From Terriglobia bacterium (GTDB lineage Bacteria > Acidobacteriota > Terriglobia > 20CM-2-55-15): a DNA stretch of 64,000 bases. The stretch covers positions 288,001 to 352,000 of the forward strand of contig CAXWPJ010000009.1 of assembly GCA_963664115.2 (NCBI GenBank), given 5' to 3'. Each line of letters begins with the position of its first letter. Position 1 is the first letter of the stretch. A program made the position numbers and the translations under genes. The notes under the pieces are model-generated. The model was not told the DNA's origin, ran no database searches, and was given only the letters and a program-made list of their open reading frames with translations. This document shows, piece after piece, positions 1-64,000 of the stretch.

Positions 1-10
1 TCCAGCTGAT

Positions 11-1618
11 TCAGCTGCTATCCGGCGCACTGGCGCGCGAAGCGGACCGCGGGGTCCGCTTTCGCCCCCAACCCCCGCCGCCGGGCGTCTCTATCGAGAG
101 CACATCTCCAGCCTCTGCACGGAGCGTAAACTTCGAGGGAAGTTCTTCGACCGATCCATTCTGACGCCGTATACGGTTTCGACCCGCGCGACCCGGCTTG
201 CCTCCTCTCAAACCGTACGGAACCGAGAGGCGTCGGTCAGAGAGAACGGTCAGTTGTGTCGGCGCCAGAAAGCGAATCTCGCGAACGATGCCGTCGCCTC
301 CGCGCCATCGGCCTTCTCCGCCTGAATCCGGGCGCAAGCCGTATTGTTCGATCCGAACCGGATAGGCGAATTCGATCGCTTCGATCGGCGTGTTCATTGA
401 ATTCGTCATGTGCGTGTGGACGCCGGATATCCCGTCCAAACCCGGTCGCGCACCCATCCCGCCGGCAATCGTCTCGTAGTAAGCGAACGGGTGCCCAGTG
501 ACGGCGTCCGTACCACCGAACGTCACGTTGTTCATCGTCCCCTGGCTGGCGGCCGGTATCCTGTCGGGCAATGCTTCGGCCAGGCATCGGTACAGGACGT
601 CCGCGATCCGCTGCGAAGTTTCTACGTTGCCGCCGGAAACGGCGGCAGGTGGACGGGCGTTGACGACGGTTCCTTCGGGCGCGACGATTTCCAGCGGACG
701 CATACCGCCCTCGGTCGAAGGGATAGAGACGGGAACGAGAGTCCGAAAAACATAGAACACAACGGACGCAGTGATCGCGTACACGGCATTGACGCTGCCG
801 GCAACCTGGGGATCGGTTCCGGAAAAATCGACGCGTGCCTTGCTCCCACGGATGTCGATCCGAACCCGTATCCTAATCGGATCCTCCGAGATGCCGTCGT
901 TGTCGAGTACGTCCTCCGCCCGGTACGTGCCGTTCGGGATCTGAGAGATCAGGTGTCGCGTCATCCGTTCGGTGTAGTTGAGGAGTTCTGAAATATAATT
1001 TTCGACTTCCTTCCAACCGTATTTCCCGACAACGTCCGACAGGCGCCTCTCTCCGGTACGATTCGCAGCCAGCATTGCCGCCATGTCACCCTCGCGCTCC
1101 CCCGGCGTACGGACGTTCGCCAGGACGATGTCCCACACGTCCCGGTTGATCTCGCCTCCAGTCATGAGCTTGACCGGAGGTATGCGCAGTCCTTCCTGAT
1201 AGATCTCCTCGGCCAGCGGCATCGAACCTGGGGACATCCCCCCAATATCGGAATGATGGGCACGGCACGCGACATAGAACAGCAGTTTTCGTTTTCGATA
1301 CACACCGGACACAAGAGTGATATCCGGAAGATGGGTGCCTCCTTCGTAAGGATCATTCAGAACGATCATGTCACCCGGACCGAGTGCCCGTTTCCTGATT
1401 GCCGCGGCAACGGAGAGCGGCATCGATCCCAGGTGGACCGGCATGTGGTCTCCCTGCGCAACCATCCGCCCGCGGTTATCGAAGACAGCGCAGGAATAAT
1501 CGCGCCTTTCTTTGATGTTGGGAGAGTACGCAGTCCGCCTGAGAGTCGCACCCATTTCCTCAGCGATCGAATGGAAGAGGCTCTTGAATATTTCCAGTTT
1601 TACCGGGTCAACCTTCAT
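11..1618 (-). CDS. Hydantoinase B / oxoprolinase family protein
   Basis: 535-aa ORF with family motifs RTAYSPNIKERRDYSCA, NDPYEGGTHLPD, HHSDIGG, TPGGGGWG. Confidence 0.92.
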   Translation of the reverse strand: MKVDPVKLEIFKSLFHSIAEEMGATLRRTAYSPNIKERRDYSCAVFDNRGRMVAQGDHMPVHLGSMPLSVAAAIRKRALGPGDMIVLNDPYEGGTHLPDITLVSGVYRKRKLLFYVACRAHHSDIGGMSPGSMPLAEEIYQEGLRIPPVKLMTGGEINRDVWDIVLANVRTPGEREGDMAAMLAANRTGERRLSDVVGKYGWKEVENYISELLNYTERMTRHLISQIPNGTYRAEDVLDNDGISEDPIRIRVRIDIRGSKARVDFSGTDPQVAGSVNAVYAITASVVFYVFRTLVPVSIPSTEGGMRPLEIVAPEGTVVNARPPAAVSGGNVETSQRIADVLYRCLAEALPDRIPAASQGTMNNVTFGGTDAVTGHPFAYYETIAGGMGARPGLDGISGVHTHMTNSMNTPIEAIEFAYPVRIEQYGLRPDSGGEGRWRGGDGIVREIRFLAPTQLTVLSDRRLSVPYGLRGGKPGRAGRNRIRRQNGSVEELPSKFTLRAEAGDVLSIETPGGGGWGRKRTPRSASRASAPDSS

Positions 1619-1632
1619 AGTCGTTTTTTTTC

Positions 1633-1710
1633 AACGCAGAGACGCAGAGGACGCAATGTATATATTTCCTGCTCTCATTTCTTTCTTTGCGCCATTGCGC
1701 CTTTGCGGTT
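1633..1710. repeat. Palindromic short-unit repeat (cgcagag / ctttgcg type)
   Basis: aacgcagagacgcagaggacgcaatg ... ctttgcgccattgcgcctttgcggtt: three ~9-nt units facing their imperfect reverse complements. Confidence 0.55.
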
Positions 1711-3687
1711 CATTCCCTTCTTCATAAGTACCAGGTTCCCAAATTTATCGACATCGCACTGGAATCTCGGGGGCACGAACGTAGTCGAGCTGTACTCGCC
1801 TATGATGGCGGGTCCCTTGATTACGTCTCCGTATGTCAACGACTGCCGGTCATGCACCTCGGCCTTCAGTCGGCCGCGCGCGAACCACAGAGGGGCGGTT
1901 TCGAGTGGAACCGGGTGGCGCCGAGAGCGGCGAAACGACGGCATTGCCGGCTTCGCGGTTTTTCCCGTAAGGGTCGACCGGACGCTGACGACTTCGAGAG
2001 TGCTGTCCGGATCGAAATGTCCATAACGCTTTTCATGCGTTCGGTGAAATTCGTCTTCCCATTTTTCGTCATAACGAATACTCAGTTCATACGATTGGCC
2101 GACGTAACGCACGTCCATAAAGTCCATCATCACGATGTCCTTCCGGCGGAAACCTTCTTCCTTCAAGTCCGCCAATCCCTCCCGATGCAATCCGGACAGG
2201 GCCTTCCGGATGTTCGACCGAGTCGGTCGGGTCCCGAGCAGAGTTTTCGAGTAGTCCTTGCGCGCATCGGCCAGAAGAAGTCCCAGGGCCGACAGGGCGC
2301 CCGGGTGCGGGGGAACGACGACACGGGGAATGCCGAGGCCCTCGGCCAATGTTGCAGCATGGAGTGCGCCTCCACCGCCGAAACACACCAATGTGAACTC
2401 GCGCACGTCGTGACCCCGCTCGATGGAAATCAGGCGGATGGCCTGCTCCATGTTGTTGTTGACGACGTCGATAACCCCGGCGGCCAAACTCTCGACATTC
2501 TTCCACTGACCGGTCGCCGTCATCCGTCGAAGAGCGGGTCCGATCCGTTCCGGTGCCAGCCGCATGCTGCCCCCGAGAAAAAAGCGCGGCAACAAACGCC
2601 CGAGGATGACGTTGGCATCGGTCACCGTAAAAGCGGTTCCCGTCCCGTAGCATATCGGTCCGGGTTCCGCACCTGCGCTTTCAGGACCCACGCGGAGCGC
2701 CCCACCAGCGTCGACTTCCGCAATCGAACCGCCGCCCGCCCCAACGGTATGGATGTCCATCATCGGAATACCGATGGGCATGCCTCCGACTTCGCCTTCG
2801 TGGCTGACCCGTATCGCGCCATCGAACAAAGCCACGTCCGTTGAAGTCCCGCCCATATCGAAAGTAATGATCTTCGAATACCCTGCCCGCTGAGCGAGGG
2901 AAAGGGCCCCGACTACACCACCCGCCGGTCCGGACAGAATCGTCCGGACGGGCTCTGCCACGGCTGTCTCCGTCTTGACCGTTCCTCCGTTCGACTGCAT
3001 GACGCGCAACCTCGTAGGGGAAAGCTCTCCTTCGAGGCGGCCCAGGTAGCGGCTCATGACGGGTGCGAGATAGGCGTTGATCAATGTCGTCGAAGTCCGT
3101 TCGTATTCACGGTACTCAGGAAGAATTACCGAAGACAAAGAAATCGGCACTTTGAGTTTTTCCAGGGCGTCCCGGAGCTGCAGTTCGTGAGATGGATTCT
3201 GAAACGAAAACAACAGCGATACCGCGATCGACTCGACCTTTGCCCTTCGAAGTCGCGATACCAGGTCCCGGAGTTCGGTCTGGCTCAACTCGACCGCATT
3301 CGTGCCGTCATGGAAGGTTCGCTGGCGAACACCGACACGAAGAGAGTCGTCAATCAAAGGCGGCAGACGGCTTGTAAAGATGTCGTAGAGATCCGGACGG
3401 GTCTGGCGTCCGATGATCAAGACGTCTTCAAAACCGGCCGTCGTCACCAGAGCGGTTCGAGCGCCTTTGCGTTCCAGCAAGGCGTTGGTGGCTACGGTGG
3501 ATCCGTGAACGATCTCAGCAATGGATTCGATATCAGAGTGCCCGGAAGTCTTGACCCGATCCAGACCCTTCAGGATGGCCTGTTCCGGAGCCTGCGGAGT
3601 GGACGGCTCCTTAAGAATTTCGATTCGGCCTTCTCGGATCGACACGAAATCCGTGAAGGTCCCCCCGGTATCGATACCGATTCGCAT
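1675..3687 (-). CDS. Hydantoinase A / oxoprolinase family protein
   Basis: 670 aa; GIDTGGTFTD, HGSTVATNALLERKG, DMGGTSTD, GAGGGSIA motifs; paired with the B subunit downstream. Confidence 0.92.
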   Translation of the reverse strand: MRIGIDTGGTFTDFVSIREGRIEILKEPSTPQAPEQAILKGLDRVKTSGHSDIESIAEIVHGSTVATNALLERKGARTALVTTAGFEDVLIIGRQTRPDLYDIFTSRLPPLIDDSLRVGVRQRTFHDGTNAVELSQTELRDLVSRLRRAKVESIAVSLLFSFQNPSHELQLRDALEKLKVPISLSSVILPEYREYERTSTTLINAYLAPVMSRYLGRLEGELSPTRLRVMQSNGGTVKTETAVAEPVRTILSGPAGGVVGALSLAQRAGYSKIITFDMGGTSTDVALFDGAIRVSHEGEVGGMPIGIPMMDIHTVGAGGGSIAEVDAGGALRVGPESAGAEPGPICYGTGTAFTVTDANVILGRLLPRFFLGGSMRLAPERIGPALRRMTATGQWKNVESLAAGVIDVVNNNMEQAIRLISIERGHDVREFTLVCFGGGGALHAATLAEGLGIPRVVVPPHPGALSALGLLLADARKDYSKTLLGTRPTRSNIRKALSGLHREGLADLKEEGFRRKDIVMMDFMDVRYVGQSYELSIRYDEKWEDEFHRTHEKRYGHFDPDSTLEVVSVRSTLTGKTAKPAMPSFRRSRRHPVPLETAPLWFARGRLKAEVHDRQSLTYGDVIKGPAIIGEYSSTTFVPPRFQCDVDKFGNLVLMKKGMNRKGAMAQRKK

Positions 3688-3986
3688 CGCGATCCATAGT
3701 AATGGATAAGGGGGCTAAGTGATCTCTTGAAAAGCCGCGCAAATTGTCACAGCCATCGGCAAGGCCCGTTCCTTCCGAATTATCTTCGCTTATCGTACGG
3801 TTTTTCACGTCTCGGTCCAGGTGCTGGATCTCAGTTTCCCCAGGCATAATTGGGAATCGAAGGCTGCGGTAGCCAGCGTGACGCGCTGGGGCGGGAACTT
3901 ACGCGTCGGGAAGCCCCCGTAAAGCAGTCGGAGGGCTGACAATTTCCCTAGGCCTTGGCTTCACGTCGACGTACACTCCCCGAATC

Positions 3987-4607
3987 ATGATGGTTTTCTG
4001 CAAGCGTTGCGGTGCGTACTCGAAAGAGGGTACGGCGCAATGCCCCAAGTGCGAGGCCGATCTATCCCAATTCGGACATGTCTCTTTTGGTGGCGGTGGA
4101 AGGGGCTCCTTCCAAGCCTCACAGGCGTCCCCTTCTCCCTCAAGCATTACGACTGATGAAGGCGCGTTGGCTTACGCGGGTTTCGGAAACCGGCTGCTGG
4201 CTTACTTGCTCGACGGCCTTATCGTTACCGTGGCCGAGAGCCTCTTTGTGGGTCTGGTCGCGGTCATCGTGGTCTTTGGGGTGGGCATGTCCGCAGTCGA
4301 TCCCTCCAATGTCATATTCCTTCTCTTTGCCGCGATAATTGCGATAGTCGTAACCTTGGGACCCCTGGCCTACGAAACAGTCATGATTTCACAGCAGGGC
4401 GCAACCTACGGCAAGGCGTTCCGGAAAGCAAAGGTCGTACGGACCAACGGTGATGCGGTTTCCTGGCAGCGCGCTCTGAGTCGGACGCTGCCGAAGGTGT
4501 TTCTGTCAGGCTTTCTCCTTGTGGGATTTTTGATGGCGCTGTTCACAGCCAAGAAGCAGACGCTTCATGACCTGATCGCCGACACGCTCGTAATTCAGCT
4601 TAATTGA
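3987..4607 (+). CDS. RDD family membrane protein with N-terminal zinc ribbon
   Basis: CKRCG...CPKC at the N-terminus; YAGFGNRLLAYLLD and KQTLHDLIADT RDD motifs. Confidence 0.85.
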   Translation: MMVFCKRCGAYSKEGTAQCPKCEADLSQFGHVSFGGGGRGSFQASQASPSPSSITTDEGALAYAGFGNRLLAYLLDGLIVTVAESLFVGLVAVIVVFGVGMSAVDPSNVIFLLFAAIIAIVVTLGPLAYETVMISQQGATYGKAFRKAKVVRTNGDAVSWQRALSRTLPKVFLSGFLLVGFLMALFTAKKQTLHDLIADTLVIQLN

Positions 4608-4751
4608 GAGCGGCGCTTCCCTTTCTTTCAGGCTGTCAATAATGGCTTCTGGAGGAACCGATCGGGAAGGTCGTAGAAACTCTCGAACCATCGTGCCCGC
4701 CGCAGGTGTAACACGGTACCTTAGTCACCCGAGGTTGAGCCAGGAGGTCAG

Positions 4752-5303
4752 ATGGGTACTACCGATCTCGTAGTTGAGTTGATGGTGATTGGAGTGGGTG
4801 CGGTTTTAGCCGTACTGCTCTCAGCGTTGGCGGTATTCGGAATTCCAAGTGTTCCTTTCGAGAACTTTCTGGCTGTTCAGACCGTCGTCCCGATACTGGC
4901 AATCAATTACGTGCTGGGAATCCTCATAGATCGTTTAGCTGATAAAGCTTTCGAAAGGTGGAGCACTGAGATCCGCAAGAACTACTTCCCGGGACCCGTG
5001 GAGTACCATGCCGCTCGTCGTACGATCCTGACGAAGTCTGAACCAATCGCCGCAGTCATGCGGTACGGGCGAAGCCGAATACGAGTCGTACGTGGATGGA
5101 CCTTGAACGGAGTACTGTTGGCGTTGTCGGGTACAGCGTTCATCGCTGTCCGGGTGGACGACATTGCACTTCTGTTGACCATCTATGTATTGTCCACCGC
5201 CGCACTGACCGGTGGGTGCCTGATGGCTTGGTACCGACTAAGCGACAATGAATATCTCAAAATCAGGGAAGCAGCCGCGTTCCTCAACGAAAACTCTTCG
5301 TGA
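4752..5303 (+). CDS. Hypothetical 4-TM membrane protein
   Basis: 183-aa ORF, AGGAGG RBS upstream, several hydrophobic segments. Confidence 0.65.
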   Translation: MGTTDLVVELMVIGVGAVLAVLLSALAVFGIPSVPFENFLAVQTVVPILAINYVLGILIDRLADKAFERWSTEIRKNYFPGPVEYHAARRTILTKSEPIAAVMRYGRSRIRVVRGWTLNGVLLALSGTAFIAVRVDDIALLLTIYVLSTAALTGGCLMAWYRLSDNEYLKIREAAAFLNENSS

Positions 5304-5397
5304 GTCGCAAACGCTCTAACGCGCCGATGGATAGACGCTGGCATGCCGGCCGCTCTTCGCCGATCCCTTATGCCTCCAGATCACGGTAACGAACACC

Positions 5398-6207
5398 ATG
5401 GATGTTGAAACCGATGACCTTCAAGCTCTCAAAGACGCGGTCGACATCCTTGAGAGTCCCAGTTTCGCAATTGAGCTGACGAACCTTATCGGAAAGCCAA
5501 TCGAGCGTGCCGTGGACAAACTCCCCGATGCCGTCTCCCGACGCATCGATGACGCTACACGGAACGCCCTGCAATCTTCCCTGCGCGTGGCCCTGTCCAC
5601 TATGAGCAATGAGCGTCATCTCAGACCGTCCAACACGACGCACAAGATCCTCACTACGCTCAGCGGTGCCGTTGGTGGTGCCTTTGGCCTTCCCGCATTG
5701 GCGATTGAGCTGCCCGTGTCAACAACCATCATGCTCCGTTCGATAGCGGATATTGCCCGTGGCGAAGGCGAGAATATTCGTGTCGCGGAAACTCAGCTCG
5801 CGTGCATCGAAGTGTTCGCACTTGGAGGGCACTCGGAATCCGACGACGGTGCGGAAACCGGGTACTACGCTACACGCGCCGCGCTGGCTCGAGCTGTTTC
5901 TGAAGCCGCGAAATACATAGCCAAAAAAGGGCTTGCAGCGGAGGGCGCGCCTGCGATTGTTCGTCTCATTACGAAGGTTGCCGCCCGGTTCAGTGTGCCG
6001 GTGTCCGAAAAGTTCGCTGCGCAGGCCGTACCCGCAATCGGCGGGGCCGGAGGTGCGGCGATCAATCTCGTATTCATCAATCATTTTCAAGATATGGCAC
6101 GTGGTCATTTCACCGTCAGGCGCTTGGAGCGGAAATACGGCGCAGAGATCATTCAGCGGAAATATGAAGAAATCTGTCGCGGTGACGCGAGTTCAGGTGG
6201 TGAATAG
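5398..6207 (+). CDS. EcsC family protein
   Basis: SGAVGGAFGLPALAIELPVSTTIMLRSIADIA and HFQDMARGHFTVRRLERKYG are typical of the family. Confidence 0.85.
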   Translation: MDVETDDLQALKDAVDILESPSFAIELTNLIGKPIERAVDKLPDAVSRRIDDATRNALQSSLRVALSTMSNERHLRPSNTTHKILTTLSGAVGGAFGLPALAIELPVSTTIMLRSIADIARGEGENIRVAETQLACIEVFALGGHSESDDGAETGYYATRAALARAVSEAAKYIAKKGLAAEGAPAIVRLITKVAARFSVPVSEKFAAQAVPAIGGAGGAAINLVFINHFQDMARGHFTVRRLERKYGAEIIQRKYEEICRGDASSGGE

Positions 6208-6264
6208 CACGGCAATGAAGCTGGCAGTCCGAAAACGCGGTAGTTGGAGCGGCGAGATGCCCAG

Positions 6265-6699
6265 CTAAGCGGGGGGCTTCATGTCCTCTGGCGCCACGTC
6301 ACGCACATGCTGCGCAAAGTACCAGTGGTGCCCGTCCGGGTCTTCGGTCCCGTAGCGTCGGTCACCGCAAAACTGGTCCTCCGGTTCCTCGAGAATCCTC
6401 GCCCCGGACTCTTTCGCTTGTCGAAAATGCACGTCCACGTCGTCCACGAAAACGTAGAGGCTCTGGGTCGCCTGGCCGAGTTCGGTCGGATTCCGGTAGT
6501 CCGGTGTCGGGCACCCGAGCATGATTACGCCGTCTGCACACTCCATCTCTGCGTGCATGATCCCTCCGTCGGGACCCGGCATTCGTATTCGTTCCTCAAA
6601 TCCGAAAGCTCGTGCGAGCCATTCCAGCGCCGTAGCCACGTCCTTGTAGTACAGGTAGGGAGTGATGCGGGACATGTGCTCCGGGGGGTTTGCGGGCAT
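6265..6699 (-). CDS. VOC / glyoxalase-bleomycin resistance family protein
   Basis: ITPYLYYKD, HAEM, EDPDGHHWYF motifs; start moved to ATG 6699 behind AGGAGG. Confidence 0.85.
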   Translation of the reverse strand: MPANPPEHMSRITPYLYYKDVATALEWLARAFGFEERIRMPGPDGGIMHAEMECADGVIMLGCPTPDYRNPTELGQATQSLYVFVDDVDVHFRQAKESGARILEEPEDQFCGDRRYGTEDPDGHHWYFAQHVRDVAPEDMKPPA

Positions 6700-6958
6700 T
6701 GAGGATCCTCCTATTCGTTTGGGGCAGCATACCACCAGGCTCCGAGAGTCAGCTGAGTCTTCGGGAGCAGAACCTGCAGGGCTCCAGGTCATGGGTCAAT
6801 AGAACTGGACGGGGACTTGTTGACAAACCCAGCAAAGCCTTGTGAAATGCGTTAGGCGGATGTTCAAAAGCACCCACCGCCCTCTCAGAAAATTCCGGGA
6901 GATTGTCATGTGCTCATCTTGATTGATGAGCCCTTCAGCATTTGTCTGGAGACTAGAG

Positions 6959-7459
6959 ATGGAATTTCAGTTCAAGCCTTTATCCGGAGAAACCATACCC
7001 CGGGATCTCCAACGAGCAAAAGAATACCGCCTTTTGAACGAACCCGAGCAGGCCGAGAGTATCTGCCTGGACGTTCTCGCTATCGATCCCGAAAACCAGG
7101 AGGCGCTCGTCTTACTCCTGCTGGCACTCACGGACGAGTTCTCTCATGCGGAACGCGAAACCTATAGACGGGCCCAAGACCTGATTCCCAAGATTCGAGA
7201 TGCGTATCAAAAAACCTATTATTCAGGCCTCATCTTTGAGAGACGGGGCCGAGCGCATCTCAAGCAGGGATCCCACGGGTCCGGATACGTCGCCTACGAT
7301 TGGCTCCAGAAGGCCATGGACTGGTACGAGAAATCGGAGACGAGCCGCCCCCCAGGTAACGACGACGCGCTGTTGAGGTGGAACGCCTGCGCCCGCACCA
7401 TCATCGAGCATGAGCTCGAAGCCGCAATCGAAGACACGATCCAGCCATTTCTGGAATAG
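6959..7459 (+). CDS. Conserved hypothetical helical (TPR-like) protein
   Basis: YRLLNEPEQAESICLDVL...DDALLRWNACAR; start at ATG 6959 behind GGAG; ends 8 nt before sdhC. Confidence 0.7.
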   Translation: MEFQFKPLSGETIPRDLQRAKEYRLLNEPEQAESICLDVLAIDPENQEALVLLLLALTDEFSHAERETYRRAQDLIPKIRDAYQKTYYSGLIFERRGRAHLKQGSHGSGYVAYDWLQKAMDWYEKSETSRPPGNDDALLRWNACARTIIEHELEAAIEDTIQPFLE

Positions 7460-7467
7460 AAAGCGCT

Positions 7468-8130
7468 ATGTGGATTCTCCGCTTCTATCGTTCATCGCTC
7501 GGCAAAAAGGTCGTGATGGTCGCGACAGGCATCGCCCTTTTCGGGTTCATCGTTGGGCACCTGGCCGGAAATCTCCAGATCTTTGCGGGACCGGAGACGC
7601 TCGATGCTTACGCAAAGCTGCTGAAGGAAACACCAAAGTTACTCTGGACCACTCGACTCGCCCTTGCCGGCGCGGTCGGCTTGCACTTTCTGGCCGCAGC
7701 GCAACTTGCGATAAGGAACCGATCCGCCCGGCCGGTGCGTTACAGACGTCACAAGTACCGAGACGCGAGTTACGCATCCCGCACGATGGTTTGGAGCGGA
7801 CCCATCATTGCGCTTTTCGTCGTTTACCACCTCTTGCATTTTACGGTCGGCTCAGTGCATCCATCGTACCCAAACTTCAACCCGGAAACCGTGTATCAGA
7901 ATGTAATCACCGGGTTCCAGCAGTGGCCGGTAGCACTGTTCTACGTCGCTGCCGTGTTGAGCCTCGGACTGCACATGGGCCATGGGATCTGGAGCATGTT
8001 TCAATCCATCGGTCTGAATCACTCCAAATATGATCCGCTCGTGCGGCGCGGATCCATCATCATCAGCTCTTTCATCGTCGTCGGCTACTTGTCCATTCCG
8101 TTGGCCGTGCTGATCGGCGTCGTGAGCTGA
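7468..8130 (+). CDS. sdhC: Succinate dehydrogenase/fumarate reductase cytochrome b subunit (single-subunit b558-type anchor)
   Basis: [17 protein letters not shown], five TM helices with His ligands; precedes flavoprotein and Fe-S genes. Confidence 0.9.
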
Positions 8131-8135
8131 CTCAG

Positions 8136-10052
8136 ATGATAAAACTCGATACGAAAATTCCGTCGGGCCCTCTCGAAAAGAAGTGGGATCGCCGACAGTT
8201 TCGGCTGAGGCTCGTCAATCCTGCAAACAAACGCCGGTACAACGTTGTTGTCGTCGGCTCTGGGCTGGCGGGTGCGTCAGCGGCGGCGTCCCTGGCCGAA
8301 CTCGGTTACAACGTAAAGTGCTTCTGTTACCAGGACAGCCCCCGTCGGGCACACAGTATCGCGGCCCAAGGCGGAATCAACGCCGCCAAGAACTACCAGA
8401 ACGACGGCGACAGCGTATTTCGTCTTTTCTACGACACGATCAAAGGTGGAGATTACCGGTCCCGTGAGGCAAACGTCTATCGTCTGGCTCAGATCAGCCG
8501 CAGCATCATCGACCAATGTGTCGCCCAAGGTGTTCCTTTTGCGCGCGAGTACGGCGGCGGTCTGTCGAACCGTTCTTTCGGCGGGGCCCAGGTTTCTCGG
8601 ACGTTCTACGCCCGAGGCCAGACCGGACAACAGTTGCTGCTGGGTGCCTATCAGGCTCTCTCAAGACAGATAGGGGCGGGGCGTGTCCAGATGAACTCGC
8701 GTACGGAGATGCTCGATCTGGTCGTCGTGGACGGTCACGCTCGCGGCATAGTTACCCGGGATATGGTCACCGGGAAGATCGAATCACATGCGGCTGACGC
8801 CGTTGTCCTCTGTACTGGCGGCTACGGCAACGTGTTTTACCTTTCGACCAACGCTAAAGGATGCAACGCGACGGCCATCTGGCGTGCCTACAAACGCGGC
8901 GCGGCTCTGGCCAACCCATGCCTTACTCAAATCCATCCGACCTGCATCCCCGTATCCGGAAAGCATCAGTCGAAACTCACGCTGATGAGTGAATCCCTTC
9001 GTAACGATGGCCGTATCTGGGTGCCGCTGAAAAAAGGGGACACACGGTCTCCCGCGAACATTCCCGGGGCAGAGCGCGACTACTATTTAGAGCGCAGGTA
9101 TCCCAGCTTCGGAAACCTCGTTCCGCGCGACGTGGCTTCTCGTGCAGCGAAAGCAGTCTGTGACGACGGCCGTGGTGTGGGTTCGACGGGCCTGGGCGTG
9201 TACCTCGATTTCGCCGACGCTATCGGACGTCTTGGCGAGGAAACAATCCGGGAACGCTATGGCAACCTTTTCCACATGTATGCCCGCATCACCGATGAGG
9301 ATCCCTACAAATCGCCGATGCGGATCTATCCCGCCGTTCATTACGTCATGGGCGGCCTCTGGGTCGATTACAACTTGATGAGTACGATCCCGGGCCTGTT
9401 CGTTGCCGGAGAGGCGAACTTTTCCGATCACGGAGCCAACCGACTCGGAGCCAGCGCACTGATGCAGGGTTTGGCCGACGGCTACTTCATCATTCCATAT
9501 ACGATTGGCGACTATTTGGCACGATCCGGGAGCGATCGAATCGAAACTGACCACGACGAGTTCAAGCGCGTCGGACAAGAGGTGAACGAGCGAACCCGAA
9601 AGTTTCTGGCGATCCGTGGAACGCGTACCGTCGACAGCTTCCACCGTGAACTGGGCGATCTCATGTGGAATTGTTGCGGGATGTCCCGGAACGCGAAAGG
9701 TCTTCAACATGCGCTTGAGAAGATACCTTCCCTGCGCCAGGAATACTGGGAAAATGTCCGCGTGCTCGGAACCCACGAGGAACTCAACCACTCACTGGAA
9801 CGCGCGGGGCGTGTCGCTGACTTCCTGGAATTGGCGGAGCTGATGTGCCGCGATGCGCTGGAAAGGAACGAGTCGGCCGGTTGCCACTTCCGCGAAGAAC
9901 ACCAAACGCCAGACGGGGAAGCGCTGCGAAATGACGAGGCCTTTTCCCATGTTGCTGCCTGGGAGTACAAGGGAGACAGCGTAATTCCCGTACTGCATAA
10001 AGAGTCCCTTGCGTTTGATTTTGTCACTCCAACACAGAGGAGCTACCGGTAG
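8136..10052 (+). CDS. sdhA: Succinate dehydrogenase/fumarate reductase flavoprotein subunit
   Basis: GSGLAG FAD motif, [13 protein letters not shown] covalent-FAD His, [16 protein letters not shown]. Confidence 0.95.
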
Positions 10053-10807
10053 TGAATTTAACACTCCAGGTGTGGCGCCAGAAAAACGCGGAGTACCCGG
10101 GAGCATTTGTGACATACCCGGCCCGCAACGTCAGCCCGGATATGTCGTTCCTGGAGATGTTGGATGTCGTCAATGAGGACTTGATCCGGGAAGGAGAAGG
10201 CCCGATCGCCTTCGACTACGACTGCCGTGAAGGAATCTGTGGAACGTGTGGAGTCGTCATTAACGGACGACCCCACGGACCGTCACCTGCGACAACGACC
10301 TGTCAACTCCATATGCGGCTGTTCAATGACGGCGATACGATCACAATTGAACCCTGGAGGGCCAGGGCCTTTCCTGTCATCAAGGACCTTGTTGTTGATC
10401 GGCAAGCATTTGATCGGATCATTCAATCCGGAGGCTACATCTCAATTTCGGCCGGGAGCGCGCCCGAAGCCAACGCCATTCCGATACCAAAGGAAACGGC
10501 CGAACTGGCGATGGACGCGGCTTCCTGCATCGGTTGCGGGGCCTGCGTCGCAGCCTGTCCCAATGCATCCGCGATGCTGTTCACGGCGGCGAAAATATCC
10601 CATCTTGGCCTGCTGCCCCAAGGTCAATCCGAGCGCTATGGACGTGCACTGAAGATGGTTGCGACGATGGACCAGGAGCTGTTCGGCGCTTGCACAAACA
10701 CTGGCGAGTGTGAGGCTGCCTGTCCGAAAGAGATATCAATCGAGTGGATCGCACGTATGAACAAGGATTATTTAAAGGCTTCCATCACATCGCGCTCCGA
10801 GACATAA
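10052..10807 (+). CDS. sdhB: Succinate dehydrogenase/fumarate reductase iron-sulfur subunit
   Basis: [33 protein letters not shown] cluster motifs. Confidence 0.95.
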
Positions 10808-10881
10808 CAGGAGTCGGATACGACTTCATTGAAAAGACCAAAGCTCAACATTCCGCAATTCATCACTTTGCAGCCGGCCTC

Positions 10882-10911
10882 TTGACAAGCGCGCGTAACA
10901 ACGTGTAGATT
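10882..10911 (+). promoter_or_regulatory. Putative sigma70 promoter for frdABCD
   Basis: TTGACA (10882-10887), 18-nt spacer, TAGATT (10906-10911). Confidence 0.45.
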
Positions 10912-10973
10912 CTCGACGGTTTACTGATCGAAAAAGCCGTTTTACGATTTCTTTTATAGGGCGCGGAGGGGTA

Positions 10974-12719
10974 GTGGACGTCTCTTCATACGATGTTCTT
11001 TTGGTTGGTGGTGGTGGAGCCGGTCTGCGTGCGGCCATAGCTGTTGCGGAGTTCGATCCAAAGCTCAGAGTTGCCGTTGTTTCGAAGGTCTACCCGATGC
11101 GGAGCCATACGGTGTCCGCGGAGGGCGGAGCTGCGGGCGTTATCGCCGACGACGACAGCCTGGATGAACATGCTTACGATACGGTCTCAGGAAGCGATTG
11201 GCTCGGTGATCAGGACGCCATCGAACTGTTCGTCGATCAAGCCCCGAAAGAGTTGCTGCAACTGGAACATTGGGGCTGCCCCTGGAGCCGGACAGACGAC
11301 GGCCGGGTCGCCGTGCGGCCGTTTGGAGGTATGAAAAACAAGCGAACCTGGTTCGCCGCCGACAAGACGGGTTTTCATATGCTCCACACTCTCTTCCAGA
11401 CGTCGTTAAAATACGACCCCATCGTCCGCTACGACGAGTGGTTCGTCACGAAGTTGCTGGTTGACGACGGCCGGGTTCAGGGAGTCGTGGCCTTGGAGCT
11501 GATGTCGGGGAAGATCCAGGCTATCACTGCGAAAGCAGTGATTCTCTGCACCGGCGGGTGCGGCAAAGTGTTTCCGTTCACCACGAACGCCAACATCAAG
11601 AACGGCGACGGGATGGCGATGGCTTACCGGGCGGGCGTCCCTTTAAAGGACATGGAATTTGTCCAGTACCATCCGACGGGGCTTCCTTTTACCGGAATCC
11701 TGATCACCGAGGCCACCCGGGCCGAGGGCGGGTATCTGGTAAATAAGGACGGCTACCGGTACCTGCAGGATTACGATTTGGGGACCCCAGAGCCCAAACC
11801 CGTGCTGCGCTCGATGGAACTGGGTCCTCGCGACCGGCTCTCCCAGGCGTTTGTCAAAGAGCAGGAGAAAGGACGAACTATGGAGGGTCCTTACGGGCAC
11901 TACGTGCACCTCGATCTCCGCCATCTCGGAGAAAAGCACATCGACTCCAGAATTCCCTTTGTCCGGGAGCTGTGTCTCAAGTACGAAAACATCGATCCGG
12001 TTCGGGAAAAAATACCCGTGCGGCCCGTCATTCACTACGTGATGGGTGGAGTGCATACCGACAACGACGGCGCGACTCCGCTGGACGGATTGTTTGCAGC
12101 GGGAGAGGTCGCGTGTGTCAGCATCAACGGCGCCAACCGGCTCGGCTCGAATTCTCTGACCGAACTACTCGTTTTCGGCGGCCGAGCGGGAAAGGCAGCC
12201 GCATCTCTCGCTTCCACTCGGAAGGCGCCCGGGAATCACATTATTGCTCAGGCGAACGATGAGAAGAGACGCCTGGAAGAGAAGTTTCTTCGAAAGACGG
12301 GCGGGCGGGAACCGATCGCCACGATCCGGAAGGAAATGCAGGCAGCGATGGAGGATGGCGCGGGCATTTACCGTAACGGTGAAGCTCTTGAACGGTCTTC
12401 GGAGAAACTTCGGGAATTACAGGATCGGTTCAATGACATCGCGATCCAGGACCACAGTCGCACGTTTAACACCGAACTGGTTTCAGCGCTTGAGTTGGCT
12501 TACATGCTCGACGTTGCCGAATCGATCGTGCAATGTGCCGCCAACCGCACCGAATCCCGTGGAGCGCATCAGAGGACGGACTTTCCCGCCCGGGACGACG
12601 AAAACTTTCTCGCACATTCTCTGGTGTTTCGAAACGAAGACGGCTCCTCTCGAATGGAGTATCTGCCGGTTAACATCACGCGATGGCCACCGGCCGAACG
12701 CGTTTACGGAAGAAAGTAG
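10974..12719 (+). CDS. frdA: Fumarate reductase flavoprotein subunit
   Basis: [44 protein letters not shown]; E. coli FrdA-like. Confidence 0.95.
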
Positions 12720-12725
12720 GTACGG

Positions 12726-13469
12726 ATGACTGACACAATCGTCCTCGAAGTCACACGCTATAGACCGGAACAGGAAACAGAACCGACCGTTCAGGAGTAC
12801 GAGGTGCCGATCACCCCGGACTGGGTGATCCTCGATGCCTTGAACTACATCAAAGACGACGTCGACGGATCGCTGTCATACCGATGGTCTTGCCGGATGG
12901 GGATCTGCGGGAGTTGCGGGATGATGGTCAACGGCAAACCCAAGCTCACGTGCGCCACGTTTCTTGCCGACTATGCGCCCGGACCGGTACGAATCGAGCC
13001 GCTCAAGAATTTTCCGATCATACGAGATTTAACGATAGAAATGTCGGACTTCATGACGAAACTGAAGGACGTCAAGCCATGGATCATCCGGGAAGACGAG
13101 AAGCCCATCGAGGAAGGAGAATATCTCCAGACTCCAGCCGAACTTGACACATACAAACAGTTCAGTATGTGCATCAACTGTATGTTGTGCTATTCCGCCT
13201 GCCCCGTGTACGGCCTGGATGACGCTTTTGCGGGCCCGGCGGTGATCGCGTTGGCACAGCGCTACAACATGGACTCACGCGATCAGGGGGCCTCCGAACG
13301 CCTCGGCATCCTGTCGGAGCATGAAGGGATATGGGCTTGTACTTTTGTAGGCGAGTGCACCAAGGTCTGCCCCAAGCACGTAGATCCGGCGGGAGCGATT
13401 CAGCAGTACAAGGTGACTGCGACAACGGAATGGTTCAAGTCCCTGCTCATGCCACGGGGAAGCAAATGA
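12726..13469 (+). CDS. frdB: Fumarate reductase iron-sulfur subunit
   Basis: [50 protein letters not shown]. Confidence 0.95.
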
Positions 13470-13882
13470 CCGAAAGGTCCGCGTACACGGAGTTTCGTCC
13501 AAAGTGGTACCGCGCTCGCGTTTCCACTTACTGGTGGCTTTCTCAATGGTCATACACGAAGTTCATTTTGAGGGAGTTGAGCAGCGTATTCGTCGGATAT
13601 TTCATCGTGATTACACTCCTGCAGGTTCGGGCACTGACCCTCGGGGCATCCAGTTACGCCGAGTTGCAGCTTTGGTTGGGTAATCCTCTCGTCATACTGT
13701 TGAACACCGTCGGTTTTCTGTTCCTACTCCTCCACACCATAACCTGGTTCAACCTAACGCCACGAGCGATCGTTCTCCGTCTCGGCGGAAAACGCGTTCC
13801 CGACATTCTGATCATCGCCCCAAACTACGTCGCGTGGGTGGTGATATCAGGTGTCTTAGCCTGGGTTATCGTAGGAAGCTAG
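13466..13882 (+). CDS. frdC: Fumarate reductase subunit C (membrane anchor)
   Basis: WW..(K)FILRE and LLHTITWF motifs; ATGA overlap with frdB stop. Confidence 0.88.
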
Positions 13883-13883
13883 A

Positions 13884-14237
13884 ATGGCCAACAAATCAAA
13901 TGTCGCTTTCTTTTGGGCACTGTTCAGCGCTGGGGGTGTTGTCTCCGCTTTTCTGTTGCCCGTGCACGTGTTTTTGTTCGGGCTAGCGTTCCCGCTGGGT
14001 TGGATTGCCTCTCCCAGCCACGAGAGCCTGCTCGCTTTACTCCAATCGCCTGTGACCCGAATTTACCTGCTCGTCCTCTGCGTACTGTCGCTTTTTCACT
14101 GGGCGCACCGGTTTCGCTACACACTCTACGACGGTGCACAAATGAAACACCTCAATGAAGTGATTGTTGTTCTGACTTACGGGGGTGCCACGCTGGGGTC
14201 CGTTGTGGCCATTTACCTGCTCTTGAACGTGGGGTGA
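13884..14237 (+). CDS. frdD: Fumarate reductase subunit D (membrane anchor)
   Basis: FWALFSAGG and LFHWAHR motifs, 117 aa, three TM helices. Confidence 0.88.
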   Translation: MANKSNVAFFWALFSAGGVVSAFLLPVHVFLFGLAFPLGWIASPSHESLLALLQSPVTRIYLLVLCVLSLFHWAHRFRYTLYDGAQMKHLNEVIVVLTYGGATLGSVVAIYLLLNVG

Positions 14238-14327
14238 ACAGGACCGAACACTGCCGCACAGAGGCATAGAGAGCGCTAAACCTATCCCTTGTAACCCTGC
14301 CCTACACTCCGCGACACGAAATCGAGA

Positions 14328-16391
14328 TCAGAAATAGATTCGAGCAACATCCCGTAAGCGCCTTTGGTTGACCGTTGTCGGGAGGCGGATTGTTCCTTGG
14401 GGATTTCTCTGCCACAACAGGATTTGAAGTTCCCGCCGGATGCGGTTGAAATAACCAAGGGCGGCGCTCCGTACTCGGAGAAATTCTCCCTCTTCAAGCC
14501 CCATCTCCTCGACTTCCTGAATCCAGCCCCGGACCACGGCATCCTGTTCAGCATCCGCATCGACAATCAGGCGCGAACCTTCGATGCCCTCGATACGCAG
14601 ATCGACCTGCCCCCACCAACCCGCTTCGACTATTTTGGCATCGAGCCACGTCATCAGCACCAGGAGGCCCGGAAGGTCTCCGGTAGCAACCCGCCCCGCG
14701 GAAAGGCTCGGCGTGGAATCCTGGTCCCCGCTCGTCCAGGCGCTGAGCCTCCGTCGAAGGTTTGGAAGGTCCGCACCCGGAGCAAAGACGAGGAGGCGGT
14801 CAGGGCGAACTTCTCCAAGCTGGTCGAACACTGCGTCGTTTGGAGGATCTGAAAACGACCATAAGCTTCCGTTGTTCCCAACCTGTGCTTCACCGCCCGG
14901 TAGCGCGCCTTCGAATCGACCGGCGACGAATATGCCGTAAGCAGGATCCTCTGCCAGTGTGACGCCCGACGCGAGGCGCTCCACCTGGACGGGCGATGAA
15001 TCCGGAAAAGCGACGGTGTCGAAAGCAGGCACCGGAACACGGCCGGGAGCCAGACCCAAAGGAGGGGGAAGGGGCTGAACCGGCACGATCGCTTCGCTGA
15101 GACTTTCGACGCTCACCTGCGGCTGCTCGAAAGCGGGTGGCCACGTCGCAACCACACGCCCAAGGGCGTCAAAATCCCGAACGGCCGAGCGGAAACTCTC
15201 CGCGGTCAAGCTGATGAGCGCAGCCCGACCGGCTTCTAACGAATCCCAGAGGTCATGTGCCCCAAACCATTCGAGCGAGCTTCGTTGCCCGAGGTAAGCT
15301 CTGGCTGAATCCACCGCACGTCGCAGTTCACCCGGATCCGGGTTGCGGTACTGCATTCCGGTGATCTGATCCAATAGCTCGTCCCTCACATCTTCGGAAT
15401 AGGTCGGAATCTCCACAGGAATCTCGATCCAATGTAAGACCGGATCCACGCCAAGCCCGAAGCGAAACCGGGCGGACGGATCCGCGACCTGCTGCAATGC
15501 GCGATCGACAACCAGCGCCCGGAACCAGCCTTCAAAGTGAACGCTCGGAACCGCCCGCGCAAGAACCACGCCGCCCTTGACACGTGAAGGAAAATCCAGC
15601 ACCGTCTCGACGGACTCCGGCAACACGTTGGTAGCCGGGTTGTGGCTGGCCTCGCGATAATCGATGTCTGCAAGAACGCTTAGGGCCGATTGCGGCAGCC
15701 TTTCGGAGGTGATGACGTAGGCTCGGTTGGTCCCGAAATTTTCATCAAAGTATGTCTCCAGATCGTCAATCCGCAAGCGATCGATTTGATCCGCGCTCGC
15801 AGGATCAGACCAAAGATAGGGGTAATCCCGGAGCAGGGCTGCACCAACTTCTCTGTCCAACTCATCACTAAACGCGTCTGTCTCCGCCCCAACAGCAAGC
15901 CGAAGTTGCCGGCGTGCATACTCGAACATTTCAGGTTCGAAGGCAGGTTCAGCAAAATACGAACCGACCTGCGTCAACACCGCTCCAACCAGGTTATTGG
16001 GTACACGCACGCGCATCCCGATCCGATCCGGCTCTGTGATGAACTCGAACTCCCCGCCACCCAGATGCGCCACCAGTGCCACAGAACGCGCGGCCACGGA
16101 AGCGGAAAGATAGAATCCAGCGAGGTCTGCGACACCGGCCGGATAGCCGGGCTCGTTTCGGAAACCGACTGTGTAACCGAATGCGATTTCCGTGTTGTTT
16201 CCGTCGTCCCCCTCATCTAAAGAATGAGGCAGATAAATCGCGCGCACGCCGTTTGTGAACCGTTCTGCATCAATGGAAGGGAAATCGACCAGCGGTGTCG
16301 GGCTTGGGGCCTGTGCGGCCCCCTGGACCTCGAACCCAGCCCACAGTGCACCCCACATCAGCCAGAGCATGAGACTTCTAGACGCAGACAC
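14328..16391 (-). CDS. Secreted degenerate peptidase M16 (insulinase)-like protein
   Basis: Signal peptide; FTNGVRAI...YTVGFRNEP..PAGVA resembles an M16 N-terminus but has no HXXEH. Confidence 0.55.
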   Translation of the reverse strand: MSASRSLMLWLMWGALWAGFEVQGAAQAPSPTPLVDFPSIDAERFTNGVRAIYLPHSLDEGDDGNNTEIAFGYTVGFRNEPGYPAGVADLAGFYLSASVAARSVALVAHLGGGEFEFITEPDRIGMRVRVPNNLVGAVLTQVGSYFAEPAFEPEMFEYARRQLRLAVGAETDAFSDELDREVGAALLRDYPYLWSDPASADQIDRLRIDDLETYFDENFGTNRAYVITSERLPQSALSVLADIDYREASHNPATNVLPESVETVLDFPSRVKGGVVLARAVPSVHFEGWFRALVVDRALQQVADPSARFRFGLGVDPVLHWIEIPVEIPTYSEDVRDELLDQITGMQYRNPDPGELRRAVDSARAYLGQRSSLEWFGAHDLWDSLEAGRAALISLTAESFRSAVRDFDALGRVVATWPPAFEQPQVSVESLSEAIVPVQPLPPPLGLAPGRVPVPAFDTVAFPDSSPVQVERLASGVTLAEDPAYGIFVAGRFEGALPGGEAQVGNNGSLWSFSDPPNDAVFDQLGEVRPDRLLVFAPGADLPNLRRRLSAWTSGDQDSTPSLSAGRVATGDLPGLLVLMTWLDAKIVEAGWWGQVDLRIEGIEGSRLIVDADAEQDAVVRGWIQEVEEMGLEEGEFLRVRSAALGYFNRIRRELQILLWQRNPQGTIRLPTTVNQRRLRDVARIYF

Positions 16392-16604
16392 CGGTTGAGA
16401 CTAGCCCTTGTAGGGCAGTATTTTCAAGGACGATCGATTGTGCTAGTGTGGGCAATTCGATTCTACGTAAAGGCTCGCAAGGCTCTTCCCGCTCTGGGGC
16501 GACCTGCCCCCATACGACTTGAGCGTGGGACAACTGGCCGACCGCTTGTCGACCTTCAACCGTTCTGTGCGGACCGAACGAGCCAACCGAAGAAGGAGTT
16601 CTGA

Positions 16605-18704
16605 GTGAAAGTCTATGAGGGCAAGTCCATTCGCAATGTTTGTTTCGTCGGGCATGGAGGTACGGGAAAAACCTCGCTGATTTCAGCGGCTTTGTTCACG
16701 AGTGGAGCGACCAACAGGCTCGGTAGCGTCGACGACGGAAACGCACCCACCGACTATGACGAGGAAGAAATCGAACGCAAAATGACCATTTCGACGAAGA
16801 TGGCATTCTGCGAGTGGAAGAAGCACAAGATCAACATGCTGGACACGCCGGGCTTCGGAAACATGATCCAGGAAGCACGTGCGGCGATGCGCGTAGCAGA
16901 CACAGCCATCGTAGTCGTCGATTGTATTTCCGGCGTTCAGGTGCAGACGGAGAAGGTATGGCAATTTGCGGAAGAGTTCGACGTGCCTCGGTTCGTTCTG
17001 ATCAATCGTGTGGATCGGGAACGGGCCAGTTTCGAACAATCCCTGGCCTCAGTTCAGAGCGGGCTTGGCCGGACATGTGTGCCCGTCCAGATTCCACTGG
17101 GCACTGAGGGGGACTTTCGTGGGGTCGCGGACCTGGTTCGAATGAAAGCGCATCTCTACGAAGCCGATGCCAGCGGAACATTTTCCGAGGCCGACATACC
17201 GGAAAAATACGCGGCGCTTGCTAACGAACACCGCGAAAAGCTGATCGAACTCGTCGCCGAAAGTGACGACGCCCTGATGGAAAAGTTCTTCGATGAAGGC
17301 AGCTTATCCGATGAAGAATTGATCGCGGGATTGAAAGCGCAGGTGCGCAACCGTGCCATCTATCCGGTTCTGTTCTCGTCGGGAATAGGCAACATCGGCG
17401 TGTCCTCACTGCTGAACGCGATCGTTGATGTCGCGCCCGACCCGACATATGTGGAGCAGGTCCAGGGAAAGGATCCGGACGGTGGTGAAACGGAAAGATT
17501 AATTTCTGATGACGAGCCGTATTCAGCCTACGTGTTCAAAACAATCTCGGACCCGTTCACCGGCCGGATCTCGATCTTCAAAATGTACTCGGGAACCTTG
17601 ACGGCCGAAGTGCAACCGTACAACGTCAACAGAGAATCGACGGAGCGAATCGGCCACATCATCCTCCTTCAAGGCAAGGAGCCGGTCCAGGTGCCTCGCA
17701 TACATGCGGGGGACATTGCGGCCGTTGCGAAATTCAAAGACACTCATACCGGCAATACCCTGGCTGACATAACCAAACCTGTCATTTATCCAGCTGTGGT
17801 GTGGCCCGAACCGATGATTTCGTTTGCTGTCGAACCCAAGTCGAGAGGCGACGAGGAGAAAATCAGCACTGCAATTCAGAAGATCATCGAGGAAGATCCC
17901 GGTCTCCGCTACGCACGCCAACCGCAGACCGGGCAATTCCTGCTTTCAGGCCAGGGGCAGATGCACGTCGAGATTGGGGTTTCACGCCTCAAGAAGCGCT
18001 ATGGAGTCGAAGTGAAGTTGCACCCTCCCAAAGTCCCTTACCTGGAAACGATCCGGGGGAAGGCCGACGTCCAGGGAAGGCACAAGAAGCAGTCGGGCGG
18101 TCACGGCCAGTTCGGCGATTGCAAGATCCGCGTCGAACCGCTTCCGCGCGGCGGGGATTTCGAATTTGTCGTCGAAATCTTTGGAGGCTCCATTCCGAAG
18201 CAGTATATTCCCGCCGTTGAAAAAGGAATTCAGGAAGCCCGCCTCAAAGGCATGCTCGCAGGATTTCCGACCGTCGATTTCAGGGTCACGCTCTACGATG
18301 GCTCCTTCCATGCGGTTGACTCCTCGGAAATGGCATTCAAGATCGCAGGACGGCTTGCCTTCCGGAAAGCCATCGAGCAGGCCAGACCCGTCCTGCTCGA
18401 ACCCGTGATGAACGTCGTCATCGACACACCTGAAGATTACGCTGGCGATCTAATGGGAGATCTCAACAGCCGGCGGGGGCGCGTTCAGGGTATGGAAGTG
18501 AAAGGAAACACCACCGTGATCAAGGCCCAGGTGCCGCTCGTTGAGATGCTGACATATGCCTCAGACCTGACGTCCAAAACGGGCGGCCATGGAAATTACA
18601 CCATGGCCTTCGATCACTACGATGAGGTCCCGGCCCAGTTGGTTGAAAAGGTGATAGCCCATGCCAAGGCAGAGGCCGCGGGCGAGGAAGAGGAGGACGA
18701 GTAG
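16605..18704 (+). CDS. fusA: Elongation factor G paralogue (EF-G2 type)
   Basis: GHGGTGKT, DTPGF, HKKQSGGHGQFG, DSSEMAFKIAG; 699 aa; stand-alone, outside an str operon. Confidence 0.92.
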   Translation: MKVYEGKSIRNVCFVGHGGTGKTSLISAALFTSGATNRLGSVDDGNAPTDYDEEEIERKMTISTKMAFCEWKKHKINMLDTPGFGNMIQEARAAMRVADTAIVVVDCISGVQVQTEKVWQFAEEFDVPRFVLINRVDRERASFEQSLASVQSGLGRTCVPVQIPLGTEGDFRGVADLVRMKAHLYEADASGTFSEADIPEKYAALANEHREKLIELVAESDDALMEKFFDEGSLSDEELIAGLKAQVRNRAIYPVLFSSGIGNIGVSSLLNAIVDVAPDPTYVEQVQGKDPDGGETERLISDDEPYSAYVFKTISDPFTGRISIFKMYSGTLTAEVQPYNVNRESTERIGHIILLQGKEPVQVPRIHAGDIAAVAKFKDTHTGNTLADITKPVIYPAVVWPEPMISFAVEPKSRGDEEKISTAIQKIIEEDPGLRYARQPQTGQFLLSGQGQMHVEIGVSRLKKRYGVEVKLHPPKVPYLETIRGKADVQGRHKKQSGGHGQFGDCKIRVEPLPRGGDFEFVVEIFGGSIPKQYIPAVEKGIQEARLKGMLAGFPTVDFRVTLYDGSFHAVDSSEMAFKIAGRLAFRKAIEQARPVLLEPVMNVVIDTPEDYAGDLMGDLNSRRGRVQGMEVKGNTTVIKAQVPLVEMLTYASDLTSKTGGHGNYTMAFDHYDEVPAQLVEKVIAHAKAEAAGEEEEDE

Positions 18705-18719
18705 GAAACTCTGGTCGTA

Positions 18720-19781
18720 CTACAGCGGCGGCCCCGAGGCCATCGCGGCCGCGGTGCCGTAAATCTCCCAAGCCGCGACAGGCTGATCCGACATCAGACG
18801 GATATAGCCCCCGCTCTGATTCCCGAATCCCGGGATCAACTCGTTCAGAAGACGGGCCACATGGCCGTTCGCGGGAATCGACACCGTTCCGCTTCCCGAT
18901 TGCATTCCCGAAGCGTCGAATACTTCGATCGTCACCTCGGCCGCCGAACCTACTGCCGCGATCGCAATTCCGGTAAAGAATCCCTTTTCGTTCGCGACAT
19001 GAGGGAAAACGATCTCGGTCGCTGCCTCAACCGCTGCAATCGTAACCACGGATTGATCGGTTTCGATGTCGATAACCGCCGCGACATTCCCACCGCTGAA
19101 GAATCCCGTTACATCCACTCGAACCGCATCCGTTTCGATCTCCGTTGCAGAGACCGGAAATAATTCCCCGAGTGAAACGCGCGTCGCGGCCCGCCCTCCA
19201 AGCGGGACTGACGAAGTTCTTGACCCGAATGTGATCGATGCGCTTGACGGCGCAGCGCTCGCATTGGCCAGGCTGATCCATGAGCGATACCCTCCACCCA
19301 CAACTGCGTGGGGAAAGATCAGGGACGTTCCGGGATCGGAAACCGACTCGCCAAGCCCCAGGTTGCCATCGGTACCGAAGCGCTCAACACCCGCAATTGG
19401 AGTTGGCGCCGTTATCCGGACCGGACCCGCCAACGGCGTGGTTCTCCGCGATCGTGGCGGAATGTCTAACGGCGAACTTTGCTGGGTGTTCAGATCTGTG
19501 ATCGTGGCTGTCACCGACTGGGTAGACGGGTTTATGAGTATCGCGTTCGCACCGCTATGAAAGAAAAAGAAGTCCGTCGCGGGCACCGCAGGCGAGGCTC
19601 CGTCGAATTCACTGAGATCATTGGCGCCGGTAGCTGTGTAGGAGCGCAGATTATTTTCGGACGCTTCCAACTCGATCCAGCCATCGAAATCGGACAGCCC
19701 GAAGATCTCCGATACGAGCCTCGCCCACTGCTGTCCCGGCTCGAGTTGGATCGTAGTCGGATTCCGGACACCGAGACCCAT
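18720..19781 (-). CDS. Beta-rich extracellular hypothetical protein, 5' end possibly decayed
   Basis: Repeated FPH...GG(Y/F)..I modules; an in-frame TAA at 19821-19823 interrupts an apparently continuing upstream frame. Confidence 0.55.
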   Translation of the reverse strand: MGLGVRNPTTIQLEPGQQWARLVSEIFGLSDFDGWIELEASENNLRSYTATGANDLSEFDGASPAVPATDFFFFHSGANAILINPSTQSVTATITDLNTQQSSPLDIPPRSRRTTPLAGPVRITAPTPIAGVERFGTDGNLGLGESVSDPGTSLIFPHAVVGGGYRSWISLANASAAPSSASITFGSRTSSVPLGGRAATRVSLGELFPVSATEIETDAVRVDVTGFFSGGNVAAVIDIETDQSVVTIAAVEAATEIVFPHVANEKGFFTGIAIAAVGSAAEVTIEVFDASGMQSGSGTVSIPANGHVARLLNELIPGFGNQSGGYIRLMSDQPVAAWEIYGTAAAMASGPPL

Positions 19782-19900
19782 CGGAAGAGAACCATCCGTG
19801 TTTACGGCCCGGAGGACGACTTAAAGATCAGACTGGATGAACCCGAAAAGCTTACCGAATGAAGAAGATTCGGAACATACCCGTCTATTAAGAATACTGT

Positions 19901-19971
19901 TTCGACACGAAGAAACGAAGGCCACCAAACAGCCCATAAATCTTTGTTGTCTTCGCACCTTCGTTTTCAAA
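19901..19971. repeat. Degenerate palindromic acgaag/cttcg repeat
   Basis: ttcgacacgaagaaacgaag ... cttcgcaccttcgttttcaa; same unit as 49217-49305. Confidence 0.5.
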
Positions 19972-20024
19972 AACCGCCCAGTCAGCAGGGTCGGAAGGAC
20001 GGAGCATGGTAACATCGACGCATA

Positions 20025-20198
20025 ATGGCGGTGAATCCAGAGCTGCTGAAGATTCTAGTCTGCCCGCTTTGCAAGGCTGAGTTGTCGTTGGTACATGACG
20101 ACGAAGGACTCAAGTGCAGCCAATGCAAGCGTGTCTACCCGATCCGCGACGACATACCGGTAATGCTGGTCAGCGAAGCACAAATAGAGGACGGTTAA
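20025..20198 (+). CDS. Trm112 family protein (YcaR-like), 57 aa, absent from the ORF track
   Basis: Hand translation [57 protein letters not shown]. Confidence 0.9.
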
Positions 20199-20202
20199 CC
20201 GC

Positions 20203-21243
20203 GTGTCTCGTCCGATCCGAGACGTCTTCCAAACTCTGCCTCCAAACGCACGAATATTACTGGTCCGTCTCCGTTCCATGGGCGACTGTCTGCTCCTCAC
20301 AAGCCCCCTGCGAGCACTCAAGCAGGAGTTCCCCGGCTTCAAAATTTCAGTCCTTGTGGATCCCGGGTTTTCGGCGTGCTTCGACTTCAGCCCCGACGTC
20401 GATGAAATCCTCGTCACGAGCAATGAGAAATACCAGACGATAGGCCGCCTTCTAATCCGAAGATTCCATGTGATCGTTAATCTGCACGGGGGTCCGACCA
20501 GCCTGTCATATTCCTGTGCGGCCTGGGGCCGTCGAATCGGTGTCGAAGGCTATCAATATGACCGACTGTATTCCGGACTCATCCCTCGACCTGCGCCCAA
20601 TCTGCACACTGTCGAGGCAAGTATGGAGCTGTTTCGGTGGTTAGGGCTGCGGGCAGACATTCCACCCCCTCTTCACTACGCGCCGCATCCGGAAGAGGCC
20701 CAATGGGTGCGGGAAACGCTCCGGAATCGACCGTACGTCGTGATCCACCCAGCGACGCGAATGGAAACGAAGCAGTGGTCCGCTGGCGGCTTCGCATCCG
20801 TCGGTACCCTGCTGGCCCAAGCCGGTTGGCGCACGGTGCTGACCTCCGGTCCCGGGGAGGAATCTGTCGTCGGTCAAACTGCCCGGGACCTGCCAGATAG
20901 CGTGATTTTGTTTGGTCTGACGATTCCCAAACTCGCAGAACTGATCCGGGGGGCGCGCCTCTACGTCGGAAACGACTCTGGTCCGATGCATCTGGCGGCC
21001 GCTGTCGGCACTCCCACGCTGGCCGTATGGGGCTCCTCGGACTCCCGGCGGTGGCGACCGTGGGGCGTCGCCCACCGCGTCGTCCAAAACCCCTTCGACT
21101 GTAATCCCTGCCCGGGTTACCGCTGCGACGTTGCTGAAACGCCGCTTTGCATCGAGTCCGTCACAACCCGGCAGGTGAAGGATGCCGTCCAATCATTGCT
21201 CCAGGAGACGGGAAGACATACTCCAGCCTTGGCGACACAATAA
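20203..21243 (+). CDS. Glycosyltransferase family 9 (LPS heptosyltransferase-like)
   Basis: ILLVRLRSMGD and YVGNDSGPMHLAAAVGTP motifs. Confidence 0.9.
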   Translation: MSRPIRDVFQTLPPNARILLVRLRSMGDCLLLTSPLRALKQEFPGFKISVLVDPGFSACFDFSPDVDEILVTSNEKYQTIGRLLIRRFHVIVNLHGGPTSLSYSCAAWGRRIGVEGYQYDRLYSGLIPRPAPNLHTVEASMELFRWLGLRADIPPPLHYAPHPEEAQWVRETLRNRPYVVIHPATRMETKQWSAGGFASVGTLLAQAGWRTVLTSGPGEESVVGQTARDLPDSVILFGLTIPKLAELIRGARLYVGNDSGPMHLAAAVGTPTLAVWGSSDSRRWRPWGVAHRVVQNPFDCNPCPGYRCDVAETPLCIESVTTRQVKDAVQSLLQETGRHTPALATQ

Positions 21244-21269
21244 AACGGAAACCAGGAACCGAGCAAGCC

Positions 21270-22253
21270 ATGGAACGTGAACGCCTCGAACAATTACTGC
21301 AGGACTTCCCGAACAAGAAGATCGTAGTCGTGGGTGACATCATGCTCGACGAGTTCACCTGGGGGGAGGTCAAGAGAATCTCTCCGGAGGCGCCCGTACC
21401 CGTGGTCGAAGTCATCAAAGAAACCCAACAGTTGGGAGGCTCGGCCAACGTCGTGGCGAACATAAAGGCACTCGGCGGTCACCCGATTACGATCGCCGTC
21501 ACAGGTCGGGACGCTGCGGCCGAACGCCTGCAGGTGTTGTATCGCGGTCTTGAGATCGATTCGAGTTATCTGGTCGCCGACAATCGGCGGACGACGATCA
21601 AAACTCGCATCATTGCCCACAACCAGCAGGTTGTCAGGACGGACCGCGAGGACCGGACACCGCTGCCTTCAACGATCAGTCAAGAGCTTGCGAAACATTT
21701 CCTGGACGTCCTGCCTCGATGTGACGCAGTCATCGTTTCCGACTACGACAAAGGAGTCGTCAACCCGGAACTGCTCGCTGCGATCCTACCGGAGGCCGAG
21801 CGGGCCGGCGTTCCGGTCTTTCTCGACCCCAAGGTTCATCATGCCGACTACTACAAGCCGACGACTTTGGTCACTCCGAACCAGAGGGAGGCCGAGCTTC
21901 TATGCGGCAAGCGAATTTTCGACACAGCAAGCCTTGAGGAAGCCGGCCGCCTGCTGCTCGACCGATTCGAATGCCCGTACATCCTGATCACCCGTGGGTG
22001 GGAAGGCATGTCACTGTTTGAGGAGAAGGCGATCCATCATTTACCGGCGGCTGCTCGGGAAGTCTTTGACGTCAGTGGCGCGGGCGACACGGTCATAGCC
22101 GCCCTGACAATGGCGGCTTCGTGCGGAGCTTCAATGGACGATGCCGCTCGTATTGCGAACGCGGCGGGCGGCATCGTCGTCGGTAAAGTCGGCACGGCAA
22201 CGTTGACTCCACGAGAGCTCATCGAGCGCGTCCATTCCGACACCGCGAATTAA
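21270..22253 (+). CDS. rfaE1: D-glycero-beta-D-manno-heptose-7-phosphate kinase (HldE/RfaE domain I)
   Basis: VVGDIMLDE..RISPEAPVPV and FDVSGAGDTV PfkB motifs; start ATG 21270. Confidence 0.9.
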   Translation: MERERLEQLLQDFPNKKIVVVGDIMLDEFTWGEVKRISPEAPVPVVEVIKETQQLGGSANVVANIKALGGHPITIAVTGRDAAAERLQVLYRGLEIDSSYLVADNRRTTIKTRIIAHNQQVVRTDREDRTPLPSTISQELAKHFLDVLPRCDAVIVSDYDKGVVNPELLAAILPEAERAGVPVFLDPKVHHADYYKPTTLVTPNQREAELLCGKRIFDTASLEEAGRLLLDRFECPYILITRGWEGMSLFEEKAIHHLPAAAREVFDVSGAGDTVIAALTMAASCGASMDDAARIANAAGGIVVGKVGTATLTPRELIERVHSDTAN

Positions 22254-23012
22254 CTACAGCCCTTCGACCCCGTGTCTTCTGGCAAGTCTGTACTTCAATC
22301 GAACTTCGTGCGCGGTGATTTGCGCAATCCGGTAGCCTGCAGCACCGTCGAGAAATCCCAACTTCCAGAGGTACATCTTTAGGAAACGCAGTCCTGGGCT
22401 GAACCTGGAACGCCACCACAGTCCCGACTGAGAGGCGCTGCGGATTTTTTCCGCGCCGAGTCTCGCGTATGTCTCTGCACGGTCTCTATGTTCCTGAACT
22501 GTGTAGTAGGAATAGTGGTGTATATCGCCCCTCAACCAGGTCACCCCAGGATCGCCTTGGAACTTCAACCCTTCGTGGACAGGGTCATCCGTCCAAGTCG
22601 TGATCGCCGCGGGAAAGAGACGGATTTTCCGGTTGGGATACCATCCCCCGTGCCGAATCCACTGCCCACAATAACTTGCTAGACGGGAAAACTCGTAGAC
22701 GCCATCGAGACCTGCATCTCGTCTCTCGACGATCGAAGCCCGAAGTTCATCCGACAAAGCTTCGTCGGCATCCAGTGACAAAATATGGCTATGAGTCGCC
22801 TGAGAAATACCGAAATTCTTCTGGCCGCCATATCCTTCCCAGGTGTGGGTAATCACCCTCGCTCCTTTTGCTTCCGCAATCTCACAGGTCCTGTCATGGG
22901 AGCCCGCGTCGATGACCATTACCTCGGCTGCAACGCCAACGAGAGAATCCAGGCAACGCCCGATGTTTTTTTCTTCGTTGAGTGTTATGACGACGGCAGT
23001 GATGGGTGTCAT
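22254..23012 (-). CDS. Glycosyltransferase family 2 (KdtX/WaaE-like)
   Basis: VITLNEEKNI, LSLDADE, GGWYP, LGFLDG motifs. Confidence 0.9.
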   Translation of the reverse strand: MTPITAVVITLNEEKNIGRCLDSLVGVAAEVMVIDAGSHDRTCEIAEAKGARVITHTWEGYGGQKNFGISQATHSHILSLDADEALSDELRASIVERRDAGLDGVYEFSRLASYCGQWIRHGGWYPNRKIRLFPAAITTWTDDPVHEGLKFQGDPGVTWLRGDIHHYSYYTVQEHRDRAETYARLGAEKIRSASQSGLWWRSRFSPGLRFLKMYLWKLGFLDGAAGYRIAQITAHEVRLKYRLARRHGVEGL

Positions 23013-23082
23013 GGATTGTTAAGCGACAGGATGCTTGCGGGACGGACACTAATTTGTGGAATTCCCTGGTCTCGTAGATCGA

Positions 23083-23535
23083 TTATCTTCTGCCAGAGTA
23101 CTTATTTTCGGGAGCAAACGAGAGCAGGAGGGTTTCTTTATCTACAAGGATAGCAATGGGAAACCCACTGTTGACGGTTGCATAAACAGTAACCGAGGAG
23201 CCCCTGTTGTTGGAATCGATCACATCGAAATTTTCCAGCCCCGTTGTATAGAAACCATCGTCGCCCCAGTCTTCGAGGAAGTCTTCCAAATCATAGCGCT
23301 CGTCGCCATCCCACATGGCGTAGGCATCCTCAAACTGATCGGCCTCAATGGCTTTAAGAAAGGCCGAGACCCTCGATTCCTCTCGGTAGTTGATAAACCT
23401 GTACAGGCCTCCACCAATCACCAAAAGCGTCAGGAGCAGTGCGACGGGAACCTTGAGTCTATCCTTGAGCGCGCGTGCTTTCCGAGGTTCCGGGTGATCG
23501 TCATAGAGGAGACTGCCGATGAGTTTTTCAGCCAT
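23083..23535 (-). CDS. Hypothetical single-pass membrane protein
   Basis: 150-aa ORF with one TM segment, co-oriented with the upstream GT2. Confidence 0.65.
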   Translation of the reverse strand: MAEKLIGSLLYDDHPEPRKARALKDRLKVPVALLLTLLVIGGGLYRFINYREESRVSAFLKAIEADQFEDAYAMWDGDERYDLEDFLEDWGDDGFYTTGLENFDVIDSNNRGSSVTVYATVNSGFPIAILVDKETLLLSFAPENKYSGRR

Positions 23536-23544
23536 GTCTGTACG

Positions 23545-24489
23545 TTATTCTACCGGAAACCATTGCTCCAATTCGGCGGGACTCACCCGAACACGGGACT
23601 GAATGATTCGTCGCTTTTCCCAGAGTCGGGGAAACTGTCCTATCACGTACAGCAATCCGGGAATCGACGACCACTCGTTCAGCAACACATATCCCACGAC
23701 TGCGAGATCACGAGCCGTGATTGACCAGAAGTACTTCCGGTACAGGCCGGGCGTCATGTTGTTGATCCTGAGGATGAATCTGTTCTTCACCGAGTGCATG
23801 TTGATGGTCGGCGAAAGATGGGACCGCGCCTCAGGCGTCACACGGCGTCGATGACGGGCGATCGCCCTGGGAACGTACTGCGATTCCCAGCCCATCAAAC
23901 AGCAGCGCCAAGCCAGATCGGCGTCTTCCCGATAGGCGAAAAAGTCTTCGTCAAAAAAATCTCCTTCGATCGCAACATCTTCCAGACATGCATACCGGTA
24001 CATTGCGGCCGCGCCGCTGGCTCCGAAGACAGGGCCGGGGCTCTCATACTGCCCCGTGTCCGACTCCCCCGCACCGCGGTCCAGATGCCTTTGGTTCGCA
24101 GTCATCGTGATACCCGTCGAGTCCAGGGTGACACCATCCATCCGGAGAAGCTTTCCGGTCGCCGATCCCACTCGCGGCGCGTTTTCCAGTGCCCGAACCA
24201 GTTCCTCTACGAAAGTCGGTTCCAGAATCGTATCGGGATTGAGAAACAGGACGTAAGGTGCAGGAAAATCGCGGGCCAAGCGGTTGTGTCCGGCGGCAAA
24301 ACCCACGTTCGTTTCCGAACGAACGATGTCGACATCGAAGTCTTTCAGCAAGTCGATGGAATCGTCTTCAGAGGCATTGTCGAGGGCTCGCACGCGGATA
24401 TCTCCGTAAGTCTGACGTGCCACGCTCTCGAGACATTGCCCGATGTCAGACGCGCTATTGAAAGTAACAATTTGAACGGAGACGTTCAT
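23545..24489 (-). CDS. Glycosyltransferase family 2
   Basis: IVTFNS, GFAAGHN, FLNPD, FFAYREDADLAWR. Confidence 0.9.
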   Translation of the reverse strand: MNVSVQIVTFNSASDIGQCLESVARQTYGDIRVRALDNASEDDSIDLLKDFDVDIVRSETNVGFAAGHNRLARDFPAPYVLFLNPDTILEPTFVEELVRALENAPRVGSATGKLLRMDGVTLDSTGITMTANQRHLDRGAGESDTGQYESPGPVFGASGAAAMYRYACLEDVAIEGDFFDEDFFAYREDADLAWRCCLMGWESQYVPRAIARHRRRVTPEARSHLSPTINMHSVKNRFILRINNMTPGLYRKYFWSITARDLAVVGYVLLNEWSSIPGLLYVIGQFPRLWEKRRIIQSRVRVSPAELEQWFPVE

Positions 24490-24680
24490 CGCTCGGAAGG
24501 AATCACCCCTTCACCTGACAGGCGGGTCGCCCAGATTCGTTGATTCGACGAAATGGAACGTAGGTGTCGAGGGACACAGGGCACGGCACCCGATTTGATT
24601 CGAACTGATTGAATCTATTTCCGCATGTCTAACTTTCCGGGAAAAAGCCGACGCTTCGGAACCGGTCATTCCAGTCATCT

Positions 24681-25733
24681 TCATCCCTCGCCGGAGACGA
24701 ACGTGCGATCGCGGTTCGTGTAGTGGGTGTTGTAGTACGCCAGATAGGACTCGTCTTTCACCTCCCGAAGCCAGTCCTGATGGGATCGGTACCATTCGAT
24801 TGTAGCCGCGATTCCCGATCTAAAATCGGTCTCGGCGGACCAACCCCACTCGGCTTCGATTTTTGAACAATCGATGGAGTATCGATGATCGTGGGCTGGA
24901 CGGTCTGTGACGAATTCAATTAGAGACTCGGGACGCCCCATCACTCCAAGCACCTGTCGTACCAGGTCGATATTGGCAACTTCTTCACCGCCGCCAATGT
25001 TATACACCTCTCCATCCCTGCCGCGGGTGATCGCTGCCCAAACACCCCGGGAATGATCGTCGACGTAAATCCATTCGCGGCGATTCAGCCCTTCGCCATA
25101 AACTGGAATTGGCGTTTCATCCATTGCGTTGGTAATCATCAACGGAATGAATTTTTCCGGAAATTGATAAGGCCCGTAGTTGTTGGAACACCGGGTGACA
25201 ATAGCCGGAAACCCGTGCGTCCTGGCCTGGCTTAATACGATGAGGTCCGCAGCTGCCTTCGTCGCCGAATAGGGGTTGGTCGGATTGATCGGGGTGTCTT
25301 CTCGAAAGCGGCCTGCGGGCCCGAGGCTGCCGTAAACTTCGTCCGTCGATATCTGAACGTAACGCGACACGCCGTATTTGCGTGAGGTATCGATCAGGCA
25401 CTGGGTCCCGACAACATTCGATCGTACGAATGGAGCCGCGTCTAGAATCGACCGGTCCACATGCGTTTCCGCGGCGAAATTCACAACAACGTCAACCCTG
25501 TTCTGATCGAAGACTCTCCGGAGTTGCTCTTCGCCGGCAATATCTCCGCGCACGAACGCGTAACGATCGTCGGAGGCCACTTCCTCGTTGTTTCTGAGAT
25601 TACCGGCGTAGGTCAAGAGGTCGTAGTTGATAACCCGGACATCGGTTTCGGCGCCGAGGACATAACGAATGAAGTTCGATCCGATGAATCCGGATCCGCC
25701 CGTCACGAGAATTGTCTGAGGGCTGTCTCCCAT
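24681..25733 (-). CDS. rfbB: dTDP-glucose 4,6-dehydratase
   Basis: VTGGSGFIGSNF, AAETHVDRSI, STDEVYG, PYSATK. Confidence 0.95.
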   Translation of the reverse strand: MGDSPQTILVTGGSGFIGSNFIRYVLGAETDVRVINYDLLTYAGNLRNNEEVASDDRYAFVRGDIAGEEQLRRVFDQNRVDVVVNFAAETHVDRSILDAAPFVRSNVVGTQCLIDTSRKYGVSRYVQISTDEVYGSLGPAGRFREDTPINPTNPYSATKAAADLIVLSQARTHGFPAIVTRCSNNYGPYQFPEKFIPLMITNAMDETPIPVYGEGLNRREWIYVDDHSRGVWAAITRGRDGEVYNIGGGEEVANIDLVRQVLGVMGRPESLIEFVTDRPAHDHRYSIDCSKIEAEWGWSAETDFRSGIAATIEWYRSHQDWLREVKDESYLAYYNTHYTNRDRTFVSGEG

Positions 25734-25743
25734 CTCTCTTGAA

Positions 25744-26526
25744 CTATCTCTCTATGAGCGCCAACGCCGATTTGCGTATGGTCTCCATGGAAATCTCGGT
25801 AGAAGAACCACCCCGCTGACCCGCTACAAGGATGTTCGTTCTCAGCAAGGAATCGAATGTCCCGGCGTCGGACCACCAGCCATCGACAATTTCGAAGCTC
25901 ATCTGGCCGGACTCGATATAGGCGTTATTGACGTCCGTGATCTCGAGCTCGCCCCGGCCGGATGGTTTGAGCGTCTTGATGATCTCAAAGACCCGGGCGT
26001 CATACATATAGATACCGGTGACGGCATAATTGGACTTTGGATCTGCAGGTTTCTCCTCGATGTTGACCACGCGGTCCCCTTCAAGAACCGCAACTCCGAA
26101 GCGCTGAGGGTTATCGACTTCCTTCAGGTGAACTCTCGCCCCACCGCCCAGGGCTGCGTACGCCTCGGCCGACTGTTTGAGACTCTTCTCGTATACGTTG
26201 TCTCCGAGAATGACGCAGACTGAATCTTTGTCCGCAAAATGCTCTGCGAGGGACAGCGCATCGGCGATGCCGCCCTCTCCCTCCTGGTAGGTATAATCCA
26301 GATGTTTGAGACCGAAGCCCTTGCCGTTACCCAACAGTTTGAGGAAATCTCCCGCGTTGTTGCCTCCGGTCACGATAAGGATTTCGTAGATACCGGCATC
26401 GACCAGGCTCTCGATGGGGTAATAGATCATCGGCCGATCGTAGATCGGTAGCAGGTGTTTGTTCGTAATCTTCGTTAGAGGATGGAGCCGGGTGCCGAGC
26501 CCACCCGCCAATACGATTCCCTTCAT
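25744..26526 (-). CDS. rfbA: Glucose-1-phosphate thymidylyltransferase (short SpsI-like form)
   Basis: MKGIVLAGGLGTRLHPLT..KHLLPIYD, RGELEITD, WSDAGT. Confidence 0.9.
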   Translation of the reverse strand: MKGIVLAGGLGTRLHPLTKITNKHLLPIYDRPMIYYPIESLVDAGIYEILIVTGGNNAGDFLKLLGNGKGFGLKHLDYTYQEGEGGIADALSLAEHFADKDSVCVILGDNVYEKSLKQSAEAYAALGGGARVHLKEVDNPQRFGVAVLEGDRVVNIEEKPADPKSNYAVTGIYMYDARVFEIIKTLKPSGRGELEITDVNNAYIESGQMSFEIVDGWWSDAGTFDSLLRTNILVAGQRGGSSTEISMETIRKSALALIER

Positions 26527-26621
26527 ATGACCTTCCGTTTCAGCTGCCCGTGGCGGCGAAGAATCGGGATTTTTGCTCTTTTCATACTCGTGGCGCTACC
26601 ACGTCTGCACAACCTTGCTCT

Positions 26622-28040
26622 TCACTGATTGAAAAAGCTTTGGAAACCTTTGTGCAACTCCCAAAGGTCCACCTTGGAAGACACTTCCAGGGGAGAGTGC
26701 ATGCTGACGATGCCAATGCCAACGTCGATGACATCCATGTTCTGACCCGCAAACCAGGCCGCAATCGTCCCGCCGCCGTAACCGGCATCATAGGAGTGAG
26801 TTTGCCACCGAACGCCGGACCCGTCGAGCACCCCTCGAATCTTGGCGAAGAACTCTGAGTTGGCTTCCCGTCCTGCGCCGTACTCCTTCACCACCAGACC
26901 GTAGCCCAGCCGGGACGTTAACTCTTCGTTCTGGGGGCCAGGAAACAAGGGATTCAACGCGGTCGTGGTGTCGCTGACCATCACCTCGGTGTTGGCGTAG
27001 GCGTGACGCAACAGCAGATCGTTGAACTCTCCCGACTGCGAAGCGATTATCTCGGAAACAAGTGTCGTAAACCACGCGGAATTGACTCCCGTATTCCAGG
27101 ACGCGGTCTCTTCGTTGTTTACCGCGTATGCAACCACCGTGTAGCGTGGTGTCCCGATTTCAGCAATCGACCGCAGGCTGACATATGCGGTCGCTCGATC
27201 GTCCTGTCCGTACGCGGCAACCAGCGCCCGGTCGAGTCCGACGTCTCTCGGCACCGTTGCGGGGACGATCTGAATGTCGGCTGAGAGGAAATCTCTGGCG
27301 TCGATCCCGTAATCGTCCGCAAGCAGGGCAAGCAGACGGGCCGTCGCATCTTCGTGGCCACTATCCGGGTCAGGAGGCAGAGAAGCAATGATGGGCTCCA
27401 GTTCTTCACTACGGAGCACCTCGCGCTGCGTCCTGTCCCGGTAGTCCGCATCAACGTGGGGGGCGAGATCTGTTATCAGGAGAATAGGGTCATCCGCTTG
27501 CGTTCCCACCTCGATCCAGAGGGTCGTTCCGTCTGGCTTGTCCACCCGCCCGATCATGGCCAGTGGAACGTTCGCCCACTGGTAGTTCTTGATTCCACCA
27601 TGCACCTGAGTATCGACGGTAACGATTCCACTCCGCTCACGCAGTGGGCGGGTCTTGAACTCGATCCTCGGCGAATCAATATGCGTGTTGACGATTCGCA
27701 GCCCTTGATCCAGCGGTTCTGAACCGATAACAAACAACACCAACGTGCGGTCTCGATTCACCGCGTACCACCGGGAACCGGGAATCAAAGCAGCAGCGGT
27801 GACGTTTCCAGACCAGGCCCTGAAATCTTCCGATTCCGCAAACTCGACACCCTCACGGACAAACCACATCTCGCTCTTCGCTCGACCTATAAAGTCCTTG
27901 AAGTCTTCCCCGAAGGCCATAACGTCGGACCGCTCCTGCGCGTTCAGTTCGGGCCATACAGGGCCGAATCCGAAATCCTGGCCGCTGGCGGGAACCGTAA
28001 ACAGAAGCGCCATTGCAAAACCGATCAACTGGGATTTCAT
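26622..28040 (-). CDS. Secreted M18 family aminopeptidase
   Basis: Signal peptide; THIDSPR, YGQDDR, NNEET, GGGTIA, SMHSP. Confidence 0.88.
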   Translation of the reverse strand: MKSQLIGFAMALLFTVPASGQDFGFGPVWPELNAQERSDVMAFGEDFKDFIGRAKSEMWFVREGVEFAESEDFRAWSGNVTAAALIPGSRWYAVNRDRTLVLFVIGSEPLDQGLRIVNTHIDSPRIEFKTRPLRERSGIVTVDTQVHGGIKNYQWANVPLAMIGRVDKPDGTTLWIEVGTQADDPILLITDLAPHVDADYRDRTQREVLRSEELEPIIASLPPDPDSGHEDATARLLALLADDYGIDARDFLSADIQIVPATVPRDVGLDRALVAAYGQDDRATAYVSLRSIAEIGTPRYTVVAYAVNNEETASWNTGVNSAWFTTLVSEIIASQSGEFNDLLLRHAYANTEVMVSDTTTALNPLFPGPQNEELTSRLGYGLVVKEYGAGREANSEFFAKIRGVLDGSGVRWQTHSYDAGYGGGTIAAWFAGQNMDVIDVGIGIVSMHSPLEVSSKVDLWELHKGFQSFFNQ

Positions 28041-28120
28041 AGTTTTACTCCGCAGTTTCCAGTGGTAGGTAAAGTGGAAGCAAATTGTATCGCACTATCA
28101 AAAATGGCTGTCCCCTTTTG

Positions 28121-29227
28121 CTATGCGTTCCGGATACCCGTTGCCATCATCTCTTCAAACAGATCTTCGTATTGACGGGTGACTTTTCCCCACGAATACT
28201 GCGTCTGAACTCGCGACCGCGTTCGCCTGCGGTAACGGGCGACGCAGTCCGGATCTGCCAACACCTGTTGTAGCAACTCCGTGAGGTCTGTTGCATCGTT
28301 GAAATAGAGACCCGTGGAATCGAGAACTTCACGATGTTCGGGATTGTCCTTGGCCAGAACGCAGTTACCGGCTCCCATCGCTTCGAGGAGGGCCGGATGG
28401 GTACCACCCACTTCAGTCGCCTGGAAATACAGGTACGCATGAGACCTCAATTCCAGGCAGCCGTCTCCGTATATGGCTCCGGTAAACTCCACACGGGAGT
28501 CGGCCATCGACTTCAATTGCCGGATATAGCCCGCGGCATATGGGGCGTCGCCGACGATAACGAGGGGCATCGAAGTCTCCACCCTCCCGTAAGCTTCGAT
28601 AACCAGGTGGGCGTTGTTCTCTAGTTCCAATCGGCTCACGTAGAGGAGGAAGTTCCGGCTTTTGAGGCCGAGAGCTTCGATGAACTCCGTACTCTCTTGT
28701 CGGCGGCAATCCGCTCCGTAGGCGATCATCACCGACGGCGTATCGTGGCGGTCCAGGAAGTAGTCCGCGATGATCCCGGCATCCGTAACGGCAACGGTGG
28801 GAAGCAAACTGGCCAGGTGCTCTGAGATTCTGTAAAATGTCCGGCCGGCGACGCCCCACTTTCCGCGTTTTCTCTCAATGCCGTCAACGTTGAGCGCTAC
28901 GGGAATTCCGCCCAGGCGGGGAACGATTGAGAAAACGGCGTTGGCGGCGTTACACATCAAAATGATGTCATAGTCGGCAAATAGGGCGTGGAAGACAGAG
29001 AGAAACGTGTGGGCCACGGTATCCAGATGCTTCGTGGGGATCGTTGGAAGAATCACGAGCCGGACGCCACGGTACACCCGGGACGTATGTCTCACGTTGT
29101 TGCTACGGCCATACACGGTGACTTGATGGCCCCGCTCGACCAGGCGTGTGGACAACTCTTCGGCGAAGGTTTCGAAACCCCCGTAGTTGGCTGGAATACC
29201 TCGGGTGCCGACTATAGCTATTTTCAT
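28121..29227 (-). CDS. Glycosyltransferase family 4 (DUF1972-containing)
   Basis: MKIAIVGTRGIPANYGGFETFAEEL and EVGGTHPALLEAM. Confidence 0.9.
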   Translation of the reverse strand: MKIAIVGTRGIPANYGGFETFAEELSTRLVERGHQVTVYGRSNNVRHTSRVYRGVRLVILPTIPTKHLDTVAHTFLSVFHALFADYDIILMCNAANAVFSIVPRLGGIPVALNVDGIERKRGKWGVAGRTFYRISEHLASLLPTVAVTDAGIIADYFLDRHDTPSVMIAYGADCRRQESTEFIEALGLKSRNFLLYVSRLELENNAHLVIEAYGRVETSMPLVIVGDAPYAAGYIRQLKSMADSRVEFTGAIYGDGCLELRSHAYLYFQATEVGGTHPALLEAMGAGNCVLAKDNPEHREVLDSTGLYFNDATDLTELLQQVLADPDCVARYRRRTRSRVQTQYSWGKVTRQYEDLFEEMMATGIRNA

Positions 29228-29431
29228 TAAGAGTCAGCGATTTCGATATGAAACTTTCCCCAGACCGCTTTCTTCAAGTCACCGAGACTTCTGCCACGGG
29301 CTGTTAGGGCCAGAAGCGGACGTTTGCTTGCATCTGACTACTTCAAAGATCTTTGGATAGCGCTACTCTGAGCGTGCCATTATAGCCGCAGCCCCACATC
29401 GGGCAAAAAGCGGGCAAGAAACGGATCAACA

Positions 29432-30583
29432 ATGAAGGACATCCTCCAGGAACTCGAAACGATCCTGCCGGACGGCGTTCGGCTTCTCGAACGCATAGTC
29501 AATCTGGAATCACCCAGCTACGACCGGGCACTGGTCAATCGACTCGTTCAGTTGCTGGCCGACGAATTCGGAAAGCTCGGCGCCGCAACCACTCGCATGC
29601 CCGAAGAAGATCGAGGCGACCACATGTTGATTCGTTTCCCAGGCGAAAGCGATACGCCAATCATGCTTCTGGGACATACCGACACGGTCTGGCCGAAAGG
29701 CACGCTGGTCGAACGTCCGTTCACGATAGACGGTGACATCGCGACCGGCCCCGGAGTATTCGACATGAAGGCCGGAATCGTAATGATGTGGATGGCCATG
29801 CGCACGCTCCTTCAAGTTCGGGGAAAGTTGACACATCCCATATCGATTCTCCTTATCAGCAATGAGGAAGTCGGGAGTCCAGGCTCCAGAGCGCTCGTCC
29901 GGAGTCAGGCCGCCGGGGTCGGTGCCGTGCTGGTGCTGGAGCCGCCATTGCCGGGCGGCACTCTGAAAACGACCCGCAATGGGATGGGACGTTTCGTCGT
30001 GAAGGCGGTGGGAAAGGCGGCTCATACCGGCATCAATCCTGAGGACGGAGTTAACGCTGTTGAAGAGATTGCCCACCAGATATTGCGTATCCGGGAACTC
30101 GGCGATGTCGGGAAAAAGACGACCGTAACAGTCGCCGTCGTCGAAGGTGGCACCCGTCCCAACGTCGTTCCCGAGGAATGCTTTGTGCAAGTTGATGCAC
30201 GCACCCCTAGCCAGGAGGAGGCAGAGCGGATCACCACAGCGATAAACTCACTCAAACCCGTTCTTGAGGGGGCACGGCTGGAAGTAGACGGTGCGTTTCG
30301 GCGGCCACCGCTCGAGCCTACGCCCGGGAATACGAAGCTTTTCGACTGTGCCCGAGAAATAGCTGGCGAGTTGGGTCGCGAACTCACAGGAGGTGCGACC
30401 GGGGGCACGTCCGACGGTAACTTGACCTCGGCCATGGGAGTGCCAACCCTCGATGGCCTGGGGGCCCTCGGACTGGGAGCGCATCAGCTCGAAGAGCGAG
30501 TTGAATTATCGTCCCTCCCCTGGCGAGCGGCATTAGTCGCCGGGCTGATCGAACGAATCGGGAAATACCGCGGCCTCCGGTAG
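29432..30583 (+). CDS. M20 family metallopeptidase (carboxypeptidase G2-like)
   Basis: GHTDTVW, GPGVFDMKAG, NEEVGS, SDGN, GAH; its stop codon lies inside the IS left inverted repeat. Confidence 0.92.
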   Translation: MKDILQELETILPDGVRLLERIVNLESPSYDRALVNRLVQLLADEFGKLGAATTRMPEEDRGDHMLIRFPGESDTPIMLLGHTDTVWPKGTLVERPFTIDGDIATGPGVFDMKAGIVMMWMAMRTLLQVRGKLTHPISILLISNEEVGSPGSRALVRSQAAGVGAVLVLEPPLPGGTLKTTRNGMGRFVVKAVGKAAHTGINPEDGVNAVEEIAHQILRIRELGDVGKKTTVTVAVVEGGTRPNVVPEECFVQVDARTPSQEEAERITTAINSLKPVLEGARLEVDGAFRRPPLEPTPGNTKLFDCAREIAGELGRELTGGATGGTSDGNLTSAMGVPTLDGLGALGLGAHQLEERVELSSLPWRAALVAGLIERIGKYRGLR

Positions 30584-30618
30584 TGTCCTAATAGTGGGTG
30601 GGTTTTGAATTTCGCTTC

Positions 30619-30978
30619 TTAGGATGCCGGTTTCGCGTTTTCTTCTTTAGGGGCGGCCGATTCTGTTTTGGCGGCATCAATAGCATCGATCTGTCTCTGA
30701 AGATAGCCGATTAGATTACGCGCCATTTGGTGTGGCATTGATACACCGACAAGAGGCCTAACTATAACGATGTCTTTATCTGATGGGTTGGGAACGAACT
30801 CGCCGAAGACTATTCTAAATTCTAAAGGATCATGCATCAGTCGCAAAACGCTGGCATGCTTATACTCAACGCTAGTGAACAGCTGATTTATGAGGCGGAA
30901 GTTACCCTCGGCTTCTTCCTTGCTCACCTCTTCCCTCGAAAAACGAATATCATTATCTGGCATGTAATATCGTTCCAT
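30619..30978 (-). CDS. DUF3467-like small protein (IS cargo)
   Basis: HASVLRLMHDPLEFRIVFGE...VGVSMPHQMARNLIGYL resembles the DUF3467 pattern by eye; start uncertain (30963, 30978 or 31026). Confidence 0.55.
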   Translation of the reverse strand: MERYYMPDNDIRFSREEVSKEEAEGNFRLINQLFTSVEYKHASVLRLMHDPLEFRIVFGEFVPNPSDKDIVIVRPLVGVSMPHQMARNLIGYLQRQIDAIDAAKTESAAPKEENAKPAS

Positions 30979-31588
30979 CCGTACCTGTCTCTTTGCCCCA
31001 GAGCGAAGATTTCGATGAACCTCCATGTGGCTCGTTCTGTGTCACAGAATCGGCGAGAAAAGTAATCTCTCCCGTCTGCTGAAATTCTTGAAGCACTGGT
31101 TCCTTTCCCGAACCTACAGCCACAGAAAGATGCGGAACCGCTTCCAGTGCGCCGCTAGTTCCAGCGGACGGCGCACCGGCGCTATTGGCAGCATATTCTT
31201 GCGACTCCTCAAGTCCTTGCCTATGAAATTCTGGATCTTCCGAGAAAGAAACTCTCTCAAAGCTAGCTGATCCCTGAACGCCAAGATCTGATTCAAGAGA
31301 GCCGAAATCTTCGAATGATACCCTCAGCCGTAAATCGAAAGCCTTAGCCAGCCTTTTCAGCGTGTTAATGCTCCAAGCTGAATAGTTGACGTCTTCAAGA
31401 ACGGAAATTCTGGGCTGCGCCATAGCCGAGAGATCTCCAAGCGCGGCCTGGGACAGATTCCTTTGCTCTCTTAAAACCTTAATCTGCATGGCGATCATTG
31501 AGTTTAAGTGTGCTTCTGCAAAGGCATGGCGATATTCATGGTCTTTCATATCGCTGTCGTGTCGCAATTCTTCAAAAATTTCATTCAT
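30953..31588 (-). CDS. XRE-family HTH protein, putative antitoxin with long C-terminal tail
   Basis: QIKVLREQRNLSQAALGDLSAMAQPRISVLE..TLKRLAKAFDL; 4-nt overlap with the upstream toxin-like gene. Confidence 0.82.
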   Translation of the reverse strand: MNEIFEELRHDSDMKDHEYRHAFAEAHLNSMIAMQIKVLREQRNLSQAALGDLSAMAQPRISVLEDVNYSAWSINTLKRLAKAFDLRLRVSFEDFGSLESDLGVQGSASFERVSFSEDPEFHRQGLEESQEYAANSAGAPSAGTSGALEAVPHLSVAVGSGKEPVLQEFQQTGEITFLADSVTQNEPHGGSSKSSLWGKETGTDGTILHAR

Positions 31589-31971
31589 CGAAAACGTCTC
31601 CTCTTCATATTTCGGAGAAGTATCAGTCTGTTCTCGTCGGCGATATTGGGAGCGTTTACCGGATCTAGCTCGCCGTCTCGTTCAACTGCTCCGAATAGAA
31701 ATGTGAATTCAGCGTCATTATCGATTGGTCCAACGCAAATCATTGGTCGTAACGCTCTTGTTGGCGTGTTCACCCTAAACTTTCGGATATGCCGAAAAAG
31801 AGGACCGGTAAGCAGCCCGGCTGGAAGGTCCGGACCATACTGCTTCAAAAGCAGGACTTTTTGCTTAAAAGCAGCGATGTCACTCGGTTGTAGATCTACA
31901 GAACGTATCCAAACGCCAATGACACTTGTCACGCAATCCGCTTCCGTAAAGTCGTAAACACGCCACGCCAC
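31585..31971 (-). CDS. Putative type II toxin (RelE/HigB/Gp49-like)
   Basis: 128 aa, basic; GPL..HIRKFRV...LRPMIC...FLFGAVER pattern; coupled upstream of the HTH gene in HigBA order. Confidence 0.6.
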   Translation of the reverse strand: MAWRVYDFTEADCVTSVIGVWIRSVDLQPSDIAAFKQKVLLLKQYGPDLPAGLLTGPLFRHIRKFRVNTPTRALRPMICVGPIDNDAEFTFLFGAVERDGELDPVNAPNIADENRLILLRNMKRRRFR

Positions 31972-31972
31972 A

Positions 31973-32031
31973 GTAATTATATAGAAAATATTATAATTAC
32001 GCTTGCTTTATTAGCATAATAATATTATTAT
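31973..32031. promoter_or_regulatory. AT-rich divergent promoter/operator region
   Basis: Perfect 9-bp IR gtaattata-N10-tataattac (31973-32000), two TATAAT on the minus strand, and palindrome ataataatattattat (32016-32031). Confidence 0.6.
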
Positions 32032-32052
32032 ATATCACATCATGCAGAAAAC

Positions 32053-32097
32053 AAGAGGCCAGCAAGCTCGGAACAAGCCGCTGGCCTCTTTGTTTCT
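32053..32097 (+). terminator. Hairpin followed by T-rich tract (terminator/attenuator-like)
   Basis: aagaggccagc-N16-gctggcctctt 11-bp stem, then tgtttct; A-rich 5' flank suggests it may be bidirectional. Confidence 0.5.
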
Positions 32098-32102
32098 CAT
32101 AT

Positions 32103-32176
32103 GCCCCTGTACCTCAGACGCACAGAGGTGCCGGCTGCTAACCGGCTCGTCGCGGGTTGGAGTCCCGCCAGGGGCA
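32103..32176 (+). tRNA. Non-canonical tRNA / tRNA-like gene, anticodon GCT, short variable loop, no encoded CCA
   Basis: GCCCCTG TA CCTC AGACGCACA GAGG T GCCGG CTGCTAA CCGGC TCGTC GCGGG TTGGAGT CCCGC CAGGGGC A: 7/4/5/5-bp stems, all Watson-Crick. Confidence 0.85.
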
Positions 32177-32629
32177 CTCGTAAACCGTCCCGCCAGCAGC
32201 GTGAACTGCCGACGGGACATATCCCAAGCCGAAGCCAAGGACAGGGTTGATAGACCCACTGTCATTTTGGATGGCTTGAACCACGAAAGGCAAGTTCAAA
32301 ATGACATGTCACAACTGCCAGAACCGATCCCACAAACACGGTAAGGACCGAAACGGTGTTCAGCGCTACCGATGCCTTCCCTGCAAACGCGTGTTCCTCG
32401 ATCCAAATCACGAACGCCCACTAGGACGAATGCGGATCGATCAGGACAAGGCCGTGCTGGCCCTGAATCTCTTGGTAGAGGGAAACTCAATCCGCTCCAC
32501 CGAACGCCTCACGGGGCTGCATAGGGACACGATCATGGACCTTCTAACTCTGGCCGGTGCACGTTGCGAACGCCTGATGAACGAACGAATCCGCAATGTT
32601 CCAGTCAGTGCGGTCCAGGCCGACGAGAT

Positions 32630-34014
32630 GAGTTATAACCGAATCTGGTGTTTGAGGGATTGAATAAGAGCGGCGTATCTGGTTGATTTGTTGTGACAAA
32701 ACTTCAAAGCAACCATAGGAGATACGCCACTGTGAGCAAGAGTAACGTGAATGGACCGGAAGGTCGAGAAACGATTGAGGATCCAGTAACAGAACTACTA
32801 CGAGTTGGGGCACAGCAACTGATCCAACGCGCAGTGGAAGCCGAATTGGCAGAGCTGCTATCCCAGCACGGTGGCCGGCGAACTGAGACAGGAAACGCCG
32901 GGGTGGTACGCAACGGTTATCTGCCGGAACGCGAACTGCAGACGGGATTGGGTCCGGTAACAGTCCAAATCCCGAAGGTCCGTGCCAAGACGGGCGAAGC
33001 TGTGACGTTCCGATCGGCCCTGGTACCACCGTACATTCGGAAGACGAAGTCGCTGGAAGCAGCGGTGCCGTGGTTGTATTTGAAAGGCGTTTCCAGCGGC
33101 GAGATGGGTGAGGCCCTAAAAGTTCTTGTCGGTCCCCAGGCGCAGGGTCTGTCGGCGAGCACGGTATCGCGGTTGAAACAGGTTTGGGGCGAACAGTACC
33201 GCCTCGGATGCGAGGAGCGTTTGGATGCAGATCGCTGGGTCTATGTCTGGGCCGACGGCATCTACAGCGGACTTCGGGCGGAACAAACCAAGTTGTGTGC
33301 ATTGGTCGTGATCGGCGTGAATGAACGCGGAGAGAAGCGTTTCCTGGCGATCGAAGACGGTGTACGGGAATCGACACAGAGTTGGCGCGAGGTCTTGTTG
33401 AAGCTGAAGTCCCGTGGGATGAATGTTCCGAAGTTGGCCATCGGTGACGGTGCGATGGGGTTCTGGGCCGCACTGGAGGAAATCTATCCCGAGACACGTC
33501 AACAACGTTGCTGGATGCACAAAGTCATGAACGTCCTCAACTGCCTGCCCAAGTCGGTCCAGGCGAAGGCGAAACAGGCCCTGCACTCGATCTGGCAGGC
33601 CGAGACGAAGGCAGACGCCGAGAAGGCATTCGACTTGTTCATTGAAACCTATGAACCGAAGTATCCGAAAGCCACACTCTGCCTGCAGAAAGACAGAGAG
33701 GAACTGCTGGCCTTTTACGACTTTCCGGCCAAGCACTGGCAGAGCATCAGAACGACGAATCCCATTGAGTCGACCTTTGCCACCATTCGACACCGAACGA
33801 AGCGATCCAGAGGTTGCCTGACACGGGATGGCATGCTGCACATGATGTTCAAACTGGGCCAGTGCGCTGAGAACAATTGGCGACGATTACGAGGATTCGA
33901 TGATCTGAGCAAGGTAATCATCGGAGTGAAATTCAACGATGGTGTCGAAGCGACACAAGTCGATCAGGCCGCCGCTTGAATCAATCTCCTAAACACCACT
34001 TTTGACAATAACTC
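32630..34014 (+). mobile_element. IS256-family insertion sequence, 1385 bp
   Basis: IRs gagttataaccgaatctggtgttt / aaacaccacttttgacaataactc (18/24); 9-bp TSD cgacgagat at 32621-32629 and 34015-34023. Confidence 0.95.
32693..33979 (+). CDS. IS256-family (Mutator-type) DDE transposase
   Basis: RNGYLPER, YVWADGIY, IGDGAMGFW, QRCWMHK, RTTNPIESTF; intact ORF. Confidence 0.95.
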   Translation: MTKLQSNHRRYATVSKSNVNGPEGRETIEDPVTELLRVGAQQLIQRAVEAELAELLSQHGGRRTETGNAGVVRNGYLPERELQTGLGPVTVQIPKVRAKTGEAVTFRSALVPPYIRKTKSLEAAVPWLYLKGVSSGEMGEALKVLVGPQAQGLSASTVSRLKQVWGEQYRLGCEERLDADRWVYVWADGIYSGLRAEQTKLCALVVIGVNERGEKRFLAIEDGVRESTQSWREVLLKLKSRGMNVPKLAIGDGAMGFWAALEEIYPETRQQRCWMHKVMNVLNCLPKSVQAKAKQALHSIWQAETKADAEKAFDLFIETYEPKYPKATLCLQKDREELLAFYDFPAKHWQSIRTTNPIESTFATIRHRTKRSRGCLTRDGMLHMMFKLGQCAENNWRRLRGFDDLSKVIIGVKFNDGVEATQVDQAAA

Positions 34015-34803
34015 CGACGAGATTTGGACCTTCGTTAAGAAGAAGGAAAAGCGCCGTCGCTACTCGGAGCGGTTCAACATGAAGATCGGCGACGCCTACA
34101 CCTTCGTTGGGATCGACGCGGACACAAAGCTTGTGCTGTGCTTCGAACTGGGCCGTCGAGATACGTCGTCTACGGTTCGGTTCATGTCTAAGCTGGATCG
34201 AGCCACGGCAGGCCGCTTCCAACTCACGACGGACGGTTTCACCCCATACGTCGGAGCCGTCGAAGGTCAATTTGGGGCGGATATCGATTTCAGTCAACTA
34301 GTCAAGGTGTACTCGTCCGACGAAACGACGCGAGAAAGATACAGTCCTGGGCACGTGGTCGGAACGTTCGATAGAAAGATCACTGGAGATCCGAAAATCG
34401 AGCGCATCAGTACATCATTCGTAGAACGGCAGAACCTCACTATGCGCACGTTCATTCGGCGTATGACGCGCCTCTGTCTGGCGTTCTCAAAGAAGTGGGA
34501 GAACCTGAAAGCAGCGCTAGCGTTACACTTCGCGTACTACAATTTCTGCCGCGTTCACCGGTCCCTGAAGGTAACTCCAGCGATGGAGGCGGGAATTGCG
34601 GATCATGTATGGACCATCGAGGAACTAATTTCCACTCACTAATAGGACACTACCCGGCCTCCCGCTTGTTTGACATTCTGAGTTAAGCAGACCTAAAATT
34701 AGGGCTTGGCTGGCCACCTCGATTTTACATAGGTGGTGATAAAGCACCTTCGCACTGAAGGTGCATTTTTATTGCCCACGACTGGCCCCGCCTCTGAAAC
34801 CAT

Positions 34804-36195
34804 ATGCGGTCTGTTGTCTATATTGAAGAAGACTATATTGCGGGTCTTCTCAAAGACTACTTCGTTGAAAACGGTGAGACCACCTACATCGTCACCGATC
34901 CCGCAGCCAAGCGGCACCTGGCCTCACACGGCCAGGAAGTATCCCTCCCCGGACGGAACAACGCATCGCTTAAGAAGCAACTCCAGGCAAACGATCTAGA
35001 CCTACTGCTGGTTCAGTCCGACGACCTCCAGCGCATAGAAGGCGTGCTCAAACTCATCCGTAAGCACGGACAACGCGTGCCGACGCTCGTCATAACAGCT
35101 GAACGGGACAAAGTGGCCGAACAGGCCCGATTTGTGCGCTGCATCACGATGCAGGAGTTGCTGGAAGGCAATATTCGCTGGCAGATGGTTCTGGCCCGAA
35201 CGGCTCGAAGTATCGAAAGAATCCGGGAACACTTCGCAGTGGCCGATTCAGTGCTGATCCTTCTTCAGGACGATCCCGACCCCGACGCTATCGCCAGTGG
35301 GCTTGCGCTGCGCCAGGTGCTCGGTCGGAATAAACAAACCGCCACCATCGGCAGTTTTGGGAAAGTAACGCGACCGGAAAACATCGCAATGGCAAAGCTG
35401 CTGGAGATCGAAGTCGAACGAATCACGACCGAACGGTGTGCCGAGTTCGACCGCATCGCTCTGGTCGATCTGCAGCCTTCGCATATCCGAGCCACGTTGC
35501 CCCGGATCGACCTCGTTGTCGACCATCACCCCGAACAGTTCAACTATGAGACCGAAATACGGGACGTCCGGCCCGATTACGGTGCAACAGCAACGATCCT
35601 CCTCGAATACCTGCTGTGCATGGGAAACAACGTGGGCACGCGTCTCGCAACGGCATTGCTGTACGGAATCAAGAGCGATACGTTCCTGTTAGGGCGGCAG
35701 ACCAACGAGTGGGACGTCGAGGCGTTTTCCTACGTTTATCCGCTTGCGAATCAGAACCTTTTGCGGCGGATCGAACGTCCGGAACTGCCTCCGGCTGCGA
35801 TCGATGCCCTGGGTCGTGCCTTGAAAACACGTCAGATCATCGAGAAAGTTGCCTTTGTGAATCTGGGTCGGGTAGAGCGGGAAGACCTCATCCCCCAGAT
35901 CGCAGATTTCTGTCTCCAGTTTGAGGGAATCGAATGGGCCGTCGTCAGCGGAATTTTTGAGTCCGACCTCGTCGTGTCTGTTCGCAATGTCGGCTACGTC
36001 AAGGCGGCCGGAAAGGTGCTCAAGGATGCATTTGGCCACCTGGGGTCAGCTGGCGGACACGGATCGATGGCTAAAGCAATCATTCCGCTTTCCACTCTCT
36101 GTTCCAAGTGGAAAACCGACGCTCGGAATACACGATTGATCAACGAAAAGCTCCAACGGCGCTTCCTCAAGAGTCTTCGGAGTTCAAACAAGTAG
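34804..36195 (+). CDS. DHH/DHHA1 phosphoesterase (NrnA-like) with extra N-terminal domain
   Basis: DPDPDAIAS, LVVDHHP, GIKSDT, AGGHGSMA. Confidence 0.85.
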   Translation: MRSVVYIEEDYIAGLLKDYFVENGETTYIVTDPAAKRHLASHGQEVSLPGRNNASLKKQLQANDLDLLLVQSDDLQRIEGVLKLIRKHGQRVPTLVITAERDKVAEQARFVRCITMQELLEGNIRWQMVLARTARSIERIREHFAVADSVLILLQDDPDPDAIASGLALRQVLGRNKQTATIGSFGKVTRPENIAMAKLLEIEVERITTERCAEFDRIALVDLQPSHIRATLPRIDLVVDHHPEQFNYETEIRDVRPDYGATATILLEYLLCMGNNVGTRLATALLYGIKSDTFLLGRQTNEWDVEAFSYVYPLANQNLLRRIERPELPPAAIDALGRALKTRQIIEKVAFVNLGRVEREDLIPQIADFCLQFEGIEWAVVSGIFESDLVVSVRNVGYVKAAGKVLKDAFGHLGSAGGHGSMAKAIIPLSTLCSKWKTDARNTRLINEKLQRRFLKSLRSSNK

Positions 36196-36203
36196 CGGCC
36201 ACC

Positions 36204-36653
36204 ATGAGGGCTGTCGTCCAGAGAGTCTCCTCCGCACGCGTCAGAATCGGAGGCAAAGAACACACAAGCATTGGCAGAGGACTCCTTGTCCTGGTCGGAG
36301 TCGAGAAGAACGACACGGAAACCGACGCGGCAACGCTTGCAAAGAAAGTCGTCGAACTCCGCGTGTTCGATGACGATCATGGCCGTATGAACCGCTCCAT
36401 CCTTGATGTCGGCGGCGCGGTGCTGGCCGTTTCACAGTTCACGTTGCTGGGCGATAGCCGGAAAGGGCGCCGCCCCTCGTTCGAGAAAGCCGCCCCGCCC
36501 GATGAGGCCCGGCACTTGTATGACCTGTTCGTGGCGGGGATCGGTCAAGCCGGCGTCGAGATTTCCACGGGCGTATTTCGGGAGACGATGGACGTAGAAC
36601 TCACCAACGACGGACCGGTGACGCTGCTGCTCGATACCCGGAAGGCCTTCTAG
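36204..36653 (+). CDS. dtd: D-aminoacyl-tRNA deacylase
   Basis: MRAVVQRV, VSQFTL, KGRRPSF, NDGPVT; start ATG 36204. Confidence 0.95.
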   Translation: MRAVVQRVSSARVRIGGKEHTSIGRGLLVLVGVEKNDTETDAATLAKKVVELRVFDDDHGRMNRSILDVGGAVLAVSQFTLLGDSRKGRRPSFEKAAPPDEARHLYDLFVAGIGQAGVEISTGVFRETMDVELTNDGPVTLLLDTRKAF

Positions 36654-36772
36654 ATCGCGGCTCCAAATAGAGGGCTGACGGTAGGGGGAAAACCCGACTC
36701 TCAGTGCCTCAATATCCTAGGGGGCTGGGAACTCTATCCGGATATCTCCAAAAACACCCTAAATTCCCGTTC

Positions 36773-36817
36773 TAACTGCAGTTAGGAGTTGACGGACACG
36801 CGTCACTTTTCTATCCT
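36773..36817 (+). promoter_or_regulatory. Putative sigma70 promoter with upstream palindrome for the respiratory operon
   Basis: ctaactgcagttag palindrome (36773-36786); TTGACG (36789-36794), 17-nt spacer, TATCCT (36812-36817). Confidence 0.5.
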
Positions 36818-36866
36818 TGGAGGTTCGCAATGATGGGTGAACAGTGCCCGTTTCCGCATTTACTAA

Positions 36867-37763
36867 ATGGACTCCAACGGTAATCCAATCTCGATGCCCC
36901 CGCCCGACGACCTGACCGAGGTTGAGAAGCCTACTTCGCTGCTCATAGCCCAGTTCTTTCTGTTCCCGCTCATCGTTATCGCGTTCGGAATCGGCATCTT
37001 CCTCCTGTTTGGCTATGTCACTTTCGACCAGAAGGCCCCGGAGGCCTATCTGAGGGAAATCAGCCAGGGTTCGGCCGGCTCGCCGTTCGACACCCGTCGC
37101 TGGCAGGCCGCACTCGACCTCTCTAAAGTCATTGCGGCCGATAGCGGGGAACTTCGAAGCTCAGGCTTCGGAGACGAACTCCTTAGGGTGTACAGCAACG
37201 CGGGTTCGGACGATCCACGGATTCGTCAGTTTCTGGCTATAAGCCTGGGCCACTTGGGCGATCCGGCAGCGGTGCCCGCTTTGATAGAGGGCCTATCAGA
37301 TACAACTATCGAAACTCAGATCTGGACGCTGTGGGCTCTGGGGGCCATCGGTGACCCGTCGGCCGCTCCCTCCGTTGTTACGATGATAGGTAGCAACGAC
37401 TCCGGGGTTCGGAAAATAGCCGTTTACATACTGGGAACGCTTAAAGATCCATCGACAATTGGCGATCTGCAGGTGGCACTGAACGACCCGACGGCCGACG
37501 TCCGCTGGAACGCAGCCATAGCGCTGGCACAGATGAATGACGACGCAGGCGCTGCGGTCCTCCTCGAACTCACAGACCGCATATATTTGTCGCAGTTTGT
37601 GGATATATCAGGAGAAGAACGCGACAACGTCATGGTAAACGCGGTCAAGAGTCTCAGCAGGTTGAAGCTGGAAGATGCCCGCGGACACCTGGCTTCTTTG
37701 AGCCAGACCGATCCGAGCCTGAGCGTACGAGATGCCGCGCTGGAAGCGTTGGAAACGTATTAA
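36867..37763 (+). CDS. Membrane-anchored HEAT-repeat protein
   Basis: N-terminal TM, then repeats such as LGHLGDPAAVPALIEGL and DVRWNAAIALA. Confidence 0.85.
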   Translation: MDSNGNPISMPPPDDLTEVEKPTSLLIAQFFLFPLIVIAFGIGIFLLFGYVTFDQKAPEAYLREISQGSAGSPFDTRRWQAALDLSKVIAADSGELRSSGFGDELLRVYSNAGSDDPRIRQFLAISLGHLGDPAAVPALIEGLSDTTIETQIWTLWALGAIGDPSAAPSVVTMIGSNDSGVRKIAVYILGTLKDPSTIGDLQVALNDPTADVRWNAAIALAQMNDDAGAAVLLELTDRIYLSQFVDISGEERDNVMVNAVKSLSRLKLEDARGHLASLSQTDPSLSVRDAALEALETY

Positions 37764-37823
37764 AAAGGTCAGTTTTTATTCATTTGTTTTCTCGAACCGG
37801 AAAAATTTAAGAGGAATCATGGC

Positions 37824-38369
37824 ATGAGCGAAGAAAGTCCTCAGGCGCCGCCGAAACCACAGCCAGTGAAGACGAAGGCTCCGGCCGCGTCACGCCGGTC
37901 TTTCCTGTCATGGATGAGCGTTGCGTGGGTGGCCTTCACCGCCTCAATGCTCGCCGCCGGTACGGCGACGGCCCGCTTCATGTTCCCCAACGTTCTGTTT
38001 GAACCGCCCTCGAGCTTTCAAGCGGGTAGTCCGGACGTAATCCAGATCGGACAGGTCGACGAGCGATTCAAGGATGAGTTTGGCGTCTGGCTGGTCCGTG
38101 ACGAAGGCGGGCTCTACGCCCTGTCAACCACATGCACGCACCTGGGCTGTACGCCCAACTGGCTTGAAGCCGAGCAGAAATTCAAGTGTCCGTGTCACGG
38201 GAGTGGTTTTTACAAGACAGGTATTAATTTTGAAGGCCCAGCCCCAAGGCCGCTGGAGCGCCATACGATCAGTCTGACGGAGGACGGCCAGATACTCGTC
38301 GACAAGAGTCAGAAATACCAGCAAGAAAAAGGCCAGTGGGATCTTCCTGGAGCCTACCTGGAACTTTAG
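37824..38369 (+). CDS. Rieske iron-sulfur subunit of a bc/b6f-type complex
   Basis: Tat motif SRRSFL; CTHLGC and CPCHGS boxes; GPAPRPL. Confidence 0.95.
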   Translation: MSEESPQAPPKPQPVKTKAPAASRRSFLSWMSVAWVAFTASMLAAGTATARFMFPNVLFEPPSSFQAGSPDVIQIGQVDERFKDEFGVWLVRDEGGLYALSTTCTHLGCTPNWLEAEQKFKCPCHGSGFYKTGINFEGPAPRPLERHTISLTEDGQILVDKSQKYQQEKGQWDLPGAYLEL

Positions 38370-38406
38370 GGTTTTGATTAATTCCTAGGCAGTCAGGTCC
38401 TTATTT

Positions 38407-39219
38407 ATGAGTCAACTCAAAGAAATTTTGTCAAAGCTTTCACCCGCGAACATCGGGGAATCCATACAAAAGAGCCAGGTTTACCGGTCGATATTCCGGG
38501 TCGGAGTGCCCAGTTCCGACCGCAAGCGAATGCTGGTGATGCTGGGGAACGTGTTTCTCCATCTCCATCCCGTGAAGGTTCGGAAGTCCGGTATCCGGCT
38601 CCGCTTTACGTGGTGCATGGGGGGGATAACGTTCTTCCTGTTCCTTCTACTGACGTTCACCGGCCTTCTTCTGATGTTCTACTATCGGCCCACCCTGGAA
38701 TACGCATATGTCGACATCATCGATCTGCGGGAGCAGGTGCCGCTCGGGATCATGCGGGAACTTCATCGTTGGGGCGCGCACGCCATGGTCATCTCGGTCT
38801 GGCTGCACATGTTCCGCGTGTTCATGACTGGATCCTATAAGCCACCCCGGGAGTTCAACTGGGGTGTCGGCGTGATCCTCCTCGTTCTCACACTGCTGTT
38901 GAGTTTTACCGGCTATCTCCTCCCGTGGGACCAGTTGGCGATGTGGGCGATCACGGTCGGATCCAACATGGCGCGGGCAACACCGTTTCTCGGATATGAA
39001 GGACCGGGCGCGGCCCTACTCCAACTGGGCGGCGTCAGCCTGGTAAACAGCACAAGCGACGCGCGCTTCGCCTTACTGGGCGGCACGTTCGTCGGAGAAG
39101 GCGCACTTCTTCGCTTCTACGTCCTGCACTGTGTGGGCCTGCCACTCATTGCAGGATTTCTAATGGCCGTTCATTTCTGGCGCATACGCCGGGACGGCGG
39201 AATATCCGGTCCACTATAG
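38407..39219 (+). CDS. Cytochrome b N-terminal (b6-like) subunit
   Basis: [37 protein letters not shown]. Confidence 0.93.
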
Positions 39220-39234
39220 AAAGCGGGCAAAGCC

Positions 39235-40314
39235 ATGGAATTCATCAAAGACATAATCAATTTCTTAGCGGCCCCGCAGATCCTCATCACCTTGGCCGCG
39301 ATCCTGCTTTTCGTGTCAGCAAGATATAGGGAAATCTTCTACACCAATAAAGTGGCGATGATCCTGTTTCCGGGTATGGCAGTGTTTCTGGGACTGAGCA
39401 TGCTCGATGAAGACTTCTATTTGATCGTCACCAAGCCGGACAACGTCCCCATCGTCGGTATGTTATTCCTTATACCGTTCTTCACGTGGTTTTCGATGCG
39501 CGAAGGGGTACGCAACGACAGGCGTATCGCGGAAGGCAAGCCACTCATCGAAAAAGAAGAAACAGCGGGAAAGGTGCTTACTTGGCCTGACCTCGTCTAC
39601 ACCGAACTGATCTGCATGGTCATCCTGACCATCGTGTTGATCGGATGGTCGATTCTGATCGCAGCGCCCATTGAGGGACCCGCAAACCCGGCGAATACGC
39701 CAAACCCTTCGAAGGCACCTTGGTACTTCCTGGGACTCCAGGAAATGCTCGTCTATTTCGATCCGTGGTTGGCGGGGGTGGTCTTTCCGAGCCTGATCGT
39801 CGGGGGACTCATGGCGATTCCGTATTTCGACACGAATCCCAAGGGTAACGGGTACTACACCTTCAAGGAACGGAGCTGGGAGATCATGGTCTTTCTGTTC
39901 GGATTCCTGATCCTGTGGGTGCTCCTGGTCATATTGGGAACCTTCCTCAGAGGCCCCAACTGGAATTTCTTTGGGCCGTACGAATATTGGGACATCCACA
40001 AGCTGGAAGCCCTGGTCAACATCAACCTGTCCGAGTACATCTGGGTCCGGATGCTCGGCGTGGGATTGCCGTCAAACATCCTGGTGAGGGAAATGTTCGG
40101 CTTCATAGCCGTTTTCGCGTATTTACTCGCCATTCCGCCGCTGTTGGCCAAGACCTGGTTCAAAGGCTTTTATCAAACTCTGGGACCGGCACGCTACCAC
40201 ATCATGGTGTTCCTGTTGCTGGCGATGGCGTCGCTTCCCATCAAGATGGGGATGCGCTGGCTGTTGAACATGAAATACATCATTGGCATCCCGGAGTATT
40301 TCTTCAATATTTAG
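39235..40314 (+). CDS. Cytochrome b C-terminal / subunit IV-like membrane protein
   Basis: WPDLV..ANPANTPNPSKAPWYFLGLQE (PEWY-equivalent) plus extra TM helices. Confidence 0.85.
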   Translation: MEFIKDIINFLAAPQILITLAAILLFVSARYREIFYTNKVAMILFPGMAVFLGLSMLDEDFYLIVTKPDNVPIVGMLFLIPFFTWFSMREGVRNDRRIAEGKPLIEKEETAGKVLTWPDLVYTELICMVILTIVLIGWSILIAAPIEGPANPANTPNPSKAPWYFLGLQEMLVYFDPWLAGVVFPSLIVGGLMAIPYFDTNPKGNGYYTFKERSWEIMVFLFGFLILWVLLVILGTFLRGPNWNFFGPYEYWDIHKLEALVNINLSEYIWVRMLGVGLPSNILVREMFGFIAVFAYLLAIPPLLAKTWFKGFYQTLGPARYHIMVFLLLAMASLPIKMGMRWLLNMKYIIGIPEYFFNI

Positions 40315-40353
40315 CCACTATTTATAGGCGTTTAGTTCGAACTGGAGAGAGCA

Positions 40354-43263
40354 TTGAGTAGCGAAACACCAAACGGCGGGGCGAAGAAACCCGCAATTCC
40401 GCCTCCTGCAAAAAAGGATGCGGCGCTCAACATTGGACTTCGAGGGGACAGACTGTATGAGGTTGACAACCTCCACAAGTGGTTCGCGATCTCCAGCCTG
40501 CTTTTATTCGTTTTCACGGTGTGGATGATCCTCTACGACTACAACCGGGAGTGGAAGCAGTACCAGCGGTCCTTTAGCCGGCTGACCATCCAGCAAACGC
40601 AGCAGGCGATGGACACCGCGGCCAACGCGATTGATCGCGCCCAGTTTGATCAGCTGCAGGGCCAGCTTGCCCAGGCTCAGGCCAATCTGGCCGGGAACGA
40701 GGGCGAAGTCGATCGAATCCAGGACGTTTTGGACGACTTGAACGCCAACATTTATGCGGCCGACCAGGACTTCCGCTTTGCCCGGGCGACGTACGACGTC
40801 GAAAGGTACGAGTACGAAGAAGCAGTAGTCAACGATCCGGACAATGCCCAGGAGTATGGCTTGAGGGCTGAAGCAACGCTTGCCGAAATCAACGAATTTG
40901 AACAACGAGTTGAACAACTGACGCTGGAGATACGCGACGCCGGGGACGAATTGAACACATTCGTCGGTCAGCGTGACCAAATCCAGGATGGCATCGACGA
41001 CGCGTTGGAAGAATTCACTCTGCTACAGGGAACGATGGATACGCTCGATCCCGGATTCATCGTCACATCGTTCCGGAACGCTCCGGTCCTGGATATGCTG
41101 AATCCGTCAGAACAGATCAATCAGATCCTGCTACCGAACTTGCACAACGATCATCCGTTCGTGCAGGTCCCGCGTGTGGACCGCTGTACGACCTGCCATC
41201 TGGGCATCGACCAGGATTCGATGGCGGATGCGCCCCAACCGTTCACGACGCACCCTGAACTGGAAAAGTTTGTCGGCAGCAGCTCGCCCCACACAATCGA
41301 CCAGTTCGGGTGTACGACCTGTCATTCCGGCCTCGACCGCGCGGTGGAGTTTACCCGGGCCGGCCACACGCCTGTTGACGGCACGCAGCGCGAAGATTGG
41401 GAGCAGGCCTACGGATGGGAAGAGCAAGAGTTTCTGGAAACGCCCATGCTGCCTCTGAATCGGACGGAAGCCAGTTGCTTGAAATGTCACACAGGTGGCG
41501 GCGATGTTCCCGAAGCAGCCAGTTTAAACCTGGGTCGGGACCTTGTCCGAATGTACGGGTGCGTCGGATGCCACCGGATCCCGGGATACGAGGACGTCCG
41601 GCGCGTCGGACCAGAACTGACGACCATCGACAGCAAGCTCGATTCCGACTGGGTCAAGAAGTGGCTCCGCGACCCCAAGGCATTCAAATCCGAAGCGCGG
41701 ATGCCCAAGTTCTGGTTCAACTCCAACAACAGCGGACCCGAGTACGAAGCTCGTAACAATACCGAGATCACCGTCATTACGGAGTTCCTGTTTTCAAAGT
41801 CGCAGCCCAATCCTTTGGCTCCGGCACAAACGAACGGAAACGCAGAACGGGGGCAGCAACTTGTCGAAAACATTGGATGTATGGGCTGCCACGCGGTAGG
41901 GCCGCTGGAGGAAGACCCGGCCAGGACACAACATCGCAGACGCTTCGGATACAACCTGGCCAGCCAGGGAAGCAAAGTTTCGATCGATTGGCTCTACAAC
42001 TGGGTCCGGGATCCTCAGAGTGTCTGGCACGACACGAAAATGCCCAACCTGCGCTTAACGGACGCCGAGGCCGCCGATGTGGCCGCCTATCTCGCCTCCT
42101 TGACCAACCCCGAATTCGAGACACAGGCTGTCCCTGATATTGACGTGGCGGAACTTGACATAATCACTCTGGAGTTCCTCAGAGCCGGATTGACGGGCAT
42201 CGAAGCCCGCGAGGCTGTCCAGACGATGTCGCTCGAAGAAAAGACGTCGTACTCGGGCGAGCGGCTCATTGCGCGTTACGGCTGTTTCGGTTGCCACTTG
42301 ATTGAAGGGTTTGAAGACACCCAGCCAATCGGAACGGAACTCACCGAAGCCGGTAGCAAGCTCCTTGCGAGACTGGACTTCGGCTTTCTCGACATCGAAC
42401 ACGAACGAAGCGCATGGTATGAACAGAAGTTGAGGGATCCACGAATTTTCGATGTGGGACGCGTGAAACGACCCGAAGAACTCGCGCGGATGCCTGATTT
42501 CGGTTTTACGGATGAGCAGATCGATTCCATCGTTTTGGTAATGACCGGACTCGTCAAGGACGAAGTCATACCGGATATGCGCAACGACCTGACCGCAGAT
42601 ATCGAGGCCGGTCGGGCCCTGATCGCGCAACGGAACTGCCGTGGGTGCCACGAAATAGAAGCCGGCGGCGGCGATATCCGTTCAACAATTGAAGATCCTG
42701 CGTTCTGGCCACCCCTACTGAATACGCAGGGCGCCAAGACCCAGCCCCTTTGGCTCCATCCTTTCCTGGAAAATCCAGGAAATCAAACCTTGCGTCCTTG
42801 GCTGAACGCACGTATGCCAACATTCTATTTCGACGAGCTCGAGGCGACGACGATTGCGCGGTATTTTTCCGCGCTCGACCAGGTCGATTTTCCGTTTATC
42901 AACACGGCGATCACCACGACGAATGATCGCCTTCAGGTCGGCGAAGAGTTGTTCGCACTCTTGCGCTGCCCCCAATGTCACCCTGCGGCGGATGGGCCGC
43001 TACCTCCGGGCGTTGAGGCGGCAGACCTGGCACCCGACCTCCAAATTGCCCACGAACGTCTGCGTCCCGAGTGGGTCCTGGATTGGCTGATCGATCCGCA
43101 GCAGATTGCACCGGGAACCCGGATGCCGACCTTTTTCCCAGATGGACAGTCTCCTCTGCCCGACGTTCTCGATGGGGACGTTGCGGCACAGATTCAGGCA
43201 ATCCGGGACTACCTGTTCCTCACCGTCGGTGAAGGAGAACGGGCAGAGTCAACGGACGATTGA
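40354..43263 (+). CDS. Membrane-anchored multiheme cytochrome c (8 CxxCH) with coiled-coil stalk
   Basis: CTTCH twice, CLKCH, CVGCH, CMGCH, CFGCH, CRGCH, CPQCH; heptad-rich N-terminal region after the TM helix. Confidence 0.92.
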   Translation: MSSETPNGGAKKPAIPPPAKKDAALNIGLRGDRLYEVDNLHKWFAISSLLLFVFTVWMILYDYNREWKQYQRSFSRLTIQQTQQAMDTAANAIDRAQFDQLQGQLAQAQANLAGNEGEVDRIQDVLDDLNANIYAADQDFRFARATYDVERYEYEEAVVNDPDNAQEYGLRAEATLAEINEFEQRVEQLTLEIRDAGDELNTFVGQRDQIQDGIDDALEEFTLLQGTMDTLDPGFIVTSFRNAPVLDMLNPSEQINQILLPNLHNDHPFVQVPRVDRCTTCHLGIDQDSMADAPQPFTTHPELEKFVGSSSPHTIDQFGCTTCHSGLDRAVEFTRAGHTPVDGTQREDWEQAYGWEEQEFLETPMLPLNRTEASCLKCHTGGGDVPEAASLNLGRDLVRMYGCVGCHRIPGYEDVRRVGPELTTIDSKLDSDWVKKWLRDPKAFKSEARMPKFWFNSNNSGPEYEARNNTEITVITEFLFSKSQPNPLAPAQTNGNAERGQQLVENIGCMGCHAVGPLEEDPARTQHRRRFGYNLASQGSKVSIDWLYNWVRDPQSVWHDTKMPNLRLTDAEAADVAAYLASLTNPEFETQAVPDIDVAELDIITLEFLRAGLTGIEAREAVQTMSLEEKTSYSGERLIARYGCFGCHLIEGFEDTQPIGTELTEAGSKLLARLDFGFLDIEHERSAWYEQKLRDPRIFDVGRVKRPEELARMPDFGFTDEQIDSIVLVMTGLVKDEVIPDMRNDLTADIEAGRALIAQRNCRGCHEIEAGGGDIRSTIEDPAFWPPLLNTQGAKTQPLWLHPFLENPGNQTLRPWLNARMPTFYFDELEATTIARYFSALDQVDFPFINTAITTTNDRLQVGEELFALLRCPQCHPAADGPLPPGVEAADLAPDLQIAHERLRPEWVLDWLIDPQQIAPGTRMPTFFPDGQSPLPDVLDGDVAAQIQAIRDYLFLTVGEGERAESTDD

Positions 43264-43393
43264 TAAAAACTATCACCGCGAACTAGACATCAAACTGACG
43301 CCGATCGCCCTTCCCTTTGCCTCGACGGATGATCGGCAGTAATCTGCTTTAAAAGGAAACATTCAACCTTACATTTTTAGGGAGATTCGTTCA

Positions 43394-44179
43394 ATGCATG
43401 ACAAGAAAGTGTTATTCCTGGCCTTTTCGATGATCATTCTCGTAGCTGCCGGATGCGGCGGCGGGGACGATACAGGCTTACCTCCAGCTCCGGTGGGCGG
43501 AGGAGGCGGTGGACCGGCCTACGACCCGTCGACTGCGACCGCGAGCATTGCGGGCAGCATCATGTTCGAAGGTACTGCACCAGAGATGCCGCTCATTCAA
43601 ATGGCTGCGGACCCTTTCTGTCAGGAGGGTTTCTCCGGCGCCCGGAGCAAGGAAGTCGTCGTTACTGAGGACGCTAAGCTCGAATACGTGATCGTGTACG
43701 TTCGCTCAGGACACGAGGGTGCAGGCTACAGCGTTCCAACCGAAGCTGCCTTGATCGACCAGATCGGATGCAGCTATACGCCACACGCGTTCACCATGAT
43801 GTCGGGCCAGACGCTGACGATTCGAAACAGCGATGCGACGCTTCACAACATCCACGCATGGGCCGAAGTCAACCCGCAGTTCAACATCGGCCAGCCCGTA
43901 CAAAACATGGAAACGATGCAGGTCTTCGCCCAGCCCGAGATGCCGTTGCCGATGCGCTGCGATGTCCACCGGTGGATGGAAGCCTTCATCGGTGTGTTCG
44001 ATCATCCCTTCCACACGACGAGCGGGGAAACGGGCGAATATACACTGGACCTGCCTCCGGGAACATACGAAGTCGTCGCCTGGCATGAACGCTACGGTGA
44101 ACAGGTTAGCTCCGTCACTGTTGCTGACGGCGAAGCGGCCGAGCTGAACTTCACGTATTCCGCAGACGCGGCAGACTAG
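43394..44179 (+). CDS. Lipoprotein with cupredoxin-like and carboxypeptidase-regulatory-like domains
   Basis: Lipobox VAAGC; HNIH...RCDVHRWM; C-terminal LPPGTYEVVAWHE. Confidence 0.75.
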   Translation: MHDKKVLFLAFSMIILVAAGCGGGDDTGLPPAPVGGGGGGPAYDPSTATASIAGSIMFEGTAPEMPLIQMAADPFCQEGFSGARSKEVVVTEDAKLEYVIVYVRSGHEGAGYSVPTEAALIDQIGCSYTPHAFTMMSGQTLTIRNSDATLHNIHAWAEVNPQFNIGQPVQNMETMQVFAQPEMPLPMRCDVHRWMEAFIGVFDHPFHTTSGETGEYTLDLPPGTYEVVAWHERYGEQVSSVTVADGEAAELNFTYSADAAD

Positions 44180-44450
44180 TGACCGGTCCCACCCATATCG
44201 GGGCCAGCGCCGATGGGTCTTGCCGGCGAGATCGCGGCGCGAGACGGAAGTCGATGTATTCGCATCGACGACGGCTCGCAACAAAGATATCGCCAGCAAC
44301 CCCCACCGGCCCAGAGGGTTCCCGCGAATCGGCATCGTCTTCGTTGTCGTCAGCTCCTCGCAATGAAAACGCATTTCGTCGTCGCCAACTCCTCAAATCC
44401 GATGCCGTTTGGCCCGAACGCTGGCCGCGATATGGGTGGGACAGGTCACT
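44178..44450. mobile_element. MITE-like element, 273 bp
   Basis: 32-bp terminal IRs agtgaccggtcccacccatatcggggccagcg / cgctggccgcgatatgggtgggacaggtcact (30/32); internal hairpins; no transposase. Confidence 0.8.
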
Positions 44451-44452
44451 CT

Positions 44453-45418
44453 ATGCCTGAAGGAGCGGCGGGACCGGAGCCAGAGAACCTCGGGCTCCAC
44501 CGGTTCACTGTATTCACGGCTCTGTGCACGACCTTCCTGATATTTGCAGGGGGGATGGTGACGAGTACAGAATCCGGTCTCGCAGTTCCCGATTGGCCAC
44601 TTTCCTTCGGCATGTTCTTCCCGCCCATGGTCGGTGGGATCTTCTACGAACACGGCCATCGCATGGTCGCTTCATTTGTTGGCTTTCTGACGGTTATACT
44701 GTCCATATGGACGTGGAAGAAAGAACCGCGACCCTGGGTCCGCTGGTTGGCCCTCGGTGCTCTGGGTGCAGTGATCGCTCAGGGCATCCTGGGCGGAATC
44801 ACCGTTATATTTCTTTTGCCGACGCCTGTGTCGGTCAGCCACGCCATGCTGGCACAAACCTTCTTTTGCATGATCGTCGCGATGGCCCTGTTTACGTCAC
44901 CAGACTGGAAACGCGGCCTGCCCGATGCCGGCCCGCGTCAGGGAATTCCGAGTCTCCCGTGGTTGTGCGGACTCACGACGGGAGCCGTTTACCTTCAACT
45001 ACTGTTGGGCGCCCTGATGCGGCACACACAGTCGGGACTGGCCATTCCAGACTTTCCACTCGCATTTGGCCGGATGATCCCACCTTTTGAATCCAGCTCC
45101 GTAGTGATTCATTTCACTCACAGGCTCGGCGCCCTTCTGGTAACGACGATGATCTCGTGGACACTGATCCGAATCCTTTCCGAATATCGAAACCACAGCC
45201 GCTTGTTACGACCGGTTCTGGTCATGGCCTTTCTTCTATGTATCCAGGTTACGCTCGGCGCATTCACGATCTGGACAGAGAAAGGTGAAATCGTCACGAC
45301 GTTTCACGTCATGACGGGCGCCATGATACTCGGCGTTTCCGTTCTACTCGCCCTGCGCGCCTTTGCGATGCTCCCGCCCGGGCTTCGAACGAGGACGGCC
45401 TCTCCTCAGCTCGCATGA
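44453..45418 (+). CDS. ctaA: Heme A synthase (COX15/CtaA family)
   Basis: SGLAVPDWP, FYEHGHRM, VSHAMLA, HFTHRL, TFHVMTG; start placed just after the MITE. Confidence 0.88.
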   Translation: MPEGAAGPEPENLGLHRFTVFTALCTTFLIFAGGMVTSTESGLAVPDWPLSFGMFFPPMVGGIFYEHGHRMVASFVGFLTVILSIWTWKKEPRPWVRWLALGALGAVIAQGILGGITVIFLLPTPVSVSHAMLAQTFFCMIVAMALFTSPDWKRGLPDAGPRQGIPSLPWLCGLTTGAVYLQLLLGALMRHTQSGLAIPDFPLAFGRMIPPFESSSVVIHFTHRLGALLVTTMISWTLIRILSEYRNHSRLLRPVLVMAFLLCIQVTLGAFTIWTEKGEIVTTFHVMTGAMILGVSVLLALRAFAMLPPGLRTRTASPQLA

Positions 45419-46311
45419 CCATGAGAGCAATGGGCGCAGATGCTACGATCCGGCGAAGTCGCATCGGGGATTACCTCGATCTCACCAAGCCACGGATTAC
45501 TTCGCTCGTCTTGGTCACAACAGCTGTCGGTTTTTATATGAGTTCGGCGGGCGGTATGGCAAATATCTTATTCCTTCACGCCATCGTAGGTGTCGCCATG
45601 GTCGCTGGAGGGGCCAGCGCTTTGAATCAATACCAGGAGCGCTACCACGACGCGCGCATGGATCGAACCCGGGACCGGCCGCTACCTGCAGGTCGCATTG
45701 GTGAGTTTGATGCGCTCGTTTTCTCCTGGACTATTTCGGTAGCGGGGGTGGCCTACCTCCTCCTGTTCACCAATGTCGTCACTGCCATTCTGTCGGCGAT
45801 CACCTTACTGCTCTACGTGTTTCTGTACACACCATTGAAAACCCACACGGCCGTCGCCACTCTCGTCGGTGCAGTACCGGGCGCAGCACCACCAATTCTG
45901 GGATGGACAGCGGCCGGAGGTCCGGTCGACGGTATGGCCCTGGCCTTGTTTTTAATGGTGTTCCTATGGCAAATGCCACACTTCCTGGCAATCGCGTGGC
46001 TGTACGGCGAGGACTACGTTCGTGGCGGATTTCAAAGCCTGACAGTCCACTACAGTGGTGAGGAAAGCGCATGCCGGCAGATCATTCTTTATTCTTGCGC
46101 TTTGGTTCCCATCAGCCTTTTGCCCACCACTTTCGGCATTACCGGAAACGCTTACATGTTCGGAGCGCTGCTCGCCGGCCTTGTCTATCTCGGCTACGGC
46201 ATAGCGCTGGCGCTGTTCCGTTCACAGATCGCCGCCCGGCGGCTCCTCAGGATCTCGATAATATATCTTCCGGCAGTGTTTCTGCTGATGGTCATCGATA
46301 AGGCGAGCTAA
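45415..46311 (+). CDS. cyoE: Protoheme IX farnesyltransferase (heme O synthase)
   Basis: LTKPRI, DARMDRTRDRPLP, YTPLK, WQMPHFLAI. Confidence 0.93.
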   Translation: MTMRAMGADATIRRSRIGDYLDLTKPRITSLVLVTTAVGFYMSSAGGMANILFLHAIVGVAMVAGGASALNQYQERYHDARMDRTRDRPLPAGRIGEFDALVFSWTISVAGVAYLLLFTNVVTAILSAITLLLYVFLYTPLKTHTAVATLVGAVPGAAPPILGWTAAGGPVDGMALALFLMVFLWQMPHFLAIAWLYGEDYVRGGFQSLTVHYSGEESACRQIILYSCALVPISLLPTTFGITGNAYMFGALLAGLVYLGYGIALALFRSQIAARRLLRISIIYLPAVFLLMVIDKAS

Positions 46312-46347
46312 GCGACCCGAAAGATTTTCACCAGGTTAAAGCAAGCA

Positions 46348-47271
46348 ATGCACGCTGTTGAAGTAGAAAATCTGACGCATTACTACGGAGAGCGCAAGGC
46401 GCTGTCCGATGTCAGTTTTCAGGTCGACGAGGCCGAAATATTCAGCTTGCTCGGTCCGAACGGTGGCGGTAAGACGACTCTGTTCCGGATTCTTTCTACG
46501 CTGTTACTCCCAACGGAGGGCGCGGCAAGAATCTTCGATCTCGACATAGGGACGGACAGTTCTCGGGTACGGCAACAGATCGGGATTGTATTTCAAAATC
46601 CAAGCCTCGATATCAAACTGACCGTCCGGGAAAATCTCGTGCATCAGGGACATCTCTACGGCCTCCACGGTGGCACGCTCCGGTCACGAATCGATGAAAT
46701 GATGGGTAGACTCAAGATCACCGACAGGGCGTCGAGCCTGGTTGAAACCTTGTCGGGCGGGCTTCGCAGGAGGGTCGAACTCGCCAAGGGCATGCTCCAC
46801 CATCCGAAGCTGCTTATACTCGATGAACCCTCCGTGGGGCTCGATCCCGGAGCGCGCCACGATCTGTGGCAATACCTGGAAAGTCTCAGAGATTCCGAGG
46901 GAGTCACGATTCTCGCGACGACTCACCTCATCGACGAAGGGGATCGCTCCGATCACGTGCTGATTCTGAATCAGGGGCTTGTTGTTGGGTCGGGTACGCC
47001 GCGCGCTCTCAAGCAGCAGATCGGTGGAGATATCATTGCGCTGACGAGCAAGGATCCCGAAGTACTGTCGCGAAAGATTGCCGATACCTTCGACTTAAAG
47101 CCGACGGTTCTAAACGGATCCGTACGGATCGAGAAAACCAGCGGACACGAATTCATTGCCAAGCTGATAGAAGCGTTTCCGGGAACAATCGATTCGGTGA
47201 CGTTGGCGAAGCCCACCCTGGAGGATGTCTTCATCGACCGGACCGGACATCGCCTCTGGGAGGAGTCATGA
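46348..47271 (+). CDS. ABC transporter ATP-binding protein (DrrA-like)
   Basis: GPNGGGKT, LSGG, LILDEP. Confidence 0.92.
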   Translation: MHAVEVENLTHYYGERKALSDVSFQVDEAEIFSLLGPNGGGKTTLFRILSTLLLPTEGAARIFDLDIGTDSSRVRQQIGIVFQNPSLDIKLTVRENLVHQGHLYGLHGGTLRSRIDEMMGRLKITDRASSLVETLSGGLRRRVELAKGMLHHPKLLILDEPSVGLDPGARHDLWQYLESLRDSEGVTILATTHLIDEGDRSDHVLILNQGLVVGSGTPRALKQQIGGDIIALTSKDPEVLSRKIADTFDLKPTVLNGSVRIEKTSGHEFIAKLIEAFPGTIDSVTLAKPTLEDVFIDRTGHRLWEES

Positions 47272-48038
47272 ATATCCTCCTGGGTTCTCTCACATTATGG
47301 CAGCGCGAATTGGTCCGTTTCTTCCGCCAAAGAAGCCGCATCGTAGGCGCGTTTGGATCTCCTGTAGTCTTCTGGCTCTTGTTAGGGTCGGGCATCGGAC
47401 GCTCCTTCACCCTCCCCTCTCCTGAAGGCACGATGAACTACATGGAGTACTTTTTCCCGGGGACCATCGTTTTAATCCTTTTGTTCACCTCAATATTTTC
47501 AACGATTTCGATCATCGAAGATCGCAGAGAAGGATTCCTTCAGTCCGTCCTTGCCGCCCCCGTTCCCCGTTCGACGATCGTACTTGGAAAAGTGACCGGA
47601 GCGACGACCCTGGCTCTGATTCAGGGAATGGTGTTCATGGTTCTGGCACCCTTCGTAATTGGTGTATCACCCACGGCTGTATTGATTACGCTCGTTATCC
47701 TTGGCCTGGTGGCTTTCGGACTGACGGCCCTCGGATATGTGATCGCATGGAGTCTGGATTCCACACAGGGCTTTCACGCGATCATGAACTTATTTCTGAT
47801 CCCTATGTGGCTGCTCTCAGGCGCAGTTTTCCCCGCAAGTGGAGCCCCCGTCTGGTTACAATGGGTCATGACTGTGAATCCTGTCACTTATGGCGTGGCC
47901 GCAGTTCGATGGAGTCTGTATGGAACTTCGACGTACGCGGCTCTCGGAGGCCCGGCGCCGGCTAGATCTCTGGCAGTGATCGTCCTATTCGGTATTGCCA
48001 TGTTCGTCACTGCCCTTGCCGTAACCCATCGACGTTGA
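47268..48038 (+). CDS. ABC-2 type transporter permease
   Basis: Start ATG 47268 overlaps the ATPase stop; DRREGFLQSVL, NPVTYGV; six TMs. Confidence 0.9.
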   Translation: MNILLGSLTLWQRELVRFFRQRSRIVGAFGSPVVFWLLLGSGIGRSFTLPSPEGTMNYMEYFFPGTIVLILLFTSIFSTISIIEDRREGFLQSVLAAPVPRSTIVLGKVTGATTLALIQGMVFMVLAPFVIGVSPTAVLITLVILGLVAFGLTALGYVIAWSLDSTQGFHAIMNLFLIPMWLLSGAVFPASGAPVWLQWVMTVNPVTYGVAAVRWSLYGTSTYAALGGPAPARSLAVIVLFGIAMFVTALAVTHRR

Positions 48039-48187
48039 AGGCAGCCGATTAATTACAATGAGCTCGAAAATAAATTTTCTTTACTTGATAGGGGCCGAAG
48101 CGACAGGGACGTGTGGACGTGAATGTAAAACTCTGTCTGCCTCCGTGCCTCTGCGGTTGATTCTTATGCTGAGAGAGGAGTATTAGG

Positions 48188-48793
48188 GTGTTCCGTCTAC
48201 CCCACTGGTCGTCGCTTGTGGCAATGGCGTTTGTCGTCTCAGGGATAGCAATGTTGATCGTTTTTCGGTCGATGCAAAGTGGCGAACCGTTGAACGATTT
48301 CGGTGGAGTCCCTGACTTTGCACTTGTTGAGCGGAGCGGAGAGACGGTTACTCTGAGCGACTTGGCCGGCGAGGTATGGGTCGCCAACTTGATTTTTACC
48401 CATTGCGGCGGTACATGCCCCATGATGACCGTCCAGATGCGTTCTTTGCAGGACGTTTTGCCTGACGACGTACGATTCGTGTCGATTACTGTGGATCCCT
48501 CTAGAGACACACCCGAGGTTCTGGCCGAGTACGCCGCCTTTTACGGGGCCGACCCCGAGCGCTGGCTCTTTCTCAGTGGAGAGCGAGACGACATTTACCG
48601 TTTGGTGCAGGAAGGATTCCATCTGGCAGTAGACGACACGTTCGGATCGGAAATCGAACCGATCACTCACAGCACGCGCTTTGTCCTGGTAGATCAAATG
48701 GGGCGGATTCGAAACTATTACGACGGAACTACACGGGACTCCCATACCCTGATCGAGAGCGACGTGAGGACGCTACTTGCCGGAGCGGGTTAG
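48188..48793 (+). CDS. SCO family copper chaperone
   Basis: FTHCGGTCP, SITVDP, HSTRFVLVD. Confidence 0.92.
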   Translation: MFRLPHWSSLVAMAFVVSGIAMLIVFRSMQSGEPLNDFGGVPDFALVERSGETVTLSDLAGEVWVANLIFTHCGGTCPMMTVQMRSLQDVLPDDVRFVSITVDPSRDTPEVLAEYAAFYGADPERWLFLSGERDDIYRLVQEGFHLAVDDTFGSEIEPITHSTRFVLVDQMGRIRNYYDGTTRDSHTLIESDVRTLLAGAG

Positions 48794-49206
48794 TGGATAT
48801 CACGGACCTCCCGGCGCTCAACGCACTTCTGAACCTCACGAGCGGCGTCCTGGTAACCCTTGGCGTGTACCTCGTATACAAACGCAAGACCGCGGCTCAC
48901 AAGGTCTGCATGATTGGGGCCGTGGTCGTATCTTCCATCTTCCTGACTTCTTACCTCATCTATCACTATCAAGTGGGTTCGGTTCGCTTCGATCGAGAGG
49001 GTTGGATTCGGACCCTCTACCTGTCAATCCTGTTGACTCACACGGTGCTGGCGGCCGCGGTCGTTCCGATGGTGCTTCGAACTGTCTATCTGGCGATTCG
49101 CAGTCAGCTTGAAAAGCATCGCCGGATCGCCCGCTGGACTTATCCAGTCTGGATTTACGTCTCCTTCACCGGTGTGGTCGTCTACCTCATGCTTTACCAG
49201 CTCTAA
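48793..49206 (+). CDS. DUF420 membrane protein (CtaM/YozB-like)
   Basis: LPALNA, FLTSYL.YH, HRRIARWTYPVW.YVS.TG. Confidence 0.9.
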   Translation: MDITDLPALNALLNLTSGVLVTLGVYLVYKRKTAAHKVCMIGAVVVSSIFLTSYLIYHYQVGSVRFDREGWIRTLYLSILLTHTVLAAAVVPMVLRTVYLAIRSQLEKHRRIARWTYPVWIYVSFTGVVVYLMLYQL

Positions 49207-49216
49207 AGCGAAAGAT

Positions 49217-49305
49217 TTCAACACGAAGGTCACGAAGGAGACGAAGTTCCACGAAGAAATCCTAAGACTGATGTTTCTTCGTTATCTTCGTGTCTTCGTG
49301 TTGAA
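49217..49305. repeat. Palindromic tandem (c)acgaag / cttcgt repeat between convergent genes
   Basis: ttcaacacgaaggtcacgaaggagacgaagttccacgaag ... cttcgttatcttcgtgtcttcgtgttgaa; outer 12 bp form a perfect IR. Confidence 0.75.
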
Positions 49306-49329
49306 GATCGAAGCTTTTCAATTCGACGT

Positions 49330-52086
49330 TTAGTTACCCAGGGTGACTTCTTGGGCCTTGCCGTAGTAGATGCCGTTGAAGAGGAATTTGAAGGTGCCGT
49401 GGGATTGAGCACGAAATGCGATTTCAGGGCCGAACAGGAACAGCTTGCCATCCCCCACTGTCGCGTCAATGACCGCGACAGTATCAGCAAGGTAGTTCTC
49501 GCCCCAGGCCCAACCGCTTCGTAGAGGATTCTCCCCGAACCATGCGACAGGCTCAATCCGGTTGGCGACGGCCTCAGGATCCAACCTGAACGTGGGGCTA
49601 CTGCTGAAAACGACATCGACTTCTGAACCGACCCCGAAAGCAAGGGGATGGTCATCGTTCACCTGGACCTGCAAGATCGAACCCGGTATAAAAAATCGTT
49701 CCTGTGGCAGTGTTTGCTCCTCACCGTCGGGAAGCCGCTCGAGAAGGGGGTCGGACACCGGCAGGCCAAGATGCCTGGCCAGAACGGTCGAGCTACCGAT
49801 AGTCAGGATCGTTCCACCAGCTTCGAGAAACTCCCGAAGTCGAGGTACGGTTCGAGTGAGCGTGGTCTTTCCCAATTGACTCCCGTATTGATCCGGAACG
49901 TCTCGCGCAGCCACTAACGCACTGTCTTCCTGATCTGAGGACGGTATCCCGTCATTGACGAATATCAGAACATCGAATCGCGCAGCCAGGTTGCCTCGAT
50001 CAAGCAGCGGGGAATAAACGACCTCAAAAGAAAATTCGAAGTTCTCCAGAAGAAAACGAGTCCAACCCGAGGGTTCCGATCCGCCATAACGGTCCCAGAG
50101 ACCGACTCTCACCTCATTGAGTTCGAGAGCATCGGCACTGGGTTCCGCCATCGTAGCTTCAAAAGCGAGCCCAAGCTCTGCAGCCAACTGCTCCAGTCGA
50201 GGAGGCGTGTTGGCCCCGGCCGGGATGTACATTGTGCCAACCGGATACGTCTTACCGTTCGCGTTGACGGATTCACGTAACCAATGAACGCTTTCACCTT
50301 CTTTCAAAAGCCGGTTGACGGCGATGAACGCATCATTGACCTGATGGCTCAGGAAAAAGCCCGCGGTATCGGGCAAGCGAAAAATCTGGCCGGCAGGAGG
50401 TTCGGCCGCGCCATCGATCTCTTCGAAAGGTCCATCGAAGTCTTCGAGAATTCTGTCAAACTCCACTCCCATCTGATAAGCGAGCGTCCATCCCGTCATG
50501 TCATAAGGCCGGGTCGGCGGTGCTCCAGGAAAAGCGAAGTCATCGGGATAGTCCTGAGGCTCGAACATGTCCAGAACGTGAGGACGAAACGCCTGGGCTG
50601 TCTTGACGACATAGGAACCTGCCGGATACGTTCGCCCATCGACCGCGAAAGCACGGGTTGCGCGATGGATCTCAACACCGCTCTTGATCAGCACATCGAC
50701 GAACTTCGTCGCCGTCAGAAAGTCCGCTTGGCTGGATGAAATGATGTAGCCTCTGGCATCCCTCAGTTCAGGATCCCGGAGCATCTCAAAGTACTTCGGA
50801 TCTAGCTCGTCCCGGGCATCGGAAGAGTTCGCCCCATCGGCCTGCACCTGGGCATCGATCAAAGACACCCTGCTTGGAGTGATGGTCCAGCTGTCACGGC
50901 TTCCGCGTTCGATTGAATTCGTCCCCATCCGCCAGATGTTGAACAACAGGGTGTCTCGATACCGCGAGGCAACATCCAGGACGGCACGATTCGCGGTTAT
51001 CGAGTACTCGACAGATTGGCGGAAATGCCAGGTCTGAGGTTCGATCGGTGAGGGATAGTCTCCCTGTGGCAATTGCCTCTCAACAACAAAGGGAATCTCC
51101 TGAGGCGTGGGACTACCGACGGTCTCGGTCAGCAACCCGATCATGTTGTGAAAATACGGACTCGTTCTCAACCCACCATTCCACCACGTGGAGTAGGTCC
51201 CACCGGATCGCATCGTCGCTCCAGCCTTTCCCTCGGCCAAAAAGCGGCTATGCATGGCACCGCCGACCAGGTCGAGGCTTGTCACGATCAAAGGATCAAA
51301 GTTGTAATTGAACGGGTCCCGGAAAGGTGGTGCAAACAAAACGGTCCCTTTTGGACCACTTTGATGGTGATTGTACACGATCTGAGGAAACCACTCGCGA
51401 TACAGAATCCGATTAATCGCTTGGGTTTCGGGCTGGGAAGACATGTAGAAGTCGCGGTTGTTATCATGACCTGTGTACTTCTGGTACAGCCTCGGCAAGT
51501 TGGAGATCGAACGCTCTTCGGGATTGGACTCACGCATGTACCAGTCCGCGACCAGTTCCAAACCGTCCGGATTGACACATGTAGCCAGCAGTATCGTGTC
51601 ATCGAGCAACCGGAGGGTTTCGTCGTCCGTGCGGCTGACCATTTGGTAGACGAGTTCAATCAACTGCTGGGCTCCCAGCATCTCACTCGCGTGGAGGCCA
51701 CCGTCGATCCATACGACTGATCGGCCCGCGCTGGCCAGTTCCCGCGCCTCGGCCTCTGAGACGTCTTTTGCCAGTGCCAGACGTCGAGATATGTCCTTGT
51801 ACCGATCGAGATTCTCGTGATTCTCCGCAGAAGTAATGATCGCCATGTAGATCGGACGGCCCTCGGCCGTCGTTCCAATGACCTCCAGCGCCATGCGGTC
51901 GGACTCTGAAGCCAATCGCTTCCAATAGGCTTCCAGTTGTGTGTAGCTCGCAATCTGGTAGTCGTCACCCAGACTAAAGCCGAACTCTTCGAAAGGGGTC
52001 GTGATCTCCGTCTGGGCGAAGACCTGGGTGGACACGAGGGCACAGACCAAAACGAGCATCATCGTGCGTGCCTTTGGATCGAACAT
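49330..52086 (-). CDS. Secreted M14 family zinc metallopeptidase
   Basis: GLHASE, NPDG, HDNNRD, NHHQ; signal peptide after ATG 52086. Confidence 0.88.
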   Translation of the reverse strand: MFDPKARTMMLVLVCALVSTQVFAQTEITTPFEEFGFSLGDDYQIASYTQLEAYWKRLASESDRMALEVIGTTAEGRPIYMAIITSAENHENLDRYKDISRRLALAKDVSEAEARELASAGRSVVWIDGGLHASEMLGAQQLIELVYQMVSRTDDETLRLLDDTILLATCVNPDGLELVADWYMRESNPEERSISNLPRLYQKYTGHDNNRDFYMSSQPETQAINRILYREWFPQIVYNHHQSGPKGTVLFAPPFRDPFNYNFDPLIVTSLDLVGGAMHSRFLAEGKAGATMRSGGTYSTWWNGGLRTSPYFHNMIGLLTETVGSPTPQEIPFVVERQLPQGDYPSPIEPQTWHFRQSVEYSITANRAVLDVASRYRDTLLFNIWRMGTNSIERGSRDSWTITPSRVSLIDAQVQADGANSSDARDELDPKYFEMLRDPELRDARGYIISSSQADFLTATKFVDVLIKSGVEIHRATRAFAVDGRTYPAGSYVVKTAQAFRPHVLDMFEPQDYPDDFAFPGAPPTRPYDMTGWTLAYQMGVEFDRILEDFDGPFEEIDGAAEPPAGQIFRLPDTAGFFLSHQVNDAFIAVNRLLKEGESVHWLRESVNANGKTYPVGTMYIPAGANTPPRLEQLAAELGLAFEATMAEPSADALELNEVRVGLWDRYGGSEPSGWTRFLLENFEFSFEVVYSPLLDRGNLAARFDVLIFVNDGIPSSDQEDSALVAARDVPDQYGSQLGKTTLTRTVPRLREFLEAGGTILTIGSSTVLARHLGLPVSDPLLERLPDGEEQTLPQERFFIPGSILQVQVNDDHPLAFGVGSEVDVVFSSSPTFRLDPEAVANRIEPVAWFGENPLRSGWAWGENYLADTVAVIDATVGDGKLFLFGPEIAFRAQSHGTFKFLFNGIYYGKAQEVTLGN

Positions 52087-52225
52087 GAAACCCCCATCAA
52101 CAATTATTCGCTGATGCATTGATTGTAAGAACTTGTGACCCTGCGAACCACTCAAATGTGCTAAAAGAATAATGTTGCCTGCCGCTAATGGCAGTTGATC
52201 GATCCCGCCGGTATGTCAGGAAACT

Positions 52226-52528
52226 ATGCCGTTCGACCCGACCCTTCGCCAGATCATTGCGTCACTTCGGAGTTCCAGTGAATGGGACGAAGAACTGGAT
52301 CTGCGCCTTCTCCAGAGTCTCTGGGTCCAGCTGGTGGGGGAGTCACTTGCCGAAGCAACAGCCGCCATCGCGATCGACGACGGCCGTGTCATCATTCGAG
52401 TTCCCGATCCGACGTGGAAGCGCCAACTGCTATCTATTAAGCCCTGGCTGATACGGCGTATGAACGAACCGTGGCCAAACGGATGGATCACTGACATTGG
52501 ATTTACCTATGAAAATAAGCGCAACTGA
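52226..52528 (+). CDS. DUF721 / DciA family protein
   Basis: W..LVG..LA..T...I..G...I.V.D..WK.QL pattern, 100 aa. Confidence 0.7.
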   Translation: MPFDPTLRQIIASLRSSSEWDEELDLRLLQSLWVQLVGESLAEATAAIAIDDGRVIIRVPDPTWKRQLLSIKPWLIRRMNEPWPNGWITDIGFTYENKRN

Positions 52529-52790
52529 TGTTGCATACGTCGCCGGGCTGGCCAACCTTGAAGTCGCCGAAGAAGAACAAGAAGGCCTGGCGGCACAACT
52601 CAGCCGAATCGTCGAATACGTCGAACTCCTGAACACCCTCGATACCGACGATGTCGAGCCAACCTCTCAAGTGGTCACCGAGGTGTCGCATGTCCAACGT
52701 GAAGACCGTGCTGCGGCTCGCGCAGGAAGCTCCGAAACCGCGAAAACGGTCGGACTGTTCAAGGTACCGCGGGTGATCACCGAACGATGA
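52509..52790 (+). CDS. gatC: Asp/Glu-tRNA amidotransferase subunit C
   Basis: [27 protein letters not shown]; directly upstream of gatA. Confidence 0.92.
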
Positions 52791-54229
52791 ATCTTAAGAA
52801 CATCACGTCAGACGCCCTCGTCGAAAAGTACAGGAACCGGGAAATAGCGGTCCAGGAAGTTATCGAAGACGTCTTTGATGAAATCGATCGCGTCGACCCG
52901 GATCTGGGAGCCTTTATTCACACGCGAAAGGACGCAGCCCTGGAGGAGGCGCGGGTCCTCGATCAGGCCATCGCGAATGGACAGACTCTTTCGCCCCTGG
53001 CCGGCGTTCCGGTTGCCATAAAGGACAACATGAACATCCGGGGTATCCGAACGACGTGCGGGTCGAAGATTCTTGAGGAATACGTCCCTTCCTACACGTC
53101 GACAGCAGTAGAGCGCCTGCAGCACGCAGGAGCCATTGTAGTCGGAAAGACGAATCTGGACGAATTTGCCATGGGCTCTTCGACGGAAAACTCAGCATTC
53201 TATCCCACTCGAAATCCCCATGATCACGACCGCGTTCCAGGAGGTTCCAGCGGCGGTTCGGCCGCGGCCGTCGCCGCAGGGTTGGTCAGCCTGTCACTGG
53301 GATCCGACACGGGCGGTTCCATTCGCCAGCCGGCATCGTTTTGCGGCGTGGTGGGAGTTAAACCGACTTACGGACGGGTTTCACGCTACGGACTGGTGGC
53401 CTTTGCATCGTCGCTGGATCAGATTGGCCCGTTTACGCGAACGGTTCGAGAATCGGCACAGGTGCTCGAGACGATATGTGGCTTTGATCCGTTGGACTCA
53501 ACGTCGACCGAGGTCGGGGTCGAAGACTGGACCGGAACACTCGACCAACCGGCACGCGGTTTACGGATCGGTGTACCTAAAGAGTATTTTGTGGACGGTA
53601 TGGACACGGCAGTCCGCGACAAGATCCAGGACGCAATCGCCACACTCGAAGGGCTGGGCTGTAAGGTCAAGCAAGTCAGCCTGCCACATACCGGTTATGC
53701 GGTCGCCACCTACTATTTGATTGCCACGGCGGAAGCCAGCTCCAACCTGGCTCGCTACGATGGCGTCCGATACGGGCTCCGCGTGGAAGGAGCTACACAC
53801 CAGGAGATGTACCGTCAGACACGCATGCGTGGATTCGGAAGCGAGGTGAAACGCCGTATCCTGCTGGGCACATACGCTCTGAGCACCGGATACTACGATG
53901 CTTACTATCTGAAGGCGCAGAAAGTACGGACACTGATTCTCCGCGATTTTCAGAACGCCTTCGAAAAAGTCGATCTCATCGTGACGCCCACCTGCCCCAC
54001 AACGGCCTTCAAGCTCGGCGAAAAAACGGATGACCCCCTGTCGATGTACTTGTCCGATATCTTCACACTCACGTGCAACCTGGCGGGGCTGCCGGGAATT
54101 TCCATGCCCTGCGGCAAAGGATCCGACGGCATGCCGATCGGCATGCAGCTGCTCGGGAATCATTTTGAAGAAGGACAGCTGCTACGTGTAGCCCATCAGT
54201 TTGAACAGGCAGGCGGATTCAACTCGTGA
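52787..54229 (+). CDS. gatA: Asp/Glu-tRNA amidotransferase subunit A
   Basis: [45 protein letters not shown]. Confidence 0.96.
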
Positions 54230-54795
54230 CGGGACGGCTCCTCGGGACCCTTCTGAAGACAGCCCTCCCTGTCCTTATTCTTATCCTGTGGCTCGACATG
54301 CCCACACCGGCTCAAACTACCGGGCCTGACGTGATCGCGGTGGTAGATCTGCGGCAAGCGATCGAAGGCACCTCCGACTTTCAGCGGGCGTCGGAAGAGT
54401 GGACCTTGGCGATGACCGCGGAGACGGCCGACCTCTCCGCAAAACAGGAAGAGCTTCGTCAGGCCGAAGAACGGTTGGCGGCCGAACAGGACGAGCTGAA
54501 TGAATCAACGAGCACAACGCTGATTCGAACAGTGAACGAGCTGCGAAGAGAGTTCGATCGGATGAACGCCGATGTTCAAAACGAGCTGAACGGCTTGAGA
54601 GAGCGGCTCATCCTACCCATCACGGCGAAAGTCGATCGGGCTATCCGGGAGTTCGCGGAAGAAAATAATCTCGCTCTGATTCTGGATATTTCCAATCCCC
54701 AGGTCGGAATTTCCTTAAGCGATGACACCGTCGACATCACCACCGCGATTGTCGATTACATCGGAACTCCAGTAACATCGGAAGACATTCCATAG
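54226..54795 (+). CDS. OmpH/Skp periplasmic chaperone family protein
   Basis: Signal peptide, IAVVDL, long coiled coil, VDITTAI. Confidence 0.8.
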
Positions 54796-54999
54796 CGATC
54801 TTGCTACCAAATGCGTCCAGTACTGAATTAAGCCTCACGTTCGGTCACGCGCCGCCACCGACTTTCCGAAACATGGCCATCACATCCTGGAACTCCTCGG
54901 ACATCGGCTGTTTCATGAGGGCCACCGAGGGCAACGTCATTGAAATGCAGTGCCGGGAGTGAGAGCATATTTCCCCACTGAATGCAGGGCGTCGCAGGA

Positions 55000-55820
55000 A
55001 TGAAGACCATTCTAAGCATTGTAGCTTTCTTGCTGATACTCGCGGGGTGCATATGGATTCTACAGGGCATTAACATCCTCCCGGGTAGCTTCATGACCGG
55101 TCAGATTGAATGGGCTGTGTACGGCGGACTGGCCGTAGCATTCGGCGCTGGTTTGTTCCTCGCGAACAACCGCGGCCTGCAAAGCGCTTCCACTGAGATC
55201 GAGGACGAAAGCCAGGTGAAGGGCTCTCATTCAATGCCACAGAACCCAAGCGGCTACGCTCGAAGTTTGACGCGCGTCTCCGAAGAATGGGGTGCGTGGG
55301 ATGAATATACGCAGGTCCGCAGACCGCTTTTGTTGCACTACGAGTTCCGTCGGAGCACGCCTGTGTGCCTGCTGACCGGTCTGGGGCTTGCGGTCTGGCG
55401 CTGGATTTCTGGTTCCTGGGCCTTGTCGTAGACAAAGGTCAGATTCTGGAGGGTTTCGCGTCGACAATCGCTGCCGCACTGGTGTTTCCAATTGGCCGAG
55501 GTGTCACCGTCGACGGAATCACTCGACGAGTCACTCGATGGTGGGGATGGGTGTACAAGCCGTTTTTCAAACAATCGCATGACTTTTCGGCTTTCAGCAT
55601 CGTTGATATCACCAAGAAGCTCGGACCAAAGTCTGGAGAACCGCATGTCGGCCGAGATGTGTTCCGCCCCGTCTGTCTCGTCACGTTGGACGGAAAGCGC
55701 GTGCTATTGAAAACCTGCACATGGATCAAGGGAGCGCGGGCGCTGGCTGTGGAAGTCGCGGATATCCTGTCGATTCCGGTTAACGATCACTTTCCGGAAG
55801 ACGAGGATTTCACCGAATGA
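55000..55820 (+). pseudogene. Small membrane protein running into a frameshifted hypothetical gene
   Basis: ~60-aa WILQGINILPGSFMTG membrane protein lacks a nearby stop; a second gene (MPQNP...) appears to switch frame near 55390 into ORF 55365-55820. Confidence 0.45.
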
Positions 55821-55899
55821 CTGAAAGGCGTTACCAACAAGTGCGATAAACCTTAAACCCGCGCTCTTTGTCTCCAAACCCCATCGCCTCAGCTGGAAC

Positions 55900-56199
55900 C
55901 AGGAATACCGTGTTTACAGCGATCGAATTGAATTGAGAGCCAAGATACTGTTTTGCACTCTGCGGATTCCATTGGACAAGATTGTTTCAATCACCGTACG
56001 TCCAAAACCGGCGACGGTTGATTTCCTCCGTCACCCTGTGGAAACCTTGTGGTCCTATAACAACGACCGGGCTGCCTTTGCCCGGCACGTGTGTCTACAC
56101 CGCAAGGGCTGGCCACCCAGGATTCGGTTTGTACCGGATGATCCCGACCAGTTTGTCGCTGTATGCAGGGAGCTTCTGGAACAGGCGTCTCCCCAATAG
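55900..56199 (+). pseudogene. 5'-truncated PH-domain-like hypothetical gene
   Basis: YRVYSDRIELR..TLRIPLDKI...RIRFVPDDPDQFV with no good start codon or RBS. Confidence 0.35.
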
Positions 56200-56241
56200 G
56201 CTGGGGCATTGGCACAGATCGGCTGTCCGAGATGGAATAGT

Positions 56242-56607
56242 ATGGGCAAGAAAGGAGACCGCCTGACGGCAAAATCAACACTCGTTGCCGAAGACTTCGT
56301 TCGGCGATTGGCTCCGTTGGGCGAGGTCTCAGGTAAGAAGATGTTCGGAGGATTCGGCATATTCGAAAGCGGAACAATGTTCGCCCTCGTAGGCTCCAGC
56401 GGTCAATTATTCTTAAAAGTCGACGATTCGAATCGAAAGGACTTCGAGACCGCCGGATCGGATCAACATGGCCGGATGCCGTATTTCTCGTTACCCGATG
56501 AGGTTTTGGGCCGGGACGTGGAACCCCGCGAATGGGCCAGCCGAGCCATCGAAACCGCCCATCGAGCTAAAGCAGCAGGTGGTACAACACGGAAGGGTCG
56601 CGTTTGA
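56242..56607 (+). CDS. TfoX/Sxy N-terminal domain protein
   Basis: KKMFGGFGIF..MFALV...LFLKVD...MPYF. Confidence 0.88.
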   Translation: MGKKGDRLTAKSTLVAEDFVRRLAPLGEVSGKKMFGGFGIFESGTMFALVGSSGQLFLKVDDSNRKDFETAGSDQHGRMPYFSLPDEVLGRDVEPREWASRAIETAHRAKAAGGTTRKGRV

Positions 56608-57110
56608 CTACTTTCGATCCATCGCAGTTCCATATCAGAGCGGGAACCGAAAAGGACGTGGACCTGCTCCTTGAACTGATCAAGGGTTTGGCGGAATACG
56701 AAAAGCTGGGCCACGAAGTTACAGCAAGCGCTGAGCTACTCCGCGATACACTTTTCGGACCCAAGCCCGCGGCTGAAGTCGTCATCGGATACGCCGGGGC
56801 TGAACCCGCGGGATTCGCCCTCTTCTTTCCGACCTATTCGACGTTTCTAGGCCAGCCCGGACTCTACCTGGAAGACCTGTTCGTTGTACCCAAGTGGCGC
56901 AATCACGGGATAGGGCGTCGGTTGCTGAGCCATCTGGCGGGCATCGCGTTGGAGCGTGACTATGGACGCATGGACTGGTCCGTTTTGGATTGGAATGAGT
57001 CTGCCATTCGCTTCTACAAAAAGCTCGGGGCCCGATCAATGGATGACTGGAAACTTTGCCGACTTACAGGTGAGGCCCTCCGCGCACTCGCGAAAAACGA
57101 CAGCCTTTGA
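56604..57110 (+). CDS. GNAT family N-acetyltransferase (SSAT-like)
   Basis: LAEYEKL, LYLEDLFV..RNHGIG, VLDWNESAI.FY. Confidence 0.92.
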   Translation: MTTFDPSQFHIRAGTEKDVDLLLELIKGLAEYEKLGHEVTASAELLRDTLFGPKPAAEVVIGYAGAEPAGFALFFPTYSTFLGQPGLYLEDLFVVPKWRNHGIGRRLLSHLAGIALERDYGRMDWSVLDWNESAIRFYKKLGARSMDDWKLCRLTGEALRALAKNDSL

Positions 57111-57325
57111 TGCAGACTCCAAAAGAGATGAAATCACTTTATCCTGAGGTACTCTGGGTATGATCCAGAACATCGATAGTTCAGACGGGGGTACCTCGTC
57201 GACTACGCACCGGAACTCTGAAAGCCAACTCATGCGAGTCAAACACTTGGATGTTCCCTTCGGACCAGGCTGTTTAGGACGAAGCCTCGAACTCTCAAAC
57301 CCATAATCCATAGAAAGGAAAACGT

Positions 57326-57880
57326 ATGAAGACCGCACTGATTCTTGTTGATATACAAAACGATTATTTCGAAGGAGGACAGATGGAGCTGGTCGGAATG
57401 GCCGAGGCCAGCACGAAAGCCGGACGGTTGTTGTCCTATTTTCGTGAGAACGAATTGTCTGCCTTTCACATTCAGCACGTCGCAGCCGATCCGGGTCTAG
57501 GCTTCTTTCTCCCCAATACAGATGGAGTCGAACTTCACGACAGTATCAAGCCCCTGCCGAATGAAACCGTCATTCAGAAACATCATCCGAACGGTTTTAG
57601 AGAAACAATCCTAGGCGAAGAACTCAGCAAGGCTGAAGTTGGCCGCGTTGTAATCTGTGGTGCGATGAGTCATATGTGCATCGACGCCACAACACGTGCG
57701 GCCGCCGATTCGGGCCTGGAATGCATTCTCGTCCATGACACCTGCGCAACGCGTGACCTCGAATTCCAAGGCCGGACGATACCCGCTCGAGAAGTTCATG
57801 ATTCATTCATGGCGTCCCTGGGTTGGGGTTACGCAAAAGCGCTCACCCTCGACGAGTTTCTGTCACAATCTGAGACATAA
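57326..57880 (+). CDS. Isochorismatase-like cysteine hydrolase
   Basis: ALILVDIQNDYF and GAMSHMCIDATTR. Confidence 0.92.
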   Translation: MKTALILVDIQNDYFEGGQMELVGMAEASTKAGRLLSYFRENELSAFHIQHVAADPGLGFFLPNTDGVELHDSIKPLPNETVIQKHHPNGFRETILGEELSKAEVGRVVICGAMSHMCIDATTRAAADSGLECILVHDTCATRDLEFQGRTIPAREVHDSFMASLGWGYAKALTLDEFLSQSET

Positions 57881-57973
57881 TCAACAAGTATCAGAACCCC
57901 TTGCGATAAGGAAATCATCGTCGGATACCTTAACTTGATAATTGTCGGAGTGGGACGGTAAACGCGTCTCGAA

Positions 57974-60900
57974 CTACTTGAATCGCCTCCTGAGCCGGAT
58001 ATCCACACCAAACGCCCCGGTTTCATCCCGGGATGCGATAAAAGACGTATCGTTGTTCAGGAAATACTCGATCAGAATAATCTGCTGTTTGGCCGATGAG
58101 AGGTCCTGGGAGTAAGTAATTGCCAGATCCCGGGTAATTTGCTCGGATATAGTTACACGGGCGACCGAGTTGTTTTCGGCTCCTACGAGGAAGGGGTCAA
58201 TCCTCACGCGCCCCAACACCCCGAGACGCGAGCCGACGCGCTCTTGAAGTAAGTCCGCGAGAATAGTGGCCGCCCCTCCGGTGAAAAGCTGTTCGCTCGT
58301 CGGCACGAGACTCGCGTCCGGCCGGTCCTCGGCAAGTTCCTCACGGGTGCGTCCACCGGCTACCAGGCTGACAATTTCAAGTTGAGGTAGTGGGGGGTCC
58401 GAGCGCAGGTCCAGCCGCACGTCGTCTCCCCGTCCGGTGATCGCCAGCATGATTCTGTAGTCCCGCAACTCGGTCTCTGCCTGAACGTCGATCAACGGTT
58501 GAATTCCCAGGGGATCCACAAAGTCGATAGCGCCTCGTGAAATCCTGTAACGGGAGCCCTGGAAATTGAGGTTGCCCGCCGTGCTTTCGATGTGGCCTGT
58601 CATCGTGGGATCGCCCCACGTACCCCCAATATCCAGATCGAGCCTCGCGTCGATGCTGACGACTTCGTTCTCGACCCGGATGTTGCGATCTCCGGCAACA
58701 TGGAGAGCGAGCGCCAGCTGATCGAGCGGACCCTCCGAGTCAGCACCCCCAAGGCCGCCGCCTAACATCTCGAGGAACGCGTCAAAGCTCTCGTCGAAAG
58801 ACAGGTCGATAACCTGCAGGTTGCCTTCGAGAGACGGGGTCTGCCCCGTGCCACCTAAGACCAGGGCGCCGTTGACGACGATTCGCAAGCCCTCGGCAGT
58901 CCGCACCCGAACATTCGACGCATCCAGCCGGATATCGAAGTCGCCGGGACCGGCACGTTCCACGCCAACCGTCCCTCTCAGGGTGACATCACCTCCACCG
59001 GCGTTACCCCGGATGTCGTTCAAGTTCACACGATTTCCGTCAAAGAAGAGATCTCCTGACAGGGAGGACAGACTCAGGAACAAGCTCTCGTGACCCAATG
59101 AAACGCTTTCCAGCGTCGCGATGCCACCCAATTCCGGACTGGCCAGGGTGCCACTCACCTGACCGTCTACCACTATGATGCCTTCTCCTTCGAGTCCCGC
59201 GTACCCACTGAGAACAAGCGATAGATCCACGTTCCCCCGCACTGAAAGGTCCAGTGGCGCTTGCTCCGACACCGCCACTGTTCCCTCCAATACAAGGGCG
59301 GTTGCATCACCTGCCAGCTCGATGCTCGACACCTGAACGCGTTCAGAATCGAACTCGAAAGTGAAGGGCTGAGAGACACGCAGATCACGGTCCTGGAAAC
59401 GCGCTGTCAAGCCGGTTACCTGCCCCCTACCTTCGAGTCCTGCCAGATCCCGTAGTTGTCCTCCGAACGTGGCGGTTCCGGATACGGTCAGCGACCCGTT
59501 ACTCAATCCCACCGGTCGATCGGCGCCATAGTCGACAAAACTCGCCGTACCCTGGAACGGATAGCCGTCCACGGCGGTGTCGATTTCTGCCGCGAGAGAA
59601 AGTTCAGGGCCTGCCTGTATCTCGGCACGCATACTGCGCCCGATGGTTTCGATTTCGAGGACGGCCTCGGGAAAGTACTGTTCGCGAAAGCGGAAATCGT
59701 CAAGCACCGCCTGACCTTCGACCAGCGGCGCACCCACAGTTCCCTCTACTCCAAACGAAGCGGTCCTCACCTCTCCGGCGAGTCCGGCCGGGACACCCAG
59801 CCATTGGTAATCCTCAAGCCGGTGTCCGGAAAAAACAACGCTGCCGGCAAGTGTCCCGGTTCCTTGCTCATACAGAACGTCTCCCGCAAGCGATGCTGCT
59901 CCCTGATTCACCGCTATATTCGAAACGTGGACAGTATCGGGATCGAACATCACCGCAGCCTCGACGCGGCCGACCCGATTGCCGTCATAAGAAAAAGCGG
60001 CCGACTCCAACTGCGCATCAAAACGTAAAGGATCAATAGAGAAGAGACGAAGCTCACCGGAAACGACACCGTCCAATGGCCAGTTCACGAACCGACGGAG
60101 TTCGACGGCATCGACTGCAACCAAGTCGACCCTCAGGTCGGGCAGCCCGAGGTCTCGATCGAATCTCCCGTTCACCCGAATTTCAGATTTCCCGTCCAGC
60201 ACGCGGACATTGTTCATTTCAACTTCATCCGAAGTCAGCGTCGCTCGCCCTTCGAGGCTATCGATCTCCAGCTCTCCATAGCTGTAACTGACAACCGTGA
60301 AGACTCCCGAGAGATTGGGTTCGGCGATACGGCCTTCGATGACACCCTCGAGCCGACCGTGTCCATTCGCAGGACCGTACAGAAAAGCCAGGTCTCTGAA
60401 ATCTTGCGACTCCACTACGAAGTCGAGCGCTGTCACTTCGCGATCAATCAGGCCGTTGGCCTCGAACGCAGTCGATCCCAACTGCGCGACCAGTCCAGTG
60501 ACTTCAATGGCGCCCGGAACGCCGTGATAGAGCGTCGAGCCCGAAATCGGTAGAGACACAGCCCCGGCAAACTCGGTCCTAAGAGCAGATTCGAATTGGG
60601 AGTTGCCTTGAAAGTCGAAGCGGACGAACTTTCCTTCGAACCATCCCGCGAGCGTTCCCCCGGCCGTGGAGGTCACGACATAAGGACCCTGCCATGGGTA
60701 GATTCTCCGAAGGGCCGTCGTGTCGATACCCTCGAAAGCCAGCTTCAGTTCAACCCGCCTCGCTGGCCCGGGCAACGACAACACTGCTGCGGTACCCGTT
60801 GTACGTCCGCCCAGGACATCGGCTGAGAGGCCGCTCGCCACGAGCGTCCTCTCGGGAAACGAGTATTCGAAGTCGGAGAAAAGGTTGGTCCCACTCCACC

Positions 60901-61858
60901 CTTCTACCGTGAGCTCATCTGAGCGAACGCGGCCCGAAGCGTGGAACTGGCCACCGGAGAACTCAAGGTCTCCAACTGTCTCCATACGACCTGCAAGGTC
61001 TTCATCGACGAAGAAATAGTTCAGAAATCCGAGTTCGAGACTCCCCACATAACCAAGCTGTCCCTCCGGTCCACGGAGAACCTCATCGATCCTCCCCTGG
61101 AGCGTCATCCTGCTTTCTCCCGATACCACAACCGCTGTCTCAACCAGAACCGTACCTCGGGTGTAGTCGAAATCGGCAGAGAGTGTATAGGGAATGAGCG
61201 GTCTGCCCGTACGTTCCACTGCACCGTCGTAGGCGACGTGACCTGATAAAACTCCGGTGGACCCGGCAATTGAGAACGCACCCTCCAGCGAAGCCAATCC
61301 GAAATCGACATCAACGCGCCGCTCGTCAAAATTCAGCGATCCGTCAACAACAACGAACTCATCGACAGACAGTTGAAAACCTCTGGAATCGCTTTCAGAA
61401 CGCGAGGGAGGAATCGGAAGATTGGTTCCTTCATCCGCATCGATCGTTATGAAAATCTCAGGCCGTTCTATCGAAAGTGAGGATAAATCCAGAGATCTCC
61501 GAAACAGCCCCGTCCACGAGAGTCCGATTTCGACACGATCGATCGCGACCAGAGGGGAACTGGATGGATCCTCTTCACCCCTTAAGACAAGCCCCTCCAG
61601 GGCGAAACGCTGCCGGCGAAAGTCCGCGTCGAAGCGCTCCAAAGTGGCGACCGTACCGGTTCGTTCTTCGATCCAGCCAACGATGTAGTCGGCGCCAAAT
61701 TGTTCAAAATCCGCAGAACTCAGGAAGTACACCACGCCTCCGAACAATGCCAACAACGCCAGCGCGGCAGCACCGAGTACCCTGAATGCTCTCTTTTTAT
61801 TCCACCACTTCAATTTCACTTCTCGCGATAAGCGAATCCGTCCAAGCCGAAATTTCAC
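57974..61858 (-). CDS. Translocation and assembly module TamB (AsmA-like, DUF490) protein
   Basis: 1294 aa, N-terminal TM, beta-rich body, C-terminal LRSDPPL...EQIT...YS; true start may be a little downstream. Confidence 0.85.
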   Translation of the reverse strand: MKFRLGRIRLSREVKLKWWNKKRAFRVLGAAALALLALFGGVVYFLSSADFEQFGADYIVGWIEERTGTVATLERFDADFRRQRFALEGLVLRGEEDPSSSPLVAIDRVEIGLSWTGLFRRSLDLSSLSIERPEIFITIDADEGTNLPIPPSRSESDSRGFQLSVDEFVVVDGSLNFDERRVDVDFGLASLEGAFSIAGSTGVLSGHVAYDGAVERTGRPLIPYTLSADFDYTRGTVLVETAVVVSGESRMTLQGRIDEVLRGPEGQLGYVGSLELGFLNYFFVDEDLAGRMETVGDLEFSGGQFHASGRVRSDELTVEGWSGTNLFSDFEYSFPERTLVASGLSADVLGGRTTGTAAVLSLPGPARRVELKLAFEGIDTTALRRIYPWQGPYVVTSTAGGTLAGWFEGKFVRFDFQGNSQFESALRTEFAGAVSLPISGSTLYHGVPGAIEVTGLVAQLGSTAFEANGLIDREVTALDFVVESQDFRDLAFLYGPANGHGRLEGVIEGRIAEPNLSGVFTVVSYSYGELEIDSLEGRATLTSDEVEMNNVRVLDGKSEIRVNGRFDRDLGLPDLRVDLVAVDAVELRRFVNWPLDGVVSGELRLFSIDPLRFDAQLESAAFSYDGNRVGRVEAAVMFDPDTVHVSNIAVNQGAASLAGDVLYEQGTGTLAGSVVFSGHRLEDYQWLGVPAGLAGEVRTASFGVEGTVGAPLVEGQAVLDDFRFREQYFPEAVLEIETIGRSMRAEIQAGPELSLAAEIDTAVDGYPFQGTASFVDYGADRPVGLSNGSLTVSGTATFGGQLRDLAGLEGRGQVTGLTARFQDRDLRVSQPFTFEFDSERVQVSSIELAGDATALVLEGTVAVSEQAPLDLSVRGNVDLSLVLSGYAGLEGEGIIVVDGQVSGTLASPELGGIATLESVSLGHESLFLSLSSLSGDLFFDGNRVNLNDIRGNAGGGDVTLRGTVGVERAGPGDFDIRLDASNVRVRTAEGLRIVVNGALVLGGTGQTPSLEGNLQVIDLSFDESFDAFLEMLGGGLGGADSEGPLDQLALALHVAGDRNIRVENEVVSIDARLDLDIGGTWGDPTMTGHIESTAGNLNFQGSRYRISRGAIDFVDPLGIQPLIDVQAETELRDYRIMLAITGRGDDVRLDLRSDPPLPQLEIVSLVAGGRTREELAEDRPDASLVPTSEQLFTGGAATILADLLQERVGSRLGVLGRVRIDPFLVGAENNSVARVTISEQITRDLAITYSQDLSSAKQQIILIEYFLNNDTSFIASRDETGAFGVDIRLRRRFK

Positions 61859-62429
61859 GATCCGCCTTTTCGGTGATGACGTTTTCGCTTATCAAATCGC
61901 CGACTTCGTCCAGTGCAGGCACGGGTTCCAAACCGCGAGCCCTTGCTTCGGGACGAAATACCGTTTCGTAATAGTTCGTAATTTCTTCTTCCGTCGCTGC
62001 CGTAAACCGTCGAAACCGCAAATCGAAATAGGTGATTCGTTCCAACCGTTTCCGTGCCGAGTCGCGGATCACCTCCCTCGTGAGGTTACCGGTGTCCGGG
62101 TACTGAGAGATGATTTCATCCACCCGTTCTTCGTCTATCCGAAGGCCGGGAAACTGGTCGATCTGATCTTGAATCAGCAAGTCTTCGATCACTGCCTGGA
62201 GGAGGGCGGATTCATTGTCCTCTACCACATCGCCGAACAAACGGGCCACTTCTCCGTGACGCCGAACGTCACCCAGTGTGACGACACGTCCGTCGACGAT
62301 GGCCATCATCCGGTCAATCAGATCCGCACGACTCACACTCCCTGAGAACAACATTCCCAGAACTATGCCGGCAAGGAGCACACCCCTATGAAGTACGGAG
62401 AGCCTGCTGCCCTGTGCGTGTGTCTTCAA
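61797..62429 (-). CDS. SurA N-terminal-like periplasmic protein
   Basis: Signal peptide; IDRMMAIVDGRVVTL...LQAVIE.LLI pattern. Confidence 0.65.
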   Translation of the reverse strand: MKTHAQGSRLSVLHRGVLLAGIVLGMLFSGSVSRADLIDRMMAIVDGRVVTLGDVRRHGEVARLFGDVVEDNESALLQAVIEDLLIQDQIDQFPGLRIDEERVDEIISQYPDTGNLTREVIRDSARKRLERITYFDLRFRRFTAATEEEITNYYETVFRPEARARGLEPVPALDEVGDLISENVITEKADREISAWTDSLIARSEIEVVE

Positions 62430-62522
62430 AACGCATGCCCCAATGTCAAAAACACGTGATTATGAGACTCGTTCGGTTGACGGTTCATGTTAAAACCAAA
62501 ATCCAGACGGATCGGACCTAGT

Positions 62523-64000
62523 CCCAAAACAAGCGCATAACCAGTCCGCCGAGGCCCAGTTCGCGCCGATAGAATTCGAGGCATAGAATCCCGTTCCCGG
62601 ATGGCCTGTTCCAGGTATCGAGTTTCTGTTGAATCTGTTTCAGTTCAGCCTCGCTGGTGTTGGACGGTTGACAGAAACCGGGACCTCGATCGCCCGGGCT
62701 CAGAGTCATGATCGGGTCAACATCGCAGAGGCTGACGCAACACATCCACCCCGCGGAACAAGACCGGCAACCACCGGTTCCAGGCCAGGATCCGGAACAG
62801 AATGCGCCGCCCGGTGCGCACGAGTTGGCACGGCACAAGCATGAAAGCGTTCAAGAAGGTTTTGAACTCCATGCGCAGCACGGTTTGCTTCTCAGCCTGA
62901 TATTTTTGGCCCCAACGTCCGGTTTCGGGAAGCAGCAATGCAAACCACGCTTTCAGTGTCCAGGCCAGTGACGCGATCACCATGTAGGCCCAGTTGCTGG
63001 TCTGATCTCCGACCGGCATCCGCAACGCCTGAACGCCGTTCTTCAACTGCTCAATGAGATTCTCCTGATTGCACCGTTGATTGGCACGCATCACAATCTG
63101 GTCGGCCGGATCCGAACGGTTGGTAATGTAGAAGAAGTACCGGATGTCGTCAAACAACACCTGCTCTCCTTTGGCCACCGACAGATTCTTCCGCACCACG
63201 ACGACACGGTAGTCCCGATCGCAGGCTCCGGGTCGATACCGAAACTCGGCCACATCCTCACCCTGCAAGCGGATATTGTCGAAACCGCGCTGCCGAACGA
63301 TCTCTTCCTTCACGTTGTCGGGACGTTGGCGCGGTTCGGTCGCCACGTCGTATTTCGCGGGCCGTTCCAGGCGCTTCCACTGGCGCGGCTCCAGTTCATC
63401 GGCCCGGGCCTTCAGGTTCGCCATCGCGTCAATCCCGAATATGAAACCCACCTGCTGGTCGTCCCATCCGTCCAGATGCCGGGTCTGGCTGAAGTCCGTG
63501 TCCCCGCGCAGCAGGATCTGGCGAAACCCCGCATGCCGGCACAATGCGATGGCTTGGTCGAACCGGACCGCGGCTCCTTCATGCGACGGCCGGTTGCCGC
63601 TACGATTGACCAGATACAGCGGTTCGGCGGTGTTGGCCAGCGAGATCATCAGCGGGTGATATCCCCACGTCCCGTCGTAGGCCACGTCCATCCCTTGCTT
63701 GCATTCCCCCGTGGTTTCGGCCAGTGTCCCGTCCGCGTCCAACACCGCTTCTTCGAAAAACGCCGCCGGTTGCTGTCGCCAGACTCCGAGCCGGACTTGA
63801 TTGGTTGCCTCCATCAGACACTCCACGTCGTCGGCCTCGAATCTCCGGCAGAAGTCTCCCGCCGTCGTCGGATCCGGAATCCGTTGCGCTCCCAGCGCAT
63901 CCAGATACACCGCATCGTTGCGCCGCAGTTCGATGTCTTCCAGGCACGTTCCTCCGCTCAAGGCGTTGTAGGCGATGTTCAGCACGTGATCCGACTCGTG
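62523..64000 (-). mobile_element. IS1380-family element, cut by the window edge
   Basis: Transposase below; probable terminus cccaaaacaagcg near 62523; partner IR is outside the window. Confidence 0.75.
62717..64000 (-). CDS. IS1380-family transposase (5' part outside the window)
   Basis: PDPTTAGDF, LDADGT, GYHPL, LRGDTDF, RCNQENLIEQLK. Confidence 0.9.
   Translation of the reverse strand, partial: HESDHVLNIAYNALSGGTCLEDIELRRNDAVYLDALGAQRIPDPTTAGDFCRRFEADDVECLMEATNQVRLGVWRQQPAAFFEEAVLDADGTLAETTGECKQGMDVAYDGTWGYHPLMISLANTAEPLYLVNRSGNRPSHEGAAVRFDQAIALCRHAGFRQILLRGDTDFSQTRHLDGWDDQQVGFIFGIDAMANLKARADELEPRQWKRLERPAKYDVATEPRQRPDNVKEEIVRQRGFDNIRLQGEDVAEFRYRPGACDRDYRVVVVRKNLSVAKGEQVLFDDIRYFFYITNRSDPADQIVMRANQRCNQENLIEQLKNGVQALRMPVGDQTSNWAYMVIASLAWTLKAWFALLLPETGRWGQKYQAEKQTVLRMEFKTFLNAFMLVPCQLVRTGRRILFRILAWNRWLPVLFRGVDVLRQPLRC

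Follow-up and report, generated by a model that had tools for sequence, protein, structure and literature searches.

We analyzed a 64,000-nt stretch of DNA from a Terriglobia bacterium (hereafter, the window), in which a class I tRNA gene lies inside an IS1-family insertion element. The element, as bounded by its terminal inverted repeats (TIRs) and an 8-bp target duplication, is 4.1 kb long. Its features, in window coordinates, are as follows.

30579..30601, + strand: left TIR of the IS1-family element, 23 nt, with the 8-bp target duplication at 30571-30578
30619..31026, - strand: passenger ORF of 135 aa, no family match
30953..31588, - strand: 211-aa Xre/HTH protein, predicted HigA-like antitoxin/repressor, after the toxin-like gene (Pfam HTH_37, E 8e-8)
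31585..31971, - strand: passenger gene of 128 aa, predicted HigB/RelE-superfamily toxin, transcribed away from the tRNA
31973..32031, + strand: AT-rich divergent control region with a palindromic operator-like stretch and a weak sigma70-like promoter
32046..32097, + strand: hairpin A, with a U-rich 3' arm, between the promoter and the tRNA (inverted repeat I13 and fold)
32103..32176, + strand: class I tRNA gene with Arg identity, GCU anticodon, C19:G56 and C10:G25; CCA not encoded
32191..32306, + strand: structured transposase leader comprising hairpin B and a predicted start-site hairpin (fold)
32301..32629, + strand: N-terminal part of the IS1-family transposase, zinc ribbon, interrupted (NCBIfam transpos_IS1, IS1_IS1595_Zn)
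32630..34014, + strand: IS256/Mutator element inside the IS1 transposase gene, with a 9-bp duplication
34015..34642, + strand: C-terminal DDE part of the IS1-family transposase (Pfam DDE_Tnp_IS1)
34632..34654, - strand: right TIR, 23 nt, with the 8-bp target duplication at 34655-34662

A contig from public run X12 joins position 30570 to position 34655, with 8 letters that fit both sides, and an empty site of the element therefore exists. A zinc-ribbon DDE transposase, TIRs, a target duplication, and this empty site together mark the element as a member of the IS1 family. An earlier note on this DNA had placed the tRNA in such an element, and correctly, but the transposase gene is split by the IS256 insertion, so that each piece scores under the whole-protein NCBIfam cut-off. 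An intact relative of the split transposase (P0001) has 315 aa and is 93% identical. The tRNA sits 198 nt ahead of the transposase start at 32301. The ORFs of the element are the toxin-like gene, the HTH gene, the ORF without a family, and the transposase, with no synthetase among them. We note that the genome holds about 50 near-identical copies of the IS256-family element at 32630-34014, which suggests that it expanded recently. ARAGORN called no tRNA in the other IS1 copies of the host (C9, C4, C6, and C10). Separately, the host has two long-arm tRNA-like genes (G000:C9:454859 and C9:c543440), called Leu(TAG) and Val(TAC) by ARAGORN, with bodies that look Ser/Tyr-like; the former lies near another host IS1 copy.

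The two genes transcribed away from the tRNA look like a HigBA toxin-antitoxin pair, as judged from structure modeling. The AlphaFold model of the 128-aa protein (pLDDT 94.5) had its best Foldseek match in a Streptococcus pneumoniae toxin-antitoxin module (6af4; TM 0.71, E 1.2e-3, probability 1.0), followed by HigB1, HigB2, and RelE, and the predicted pair has the HigBA arrangement of a RelE-fold toxin upstream of an HTH antitoxin. At the sequence level, Pfam Gp49 was matched by 5 of 103 homologs of the toxin-like protein, a PDB sequence search with the toxin family gave nothing credible, and a near-copy was the only match in a word-indexed homolog search.

The cloverleaf at 32103-32176(+) has the stems GCCCCTG/CAGGGGC, CCTC/GAGG, GCCGG/CCGGC, and GCGGG/CCCGC, the D-loop AGACGCACA, the anticodon loop CTGCTAA, the T-loop TTGGAGT, a 5-nt variable loop, and A73. 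Its tertiary core is intact (U8, A9, A14, G15:C48, and G46). ARAGORN called tRNA-Ser(GCT) here, the sole tRNA called in the whole window, and the Rfam covariance model RF00005 scored it at 54.6 bits (gathering score 29; E 6.9e-10), which together with the 7/5 cloverleaf and conserved core makes it a member of that family. The minimum free energy fold is likewise the cloverleaf (z -2.1). The 74-nt cloverleaf with these four stems, which the earlier note had read from the letters and proposed to check with ARAGORN and a covariance model, is thus borne out; its description of the gene as hidden is not, as standard tools detect it. The gene is single-copy in the genome. Its closest host tRNA is tRNA-Arg(CCU), with a score of 50/73, and its score against the nearest other C19:G56 tRNA compared is 56. 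The host also encodes a normal tRNA-Ser(GCU) with a long arm, as well as two tRNA-Arg(CCU) genes, both with the usual G19:C56, and CCA ends are encoded in 10 of the 52 host tRNA calls.

The body and the anticodon of this tRNA belong to different amino acids. Bacterial tRNA-Ser needs G73 and a large variable region (PMC9976931), and the 5-nt variable loop and A73 leave the tRNA with no serine identity, as had been proposed. In the same source, bacterial ArgRS recognizes A20, C35, U/G36, and A/G73, and position 34 is no determinant. The Arg identity set A20, C35, U36, and A73 claimed for the tRNA matches Table 1 of PMC9976931. For the minor Arg determinants, it has C3-G70 and carries C2-G71 in place of G2-C71. 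It is not an Arg isoacceptor in the usual sense (CGN or AGR anticodon), as GCU reads AGC and AGU. The host encodes an ArgRS, of which the N-terminal domain was found. Because position 34 is no Arg determinant while A20, C35, U36, and A73 are, we propose that ArgRS would charge the tRNA with arginine, which we consider highly probable given these identity elements.

The earlier note had drawn attention to an inverted elbow pair, C19:G56, and both nucleotides are indeed present. We ran a search pattern for this elbow (G18-C19-A20 with G56) on 401 genomes of the phylum. It matched 31 of them: 30 matches were tRNA-Arg(CCU), spread over 29 genomes, one was Arg(UCU), and one was the window gene. In each of five such genomes that were checked, no CCU tRNA other than the C19:G56 gene was found, and C19:G56 is therefore likely inherited from an Arg(AGR) tRNA ancestor; it is also likely neutral. 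The C19:G56 housekeeping tRNA-Arg(CCU) genes (G169:C1:4168217, G199:C1:1237436, and L047-L076) are concentrated in two families. Among viral contigs, 27 A20 tRNAs have C19:G56, of which 26 have NCU anticodons (12 CCU, 10 UCU, 2 GCU, and 2 ACU) and one has CCG; 8 of 13 viral non-A20 matches fold fully, and these phage tRNAs are for Ile, Thr, Gly, Phe, and His (L388, L390-L393, and L397-L399). The inverted elbow as a unique trait is ruled out by these ordinary Arg tRNAs and phage tRNAs; it is a natural variant of housekeeping tRNAs. A G19C/C56G variant retained aminoacylation in work cited in PMC3602588.

We defined a family by a pattern of class I fold, A20 body, and GCU or ACU anticodon, in which A20 and the D-arm are fixed and position 73 is free. 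Of the loci that it returned, 94 are in GTDB genomes and 24 are in viral contigs; together they give 104 distinct sequences from Acidobacteriota, Proteobacteria, Bacteroidota, Saccharibacteria, Actinomycetota, and others. The acceptor stem has 7 pairs in 54 of the 104, 6 in 21, and 5 or fewer in 29; in those with the full stem, A or G73 is present in 52 and CCA is encoded in 21. The 29 with 5 or fewer pairs probably cannot be charged, yet they keep the GCU/ACU loop. Most family members have the normal G19:C56, and 19:56 in all 104 distinct hits is GC in 97, CG in 6, CC in 1 (with a broken acceptor stem), and GG in none. We aligned 46 well-formed, hand-chosen members (the window tRNA, L199, and 44 pattern hits). 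In this alignment, 97.5% of cells are paired, and two-sided change occurs in 18 of 22 pairs, with the three pairs fixed by the search pattern uninformative; covariation at 19:56, which had been proposed as a check, was found in these hand-picked members as 39 G:C, 7 C:G, and no mismatch. The argument from the elbow to selection thus stands in part: the compensatory changes in 18 of 22 pairs speak for selection, and the inverted elbow does not point to a special function. As a control in viral contigs, GCU or ACU occurred in A20 bodies at 24 loci versus 0 and 2 in non-A20 bodies, and RCA or RCC anticodons occurred in A20 bodies at 4 loci, one of them a full cloverleaf.

An IS1-type transposase was found in 18 of the 118 family loci (14 of the genome loci had short flanks only), and in 11 of these the match begins 186-305 nt downstream on the same strand. 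The nearest IS-borne relative of the window tRNA by D-arm and elbow, L149 (Terriglobia), has an ACU anticodon and an encoded CCA and precedes an IS1 transposase by 200 nt. Of the transposase-linked members, the 22 that were scored all retain 6-7 acceptor pairs. Pfam matches of 147 chosen neighboring ORFs placed IS1595 after 3 members, DDE_Tnp_1 after 1, and integrases beside 3, along with scattered HTH, IrrE, RelE, PemK, and SMODS matches and many housekeeping or unmatched ORFs. Overall, many family members adjoin integrases or transposases of the IS1, IS1595, or IS4/5 type. A plasmid blastn search with one family member gave 166 records at 60-90% identity. Looking for the terminal-repeat motif in the surroundings of other carriers yielded little. 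A subgroup with A20 and GCU/ACU has 4-5 acceptor pairs only (L089, L104, L105, L117, L134, L140, L150, L172, L173, and L184-L191); several of these adjoin a converging integrase or a 405-aa ORF on gut phage contigs.

We also sampled from the side of the transposase alone, using metagenome loci with enough upstream DNA and a finder for the T-arm and acceptor stem. A tRNA-like element was present in a slot at -186 to -333 in 14 of 71 transposase-selected loci versus 0 of 213 control windows, and three more (L255, L260, and L274) were added by eye. A second sample gave 10/65 with a looser T-loop pattern and one duplicate, and 6 of 30 loci from relatives had a slot tRNA. Body types were assigned by our own reading of the discriminator, arm length, and D-loop, and the anticodons are mostly non-cognate or stop for their body type. 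Arg bodies with ACU were found in L199 and L323 only among the transposase-selected loci, and these two Arg-body NCU tRNAs are too few to show exclusion of the cognate CCU/UCU. Ser bodies carry UAA, UAC, or GUA, and Leu bodies carry UUA or CUA, stop readers in all five cases. The slot bodies are mainly those whose synthetases ignore the changed anticodon position. Among the exceptions, L357 may be a cognate Val tRNA; L203, L223, L293, L325, L355, and L371 are ambiguous, and the irregular L220 was called Arg(CCT) by ARAGORN at a lowered threshold.

Several slot types deserve mention in their own right. The Leu-type UUA/CUA tRNAs, predicted ochre and amber suppressors, lie about 210 nt before the IS1 transposase (L215, L241, L270, L315, and L330); read-through of stops in the element's own transposase was considered for them and set aside, as none is needed in any of the five. 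Long-variable-arm tRNAs with Ala anticodons (GGC, UGC) and U73, without G3:U70, occur upstream of IS1 transposases in L284, L290, L309, and L310, which belong to the same genus or family as the host. Compact, irregular RNAs with G3:U70 and A73 (Ala identity, tmRNA-like acceptor) occupy the slot in L197, L216, L220, L229, L260, and L312.

On a transposase tree of 170 rows, 15 changes are required to account for the 16 GCU/ACU carriers, supported branches force at least 10 of these changes, and the carriers are no more clustered than shuffles. In this tree, P0001 stands in for the window with its tRNA state assumed, and L079, L100, L383, short matches, and duplicates were excluded. As the carriers are scattered over the tree, we infer that the cassette moves between transposase lineages. 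The slot tRNA is often opposite a HigBA-like pair: homologs of the 211-aa HTH protein adjoin slot tRNAs in other elements, and with at least 1.1 kb of flank, RelE-superfamily genes are upstream in 5 of 7 slot-tRNA loci versus 0 of 39 others (p 1.5e-5, overstated by kinship and crude ORF picking). Taken together, the family and the slot are the discovery here, with the elbow as a side feature, and the window tRNA is a real, selected, mobile tRNA with mismatched identity.

The control region contains a candidate sigma70-like promoter at 32003-32031 (TTGCTT, 17 nt, TATTAT), found by eye; a promoter scan gave no consensus site and this one fell under its threshold. Several relatives have TTGACA at the corresponding place. 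Hairpin A is likely an attenuator or terminator, and a comparable hairpin precedes the slot tRNAs of many carriers. The fold of 32035-32310 has z -4.6, and leaders of like kind also occur in elements without a tRNA. In a predicted hairpin at 32260-32306, upstream leader sequence is paired with the ribosome-binding site and start codon of the transposase. Leader hairpin B often closes with a 7-nt loop resembling an anticodon loop (e.g., CTACTAA or CTGGTAA), as at G000:C9:457660-457690 and in many IS1 leaders, tRNA-less elements included.

Metatranscriptome contigs from two runs of one study cover 32092-32305 at depth 28 and 32081-32249 at depth 15, and the same runs have pieces at depth 3-4 over the toxin-like gene. 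Cover over 18 kb reaches 11/30 and 13/30 bins, with its maximum on the multi-copy IS256, and no contig lies over the transposase N-terminal part or most flanking genes, although holes of this kind prove nothing. The contigs, which reveal neither the ends, the strand, nor the level of the tRNA or leader RNA, are a weak hint that a tRNA precursor or leader RNA exists. Since RNA is seen in host metatranscriptomes, the tRNA is not simply lethal in situ. Related DNA runs carry the label 'sponge metagenome'.

We put slightly better than even odds on the tRNA being an ArgRS-charged missense suppressor that would place arginine at AGC/AGU and be held low by the promoter and hairpin of the cassette. 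Under this model, transcription would start at the divergent promoter and be kept down by hairpin A and by the HTH repressor of the HigBA-like pair; the tRNA would then mature through cleavage by RNase P, 3' processing, and CCA addition; and ArgRS would charge it. Arginine would then probably be inserted at AGC/AGU, where competition with the host tRNA-Ser(GCU) would give partial Ser-to-Arg mistranslation. The least certain part, which we hold tentatively, is that the tRNA may be conditionally toxic, with the divergent repressor and hairpin A in control: it may act as a proteotoxic effector that stress or phage infection releases together with the toxin, or as an addiction device. The AGY share of Ser codons in transposases is 0.362 in 18 carriers versus 0.398 in 79 controls. 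No avoidance of AGY by carrier transposases was seen, and AGY is used at invariant serines; there is thus no sign of self-protection. A broader reading, which we regard as speculative and rather doubtful, is that the slot holds swappable code-breaking tRNAs of IS1-family and other transposons wired to a divergent HigBA-type repressor, each tRNA an inducible toxin with mistranslation as an addiction or anti-phage weapon. Such tRNAs would place Arg at Ser codons, Ser at Leu, Val, Tyr, or Ala codons, Leu at stops, and Ala elsewhere, an assignment we hold to be equally doubtful.

We weighed four other explanations against this missense-suppressor reading. An RNA that is made, and perhaps charged, to soak up a tRNA-targeting nuclease, transferase, or synthetase and so shield tRNA-Ser(GCU) or tRNA-Arg(UCU/CCU) is unlikely but has several observations in its favor: the 29 of 104 family members without a full acceptor stem keep their anticodon loop, the irregular slot RNAs retain mainly the acceptor and T arms, and the slot is linked to toxin-antitoxin pairs by the RelE-superfamily counts above, which include related loci that are not independent. 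Near such systems, tRNAs that are charged but take no part in translation are also known (PMC5389517). Against it, a decoy of tRNA-Ser(GCU) would have no need of Arg identity, and all of the transposase-linked members scored have near-complete acceptor stems. HigB/RelE-type toxins cut mRNA rather than tRNA. The suggestion that the tRNA is a decoy for the neighboring toxin is weak, because that toxin models as HigB/RelE-type and not as a tRNA nuclease, and tblastn found no homolog of it beside any other GCU/ACU tRNA. Somewhat less likely still is a signal in cis, by which RNase P and 3' nucleases would excise the tRNA and set transposase mRNA stability or translation, with the anticodon incidental. 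The constant placement of the tRNA about 200 nt ahead of the transposase start, the RNA contigs over tRNA and leader, and the strongly structured leader covering the start codon would all agree with this. However, the strict finder sees no tRNA in 57 of 71 related elements, tRNAs of this type are also found on the opposite strand, next to integrases, and at a distance from any transposase, a cognate tRNA would do equally well and harmlessly, and a leader-processing role does not explain the retained identity elements.

We give little credence, a shade less than to the signal in cis, to a captured tRNA-Arg gene drifting neutrally after one change at position 34. A single step does separate GCU from CCU/UCU, tRNA-Arg(CCU) is the host tRNA closest to the gene, and the transposase is broken in this copy of the element. 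Yet the four stems are perfect despite the distance of the gene from its nearest host tRNA (50/73) and the nearest C19:G56 tRNA (56), family members show compensatory changes, non-Arg bodies with a one-step change to GCU/ACU hardly occur, and carriers are scattered over the transposase tree. Finally, the genes of the element could use AGY for Arg as a private genetic code needing a tRNA of this type, which we consider very improbable. In one carrier (L097), an AGC codon falls where 91% of controls have Arg; otherwise, in the 11 of 18 carriers with rows, AGY is off conserved-Arg positions and several times on invariant serines, and all five stop-reader carriers lack an in-frame stop in the transposase match.

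Natural tRNAs with mismatched identity are known, and the allo-tRNAs are among the closest. These insert Ser at Leu codons, kill Escherichia coli on induction, and occur near toxin-antitoxin systems (PMC5389517); Mukai et al. 2017 (PMC5389517) also describe some irregular tRNAs linked to toxin-antitoxin systems that are charged but unused in translation. The window tRNA is like the allo-tRNAs and polycistronic irregular tRNAs of that work in its identity-anticodon mismatch, its occurrence in Acidobacteria, and its proximity to such systems; one of the tRNAs described there overlaps a transposon-related ORF, and in E. coli some of them cause mistranslation and toxicity. The supplement of PMC5389517 includes a 7/5 tRNA-Leu with UUA and one ACU entry marked 'pseudo?', with a body that looks Arg-like and a D-loop insertion; in one of its files, 'IS1', 'transposase', and 'tRNAArg' have 0 matches each. 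In contrast to the 8/4 or 9/3 fold, long variable arm, and Ser/Ala identity of allo-tRNAs (PMC5389517), the window tRNA is a 7/5 class I tRNA with Arg identity, and its fold and short variable loop place it outside that group. A 2024 review (PMC11415595) lists tRNA-ProX, Sec/Cys hybrids, and 'additional tRNAs with mismatched identities', with no Arg/AGY class in the parts covering mismatched tRNAs. Streptomyces tRNA-ProX is likewise class I with a mismatch between identity and anticodon, often has A34, and mistranslates in E. coli (PMC11415595). It has Pro identity, A33, and a co-encoded ProRSx, whereas the window tRNA has U33, A37, C72, and Arg identity, with no synthetase variant in its element, and so is not a tRNA-ProX. 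The type also rides transposons and prophages, unlike tRNA-ProX. Housekeeping C19:G56 tRNA-Arg(CCU/UCU) genes share its A20 D-loop, TTGGA T-loop, and class I body, with the anticodon cognate in their case.

IS1-family elements with passenger genes, which we take to be tIS of the ISMhu11 type, share with our element the zinc-ribbon DDE transposase, short TIRs, target duplication, and toxin-antitoxin/HTH cargo; unlike those in the literature found, it carries a tRNA as cargo, in a fixed slot ahead of the transposase leader. Our literature search, with subscription journals mostly outside it, found no paper on Arg-body GCU/ACU tRNAs or on tRNAs in IS1 elements. By analogy, the window tRNA would work like known natural mistranslating tRNAs, yet it falls outside the structural definitions of each. 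It adds to the natural mismatched tRNAs an Arg-identity class of 104 distinct sequences from many phyla and phages, which annotation tools label simply as tRNA-Ser, and it places several miscoding types in one mobile-element slot that comes with candidate promoter, attenuator, and repressor elements. What natural mistranslating tRNAs do in bacteria, stated to be open for allo-tRNA and tRNA-ProX, is thereby made testable with a cassette of less than 2 kb.
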